24,375 nucleotides of DNA from a virus (IMGVR_UViG_3300034685_000023:1-24375); one strand, 5' to 3'. Counted from the stretch's first letter, positions 1 to 24,375 are shown. The notes: generated by a model not told the origin, from the letters alone. A program made the numbers and translations.

Positions 1-287
1 GTAGTAGATGCTTATAATTCATCTTTAACTAGGACTACTCCTACTGCTTTAAGTCAAGCAAGGTGGTATTTAGCAGGAGCAAGTATAGGAGATTATGCAA
101 TATTTGCAGGAGGAAATACAGGTTCAGCAAGTAATGTAGTAGATGCTTATACTTCTTCATTAGTACGTTCTACCCCTACAGCTTTAAGTGTTACGAGAAG
201 AGTTTTAGCAGGAGCAAGTGTAGGAGATTATGCTTTATTTGCAGGAGGACGGAATGGTACAACATATTATAACGTAGTAGATGCATA
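1..287 (+). repeat. Kelch repeat units at DNA level
   Basis: GTAGTAGATGC starts at 1, 136 and 274 (periods 135 and 138 nt); TTAGCAGGAGCAAGTRTAGGAGATTATGC also repeated. Confidence 0.9.
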
Positions 288-441
288 CTCTCAAGCTTTC
301 GGAGACATTGACATCCCTATAACTTCTGGTTCAAAATACAAGCTTAACAGCGACACAGAAGTAACAGCAACAACAAGCGGGGTAATTACAGTCAATACAC
401 CGTTGACTGGATATATAAAATATAAGGAAGGAGTTTTGTAA
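1..441 (+). CDS. C-terminal part of Kelch-repeat (beta-propeller) protein, probable tail fibre/receptor-binding protein (5'-truncated by window)
   Basis: Frame 1 is open to TAA 439-441: VVDAYNSSLTRTTPTALSQARWYLAGASIGDYAIFAGG...VVDAY...LAGASVGDYALFAGG...VVDAY. Kelch-type GG motif with a 45-46 aa period. Not in the ORF track. Followed by XkdW/XkdX-like genes. Confidence 0.8.
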   Translation, partial: VVDAYNSSLTRTTPTALSQARWYLAGASIGDYAIFAGGNTGSASNVVDAYTSSLVRSTPTALSVTRRVLAGASVGDYALFAGGRNGTTYYNVVDAYSQAFGDIDIPITSGSKYKLNSDTEVTATTSGVITVNTPLTGYIKYKEGVL

Positions 442-442
442 A

Positions 443-799
443 ATGAAATACAAAATATGGAATAAAACTGACAATTTGATTACACCAGTAGGGGAGGTAT
501 TAACTCCACCTCAAGTAATTGAAAGATATCCCGCCGCAGGAATAGAAGGGATAAAATTCATAATCGCAGACCAGCCAATCAATATGGCAGTCTTTATGGA
601 GTTCGAGGCTACAAAAAATATTTATAAACAACAAGGGGTTCAAATAACAGATGATATGACAGATGAAGAAGTATTGCAAGCAATACAAGAATTTGAGGAA
701 ACTCCACCTGTTCAAATGCCAACAGCAGAAGAAAGAATTGCATCAGCGTTAGAGTTCCAAAATTTACTTGTTATGCCTGATATGGAGGTGGATATATAA
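443..799 (+). CDS. Phage protein, XkdW-like tail fibre-associated/chaperone
   Basis: 118 aa, C-terminal PTAEERIASALE motif typical of genes directly preceding XkdX; RBS AAGGAAGGAG upstream. Confidence 0.55.
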   Translation: MKYKIWNKTDNLITPVGEVLTPPQVIERYPAAGIEGIKFIIADQPINMAVFMEFEATKNIYKQQGVQITDDMTDEEVLQAIQEFEETPPVQMPTAEERIASALEFQNLLVMPDMEVDI

Positions 800-927
800 T
801 GACTTTTGAAACTATTAAATCTAATTATGAAAAAGGACTTTGGACAAAGCAGATGGTAAGACTTGCAGTTAGAAAAGGTGCTATAACCAAAGAGCAGTAT
901 AAAGAGATAACAGGGGAAGATTATTAA
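799..927 (+). CDS. XkdX-family small phage protein (42 aa; not in ORF track)
   Basis: MTFETIKSNYEKGLWTKQMVRLAVRKGAITKEQYKEITGEDY; Y..GLW....V..AV..G.IT..QY.EITG signature; RBS GGAGGTG; TAATG overlap with upstream stop. Confidence 0.85.
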   Translation: MTFETIKSNYEKGLWTKQMVRLAVRKGAITKEQYKEITGEDY

Positions 928-957
928 TATCTTCCCTTTTTTAAAAGGGGTGGAGAA

Positions 958-1359
958 ATGACAATATCTGAATTTCTGGTAACCATTGAAAGCAATATGC
1001 CACACGATATACCAGATAGCACAATAATAAACTGGATAAACATATTAGAGGATAGTGTATATTCAAGTATAGTAGGTACTTTAAATACAGAGCCTTTCAT
1101 ATCTGATGATGGGCTTTCCGAAAGAGAAAGATTTAAACCTGAATTTAAAACAATAGATAAAGCAAATGAGCAAACACTATCTTTATTAGATTTTGGCTTT
1201 AGATGGCTATCTCTATATGAATACTTTGTGTATGCACAAATATGTATATTAAAAGAAGAATTTGGGAAAGCAAACAATTATATAGCTTTATACAATTCAT
1301 TGCTAGACGATTTTCTTGCATTCTATTTCTCGAGAGCATCTTACGACAAGGCTTGGTGA
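958..1359 (+). CDS. Putative head-tail adaptor protein (podovirus-like)
   Basis: 133 aa helical protein with RBS, directly upstream of a nozzle-like gene; assignment by synteny and size only. Confidence 0.45.
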   Translation: MTISEFLVTIESNMPHDIPDSTIINWINILEDSVYSSIVGTLNTEPFISDDGLSERERFKPEFKTIDKANEQTLSLLDFGFRWLSLYEYFVYAQICILKEEFGKANNYIALYNSLLDDFLAFYFSRASYDKAW

Positions 1360-1363
1360 TAAT

Positions 1364-2641
1364 ATGAGATTGCCTTATTTAAACAATATAAACAATTTAA
1401 AGATAAGTCCATTGCTTTTCAGCGGGATAAACAAAAAAGAAATAATAAACGACAATGAAATATCAGATGGTCATAACCTATCAACAGAAGAAATACCTGC
1501 TATATGTCCTAGAGAACCTATGGAATCGATAAAAAGCTTAACAAAACCTAATTACTTGGGAGTTATTAATAACAAGCTAGTGTATGTAGATGGCACTAGC
1601 TTTTATTATGACAATCAATTAAAAGGTACTGTATCAGATACTAAAAAGTCCATAGTTGATTTCAATGGATATATAGTAATATTTCCTGACAAGAAGTATT
1701 ATGATTATATAAACAATGAATTTAATAGCTTTACTTGTCCTGATATAGATTATGCTGTGGTACATTACAATAGAATATTTGGAATAAAGGGAAGCGAAAT
1801 AAGAGCAAGTAAACTTGGAGATTTTAAGGCTTGGGAACAATTCGAAGGCACACAAATGGATAGCTGGGGAACAGATGTTTACTCTGTGGGAGATTTTACA
1901 GGTACTGTATCTTATCAAGACCATATAGTATTTTATAAAGAAAACAGTATGTACGAGTTATATGGATACACACCTAGTCAATTTAAGGTATTAGAAGTAG
2001 CGAAGATAGGCTGTATAGACAATAAAAGTATAACAGAAACACAAGGCATATTATTCTTTGCGTCAGAAACAGGAATATTCGTTTATACAGGCGGATTTCC
2101 TACAGATATATCAACAAACCTAAACATAAAGAATTTAAACAAAGCATCATTGATAGGAAATGGAAACAAGGTATATATATCTATTGATGGCACTACTTAT
2201 ATATATGACACAAACCTAAAGACATTCTTGCCTTACGCAGATTTAGATGTTTTATATTTTGCAAAAGATGATATGTATGTATACGCACTAACAACAGATG
2301 GTGAAATATATCGTCTAAATAGTGGAGATGAAATTGTAGAATGGAGTTTAACAACTAAACAATTTGATGATGGAGTATTTAATAAAAAGAGCATAAAAGC
2401 TATAAGGTTAAAAGCTATAATGGAAACAGGATCTGAAATATCTGTATATGTAAGCAGAGATAATAGACCATTTATTCAAGTAGGGCAAACAATAAAATTT
2501 CAGAATGAATATATAAAAACAAAAGAAGTTAAAATAACAATACCATTAAAAAGGGCGAGTTATTATCAAATTAAAATAACAGGCAAAGGCAAGTCTATAA
2601 TATATGGTGAAAAAGAGTTTGTAGTAGGAAGTGATAAATAA
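1364..2641 (+). CDS. Putative tail nozzle/stabilisation protein (P22 gp10 / T7 gp12-like beta-propeller)
   Basis: Start re-assigned to ATG 1364 (MRLPYL; GGTGAT RBS). Beta-rich, with motifs IRASKLGD...W and IGCIDNKSI as in podophage stabilisation proteins. Confidence 0.6.
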   Translation: MRLPYLNNINNLKISPLLFSGINKKEIINDNEISDGHNLSTEEIPAICPREPMESIKSLTKPNYLGVINNKLVYVDGTSFYYDNQLKGTVSDTKKSIVDFNGYIVIFPDKKYYDYINNEFNSFTCPDIDYAVVHYNRIFGIKGSEIRASKLGDFKAWEQFEGTQMDSWGTDVYSVGDFTGTVSYQDHIVFYKENSMYELYGYTPSQFKVLEVAKIGCIDNKSITETQGILFFASETGIFVYTGGFPTDISTNLNIKNLNKASLIGNGNKVYISIDGTTYIYDTNLKTFLPYADLDVLYFAKDDMYVYALTTDGEIYRLNSGDEIVEWSLTTKQFDDGVFNKKSIKAIRLKAIMETGSEISVYVSRDNRPFIQVGQTIKFQNEYIKTKEVKITIPLKRASYYQIKITGKGKSIIYGEKEFVVGSDK

Positions 2642-3348
2642 TGCAACTCAATGTGCCTAATATAACGATAACAGGAAACAACAACGAAGAAATAGTAAAT
2701 GTACTGCAAAGATATAGAAAAGAATTAAACTATTTATTAATGAACTTAGACTTAGATAACATGCCAAATGTAGCTAATAAACTGACAGACATAGAAGGCA
2801 ATTACTCTATAATACAACAAGAGGTAAATAGCATATTGTTAAGTGTAGGGGATATCGAAGGTAATGTATCATCTCTAGTGCAAACAGCAGAAGGACTTCA
2901 AACAAGAGTATCTACTGCAGAGGGCAATATATCTACATTAACTCAAACAGCTACTACACTACAAAGTAGAATAGAAACAGCCGAAGGAAATATATCAACA
3001 ATAACTCAAAACGTAGATGATGTTACTGTAGCTGTAAGCAAGAAAACTACCATAGGAGAGGTTGTCAATTATTTATCGGTATCTCAATCAGGTGTTAAAA
3101 TAAACGCAAATAATATAGATTTAACTGGCATAACCAGATTGTATTCTCCGACTATGAGCGATTCTTACGCTGAATTTTATGGGAGTTATTTCGCATTAGT
3201 TTTTAGAGGCGAAGAAATATTTAGGATACACCCAGATAGTATAGCTGGAACTGACATATATGAACCAACTGGTGCTGGATTGAGATTTTTTGGTGGAGTA
3301 TATTTCAATGACGCTGATGTTTATGGCTTAACTGTATCTTTCGCATAA
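2641..3348 (+). CDS. Tail-associated coiled-coil protein (needle/spike-like) with 21-aa repeats
   Basis: Four ~21-aa repeats (I/A)EGN(Y/V/I)S..(Q/T)Q followed by VKINANNIDLTG, a motif common in phage tail proteins. Confidence 0.6.
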   Translation: MQLNVPNITITGNNNEEIVNVLQRYRKELNYLLMNLDLDNMPNVANKLTDIEGNYSIIQQEVNSILLSVGDIEGNVSSLVQTAEGLQTRVSTAEGNISTLTQTATTLQSRIETAEGNISTITQNVDDVTVAVSKKTTIGEVVNYLSVSQSGVKINANNIDLTGITRLYSPTMSDSYAEFYGSYFALVFRGEEIFRIHPDSIAGTDIYEPTGAGLRFFGGVYFNDADVYGLTVSFA

Positions 3349-3360
3349 GGTGGTGATTTA

Positions 3361-4587
3361 ATGGCTACTAATATGGCTTATGATGCCAGGACATATACAA
3401 GCATATCAGTACACGCTTGGTATCAAGGTACAACAGCGGTAACAAAATGTATCATACAAGGACCCACAGCAGCAGTAACATTAACTACAACACCTAAAAC
3501 TAACTGGACTACTGACCCTCCTGTAAATTTTACCGGCTTAGCACCGGGACAATCATACTCATTTAAAGCATATTTTTATACATCAACAGACACATTAGTT
3601 GAAGAAACATCTACTTTTTATTTTACAACTCTTGAATATAGCTCAACTACAGTTAATATAAACACAACTGCAATAGGAGAAACATATTTAAACATAAGAG
3701 CTTTTTATAGAGGCAACACTGGCGTAACATATTGTGTTATATCTTGTGCAGGAAATGGAATGACCATAAGTGCAGGCGGAACAACATATGAATGGACTAC
3801 AGATTCGGTAACTTTTAGCGGATTAAATCCCGGAACATCATATACCGCATCTGTAACTTTTTATAATGGCTCTGGATATGTAGCTAGTACTAGTGGAACA
3901 TTTACTACACTAGCACCATCAGATACAACTCCGCCTACAGTAAGCAATGTAAATTTAACAGCAATACCAGTTACCAACGGATACAATGTAAAGATGACTT
4001 GGGCAGCTTATGATGATGTAGGGATAGTGAAGCATTGGCTATATAGAAGCTCTCCTAACACACAAAACTATGTATCGGTTGGGTATGATGTATCGGGAAG
4101 TGCAAGAGAATTTACGTTTACAACAGATGCTGATGGAAATTTATTTCAATCTGGAAAAACATATTATTTTAGAGTTAGAGCTGTAGACGCAGCAGGAAAT
4201 ATATCTACACAGGATAGTGGAACTAAGTCTATTTATATAAGTGCGACTAGACCGCAAAACTGGGCATGGGAATATACAATAGTAAGTGGAGGTAGTGTAT
4301 ATTCAGTAGTTGGGAAAAAAGTAAATATAATGAGAGCAGCACATTGGAATGACTTTACAACACGAATAAATCAATTTAGAGCATATAAAGGTTTATCACC
4401 TTATTCATTTACTCAAGTTACTAGCTCTACAAGTGGAAGTGCAGTTGTGTCTGCTATAAATCAAGCAATAAATGCAATAAATGATATGTTACCAGTAGGA
4501 AGCAAGATGTCTACAATAACGGCATCAAATAAAGTCGCTGCAAGTATATTTATAAATTTAAGAGATAAATTAAATAGTATCCAATAG
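3361..4587 (+). CDS. Fibronectin type III domain-containing virion protein
   Basis: Two ~90-aa related repeats (WTTD..(V)F(T/S)GL.PG.SY...F.TL) plus a third FN3 (DTTPPTVS...YYFRVRAVDAAGNIS); Thr/Ser-rich. Confidence 0.75.
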   Translation: MATNMAYDARTYTSISVHAWYQGTTAVTKCIIQGPTAAVTLTTTPKTNWTTDPPVNFTGLAPGQSYSFKAYFYTSTDTLVEETSTFYFTTLEYSSTTVNINTTAIGETYLNIRAFYRGNTGVTYCVISCAGNGMTISAGGTTYEWTTDSVTFSGLNPGTSYTASVTFYNGSGYVASTSGTFTTLAPSDTTPPTVSNVNLTAIPVTNGYNVKMTWAAYDDVGIVKHWLYRSSPNTQNYVSVGYDVSGSAREFTFTTDADGNLFQSGKTYYFRVRAVDAAGNISTQDSGTKSIYISATRPQNWAWEYTIVSGGSVYSVVGKKVNIMRAAHWNDFTTRINQFRAYKGLSPYSFTQVTSSTSGSAVVSAINQAINAINDMLPVGSKMSTITASNKVAASIFINLRDKLNSIQ

Positions 4588-4589
4588 GG

Positions 4590-4812
4590 GTCAACTACCC
4601 AACGACTAAAGTCGTGGGCTTGATAGCCCTATGTTGACCAGGCTAAGGTTTGAAACAAAACCTACGTTATCTATGTCATGACACCCTAGGATGCCCTCCT
4701 AGTTCTAGGCTCTGTCGTATAGCATTAAACAGGTGTAGTGGGTTAAGCCAGTGTGTTATACGTGTAAACATAGATAACATTGCCGAGGGAGATGTTACCT
4801 GCGTAAGCAGAG
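4590..4812 (+). ncRNA. omegaRNA (HEARO-like) scaffold; guide predicted from upstream flank ~4570-4589
   Basis: GTCAAC(4590-95)/GTTGAC(4633-38) stem; GTTATCTATG(4666-75)/CATAGATAAC(4769-78) long-range helix; CCCTC(4694-98)/GAGGG(4785-89) pseudoknot; terminal CTGC-GTAA-GCAG hairpin; directly upstream of iscB. Confidence 0.88.
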
Positions 4813-4827
4813 AAAGGAGAAATTCCT

Positions 4828-6108
4828 ATGGTATTTGTTTTAGATGCAAATAGAAAACCATTATCACCTTGTCATGAAGCAGTTGCAAGAAAATTGCTTA
4901 AACAAGGTAAGGCTGCAATATTTAGAAGATACCCATTTACAATAATTCTTAAAAAATCAGTAGAAGACACTAAAAACAAGCAAGAATATAGATTAAAAAT
5001 TGATTATGGTAGTAAGCATACAGGATTAGCTATACTACAAAAAAACAATGTAATATGGTTAGCTCAAATAGACCACAGAACAGATATTAAAAAGAAACTT
5101 GATGATAGACGTATGTTTAGACGCAACAGAAGAAATAGAAGAACAAGATATAGAAAGCCAAGATTTTTAAATAGAAAAAGAAAAGAAGGATGGATACCAC
5201 CTTCACTTGAAAGTAGAGTTAATAATATAAAAACATGGGTTAATAAGTTACAAAAATTAATTCCATTAACTCATATATCTTATGAAAATGTTAAGTTTGA
5301 TACTCAATTAATGCAAAATCATGAAATAAGTGGTATTGAGTATCAACAAGGTACACTTCAAGGATATGAAGTTAGAGAATATTTACTTGAAAAGTTTGGT
5401 AGAAAATGTTGCTATTGTGGAAAAGAAAATGTTCCATTAGAAATAGAACATATAATACCAAAATCAAGGGGTGGAACAAATAGAGTTGATAATCTTTGTT
5501 TATCTTGTAGAGAATGTAATCAAAGGAAAGGAAACATGACTGCTGAAGAATTTGGTTATCCTGATATACAAAAACAAGTTAAACAAACATTAAAGGATAC
5601 TTCTGTAGTTAATTCTACAAGATGGAAAGTTTATGATGTACTTTGTAATAGTGGTTTAGAAGTTGAATGTGGTACAGGTGCTTTGACTAAAATGAATAGA
5701 ATCAAATTAGGATTGCCAAAAGAACATTACTTTGATGCTTGTTGTGTAGGACAAAGTACACCTGATAAATTATATTTTAAGACAAAAGATGTTTTGTATA
5801 TAAAAGCAAAAGGTAGAGGGAGTCATTGTAGAACAAATTTAGATAAATACGGCTTTCCGAGAGGATATTTAGCAAGACAAAAATATTTCTTTGGTTTTCA
5901 AACAGGAGATATGGTTAAAGCTGAAATACCAAAAGGAAAATATAAAGGCATTTGGTACGGAGAAGTTGCATGTAGAAAATCAGGTAGTTTTGATATTAAA
6001 GACAAGGAAGGTCAAAGAGTTGTACAAGGTGTAAATCATAAATATTTTTCAGTTGTACAACACTTTGATGGGTATAGTTATAGAAAGGAGGCAGCAATTC
6101 TTACGTAG
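4828..6108 (+). CDS. iscB: RNA-guided endonuclease IscB
   Basis: N-terminal PLMP-like (KPLSPC), RuvC-I (LKIDYGSKHTGLA), Arg-rich bridge helix (RRMFRRNRRNRRTRYRKPRF), RuvC-II (YENVKFD), HNH (CCYC...IEHIIPKSRGG...NL...CRECN), RuvC-III (HYFDA); RBS AAAGGAGA. Confidence 0.95.
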   Translation: MVFVLDANRKPLSPCHEAVARKLLKQGKAAIFRRYPFTIILKKSVEDTKNKQEYRLKIDYGSKHTGLAILQKNNVIWLAQIDHRTDIKKKLDDRRMFRRNRRNRRTRYRKPRFLNRKRKEGWIPPSLESRVNNIKTWVNKLQKLIPLTHISYENVKFDTQLMQNHEISGIEYQQGTLQGYEVREYLLEKFGRKCCYCGKENVPLEIEHIIPKSRGGTNRVDNLCLSCRECNQRKGNMTAEEFGYPDIQKQVKQTLKDTSVVNSTRWKVYDVLCNSGLEVECGTGALTKMNRIKLGLPKEHYFDACCVGQSTPDKLYFKTKDVLYIKAKGRGSHCRTNLDKYGFPRGYLARQKYFFGFQTGDMVKAEIPKGKYKGIWYGEVACRKSGSFDIKDKEGQRVVQGVNHKYFSVVQHFDGYSYRKEAAILT

Positions 6109-6180
6109 CGTGTTTAAAATACGCAATTCCTCCACGTGGCTAAAGCCAGTGGCTTCCTTGCGTAAGAATTTGTGATAAAG

Positions 6181-6333
6181 TTGAAATATGTAATTGAAAT
6201 GGAAGAATATGTTTTAAACAATTTAAAATTGTTTTTAGAAAGGACAACTATGACAGGTAAAGAAGTTGGTGCATATGCAGAAATACTAAAGTGTATATCA
6301 GAAGCTAAGCCAAAAGAGGTTGGTGATGAATAA
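6181..6333 (+). CDS. Small phage protein, 50 aa (TTG start; RBS disrupted by the IscB element)
   Basis: MKYVIEMEEYVLNNLKLFLERTTMTGKEVGAYAEILKCISEAKPKEVGDE; stop overlaps next ATG (TAATG); reconstructed empty site gives AGGGGTGATAAAG-TTG. Confidence 0.7.
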   Translation: MKYVIEMEEYVLNNLKLFLERTTMTGKEVGAYAEILKCISEAKPKEVGDE

Positions 6334-7772
6334 TGGCTTTATCATATTTTGACCAACAATATTTAAACCCAGAAGAACAAAAACAAATGCTTGAAATTCA
6401 GAATAACTGGGCGAACGCATCTCCACAAGAAAGAGAGAGTTATCACACATTAGCTGAAAGTATGAGAGCAAAGTATGGATATAGTGGTGGTGTATCAGGC
6501 AATGAATATATACAAATAGGTACTGTTCAACAACCTACTATAAATCCATACGAAAGTCAATGGAACGATACACTTCAAAACTTATACAAAGATATAAGCA
6601 CAGCACAATATCAACCTAGTCCATATGAAGCATTAATAGCACAATCTATATCACAAGCTGCTAATAGAAAATTTGAATACGACCCAAATACAGACCCTGC
6701 TTATCAAGCATACAGACAAAGGCTTATAAGTGCAGGTGAAAGTGCATATCAAGACAATTTAGCAGGCTTATCGGCTGCTACAGGTGGCAGACCTAATACT
6801 TGGGCTGCTAGTGTGGCGTCACAAGCTAGAAATCAGTATATGCTACAAGCCGAAACAGCAATGCTTGATTTTGAAGATAGAGCATACAGCAGATACCAAG
6901 CCGAAACAGATAATTTGTATAAATTTATATCTGTACTAGACAGTATGGATACGAAATACTACAACAGATGGAGAGATAGCATAAACGATAAAAAAGAGCT
7001 GTTTAATATGGTAATGCAATTAGAAGATGCAGACTTTCAAAAGTATCAATATCAAGTTGAGCAGTCTTGGAAACAGTTTGACGCAGAAACAGCAAACTTC
7101 CAACTTGCACTAGACAAAAAGAAGATGGATATACAAAACGCATTAGATAGAGTAGAGATGCTTGGATATGTAGATAATAAAGCGGCTGCTGTTTTAGGAG
7201 TACCTACAGGAACTCTATCAAAGACAGCAAGAGAAAGAGCTGAAGCTATGGAAGATTACATCAAAAAGCAATCAATAGATTTAGAAACATATAAAAAGCA
7301 AAAAGCGATAGACTACGAGTATGATATGAAACTCATCAATGCAAAAGTATCGTCAGGTAGCAGTAGCGGGAGTGGTAGTAGTAGTTCAAAACCACTCACA
7401 ACAACTGAAATAAAAGCAATAGGCAATGAAACATTAAACTTTGACAAACTAGTTAAATCAAAAGACTATCAATCTCTTAAACACGACGCTTACAAGATGG
7501 AATCCATAAACGATTTTATAGACAGCGTAATAAAGAAAGGGCAATATGGCTCTTATGGTGCTAGAAGCTTAGAAATAGCAGAAGCTATATTAAATAATGT
7601 AATGCAACACGAAGAATATCAAAGAGTATTAAATGCTTATCAAGGTGCAGTAGAAGCAGCTCAAAAAGGCTCTAAAGAATATATGCTTAAAGACTATGAA
7701 AGTAAAAGTGTAAAGACAAGCAACACAAATGCTCAATCTAAGAAAGGCAAGATAGGATATAGTCCTAACTAA
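6333..7772 (+). CDS. Putative internal virion/DNA ejection protein
   Basis: 479 aa, Gln/Ala/Tyr-rich helical with FEYDPNTDPAYQAY motif and Ser/Gly linker; lies immediately before the giant protein, like podophage ejection proteins. Confidence 0.55.
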   Translation: MALSYFDQQYLNPEEQKQMLEIQNNWANASPQERESYHTLAESMRAKYGYSGGVSGNEYIQIGTVQQPTINPYESQWNDTLQNLYKDISTAQYQPSPYEALIAQSISQAANRKFEYDPNTDPAYQAYRQRLISAGESAYQDNLAGLSAATGGRPNTWAASVASQARNQYMLQAETAMLDFEDRAYSRYQAETDNLYKFISVLDSMDTKYYNRWRDSINDKKELFNMVMQLEDADFQKYQYQVEQSWKQFDAETANFQLALDKKKMDIQNALDRVEMLGYVDNKAAAVLGVPTGTLSKTARERAEAMEDYIKKQSIDLETYKKQKAIDYEYDMKLINAKVSSGSSSGSGSSSSKPLTTTEIKAIGNETLNFDKLVKSKDYQSLKHDAYKMESINDFIDSVIKKGQYGSYGARSLEIAEAILNNVMQHEEYQRVLNAYQGAVEAAQKGSKEYMLKDYESKSVKTSNTNAQSKKGKIGYSPN

Positions 7773-7784
7773 AGGTGGGATAAT

Positions 7785-10700
7785 ATGATTGATTTAAACA
7801 AATATAAAATAACTACTGGCTCATTGTCGCCTGAAGTGAAATCTTTAATAGATAGAAATAAGCAATTTTCTGAAAGACTTAAAGACAAAGATGAGGAATA
7901 CAGGAAAAGACAAGAAGAAAAAAGAATACAAGAATTAAAACTTAAGCAAGAAGCATTGCAAAGATATAATGGCGACAAGTCATCAAATGGAGTATTCGAT
8001 AAAATAGACAGGATAGAAAACACTACAAACCCTGTATTAACAAGTAAAACAAATGATAGAGCAACACAAAAATACGACAGCAAAAGATATGCAAAGAGCT
8101 ATGCTTATCAAAAGCAAAACTTTGATTATGCAAATGCACTATCCAATGATGTAGGCACTATATATGCCTTTAAGAGAAGCATGGGGAAATCTGATGAAGA
8201 AATAAAACAAGAGCTTGTACCAAAAGCAAATGATTATGAAGTGGAACAAAAGTTGGCGGAAATTGAAAACAAGCTAAAACAAGGCAATGAAGGTGTATTG
8301 TACAACATACAAGAAGGCTACCTTGAAAAAGAAGTGATGGACTTATTATCAAAAGAAGCTATAAAAAGAATGAATGGATTGCCTAACAAACTAGACGAAG
8401 TAAATAAATTCATAGAAGAACACCCAGAAATGTCGCTGAGTGAAGAAAACGACAACGCATTATATAAAGGTATGAGGTTCACAGGCGAATTTGTAAGTCA
8501 AACCAAAAACTCAATGGCTTATGCCTCTAAAGATTTAGACTCTTGGGCAACCGCAGCTGCTATAATAGTTGGTGGAATAGCTGTAGGTGCTGTAACAGGC
8601 GGTACTGCTTTGCCCGCTTATGTAGGTGTAACAGCTTCTGCACTAGCTACATTATCGCCTTTCGCAGCTATGGGATTTGGAATGAGTTATGGTGCAGCTA
8701 AAAAGATGGCAGAGGTTGAAGGTGGGCTTGCATACAACGAATATATACAACAAGGAATACACCCTGACATAGCAAAAGATATGGCACAGACAGTAGGTGC
8801 TATAAATGGCGTATTAGAAATGGTAGAGATGGGAACTCTCATAACTTGGCTACCCGGTGCTAGTGTAGCTAAAGATTTAGCTATGAAGAAAGTCAATTCA
8901 GAGATGACTAAGAAAATATTAAAGACAGCCGCAGCATATGGAATAAACTTGTCAAGCAATATGCTTCAAGAAGCTGCACAAGAAAGCACAACTATGTTAG
9001 GATTGACGCTTTCAGATTATATGCAAAACGCACCCAACCCTAACACGCTAGATGGTTTAAAAGAATTAAAGAAAACAATGACATCAGACGAGTATTTAAG
9101 AAGAGTAGGGGATAGTGCTATAGGTGCTGCCGAGAGTATGTGGCTGCTACCTATAGGAAGTGGACTTATAAAAACAGGAACCAATCAAATACTAGAAGGT
9201 AAGGCTAAGATAAAGCAATCAAAAGGCTTTTACACAGCAGAAGATGTAGAAACAGACGCCTATGTTCAAGAGCAGAAAAAGCTATTGCTTGATGATGGTG
9301 GAGTAATAGATACATTAAGTGAAGCTGTAATAAAAGAATCAAACGCAACAGGTCTTAAATACTTGACAGCTTTAGAACCTATGGTAGAAGCATTACTTGC
9401 CAGAGAAGATTTAACCAATGGCGAAAAGCAGCTATTGTCTAAAAAATACGAACAGCTTAAATCAGCTATAGAAACAGCTAAAGAAAAAGTAGTTTTAGAC
9501 AATCCAGATATAATATTCGAGCCTACGTCTAAAAGCGAAATAGCAGGGAAAGTCTTAAATAGAGAAGTGCCTTTCATAACACTAGACAAAGACATATATA
9601 TAGACTATTACAAAGACGCAGAAGAAAAAGGCATATTGGATAAAGTAATAGATATGACAAACAAAGGCAAGACATATTCGGAAATAGCAGATGAAGTTGC
9701 TAAAATGCTTCCTAGAGGAAAGAAAAATGTAGTAGACGCATCTGTATATATAAGTGCTATAGAAGCTGTGAACAGGGAAATAAACGCACAAAAGCAATAT
9801 AACTTAATTGAAAACCTAGATAAAATGACACAACTGATAAATGCTAAAACAATAGAAGAAGAAACAATAGAGCCACCTACACTAGAACAGAACACACAAG
9901 AAGAACAAACAACAACAAAAGAACAACCTATGCAAGAAGAACAAACAACAACAGAAGAACTTGCTACAGAAACCACACTCGAAGAAGAAACTCAACCTAC
10001 AGTAGAAGCTCAACCTGAAGAAGAAATAACAGCAGAAGAACAAAAGACACTTGAAAAAGTTACAGAGCCAGTTGAAACAAAAGATGGCAAATACTCTCCA
10101 TCAGACATAGTAAAAGTGCCTGTGGAAGATATAAGAATAGACCAACAAAGATTTCAGTTTAGAGAAAGCGGGACCACTAATAAGTTCAGCGACACAGACT
10201 GGAAAGATGAGCTATCTGGTGTATTACTATTATGGGAAGATGACAAAGATGGCACTTTGTATGTAGTAAATGGACATCATAGATTATTATTGGCAAAGGA
10301 AAACAATGTAGACTATATAAACGCAAGAATACTAAAAGATGTTACAGACAAAGAAGCAAGAGCTATGGGAGCTTTGATAAACATAGCAGAGGATAACGCA
10401 ACAGCAGTTGATGTAGCTAAATACATCAATGAAACAGGAAGCACTAGAGAAGAACTGATAAAACTAGGGATATCTCCTAGAAGTAAAATTCTAAGAGATG
10501 GTGAAGCATTATCTAAGCTGTCAAAACCACTATTTAGAAAAGTGGCGACTGGTGCTATGAGCATAGAAAATGCTGTTATTATAGGAAACGAGTTGCCTAA
10601 CAACGAAGAAGCACAAGCATATATTGCTAAAAAGATAAACGAGCTAGAAGCAAAAGATAAAATAATAACTCCATCAATACTTGAATCTTTAATCAGGATA

Positions 10701-13700
10701 GAACAGTCAAGCGGGTTTATTGAAGGTGAACAAATAAACCTATTAGGAGAAATAGATAAGAAATCATATGCTTACGAGAAATCCACAATAGTTGATTATG
10801 TAAAGAAACAGCTAAAGAATAAAAAGAAACTATTAAAGAATGTAAGTAAAGAAACAAACGCACAAATATTAGAAAGTCTTGGCAACAAAGTCAACATAGA
10901 CGAAAACATAAAGCAAATGGAAAGCACAGACCTTGCATTGTATCTATTAGATAAAACAGCGTACTATAAATCAAGTATAAGCGACATGTTCAATGAATAC
11001 GCAAAGGAACTTGCAATTACAGACAAACCATTGGCTGTAAAAAATAAAGCCTTGAACGACTTTATAGCGAAGATAGAGAATGGAGAACTGTTAAACGAAG
11101 TATTCGGAAACAATGAAGTTGTGGAAGAACTAGAAAATCAAGCAAGTTTATTGGAAGCACAAACAGAATTGCTAGGGGAAAAGATGGTAGAAGTAGTAGA
11201 ACAACCATCAGTGGAAGTTGTAATAAACCCTAAAGCGTCACAGCTTCTTGTGGAAGAAATGCAACCAGTATTAGATGCTATGTCTAAAAACCCTATATTT
11301 AATAACTTGATTGTAGAGTTTAATGGCAAGGAAGAAAAAATAGTAAAACTAACTAAGAAGGAGTTGGAAAAGTATGGATACGACAATGCAGAAGCAGGAG
11401 AATATAGAATCAGTGGATACCTTGAAAGACCTAGAAGAAGAAGGAATGGAGATAACAGCAATAACAATAAATCAAAACTAGTCCTTACTAATTCAGCAAA
11501 CAAAGGAACTTTACTGCACGAAGTGATTCACTATGTAGAGCAAATAATACCAGAGATAAACCCAGACCTTGCAAACTTGATCGATGATTGGGCGAATGAT
11601 GTTTACGAACAAGCAAAAGAACAAGGCATAGAAGTATGGGATAGAAAAGAATTACTAGCAAATGCACTTACTTTAGGTGAATTTGGATATGCAAGTGATG
11701 ATATAGCAAAAGCAAATTTAGTAGAAGTAGACCCTGATATAATAGCAGACTTTAAGACCATAGTAAGTCCTGAATTTATAGAAGCTGTAAAAGGTAAGAA
11801 AAAGTCAAAGAAGAACAAACAAATAAAACTTAAATATAAAGGCTATGCTGAAAGACAGTTAAAAGAAAGCACTAAAAAAGAGGATATAGTAGAAGCTAAA
11901 ACAGATAGACTGTCTGAAATATCGAATAAACTTGAGAATTCAATCAATGGTGCCGCCTATTATTCAGCAGACCAAATAAAAAGCATAATGGCCATAAAAA
12001 CGGAAGAAGGAATGTATGACTATATCATATTTGAAAATGGAGAAGATATAGCAGATGATACAGTAACTTTAGACAAACTATTGGATATCATACAAAAGAA
12101 CGAGCTTATATACGACAAAAAAGAAATACACGAAGAACTACAGCAATATGATAGAACAGTCGTAGAAAACATATTCAACGGGATTGATGTATTTGACTTT
12201 GGAAAAGTTTTAGACGCAGCTAAATCAGGCAATATAAACGCAAGTGATTATGATTTAATATTAAGCAAGTATGTAGACAGAAACCAAGCAAACCTATTGA
12301 TAGACGAAATAAGAAAAGCGTCTAAAACAGGTTTTAATTTGCCTAATGATAAAGTATCTATGACACAATTCTTAAACAGGTTTTTTGATGATGGAACAGA
12401 CGATACAATTAAAATAGTCTTAACAGAAAACAACAAATATGCTATTGCAAAGCTTAACTTTGAAAATCAAGATACAATTCTTGATATGAAAATATTCGGA
12501 GAGTATGACACATTAAAGAAAGCAATAGACGCATATTTAAACACAGAGCTTAAAGTAGACGCAACTAAGGAAGAATTCTACAAAGCATTTAAAGAAGATA
12601 TGATTTATCTACGTTCTAAAGATGGGGAACATTCAAAATATGTCATATCAAACAGATACAAAGAAGATGTGGTATTAAACGAGCTAGACAACTACACTTT
12701 AGCTTATGCATACAAATACAACAATATACACAAAAACTCTAAACTATCTACATTGACTGAATATACAAAAGAAAAGACTGGTGGAGAGCCTGTATATATT
12801 GACATAAGCAAAACAATAAAATACGAAGATGCAATACAAAAGTACCCTGACGACCCATTATTCACACAACATTTATTACAAGATGGGTACACAGCAATAA
12901 CAACAAAAGACACTATAATACCATTGGCACCTATGTTTGTTAAGCCTTTGCACACTACAACGCTATATACCTTCAGCGAAGTAGGACAAGACAAGATGAT
13001 AATAACAAAGAATGGCTCATTGCTATTGAATGGATTTAATAGGACTTTCTTGTACAAAGACAAGATATACAAATACAATGTAAAAGTAAAAGACAGCTAT
13101 TCTTTGAAAGACTTAAACAGAGTGGATACTCCAATATATATAGAAAATGTAGACAAATTCGACAAAGATGTGGCAAAAGCTATACTGGAAGCAGAAAAAA
13201 CAATGCACAGCACAGTATATCTAGATGGGAAGAAATATACAAACAGCAAAGCACAAATGCCAAAATACGCAGGAGAAATAATAGACCCTGACGCTGTCAC
13301 GATATCATTTACAACAACCACAGATTTAATGAACAAACTTATTGAATTTGATGGCATACCTGTACCGTCTATAGCAATAGCAAAGGCACCGCCTAAGTCA
13401 GCTGACATGGGCAATAACATAGTGTTCTTGTTTAAAGCTGAAACAATAGACCCTGCTGTAAATAAAGGAAACACAATATATTCGACTGAAATGTTCACAA
13501 GGGAATTTCCAGTAAGAACACCTAATGGAGTAAATGATGTAATCAAAGAAGTAAAAGATTATATAATAAGTAGAACAGACCATACAGTAATCGCAAGAAA
13601 GATGTTAAACTATTACAACTTTGATGAAACATACGACAGTGTACAATTCTTTACAACAGTATATTCAAATGACCCAATAGTTAAATATGTATACGCTGTG

Positions 13701-16700
13701 GATAATGGAATATACAAATACGACAAAGCTATACTTCCTGCAGATATAAATTCTCAATCAAGAGAAGCAATGGCAAAAGCACTGCATAAATATGTATCTG
13801 AAATAGATCCTAGAGATGTGGGACAATGGCTCTTGGACTTAGTGTATAAGAAAGACACGAGAATGTATACAAACAAGGCTACAAACTTTGTAGACCCAAC
13901 AGTGCAATCATACTTTGCAGACTTAAAAGCAGACAACCTAGCAAGAATGTTTGCAAACGCACCTAAGCCTGACATAATGAATGGAACAATAGACCTTGCT
14001 ATGCTAAAGGCTTTTTATGCGAAGAAATTTGAAAGTTTTGCAGAAGCACTAGACCACAGGGATATGCTTGTGGCCAGAGGTGGAGAAACAAATATGCTAG
14101 GGTATACGCAAAAAGCATATGAGTTGATAGACAAAATAATAAAAGATAACAAAGAAAATATAGAAAACTATATATCTTCTGAAAAACAAGAGTCGACAAA
14201 AGATATACACGACCAATTAAAAGACCCTGAAAAGTTTATAAAGGAAAATTTCCTAAGCCTTATAGGGCTATATTTCCAAAATAAAAAGACCAATAAATTC
14301 GATAAATTCGGATACTGGTATGACGACCACGCAGTACCTAAGCAAGACCCTCGCAGAGCTTTTCATATAATGGGGCTAAAAATAACAGAAGAACACCTAA
14401 ACGAATTAGAAACGATACTGAATGATGTTATCAACGAAACAAAAACAAACCAATTTGATGCTGTAGTAGATAGAGTAATACCATACAGTGAAATTGCAGC
14501 CGCTATAGTGCCTAAGAATATAAATCCAGAAGTTGTAAAATTCCTAAAATCTAGTGGAGTAAAAGCAATAGTGCCTTATGGCGAGAACTCTTGGAACGGA
14601 CTAGCAGAAGCTGTTATGAAAGACAACGAACTCTTGTACCAGCTTAAAAAGAATACATCAGATAAGAGAAGGAAAGACTACGACAATAAACTTGTAAAAG
14701 ATACAACAGGAGAACCTTTGACATACAAAGGCAAGACTTTTGACGGGGAAGAAACAGAAGGGAACTATTATGTAATAAGCGAAAACCCATATATCGTAAA
14801 AGACGAAAAAGCGTTCAATGACTTAACCTATAAAGATTTAAGCGATGGAGGATATGACGCTGCAATACTTGTAGACGTAGATGGAAACCCTATAAAAGTA
14901 AGACCTATAACACAACAACAACTTATACTTGCAGAACCTATGGAAGCTATGGATTTTAATGAATTACCTGAATATTATCACATAAAAGAAACAAGAGATT
15001 ATAAAGAGAGAAGTTGGGGGAAAACAGTAAGGGATATGAATATCAACGACCCTTGGATAGTAGATATACTTACTGATACTCAATTTTGGTATGATGTAAA
15101 ACACAACACAGACACATTTCTCTTAGCAGGTAAGATACTTCAAGAAAAGGGTATAGACTATGTAGAAGCTGTACTTGATTCAGGAATAGAAGTAACACCT
15201 GAAATAGAAGCAGCAGGTTTGATACTGATTGAATATTATAGACAAAATGGGAATAAGTCAGAATTTCTAAACGCTATGGAGAGAGTCGCTATTAACGCTA
15301 CTACTGCAGGACAGATAATTCAAGTGCTGTCTCAATTTGGCAAAATGTCTGCAGAAGGCAAGATAAACTATGTTAAGAGAGAAGTCGAAAAACTTACAAC
15401 CCCTAAGGATAAAAGAATTGTAGAAGAAAAGACAAAAGAAATAAAAGAAAAGACAGTAAATATTTTAAAAGAAACTCTAGATGATAAAAGACTGGGCGAC
15501 TTCTTAGAAGAAAACAAAGAAGAAATGGCAAAAGTAGCAGACTATGTAGAACAAATTTCTATGACGCCAGAAGAACAAATAGAAGCGGAGAAACCAACAG
15601 TAACTAAAAAAGAAACAGATACTATAGTTGACGAAGCTGTCAAAAAGGTTAAGCAAGAGAGAGCAACAAAAGGGCAGTCAGAAGGCGTTCAACAGACAAT
15701 GAATATACCTAGAGATAAAGACTTTTTAAGCAAGAACAAAGACAAGATTGTAGAGATAGTCAGAAATCATTACACCAATCCAGACAACAAGAGCTTAAAG
15801 ACAAAGTTAAAGAAAATAGGACTTACAGATTCAGAAGCTGCTATTGTAGTAAGATACACAAAAGAATATATTAGAAGTAGCTCTGAACAAAAACTGCTAA
15901 GTGAAATAAACAATACTGGCGTTCAAGATACTTGGCTTAGCAAATTAATATTCCAAAATGTGCTAGATGGCGACTTTGGACAAAGTTTAAAAGCGTTAAT
16001 AGCAAAGAAAGAAAGAGTGCCTTATTTATCTCAGGACCTTATAGAACATATCTATAAGATGTCAGATATAATAGACAACATGCCTGATGGCAAAGACAAA
16101 GACAGAGAAATTGCTAAACTTATCAGAGATATAAACGAATATTTACCAGTATCAAACGCAAGGAAAATATCTACATTGCACATAATGGGTATGTTATTAA
16201 ACATTAAATCTGCACTTAGAAACATATTGAGCAATAGAGGATTTAGAAATGTAGACACCTTTGCTGTACAACTGTTCGGGACACCTATAGATAAAATAAT
16301 AAGTATGAAGTCAAAGAGAAGAACAGTGCTATTTAGACCTATAGCATCATATAACAATCAAAGAAAATACTATAAGACAGAAATGCCTAACGCAGTATAC
16401 GAACAAAGACAAGGTATAGATTTTAGCACTATTGATGATAAATTCTCAAGTGGACTAGATATAGGTGATTTATCAAGAACATCTATAAGAAGAACATTCC
16501 CTAGAAATTCATTACTAGGAAAGGCTGAAACAGCTATGAATGTTTTAATGAGAGCGCCAGATAGAGCGTCTTGGGCTGCATCATATTTCGACTCTTTAGA
16601 TATGCAGATGGAATTGAAAGAAAAAGGGTACAATAAAGATATAACAGAAGAAGAAATGTCAGAAATAGCTAATGCAATAGGGTTATACAGAACATTCAAT

Positions 16701-17963
16701 GATGATACAAAACTATCCATTATGTTTAGAGAAATGAAAAGAACATTAAATGTAATCGGATTCGGGAAAAGAGAATTTGGTATTGGAAATATCATTACAA
16801 CTTTCCCAAAAACACCTGCTAATCTTATTATGAGAGGGCTAGATTATAGTCCTATAGGATTGGTTATGACTACGTTTAAACTATTGCACGATACATCAGA
16901 CAATGTATATCTAAGACAAAAACTTGCTGTTGAAGGTTATGCAAGAGCAATAGCTGGTACTGGTCTAACAGGAATAGGAGTTTTGCTATACAATATGGGC
17001 ATCATCACATCAGGCTCTCCTGAAGATGAAAGCAAATTGAGAAAGTTTAAACAGTCTATGGGATTAAGAAACTACTCAATAAACATAAGTGCTATACTAA
17101 GGCATTTACAAGGGCAAGAAAATGCAGGAGATTTAAGAAAAGGTGACAAACTATTCTCTTATGACTGGTTTTTACCTTTGTCATTCCCATTATCTATTGG
17201 TGCTGACATAGCAAGTGGAGAGTCTAGTGCAATATCCGTAGCAGATAATTTATTGAAATCTTTACAAGCAGGACTTAATTTATACACAGACCAACCATTA
17301 TTTACAGGGCTTGAAAGATTATTTGGTAGTGAAGATTTAGGAAGCGGTGTTACACAAACACTCAAAAGTGTACCATCTAGTTTTGTTCCAAGTATAGTAT
17401 CTCAACTAGCACAATTTACAGATGGAATAAACACAGACCCATACACAGGCTACTCCATACCAGAACAAACAGTCAATCTTATCAAAAATAGGCTGCCAGT
17501 GCTAAGAGGGACACTACCACAAAGAGTATCTCCATTAGGAGATGGATTGGAATACTATACAGATGACGACACATTCTACACTAAATTCTTGAAAGCTTTC
17601 TTATCTCCGGGGATAGTAACAGAATACAATCCTAGTGATGAAGCACAGTTTATAATGGATTTAGTCGAGTCTACTGGAAATGAAGAATTAATACCACCTA
17701 AACCACAAAAACAATACACTTTAGAACTTGATAATGGAGAAAAAGTGATAGTAAAACCTACTCCTGAAGAATGGGAAGAATGGCAAAGAAGATTTGGCGA
17801 AAACATCAAGAAAGACATAAAATATATTATGAGAAACTATTCAGGTAGGCTTACGAAAGAAGAACTTTCAGACGAAATAAACAGAGCTATAAGTGAAAAC
17901 AAAAAAGAATTTAAGGAATATTTGTTGCAACAGCAAAATAAAAAAGGGTCTAGCAATCGCTAG
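7785..17963 (+). CDS. Giant (3392 aa) polyvalent / internal virion protein with ParB-like, HEXXH zincin-like and degenerate ART-like domains
   Basis: Single 10.2-kb ORF with RBS AAGGTGG. Hydrophobic Gly/Ala segment aa ~254-305; acidic linker ~aa 690-770; ParB/Srx motif LYVVNGHHRL (N829); TLLHEVIHY (H1245); C-terminal helical region resembling podophage ejection-protein C-termini. Confidence 0.75.
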   Translation: MIDLNKYKITTGSLSPEVKSLIDRNKQFSERLKDKDEEYRKRQEEKRIQELKLKQEALQRYNGDKSSNGVFDKIDRIENTTNPVLTSKTNDRATQKYDSKRYAKSYAYQKQNFDYANALSNDVGTIYAFKRSMGKSDEEIKQELVPKANDYEVEQKLAEIENKLKQGNEGVLYNIQEGYLEKEVMDLLSKEAIKRMNGLPNKLDEVNKFIEEHPEMSLSEENDNALYKGMRFTGEFVSQTKNSMAYASKDLDSWATAAAIIVGGIAVGAVTGGTALPAYVGVTASALATLSPFAAMGFGMSYGAAKKMAEVEGGLAYNEYIQQGIHPDIAKDMAQTVGAINGVLEMVEMGTLITWLPGASVAKDLAMKKVNSEMTKKILKTAAAYGINLSSNMLQEAAQESTTMLGLTLSDYMQNAPNPNTLDGLKELKKTMTSDEYLRRVGDSAIGAAESMWLLPIGSGLIKTGTNQILEGKAKIKQSKGFYTAEDVETDAYVQEQKKLLLDDGGVIDTLSEAVIKESNATGLKYLTALEPMVEALLAREDLTNGEKQLLSKKYEQLKSAIETAKEKVVLDNPDIIFEPTSKSEIAGKVLNREVPFITLDKDIYIDYYKDAEEKGILDKVIDMTNKGKTYSEIADEVAKMLPRGKKNVVDASVYISAIEAVNREINAQKQYNLIENLDKMTQLINAKTIEEETIEPPTLEQNTQEEQTTTKEQPMQEEQTTTEELATETTLEEETQPTVEAQPEEEITAEEQKTLEKVTEPVETKDGKYSPSDIVKVPVEDIRIDQQRFQFRESGTTNKFSDTDWKDELSGVLLLWEDDKDGTLYVVNGHHRLLLAKENNVDYINARILKDVTDKEARAMGALINIAEDNATAVDVAKYINETGSTREELIKLGISPRSKILRDGEALSKLSKPLFRKVATGAMSIENAVIIGNELPNNEEAQAYIAKKINELEAKDKIITPSILESLIRIEQSSGFIEGEQINLLGEIDKKSYAYEKSTIVDYVKKQLKNKKKLLKNVSKETNAQILESLGNKVNIDENIKQMESTDLALYLLDKTAYYKSSISDMFNEYAKELAITDKPLAVKNKALNDFIAKIENGELLNEVFGNNEVVEELENQASLLEAQTELLGEKMVEVVEQPSVEVVINPKASQLLVEEMQPVLDAMSKNPIFNNLIVEFNGKEEKIVKLTKKELEKYGYDNAEAGEYRISGYLERPRRRRNGDNSNNNKSKLVLTNSANKGTLLHEVIHYVEQIIPEINPDLANLIDDWANDVYEQAKEQGIEVWDRKELLANALTLGEFGYASDDIAKANLVEVDPDIIADFKTIVSPEFIEAVKGKKKSKKNKQIKLKYKGYAERQLKESTKKEDIVEAKTDRLSEISNKLENSINGAAYYSADQIKSIMAIKTEEGMYDYIIFENGEDIADDTVTLDKLLDIIQKNELIYDKKEIHEELQQYDRTVVENIFNGIDVFDFGKVLDAAKSGNINASDYDLILSKYVDRNQANLLIDEIRKASKTGFNLPNDKVSMTQFLNRFFDDGTDDTIKIVLTENNKYAIAKLNFENQDTILDMKIFGEYDTLKKAIDAYLNTELKVDATKEEFYKAFKEDMIYLRSKDGEHSKYVISNRYKEDVVLNELDNYTLAYAYKYNNIHKNSKLSTLTEYTKEKTGGEPVYIDISKTIKYEDAIQKYPDDPLFTQHLLQDGYTAITTKDTIIPLAPMFVKPLHTTTLYTFSEVGQDKMIITKNGSLLLNGFNRTFLYKDKIYKYNVKVKDSYSLKDLNRVDTPIYIENVDKFDKDVAKAILEAEKTMHSTVYLDGKKYTNSKAQMPKYAGEIIDPDAVTISFTTTTDLMNKLIEFDGIPVPSIAIAKAPPKSADMGNNIVFLFKAETIDPAVNKGNTIYSTEMFTREFPVRTPNGVNDVIKEVKDYIISRTDHTVIARKMLNYYNFDETYDSVQFFTTVYSNDPIVKYVYAVDNGIYKYDKAILPADINSQSREAMAKALHKYVSEIDPRDVGQWLLDLVYKKDTRMYTNKATNFVDPTVQSYFADLKADNLARMFANAPKPDIMNGTIDLAMLKAFYAKKFESFAEALDHRDMLVARGGETNMLGYTQKAYELIDKIIKDNKENIENYISSEKQESTKDIHDQLKDPEKFIKENFLSLIGLYFQNKKTNKFDKFGYWYDDHAVPKQDPRRAFHIMGLKITEEHLNELETILNDVINETKTNQFDAVVDRVIPYSEIAAAIVPKNINPEVVKFLKSSGVKAIVPYGENSWNGLAEAVMKDNELLYQLKKNTSDKRRKDYDNKLVKDTTGEPLTYKGKTFDGEETEGNYYVISENPYIVKDEKAFNDLTYKDLSDGGYDAAILVDVDGNPIKVRPITQQQLILAEPMEAMDFNELPEYYHIKETRDYKERSWGKTVRDMNINDPWIVDILTDTQFWYDVKHNTDTFLLAGKILQEKGIDYVEAVLDSGIEVTPEIEAAGLILIEYYRQNGNKSEFLNAMERVAINATTAGQIIQVLSQFGKMSAEGKINYVKREVEKLTTPKDKRIVEEKTKEIKEKTVNILKETLDDKRLGDFLEENKEEMAKVADYVEQISMTPEEQIEAEKPTVTKKETDTIVDEAVKKVKQERATKGQSEGVQQTMNIPRDKDFLSKNKDKIVEIVRNHYTNPDNKSLKTKLKKIGLTDSEAAIVVRYTKEYIRSSSEQKLLSEINNTGVQDTWLSKLIFQNVLDGDFGQSLKALIAKKERVPYLSQDLIEHIYKMSDIIDNMPDGKDKDREIAKLIRDINEYLPVSNARKISTLHIMGMLLNIKSALRNILSNRGFRNVDTFAVQLFGTPIDKIISMKSKRRTVLFRPIASYNNQRKYYKTEMPNAVYEQRQGIDFSTIDDKFSSGLDIGDLSRTSIRRTFPRNSLLGKAETAMNVLMRAPDRASWAASYFDSLDMQMELKEKGYNKDITEEEMSEIANAIGLYRTFNDDTKLSIMFREMKRTLNVIGFGKREFGIGNIITTFPKTPANLIMRGLDYSPIGLVMTTFKLLHDTSDNVYLRQKLAVEGYARAIAGTGLTGIGVLLYNMGIITSGSPEDESKLRKFKQSMGLRNYSINISAILRHLQGQENAGDLRKGDKLFSYDWFLPLSFPLSIGADIASGESSAISVADNLLKSLQAGLNLYTDQPLFTGLERLFGSEDLGSGVTQTLKSVPSSFVPSIVSQLAQFTDGINTDPYTGYSIPEQTVNLIKNRLPVLRGTLPQRVSPLGDGLEYYTDDDTFYTKFLKAFLSPGIVTEYNPSDEAQFIMDLVESTGNEELIPPKPQKQYTLELDNGEKVIVKPTPEEWEEWQRRFGENIKKDIKYIMRNYSGRLTKEELSDEINRAISENKKEFKEYLLQQQNKKGSSNR

Positions 17964-17974
17964 GCTCTTTCTTT
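17943..17974 (+). terminator. Rho-independent terminator overlapping stop of giant gene
   Basis: GGGTCTAGC-AATC-GCTAGGCTC stem (two G-U pairs) followed by TTTCTTT and preceded by an A-run. Confidence 0.65.
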
Positions 17975-17986
17975 AAGGAGGCTTTT

Positions 17987-18295
17987 ATGGAAGAACTTAT
18001 AAGTGTAGCGAGTTTAGTTGGCATTCTATCAGGCATTGTATTTTCATATATAGGCTACCAACGTGGCATTAAAAAAGATGTAGATGCTAATGGAGTTAGA
18101 AAAGGCTCAATTTACACAGACATAGAATATATCAAAAGAAAGATTGATGATGTAGCAGAAGGGCAAAAAGACACCAATAAAGTCATAAGCAGTCTAATGG
18201 AAAGGATAATAAGAGTTGAAGAAATGTCAAAATCTGCACACAAAAGAATAGACGACATAGAGTCTGATTGTAGAGATTGTAAAAGGGAAAGGTGA
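17987..18295 (+). CDS. Membrane-anchored coiled-coil protein, holin/XhlA-like
   Basis: N-terminal TM (LISVASLVGILSGIVFSYIGY) then coiled coil ending SAHKRID; strong RBS AAGGAGG; directly before the endolysin. Confidence 0.6.
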   Translation: MEELISVASLVGILSGIVFSYIGYQRGIKKDVDANGVRKGSIYTDIEYIKRKIDDVAEGQKDTNKVISSLMERIIRVEEMSKSAHKRIDDIESDCRDCKRER

Positions 18296-18299
18296 TAAA

Positions 18300-18953
18300 A
18301 TGGAAATAATCAAAAAGTTAGTAAGTGAAACTATGTACGATATTAAATGTCCTTACCCAATGAAACCTGAGTTTATTGTAGTTCATAATACAGCTAATGA
18401 TTCAACTGCAATGAATGAAATAAACTATATGATTACAAACGCACATAAAACATCATTTCATTATGCTATTGACGATAAAAACATAATACAAGGTATACCT
18501 GACAATAGAAATGCTTTTCATGCAGGAGATGGAGTTAATGGAATTGGTAATAGAAAAGGCTTATCCATTGAAATATGCTATTCTAAATCAGGTGGAGAAA
18601 AATTTGATAAAGCAGAGCAATTAGCAGCAAAGTTTATAGCATATAAGTTAAAAGAATATGGCTGGGATATTAGTAAAGTAAAGAAACATCAAGATTTTAG
18701 TGGCAAATACTGCCCCCATAGAACGCTAGATTTAGGTTGGAATAGGTTTTTAAATATGGTAAGTAAAGAATATGAGTTGTTATTAAAAGGAGGAATTGAA
18801 GTGGAAGATAAGAATACACCATCAACTTGGGCTAAAGAAGCGTGGGAATGGGCGAAGAAAGAAAAGATAACAGATGGTACTAGACCTAAAGAAAACATCA
18901 CCAGAGAAGAAGTTATTGTAATGATTTATAGAGCATTAAAGGTGAAAAAATGA
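18300..18953 (+). CDS. Endolysin, N-acetylmuramoyl-L-alanine amidase (Amidase_2, XlyA/CwlA-like) with short C-terminal SLH-like module
   Basis: IVVHNTAND, SFHYAID, AFHAGDG, IEICYS, KKHQDFSGKYCPH zinc-amidase motifs; C-terminal WAKEAWEWAK...DGTRPKENITREE. Confidence 0.9.
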   Translation: MEIIKKLVSETMYDIKCPYPMKPEFIVVHNTANDSTAMNEINYMITNAHKTSFHYAIDDKNIIQGIPDNRNAFHAGDGVNGIGNRKGLSIEICYSKSGGEKFDKAEQLAAKFIAYKLKEYGWDISKVKKHQDFSGKYCPHRTLDLGWNRFLNMVSKEYELLLKGGIEVEDKNTPSTWAKEAWEWAKKEKITDGTRPKENITREEVIVMIYRALKVKK

Positions 18954-19156
18954 GATACTCTAAAAAGATAGTATCGCTAATAATAATGTTAAATTGTTTG
19001 TTCACGATGGCTATACTGTTATTGGTATGGTTTAAAGGCATAGAGCCGCAAGCTCTTATAACAGCGTGGTTCGGCTTTACTACCATTGAATTATGGTCAT
19101 TGGCAGGTATAACAAAAACCAAAGTAAAAGAAAGGAAAGATGAAAATGAAGATTGA
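18950..19156 (+). CDS. Small two-TM membrane protein (holin-like)
   Basis: 68 aa, two hydrophobic segments, charged C-terminus; ATGA overlap with the endolysin. Confidence 0.6.
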   Translation: MRYSKKIVSLIIMLNCLFTMAILLLVWFKGIEPQALITAWFGFTTIELWSLAGITKTKVKERKDENED

Positions 19157-19355
19157 TTGGAAACTAAAATTGTCAAGCAGAAAGTTTTGGGTAGCTTTAA
19201 CAGGCTTTGTAAGTGCTTTATTATATGCACTTAACTTTGCAGAAGCTACTGTGGAAAGTGTAGTAAGTGTTATAATGGCTTTTTCAACTCTTATAATATA
19301 TATACTTGCAGAAGCCCATATAGATGCTAATAGAACAAAGAGTGGGGACAATTAG
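19140..19355 (+). CDS. Holin-like protein
   Basis: (MK)MKIDWKLKLSSRKFWVALTGFVS...: DW..KLSSRKFW signature, two TM helices, in lysis cassette. Confidence 0.75.
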   Translation: MKMKIDWKLKLSSRKFWVALTGFVSALLYALNFAEATVESVVSVIMAFSTLIIYILAEAHIDANRTKSGDN

Positions 19356-19783
19356 TCCCCATTCAGCATCTCAAGCAAATCTATCAAAGCGTATTTTTTT
19401 AATCTTGTTATATGTCTTTCTGAATAATTAAGCTCATCACTTATTTCGCCTATTGTCTTTTTATTTAAGTAATGTTCTATTATAATCGCTTTTTCTATAT
19501 CAGGAAGGTAGTTTATAGATTGTATCAATAGCCTTACATCATCTTCCAACTGTTTTTTCTTTCGCATTAGCATTTCTCTTTCTTCTGCAATCATAACTGC
19601 TTTTTCTTCTGTTGGATTTGATATATTGCTGTTTGTCACTCTATCACTATCGTATGATATGGAATCTATGTCGTATTTTTCTTCAAGCCTTGCAAGTCTT
19701 TCTTGTATTGCGAATATTTTTCCTCTGTCGATATTTATTGATTTTAATTTCATTATCAACATTTCTTCATTAATCATAATCAT
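19352..19783 (-). CDS. ArpU/RinA-like late transcriptional activator (sigma70 region 4-like HTH)
   Basis: SNPTEEKAV motif, then LPDIEKAIIIEHYLNKKTIGEISDELNYSERHITRLKKYAL HTH; last gene of the early/middle operon. Confidence 0.75.
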   Translation of the reverse strand: MIMINEEMLIMKLKSINIDRGKIFAIQERLARLEEKYDIDSISYDSDRVTNSNISNPTEEKAVMIAEEREMLMRKKKQLEDDVRLLIQSINYLPDIEKAIIIEHYLNKKTIGEISDELNYSERHITRLKKYALIDLLEMLNGD

Positions 19784-19789
19784 ACTCCT

Positions 19790-20116
19790 TTAAATCTCAG
19801 CTTGATACTTCAATATCGACTGCAATCCATTCATTCTAGTTTGTATGGCTTCTATAGCTGTCCTTGCAGCCTTTAGCTTTTCTTCAGCTAAATCTCTTTG
19901 AAACTTTACATCAGCTACATTACCTCTTGCTATGTCTGGTATTAATGTTATACTCATTTTTTCATCTTTGAGTCTTATTATTTCGTATGCTAATGCTTTT
20001 CTGTACTCCATTTCTTTTACAGCTAAATCTTCTGCTAATTTAAATATTTCCTTACTGCCATTTTCAAGCCTTGTAGATGAGTCGTATATTTCTTTTGCTA
20101 TATCTCTTAATTCCAT
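19790..20116 (-). CDS. Conserved phage coiled-coil hypothetical protein
   Basis: Start re-assigned to ATG 20116 (MELRDIAKEI), one base after the stop of the dUTPase remnant; helical composition. Confidence 0.6.
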   Translation of the reverse strand: MELRDIAKEIYDSSTRLENGSKEIFKLAEDLAVKEMEYRKALAYEIIRLKDEKMSITLIPDIARGNVADVKFQRDLAEEKLKAARTAIEAIQTRMNGLQSILKYQAEI

Positions 20117-20117
20117 A

Positions 20118-20231
20118 CTATCTACCTGTGCTTCCGTACCCGCCACGATTGTTTGTGCCTAAATCTCCCACTTCTGTTATGTTAAGTCTTGGCATATTTG
20201 AGTTGTGATACTTGATGTAAATATTATTCAT
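20118..20231 (-). pseudogene. dut: Internally deleted trimeric dUTPase (37-aa in-frame remnant)
   Basis: MNNIYIKYHNSNMPRLNITEVGDLGTNNRGGYGSTGR: N-terminal I.IKY strand joined to motif V (RGGYGSTG); motifs I-IV absent; RBS AAGGTGGG retained. Confidence 0.8.
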
Positions 20232-20553
20232 TCTTTTCCCACCTTTCGTATAGCTTAAACCAATCTTCAGCTCTCATTGTTATTAACCATTCTTCATTGT
20301 TTTTTCTATGTGCCACAATAGGTATGTCGTTGTCGATGTTATCTCTTATAGACTGTTCCATAGCTTTTGATATATTCAAACTTTCCACTCTTTTTACTTC
20401 TATGTGTATTCCATTTAGTCCTACTACATCTGCATCTCCATTCATGCCAGCGAATTGTTGCGAACGTCTGCAATCATATCCATAAGACTTGCACAGTTTG
20501 GCGAATTCTAGTTCTCCCCTTTTTCCTTTGCTTTTAGAATTTATCTTCGCCAT
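20224..20553 (-). CDS. PD-(D/E)XK nuclease, Holliday junction resolvase-like
   Basis: SKSKGKRGELE...RRSQQFAG...ADVV...IHIEVKR motif. Confidence 0.75.
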   Translation of the reverse strand: MAKINSKSKGKRGELEFAKLCKSYGYDCRRSQQFAGMNGDADVVGLNGIHIEVKRVESLNISKAMEQSIRDNIDNDIPIVAHRKNNEEWLITMRAEDWFKLYERWEKNE

Positions 20554-20649
20554 AGCTTTTTATTAGTCCTTAACATAGAGTTGTATATATACATTTTAAG
20601 GAATAACCCACTGGATAGGTTTGTATATGCTTTCCATCTTCTGTACTTT

Positions 20650-20955
20650 TTAATCATAAAGCTTTCCTCCCATCATCTCTCTTATTTCATCTTCGCCATA
20701 CCCTAAAGATTTATATTTATCTTGAAGCATAATCTTTAATTGCCTGTTCAATTCACTGCCATTCTTGCCGTGTACTCCATTGTCGCCCCTGTGGTGATAG
20801 TAGCACAAAGGCACAACAGAGTACTCATTCTCATAATTCTTTCTTTTACCTACGCCTGAAACAATATGATGCAATTCCACTTGCTCGTTTGATTCGCATA
20901 TGATGCAAAGCCCATTGGTTTTTGCCATTACTTTTTCATAAAGCTCTTTATCCAT
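20650..20955 (-). CDS. HNH-like zinc-binding nuclease
   Basis: CIIC...ELHHIV...VPLCYYHHRG...VH. Confidence 0.7.
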   Translation of the reverse strand: MDKELYEKVMAKTNGLCIICESNEQVELHHIVSGVGKRKNYENEYSVVPLCYYHHRGDNGVHGKNGSELNRQLKIMLQDKYKSLGYGEDEIREMMGGKLYD

Positions 20956-20957
20956 TT

Positions 20958-21200
20958 TTATTTATCCTTATTTATCCTTATTGCTTCTTTCAGATAGTAT
21001 TCAGCCTTACCTAAATCAATATCTTTGCCTTTTTTGGTGTATCTTGATACATATCTTATTACATTGCCTATGCAAAAAGCTTCGTATCCTGCTATGCCTA
21101 GAAAGTCTAGAGTATCTTCTATATAGTCTATTACTTCTATTTTCTTGTCTGCGTAGTGAGCAGGGTGGTTTATTATATTGTATTTTTCTTCTTCTTCCAT
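20958..21200 (-). CDS. DUF3310 family protein
   Basis: INHPAHY...IEVIDYI...FCIGNVIRYVSRY..KG...DL.KA.YYL signature. Confidence 0.85.
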   Translation of the reverse strand: MEEEEKYNIINHPAHYADKKIEVIDYIEDTLDFLGIAGYEAFCIGNVIRYVSRYTKKGKDIDLGKAEYYLKEAIRINKDK

Positions 21201-21214
21201 GACATTATTCCTCC

Positions 21215-21421
21215 TTATTTTTTAAATTCATAAACTTGTTGGTTTGCACCTGTCGTTAGTGTTTTAAGTCTTGAGTATTTGTTATATATTCTTACTAAAA
21301 TCGCAGTTGGCATCTCATTTCTTAACTTTGCAAAAGAATCCCCATAATCGTGGTTTTTCTTTGATAAATATCATTTAGTTCTTTACATATCTCAAGATGT
21401 TGTTGTACTTTGTTTTTCCAT
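21215..21421 (-). pseudogene. DUF1599 (nucleotide-modification-associated) remnant, frameshifted and C-terminally truncated
   Basis: Strong RBS AAAGGAGG + ATG. Restoring two A-run indels gives MENKVQQHLEICKELNDIYQRKNHDYGDSF...ILVRIYNKYSRLKTL; the usual C-terminal DTL.DLANY helix is missing. Confidence 0.7.
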
Positions 21422-21462
21422 AAAAATTCCTCCTTTTAATTTATCCACCTTTAGAATTTGAT

Positions 21463-21648
21463 TTATATTAATTCAATTTGACTAAATAACCATGCACATG
21501 CCCACGAACCCTCTTTACCATCAATATTTAGTTTCACACTAAATGGTTTATGAGAACTTATTTCTTCTATTATGCCTATTTTGCCTATATAACTTATATC
21601 CATCGCATCCTTTATTCTAACTTTGTCTCCTGTTTTAAATTCTTTCAT
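21463..21648 (-). CDS. Small SH3/KOW-like phage protein
   Basis: Start re-assigned to ATG 21648 (RBS AAGGAG): MKEFKTGDKVRIK...YIGKIGIIEEI. Confidence 0.6.
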   Translation of the reverse strand: MKEFKTGDKVRIKDAMDISYIGKIGIIEEISSHKPFSVKLNIDGKEGSWACAWLFSQIELI

Positions 21649-21680
21649 TTTTATCTCCTTTCTATTACACTTGAATAACA

Positions 21681-21962
21681 TTAGCACCCTCTACCATTAC
21701 TATTTTCTTCTATCTCGCCAACAAAACTATCGTTTTCTATAGCATTTGCTATATCTATTAATTTCTGCTCCAACTTAACTTTCTTTAAGTCCTCAATCGC
21801 TAAATCAAATTTATCCATTATCATCTCTAAATCAGTTCCATTAAAACAAGCCCATCCTTCATCTTTATCGAATATAGCTTGATTAAATTCTTTTCGCCTC
21901 TTGTCTTGTGTTTCACTATCAATAGTTAATCTTTTTAAAAACAACTCTCTAAATTTATCCAT
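21681..21962 (-). CDS. Hypothetical phage protein
   Basis: 93-aa ORF with RBS AGGAGGGG. Confidence 0.6.
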   Translation of the reverse strand: MDKFRELFLKRLTIDSETQDKRRKEFNQAIFDKDEGWACFNGTDLEMIMDKFDLAIEDLKKVKLEQKLIDIANAIENDSFVGEIEENSNGRGC

Positions 21963-21975
21963 GTTAATCCCCCTC

Positions 21976-22104
21976 CTATCTTACATTTCTCTTAGTAAGC
22001 TGTTCAGTTTCTTTCTTTTCTAGCTCTAATTGAAAGAAAGTTCTTGCTTCTTCACAAGGTTTCCTATCATCCAGAATACTTGTTCTGCTTACTTTGAATT
22101 TCAT
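21976..22104 (-). CDS. Micro-ORF, 42 aa, possibly chimeric fragment
   Basis: RBS GAGGAGG; MKFKVSRTSILDDRKPCEEARTFFQLELEKKETEQLTKRNVR. Confidence 0.45.
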   Translation of the reverse strand: MKFKVSRTSILDDRKPCEEARTFFQLELEKKETEQLTKRNVR

Positions 22105-22196
22105 TCTTATCATCCTCCTCTTGAATTTTCCCTATATCAATATTCATCTCTATCCTCCTTACCATTTTCCCTACATGGGAACTATGGTTCTATCTC

Positions 22197-22240
22197 GTGA
22201 GTATCTTGAGAATTTATCTTTATTTTCTCAAGATACTCAC
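22197..22240. repeat. Perfect 16-bp inverted repeat with 12-nt spacer
   Basis: GTGAGTATCTTGAGAA (22197-22212) / TTCTCAAGATACTCAC (22225-22240), intergenic. Confidence 0.95.
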
Positions 22241-22269
22241 TTGATGAATATTTTTCTTGTTATGTTCAG

Positions 22270-22467
22270 CTAATCTAATTCATAAACTCTATGTCTCATC
22301 TCTGAAAATATAGTCCCTAGTTCTATTAATTTATTTATATCACTTATTTCTCTACCATTAGTTATTTCCCATTGTTCTAAACATTTTTCCAGAAACTCTT
22401 TTTCATTTTCTTCTCCCGTAAAGTCTACAAAGCTATAAAAATCAACTTCAATGTGCTTATCTTCCAT
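22270..22467 (-). CDS. Hypothetical acidic phage protein
   Basis: Start re-assigned to ATG 22467 (RBS GGGAGG): MEDKHIEVDFY...ELD. Confidence 0.6.
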   Translation of the reverse strand: MEDKHIEVDFYSFVDFTGEENEKEFLEKCLEQWEITNGREISDINKLIELGTIFSEMRHRVYELD

Positions 22468-22468
22468 G

Positions 22469-22606
22469 TTAATCCTCCCATTCAACTAACTTTTGCCCAC
22501 AGTTATAGTTATGGCAATAATTTTGCCCTTCATCAACCACTTCTTCACAATTTACACATTCCCAATTGTAATCGCCTTCGATGAATGTAATACTTGTTAT
22601 GTTCAT
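22469..22606 (-). CDS. Small zinc-ribbon protein, 45 aa (not in ORF track)
   Basis: MNITSITFIEGDYNWECVNCEEVVDEGQNYCHNYNCGQKLVEWED; CxxC...C..CGQKL.W; ATGA overlap with upstream gene. Confidence 0.6.
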   Translation of the reverse strand: MNITSITFIEGDYNWECVNCEEVVDEGQNYCHNYNCGQKLVEWED

Positions 22607-22785
22607 CTAGTAAAAGTAGTTTGCTTTTGTTTGTATTCTTTACACTGAAACTCTATCCAATGTATATCAAGCCTATCTATTGTTGTTTTTTCAACTTTTC
22701 CTACTAATTCTATAAAGTTATCCTTGAATTTACACACTTTTAAATGTTCACAGGTTGTGCATTTAGTTTCCATTGCTTCACTCAT
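22603..22785 (-). CDS. Small Cys-rich phage protein
   Basis: RBS GAGGAGG then MSEAMETKCTTCEHLKVCKF...QCKEY. Confidence 0.6.
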   Translation of the reverse strand: MSEAMETKCTTCEHLKVCKFKDNFIELVGKVEKTTIDRLDIHWIEFQCKEYKQKQTTFTR

Positions 22786-22799
22786 TTTTTTTAACCTCC

Positions 22800-22886
22800 T
22801 CACTTTGCATAAAAATCATTTTCTTCTCTATCTTCAAGTGCATAATTTCTTGCACCTATTGTTGTAAAAACATTTGTCTTTTTCAT
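22800..22886 (-). pseudogene. Duplicated 5' fragment (28 aa) of a DNA adenine methyltransferase-like gene
   Basis: MKKTNVFTTIGARNYALEDREENDFYAK*; the first 27 codons are identical to those of the 24332 ORF. Confidence 0.75.
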
Positions 22887-22900
22887 TTCAATCTCCTAAA
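22805..22900. repeat. 96-bp exact direct repeat, copy 1
   Basis: Identical to 24251-24346. Confidence 0.95.
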
Positions 22901-22976
22901 GTAGTCATATAACCGTTTTTAAAAAATGTCATAATATATTCTATTTTATTTTCCATTCAATATCCTCCTCCAATTC

Positions 22977-23630
22977 TTAAACATAATTAATAGCCTCTTG
23001 TTTTGTTATAAAAAAGTGTATCCCAGTTGAACATTCTTCCCACCTATCAGTATCGAAATCATCAACTACAACAATCTCACCTACTTTATAAATAAAATCA
23101 TTATCGTAATCAGAAGGTACTTCTTGTAAGGTTTCACCATCTAGCAATTTCGTAATTTCCAAGACTTTGGCTTTATTTGCTCTGCACTTCCTAGTTGTTG
23201 CACTACTTCTTAACGCATCTTCGGGAATTAAAAGTTTAACTATGCACTGACTAGCTTTTTTGTAGGCGATAAAACTCCCTTCCTCGGGACATTGTAAGTG
23301 GTAAAATGATGTAGAGTGATTTACTTTTATATCACTCAAGTTAGCACCACTCAAGTTAGCATCACTCAAGTCAGCACCTCTCAAGTTAGCATCACTCAAG
23401 TTAGCATCACTCAAGTTAGCACCTCTCAAGTTAGCATCACTCAAGTTAGCATCACTCAAGTTAGCACCTCTCAAGTTAGCATCACTCAAGTTAGCATCAC
23501 TCAAGTTAGCACCTCTCAAGTTAGCATCACTCAAGTTAGCACCTCTCAAGTCAGCACGAACACCCCCCTCTGTGCCTAATAACCACTTTTCATGATTTTC
23601 TAATATTTGTTTTAATTCTAGTTTCATCAC
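22977..23630 (-). CDS. Pentapeptide-repeat protein with C-terminal DUF5758-like domain
   Basis: 15 A(N/D)L(S/R)(D/G) repeats followed by [13 protein letters not shown]...[11 protein letters not shown]...[11 protein letters not shown]. Confidence 0.9.
23331..23555 (-). repeat. 15 x 15-bp tandem repeat with 45-bp higher-order period
   Basis: Units TCAAGTTAGCATCAC / TCAAGTTAGCACCTC on the + strand. Confidence 0.95.
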
Positions 23631-23645
23631 TTAACCCTCCAATTC

Positions 23646-23744
23646 TTAAAACTTTACTTCTACAGTTACAATTGTGTCATTATGCCACCCACCATGAGGA
23701 ACTAACAAAATTCTTTTTATCTCAAACCCTCTGTTTTTGCCCAT
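23646..23744 (-). pseudogene. C-terminal remnant of a second phage DNA methyltransferase-like family
   Basis: MGKNRGFEIKRILLVPHGGWHNDTIVTVEVKF matches the G..RGF....ILLV.HGG.HNDTIV.VE C-terminus I recognise from phage adenine-methylase-annotated proteins; no RBS and no N-terminal part. Confidence 0.6.
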
Positions 23745-23765
23745 CACATTTAGGTGCTTTATCTC

Positions 23766-24101
23766 TTATTCTTCTAACTCTATTGGTTTCCACATTCTGC
23801 AGTGATATTGAAAATTTTGTCTGTCAATAATTTTTTCTGCTCTGAAGTCCTTTCCAGTGGCTTTACAAATAAGAAATTGTTCCTCATATTCTTCATATTC
23901 CTCATAGTCACCAACGCTGTAATTTTGGTCTCCGTATGGTCTTACGTAAACAGTTTTGTAGTATTTTACAAAATTCCCACATGTCAAACATGCTCTATTG
24001 TCAGGGTTGCTGTAGCATATGTTTTCGTGCCTCTTTGCTGATGATTTGTGTTTATAGTATTTCGTGCAAAAATCGCATTGATATGCTTTAATCTCTTTCA
24101 T
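23766..24101 (-). CDS. Cys/His-rich zinc-finger phage protein
   Basis: Own RBS AGGAGGT before ATG 24101; CDFC...RHENIC..NP.NRACLTC. Confidence 0.7.
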   Translation of the reverse strand: MKEIKAYQCDFCTKYYKHKSSAKRHENICYSNPDNRACLTCGNFVKYYKTVYVRPYGDQNYSVGDYEEYEEYEEQFLICKATGKDFRAEKIIDRQNFQYHCRMWKPIELEE

Positions 24102-24128
24102 GTAATTAGACCTCCTATCTTTAAAATT

Positions 24129-24332
24129 GTATACATTATAGTCATTCTTTTTTAATATTTCGCTTATATGCCCCATTCCACAAGCACATTCCCATATGTT
24201 TTGGTTAAATTTTTCAATCTCTAAAAGTAATTCTACAGCTTTTGGCTCAGTTGCATAAAAATCATTTTCTTCTCTATCTTCAAGTGCATAATTTCTTGCA
24301 CCTATTGTTGTAAAAACATTTGTCTTTTTCAT
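24129..24332 (-). pseudogene. N-terminal fragment of DNA adenine methyltransferase, fused in frame to the downstream zinc-finger gene
   Basis: DFYATEP (motif X) and IWECACGMGHIS (SAM-binding motif I), ending at YNVY before the catalytic NPPY motif. Confidence 0.75.
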
Positions 24333-24346
24333 TTCAATCTCCTAAA
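24251..24346. repeat. 96-bp exact direct repeat, copy 2
   Basis: Identical to 22805-22900. Confidence 0.95.
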
Positions 24347-24374
24347 ATGGTATTTCTTCTTCGTTTGTTTCTAC
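24342..24374 (-). CDS. ssb: C-terminal tip of single-stranded DNA-binding protein (truncated by window)
   Basis: ...VETNEEEIPF*, the acidic IPF tail characteristic of SSB; only 10 residues are visible. Confidence 0.6.
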   Translation of the reverse strand, partial: VETNEEEIPF

Positions 24375-24375
24375 T

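Follow-up and report, generated by a model that had tools for sequence, protein, structure and literature searches.

A phage-borne ISC2 transposon with an intact IscB-omegaRNA module and an element-free allele, a likely selfish RNA-guided drive

Analysis of a 24.4-kb virus record (IMGVR_UViG_3300034685_000023:1-24375; the whole stretch of 24,375 nucleotides is hereafter the window) revealed an element in the virion-gene region of a phage that is interpreted, with good confidence, as an intact non-autonomous ISC2 transposon of the IS200/IS605 family, likely a selfish RNA-guided drive cutting copies of its site that lack the element. The ends and parts of the element were delimited, the same ends recurred at unrelated sites, and a related phage carried the empty site with both the guide and the GTGA target intact. 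There is a strong probability that the element is functional in this way, and that homing actually happens between phages is favoured by a small degree.

The window overlapped both ends of a second virus record (G006, 43.1 kb), pointing to a circularly permuted phage genome with a length of ~44.0 kb. Pfam and PHROG annotation of the ORFs placed the terminase, portal, capsid, tail, internal virion, and lysis genes on the + strand and the replication genes, one of which encodes an Erf-like annealing protein, on the opposite strand, while no integrase was found among the scanned phage ORFs of at least 100 aa. This same-strand order from terminase and portal through capsid and tail to lysis supported the original prediction of a sense insertion in the phage late operon or region. 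Upstream of the element lies a gene for a 408-aa FN3-domain protein (3361..4587, + strand; ORF call with Pfam fn3), whose last codons and stop are the likely source of the predicted guide and of the read-through transcript. Downstream lies a putative small gene of 50 aa with a TTG start (6181..6333, + strand; gene status inferred from sequence), with a ribosome-binding site (RBS) split by the insertion and with no Pfam or PHROG match. No terminator-like site was found on the + strand between 2500 and 8000, the promoter scan returned 17 signals compared to 24.2 expected, and neither promoters nor terminators exceeded shuffled sequences. No RNA data set containing the phage came up in the search, a negative with no bearing on expression.

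The element (4590..6171, + strand; 1582 bases, inserted without target duplication) was delimited by the empty allele and by ends common to copies elsewhere. The omegaRNA-like region proposed from the sequence was identified as the HEARO RNA scaffold (RF02033; 4590..4798, + strand), which matched the full model (1-211) at 159.6 bits (cut-off 83), was the sole Rfam match in the window at gathering score, and lies directly 5' of iscB, beginning at the element end 4590. The iscB gene (4828..6108, + strand) encodes a 426-aa protein with an RRXRR/PLMP-like N-terminus, a split RuvC domain with an inserted HNH domain, a bridge helix, and a four-cysteine site. It scored 451 bits with NCBIfam guided_IscB (cut-off 175), matched Pfam RRXRR and HNH, and matched PHROG 2214 over its full length. 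The catalytic sites comprised RuvC D59/E153/D303 and HNH E207-H208/N222/N231; in keeping with the expectation of intact RuvC D/E/D and HNH residues, D59, E153, H208, N222, N231, D303, and the four cysteines were invariant in 11/11 aligned homologues and H300 was kept in 10 of the 11. Intact catalytic residues are no proof of activity, as illustrated by an IS608 TnpB that was found to be inactive (Meers, 2023; bioRxiv 10.1101/2023.03.14.532601).

The transposon right end (4590..4623, - strand), assigned from end folding and tetramers, contains the guide tetramer CAAG, a hairpin with a TTTA loop, and the cleavage tetramer TGAC, and its hairpin doubles as the 5' stem of the omegaRNA. The left end (6125..6171, - strand), assigned likewise, contains a 15-base spacer, the guide tetramer GAAG, and a second TTTA-loop hairpin; both end hairpins had z values of about -3.3 to -4.0 compared to shuffles. 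The predicted flank-derived guide (4570..4589, + strand) abuts the HEARO 5' end and is the same in the empty allele, and the GTGA at 6172..6175 (+ strand) is at once the transposition target (TCAC on the bottom strand), the predicted IscB TAM, and the 3' half of the interrupted RBS. As predicted, no tnpA was present: a Y1 transposase was absent from the element and from the 43-kb G006, and the 899 window bases outside G006 contained only ORFs shorter than 100 aa. An IStron was rejected since no group I intron fold was found and HEARO was the only Rfam match at gathering score, and a CRISPR-associated IscB or type II-D Cas9 was rejected because regularly spaced repeats were absent from 3300-7800 and the Cas9d model gave 58 bits where 375 are required. 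Neither the window nor the pieces of G006 contained a self-target (8-16 guide bases with at most one mismatch, followed by GTGA).

IscB protein scans provided 29 loci from viral records, 31 from genomes, and 79 from metagenomes (the last from the best 80 of 145) for a comparison of the ends. Copies of nearly full length aligned from 4583-4590 to 6164-6185 and then diverged. With the alignment anchored only on words inside the element, positions 4590-4594 at the left edge were 95-100% conserved among 22 distinct copies, falling to 64% at 4589 and to at most 50% farther out. At the right edge (33 copies), conservation was at least 91% up to 6170, 67-76% across GTGA because spacer indels blur the register, and at most 52% from 6177. 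At unrelated sites, these ends were shared by distinct junctions numbering 50 on the right and 43 on the left; dozens of related copies with unrelated guides thus mark the element as mobile and agree with the predicted ends at 4590 and 6171. The predicted GTGA target was present at 49 of the 50 distinct right junctions, a count obtained with a pattern that allowed RTGR only, and was kept in the empty allele. The extension of the TAM by "(TA)" did not hold, since the fifth base was free (A 26, T 15, C 5, and G 4 of the 50 distinct junctions) and the extension therefore lies outside the conserved target and is not supported by the sites of transposition; the motif needed by the nuclease could nevertheless be longer than GTGA.

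The pairing of guide and cleavage tetramers (CAAG with TGAC and GAAG with TCAC) was likewise borne out. The omegaRNA-side ends carried TGAC/CAAG in 53 of 56 distinct cases and followed the tetramer rule in 54, while the far ends carried TCAC/GAAG in 53 of 58 and TCAT/GAAA in three, with the rule fitting 56/58. The left pair co-varied, GTGA occurring with GAAG and ATGA with GAAA in a distant clade (three rows, probably one evolutionary event). In the rule, the third pair is formed by the last base with the last base. The tetramers of IS608 and the other two base pairs have been described (PMC5934647). The empty junction alone is ambiguous by two letters (GT) and cannot separate a cut before GTGA from a cut at GT|GA; the former is favoured because of the tetramer rule and the co-variation.

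An empty allele was identified in a wastewater run (X6) belonging to a different study from the one that probably yielded the window. A 348-base contig of depth 7 joined 4589 to 6172, skipping 1582 bases, so that the predicted empty junction was recovered exactly, with the guide and GTGA unchanged. The contig extended for 209 letters on one side of the junction and 119 on the other and had 13 differences from the window in all; the nine on the left side all fell within 4449-4536, leaving 53 identical bases (4537-4589) followed by GTGA. From this identity and the intact GTGA, the empty allele had no escape mutation. The empty allele is represented by this one contig, from a library labelled RNA-seq but flagged as probably DNA. 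RNA splicing was rejected as its origin, given that no intron family matched, that the contig differed from the window at 13 positions, and that the element left end is joined to a different flank in X6. Run contigs compared with the window were the sole source of the empty allele, as the protein searches gave none: the FN3 C-terminus retrieved from viral contigs its own record and two relatives (31-35% identity), and the downstream 479-aa protein retrieved its own record only. No empty allele was found among the contigs, which drop rare variants, of X1-X5 and X10, where X5 and X10 had no coverage of the junction.

The landing sites of related copies were characterized from 28 other distinct insertions with both ends, compared to 482 background GTGA sites. 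Excluded were the element's own copies (L001 and L004), L064 (deviating end), near-duplicate flanks, L092 and L093 (shared right end), and L091 and L096 (nested or chimeric). Insertions lay outside long ORFs in 23 of the 28 cases compared to 127/482 background sites, with a crude ORF caller that inflates the noncoding background. Noncoding insertions faced the next gene in sense in 19 of 20 assignable cases (background 77/111; p=0.014). Within 4-13 bases after the insertion, the start codon of a frame of 50 codons was present in 15/28 cases compared to 38/482 in the background and, among noncoding sense sites, a start codon followed GTGA in 14/19 compared to 21/77 (p=0.0003). Duplex energies with the 16S tail motif had a median of -9.05 kcal/mol for rejoined sites compared to -5.5 for the background and -4.95 after insertion. 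The window site changed from -12.5 kcal/mol rejoined to -5.1 after insertion, and the element therefore weakens the predicted RBS of the 50-aa ORF.

The base before the target (-1) was G in 15 and C in none of the 28 insertions, compared to 114 and 72, respectively, of the 482 background sites. The sequence GGTGA forms part of the extended Shine-Dalgarno sequence, and the insertions often split RBSs largely because this preferred target resembles an RBS. The G before GTGA is the equivalent of the C that IS608 TnpA prefers at +1, after the cut, on the active strand (PMC5934647). Active targeting of RBSs was not supported, as the excess was not significant once G at -1 was fixed (11/14 compared to 12/23, p=0.17), and the simplest cause is known chemistry together with survival. 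No paper on an RBS insertion bias was found among the matches listed in the literature search.

In the preferred reading, a Y1 transposase in trans would have placed the element by single-strand transposition of the bottom strand, as extrapolated from the published biology of the family. Transcription through the FN3 gene would add about 16-20 flank bases as guide, with late read-through supplying it. The IscB-omegaRNA complex may then cut guide plus GTGA, a sequence restored by excision and present in sibling phages that lack the element, and would spare its own junction, where the guide is followed by GTCA; the predicted TAM and the own junction being one base apart, self-sparing would need strict discrimination of G from C. 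The element would be restored or spread by recombinational repair, a process for which the phage has its own Erf-like annealing protein, and any benefit to the phage during co-infection would be a by-product. Since IscB elements have been described as using a read-through guide and cutting empty alleles (Meers, 2023), both are likely here and not special to the phage.

The element could alternatively be a passive hitch-hiker that landed recently at a tolerated intergenic site, with neither useful expression nor empty siblings to cut and with no homing between phages, a possible reading though clearly the less probable one. The distribution of alleles is consistent with it, as the filled and empty forms came from different studies and were together in none of seven runs compared. 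In two source runs, the element left end was several-fold deeper than the phage flank and attached to other contigs, and copies elsewhere could have supplied the insertions; the lack of promoter signals above chance points the same way. Against this, the ORF, the RNA, and the ends are intact, and the sense orientation of 19/20 noncoding insertions is as expected if guide expression is selected.

A similarly tentative alternative concerns the IscB family as a whole, which might spread mainly from phage to phage by RNA-guided drive with RBSs as safe transcribed landing pads. The genes around close copies were examined at 35 metagenome loci of at least 83% identity (from the best 80 of 145; 91 flanking ORFs scanned; L118 left out as a duplicate), among which a few pairs represent the same site (L067/L079 and probably L125/L126). 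Terminase, portal, tail, packaging, or lysis matches occurred at 11 of the 35 loci compared to three that looked cellular (PilZ, SmpB, and RemA-like), with 34 of the 91 ORFs having a Pfam match. Copies of at least 85% identity were limited, among 185,579 species genomes, to three MAG contigs, one of them from a bin in which the contigs with the element looked phage-like. A 185-kb phage record (G007) contained six HEARO RNAs, and the frequency of start codons after GTGA (14/19 compared to 21/77) also fits landing at RBSs. These results are suggestive of close copies being mostly among phage-like genes, an excess open to bias because multi-copy elements break chromosomal assemblies and flanked copies are thereby skewed toward phages. 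Also speaking against the alternative, the host may be uncultured (60 relatives of G001 gave no match to the element end in the host search), homologues 76-77% identical occur in Anoxybacillus isolate genomes, and the RBS excess loses significance with G at -1 fixed. Cultured phages held no close copy, with one partial DNA match and 19 IscB records below 60% protein identity. The fuller proposal, of a GTGA-targeting IscB clade as a Firmicutes-type phage specialist that lands in RBSs between co-transcribed genes, uses the site as guide, spreads as a gene drive in co-infection, and obtains its transposase from large phages, is slightly more doubtful still; if true, this would be the first OMEGA drive to operate naturally from phage to phage.

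That the nuclease has been co-opted by the phage to exclude sibling phages, like a free-standing homing endonuclease, is improbable: the late region and sense orientation, the intact target in a related phage, and the phage-like surroundings of close copies agree with it, but the expected marks of domestication (lost transposon ends and a locus and guide fixed across related phages) were absent, with intact ends, a polymorphic locus, and the same element at dozens of sites with unrelated guides, and in addition two distant FN3-gene relatives lacked the element after the gene and the insertion weakens the predicted RBS of the next ORF. The phage-competition system first proposed for this locus was consequently not retained as a domesticated function, and from the many unrelated sites and intact ends, homing would be the selfish drive of the transposon itself.

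For the favoured selfish transposon, the host and co-infecting phages are both possible sources of the transposase. The record G007, the name of which has the same sample number as G006, contains a tnpA-tnpB element along with an iscB copy 92% identical to that of the window. The ends of the tnpA-tnpB element have the same geometry as those described here, with a 15-base spacer, TTTA-loop stems, and a near-identical right-end tail; no blastn match was found between the two sets of ends and geometry alone agrees. The G007 TnpA is on these grounds a candidate transposase acting in trans for the window element.

The element type, target, and mechanism are already published, and the locus is for that reason not surprising in itself. 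ISC2 elements with GT|GA targets have been described from Firmicutes and archaea (Kapitonov, Makarova & Koonin, 2016; PMC4810608, Table 1), including ISC2-1_AF from Anoxybacillus flavithermus and ISC2-1_YF, which according to their published description resemble the window element in having iscB only, a GTCA-type 5' terminus, hairpin ends, a GTGA target, and no duplication. The window element differs in being phage-borne and in the favoured cut before GTGA instead of the GT|GA given in that paper. Most iscB elements lack tnpA and have a guide transcribed from outside the element, they are inserted preferentially in the same direction as the gene upstream, and cleavage of the empty joint by IscB drives re-copying (Meers, 2023). 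ISGst5 with GstIscB from the same work is likewise non-autonomous, with a right-end omegaRNA upstream of iscB, a flank guide by read-through, and a sense bias. Its TAM equals the transposition target and its empty joint is cut, both of which are predicted here. GstIscB is chromosomal with a TAM demonstrated by experiment (TTCAT, or ATGAA on the other strand) and its own junction differs from the TAM by two bases, compared to the predicted GTGA and the one base in the window element (Meers, 2023). Solved IscB-omegaRNA complexes (PDB 9K30 TbaIscB, 9K2Z HfmIscB, and 7UTN/7XHT OgeuIscB) were homologous with E values of 4e-47 to 3e-27, the window protein being shorter (426 aa) and belonging to a clade in which no close structure has been solved.

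The drive proposed here, in which an element-bearing replicon cuts element-free copies in the same cell, has been reported for an IS605 TnpB that acts as a gene drive between plasmid copies independently of TnpA (Mears, 2025; bioRxiv 10.1101/2025.02.20.638934). That demonstration concerned TnpB and plasmids only, in contrast to the IscB in a phage, and the words "phage" and "IscB" are absent from its available text. A 2026 review used the term "non-restorative transposon homing" and named co-infecting phages as a theoretical target (PMC13565253), and no demonstration of such drive or homing in a phage was found in the literature covered, which left out most subscription papers. The T4 endonucleases SegF and SegB cut a co-infecting relative and are inherited by repair (PMC13565253), as the window element would be, although these have protein-coded recognition and a fixed locus, whereas the window element is RNA-guided, re-programmed with each insertion, and still a transposon.

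With GT|GA targets published in 2016, read-through guides from the flank and empty-site cutting in 2023, and the TnpB plasmid drive in 2025, the value of the locus is as a complete natural test case in which the ends, the guide, and the predicted TAM are combined with an observed empty allele and a candidate for the transposase. It adds a compact IscB of 426 aa for which GTGA is the predicted TAM and has to be distinguished from GTCA, and it addresses RNA-guided homing between co-infecting phages, still theoretical in the available text of the 2026 review (PMC13565253). If the phage bias of the close copies holds, phages would be a main reservoir of this Cas9-ancestor clade.

The 185-kb phage record G007 (loci L170-L175 and L155), whose name bears the same sample number as the 43-kb record of the window's phage, contained six HEARO RNAs. 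Four of the six were accompanied by iscB-like ORFs from different families with 35-92% identity to the window's IscB, and the other two lacked such an ORF. A tnpA-tnpB element was also present in G007, with ends that look compatible with the window's element. Among cultured phages, a full-length IscB-like gene (49% identical) was identified in 12 GenBank records of Ralstonia phages (H3-H14), which fall into two size classes and where the gene is annotated as HNH endonuclease or hypothetical.

Elsewhere in the window, positions 7785-17963 encode a protein of 3392 aa that contains a PBECR5 nuclease domain as well as a segment matching PHROG 21; it is probably polyvalent and delivered with the virion. 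Two identical copies of a 96-base direct repeat (22805-22900 and 24251-24346, ~1.45 kb apart) flank a segment that holds a pentapeptide-repeat gene together with a portion of a methyltransferase-like ORF.

Minimal non-coding derivatives retaining the element's ends, similar to PATEs, were identified at L164:1500-1625 and L165:1500-1547 (minus strand), the latter with the left and right hairpins fused. In L016, the element copy is preceded by a right-end remnant (2709-2760) belonging to this family, and the left end of the L015 copy carries a 12-base tandem duplication (2748-2760).

The right ends of L017, L041, and L043, from a 57% identical Fervidobacterium-type clade, terminate in GGAG directly ahead of GTGA and therefore appear to rebuild a ribosome-binding site for the downstream gene, in contrast to the window element's clade. 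In two close copies, GTGA was replaced by ATGA after a shortened right end (L064) or by GTGG (L106), showing that target use is occasionally imprecise or relaxed.
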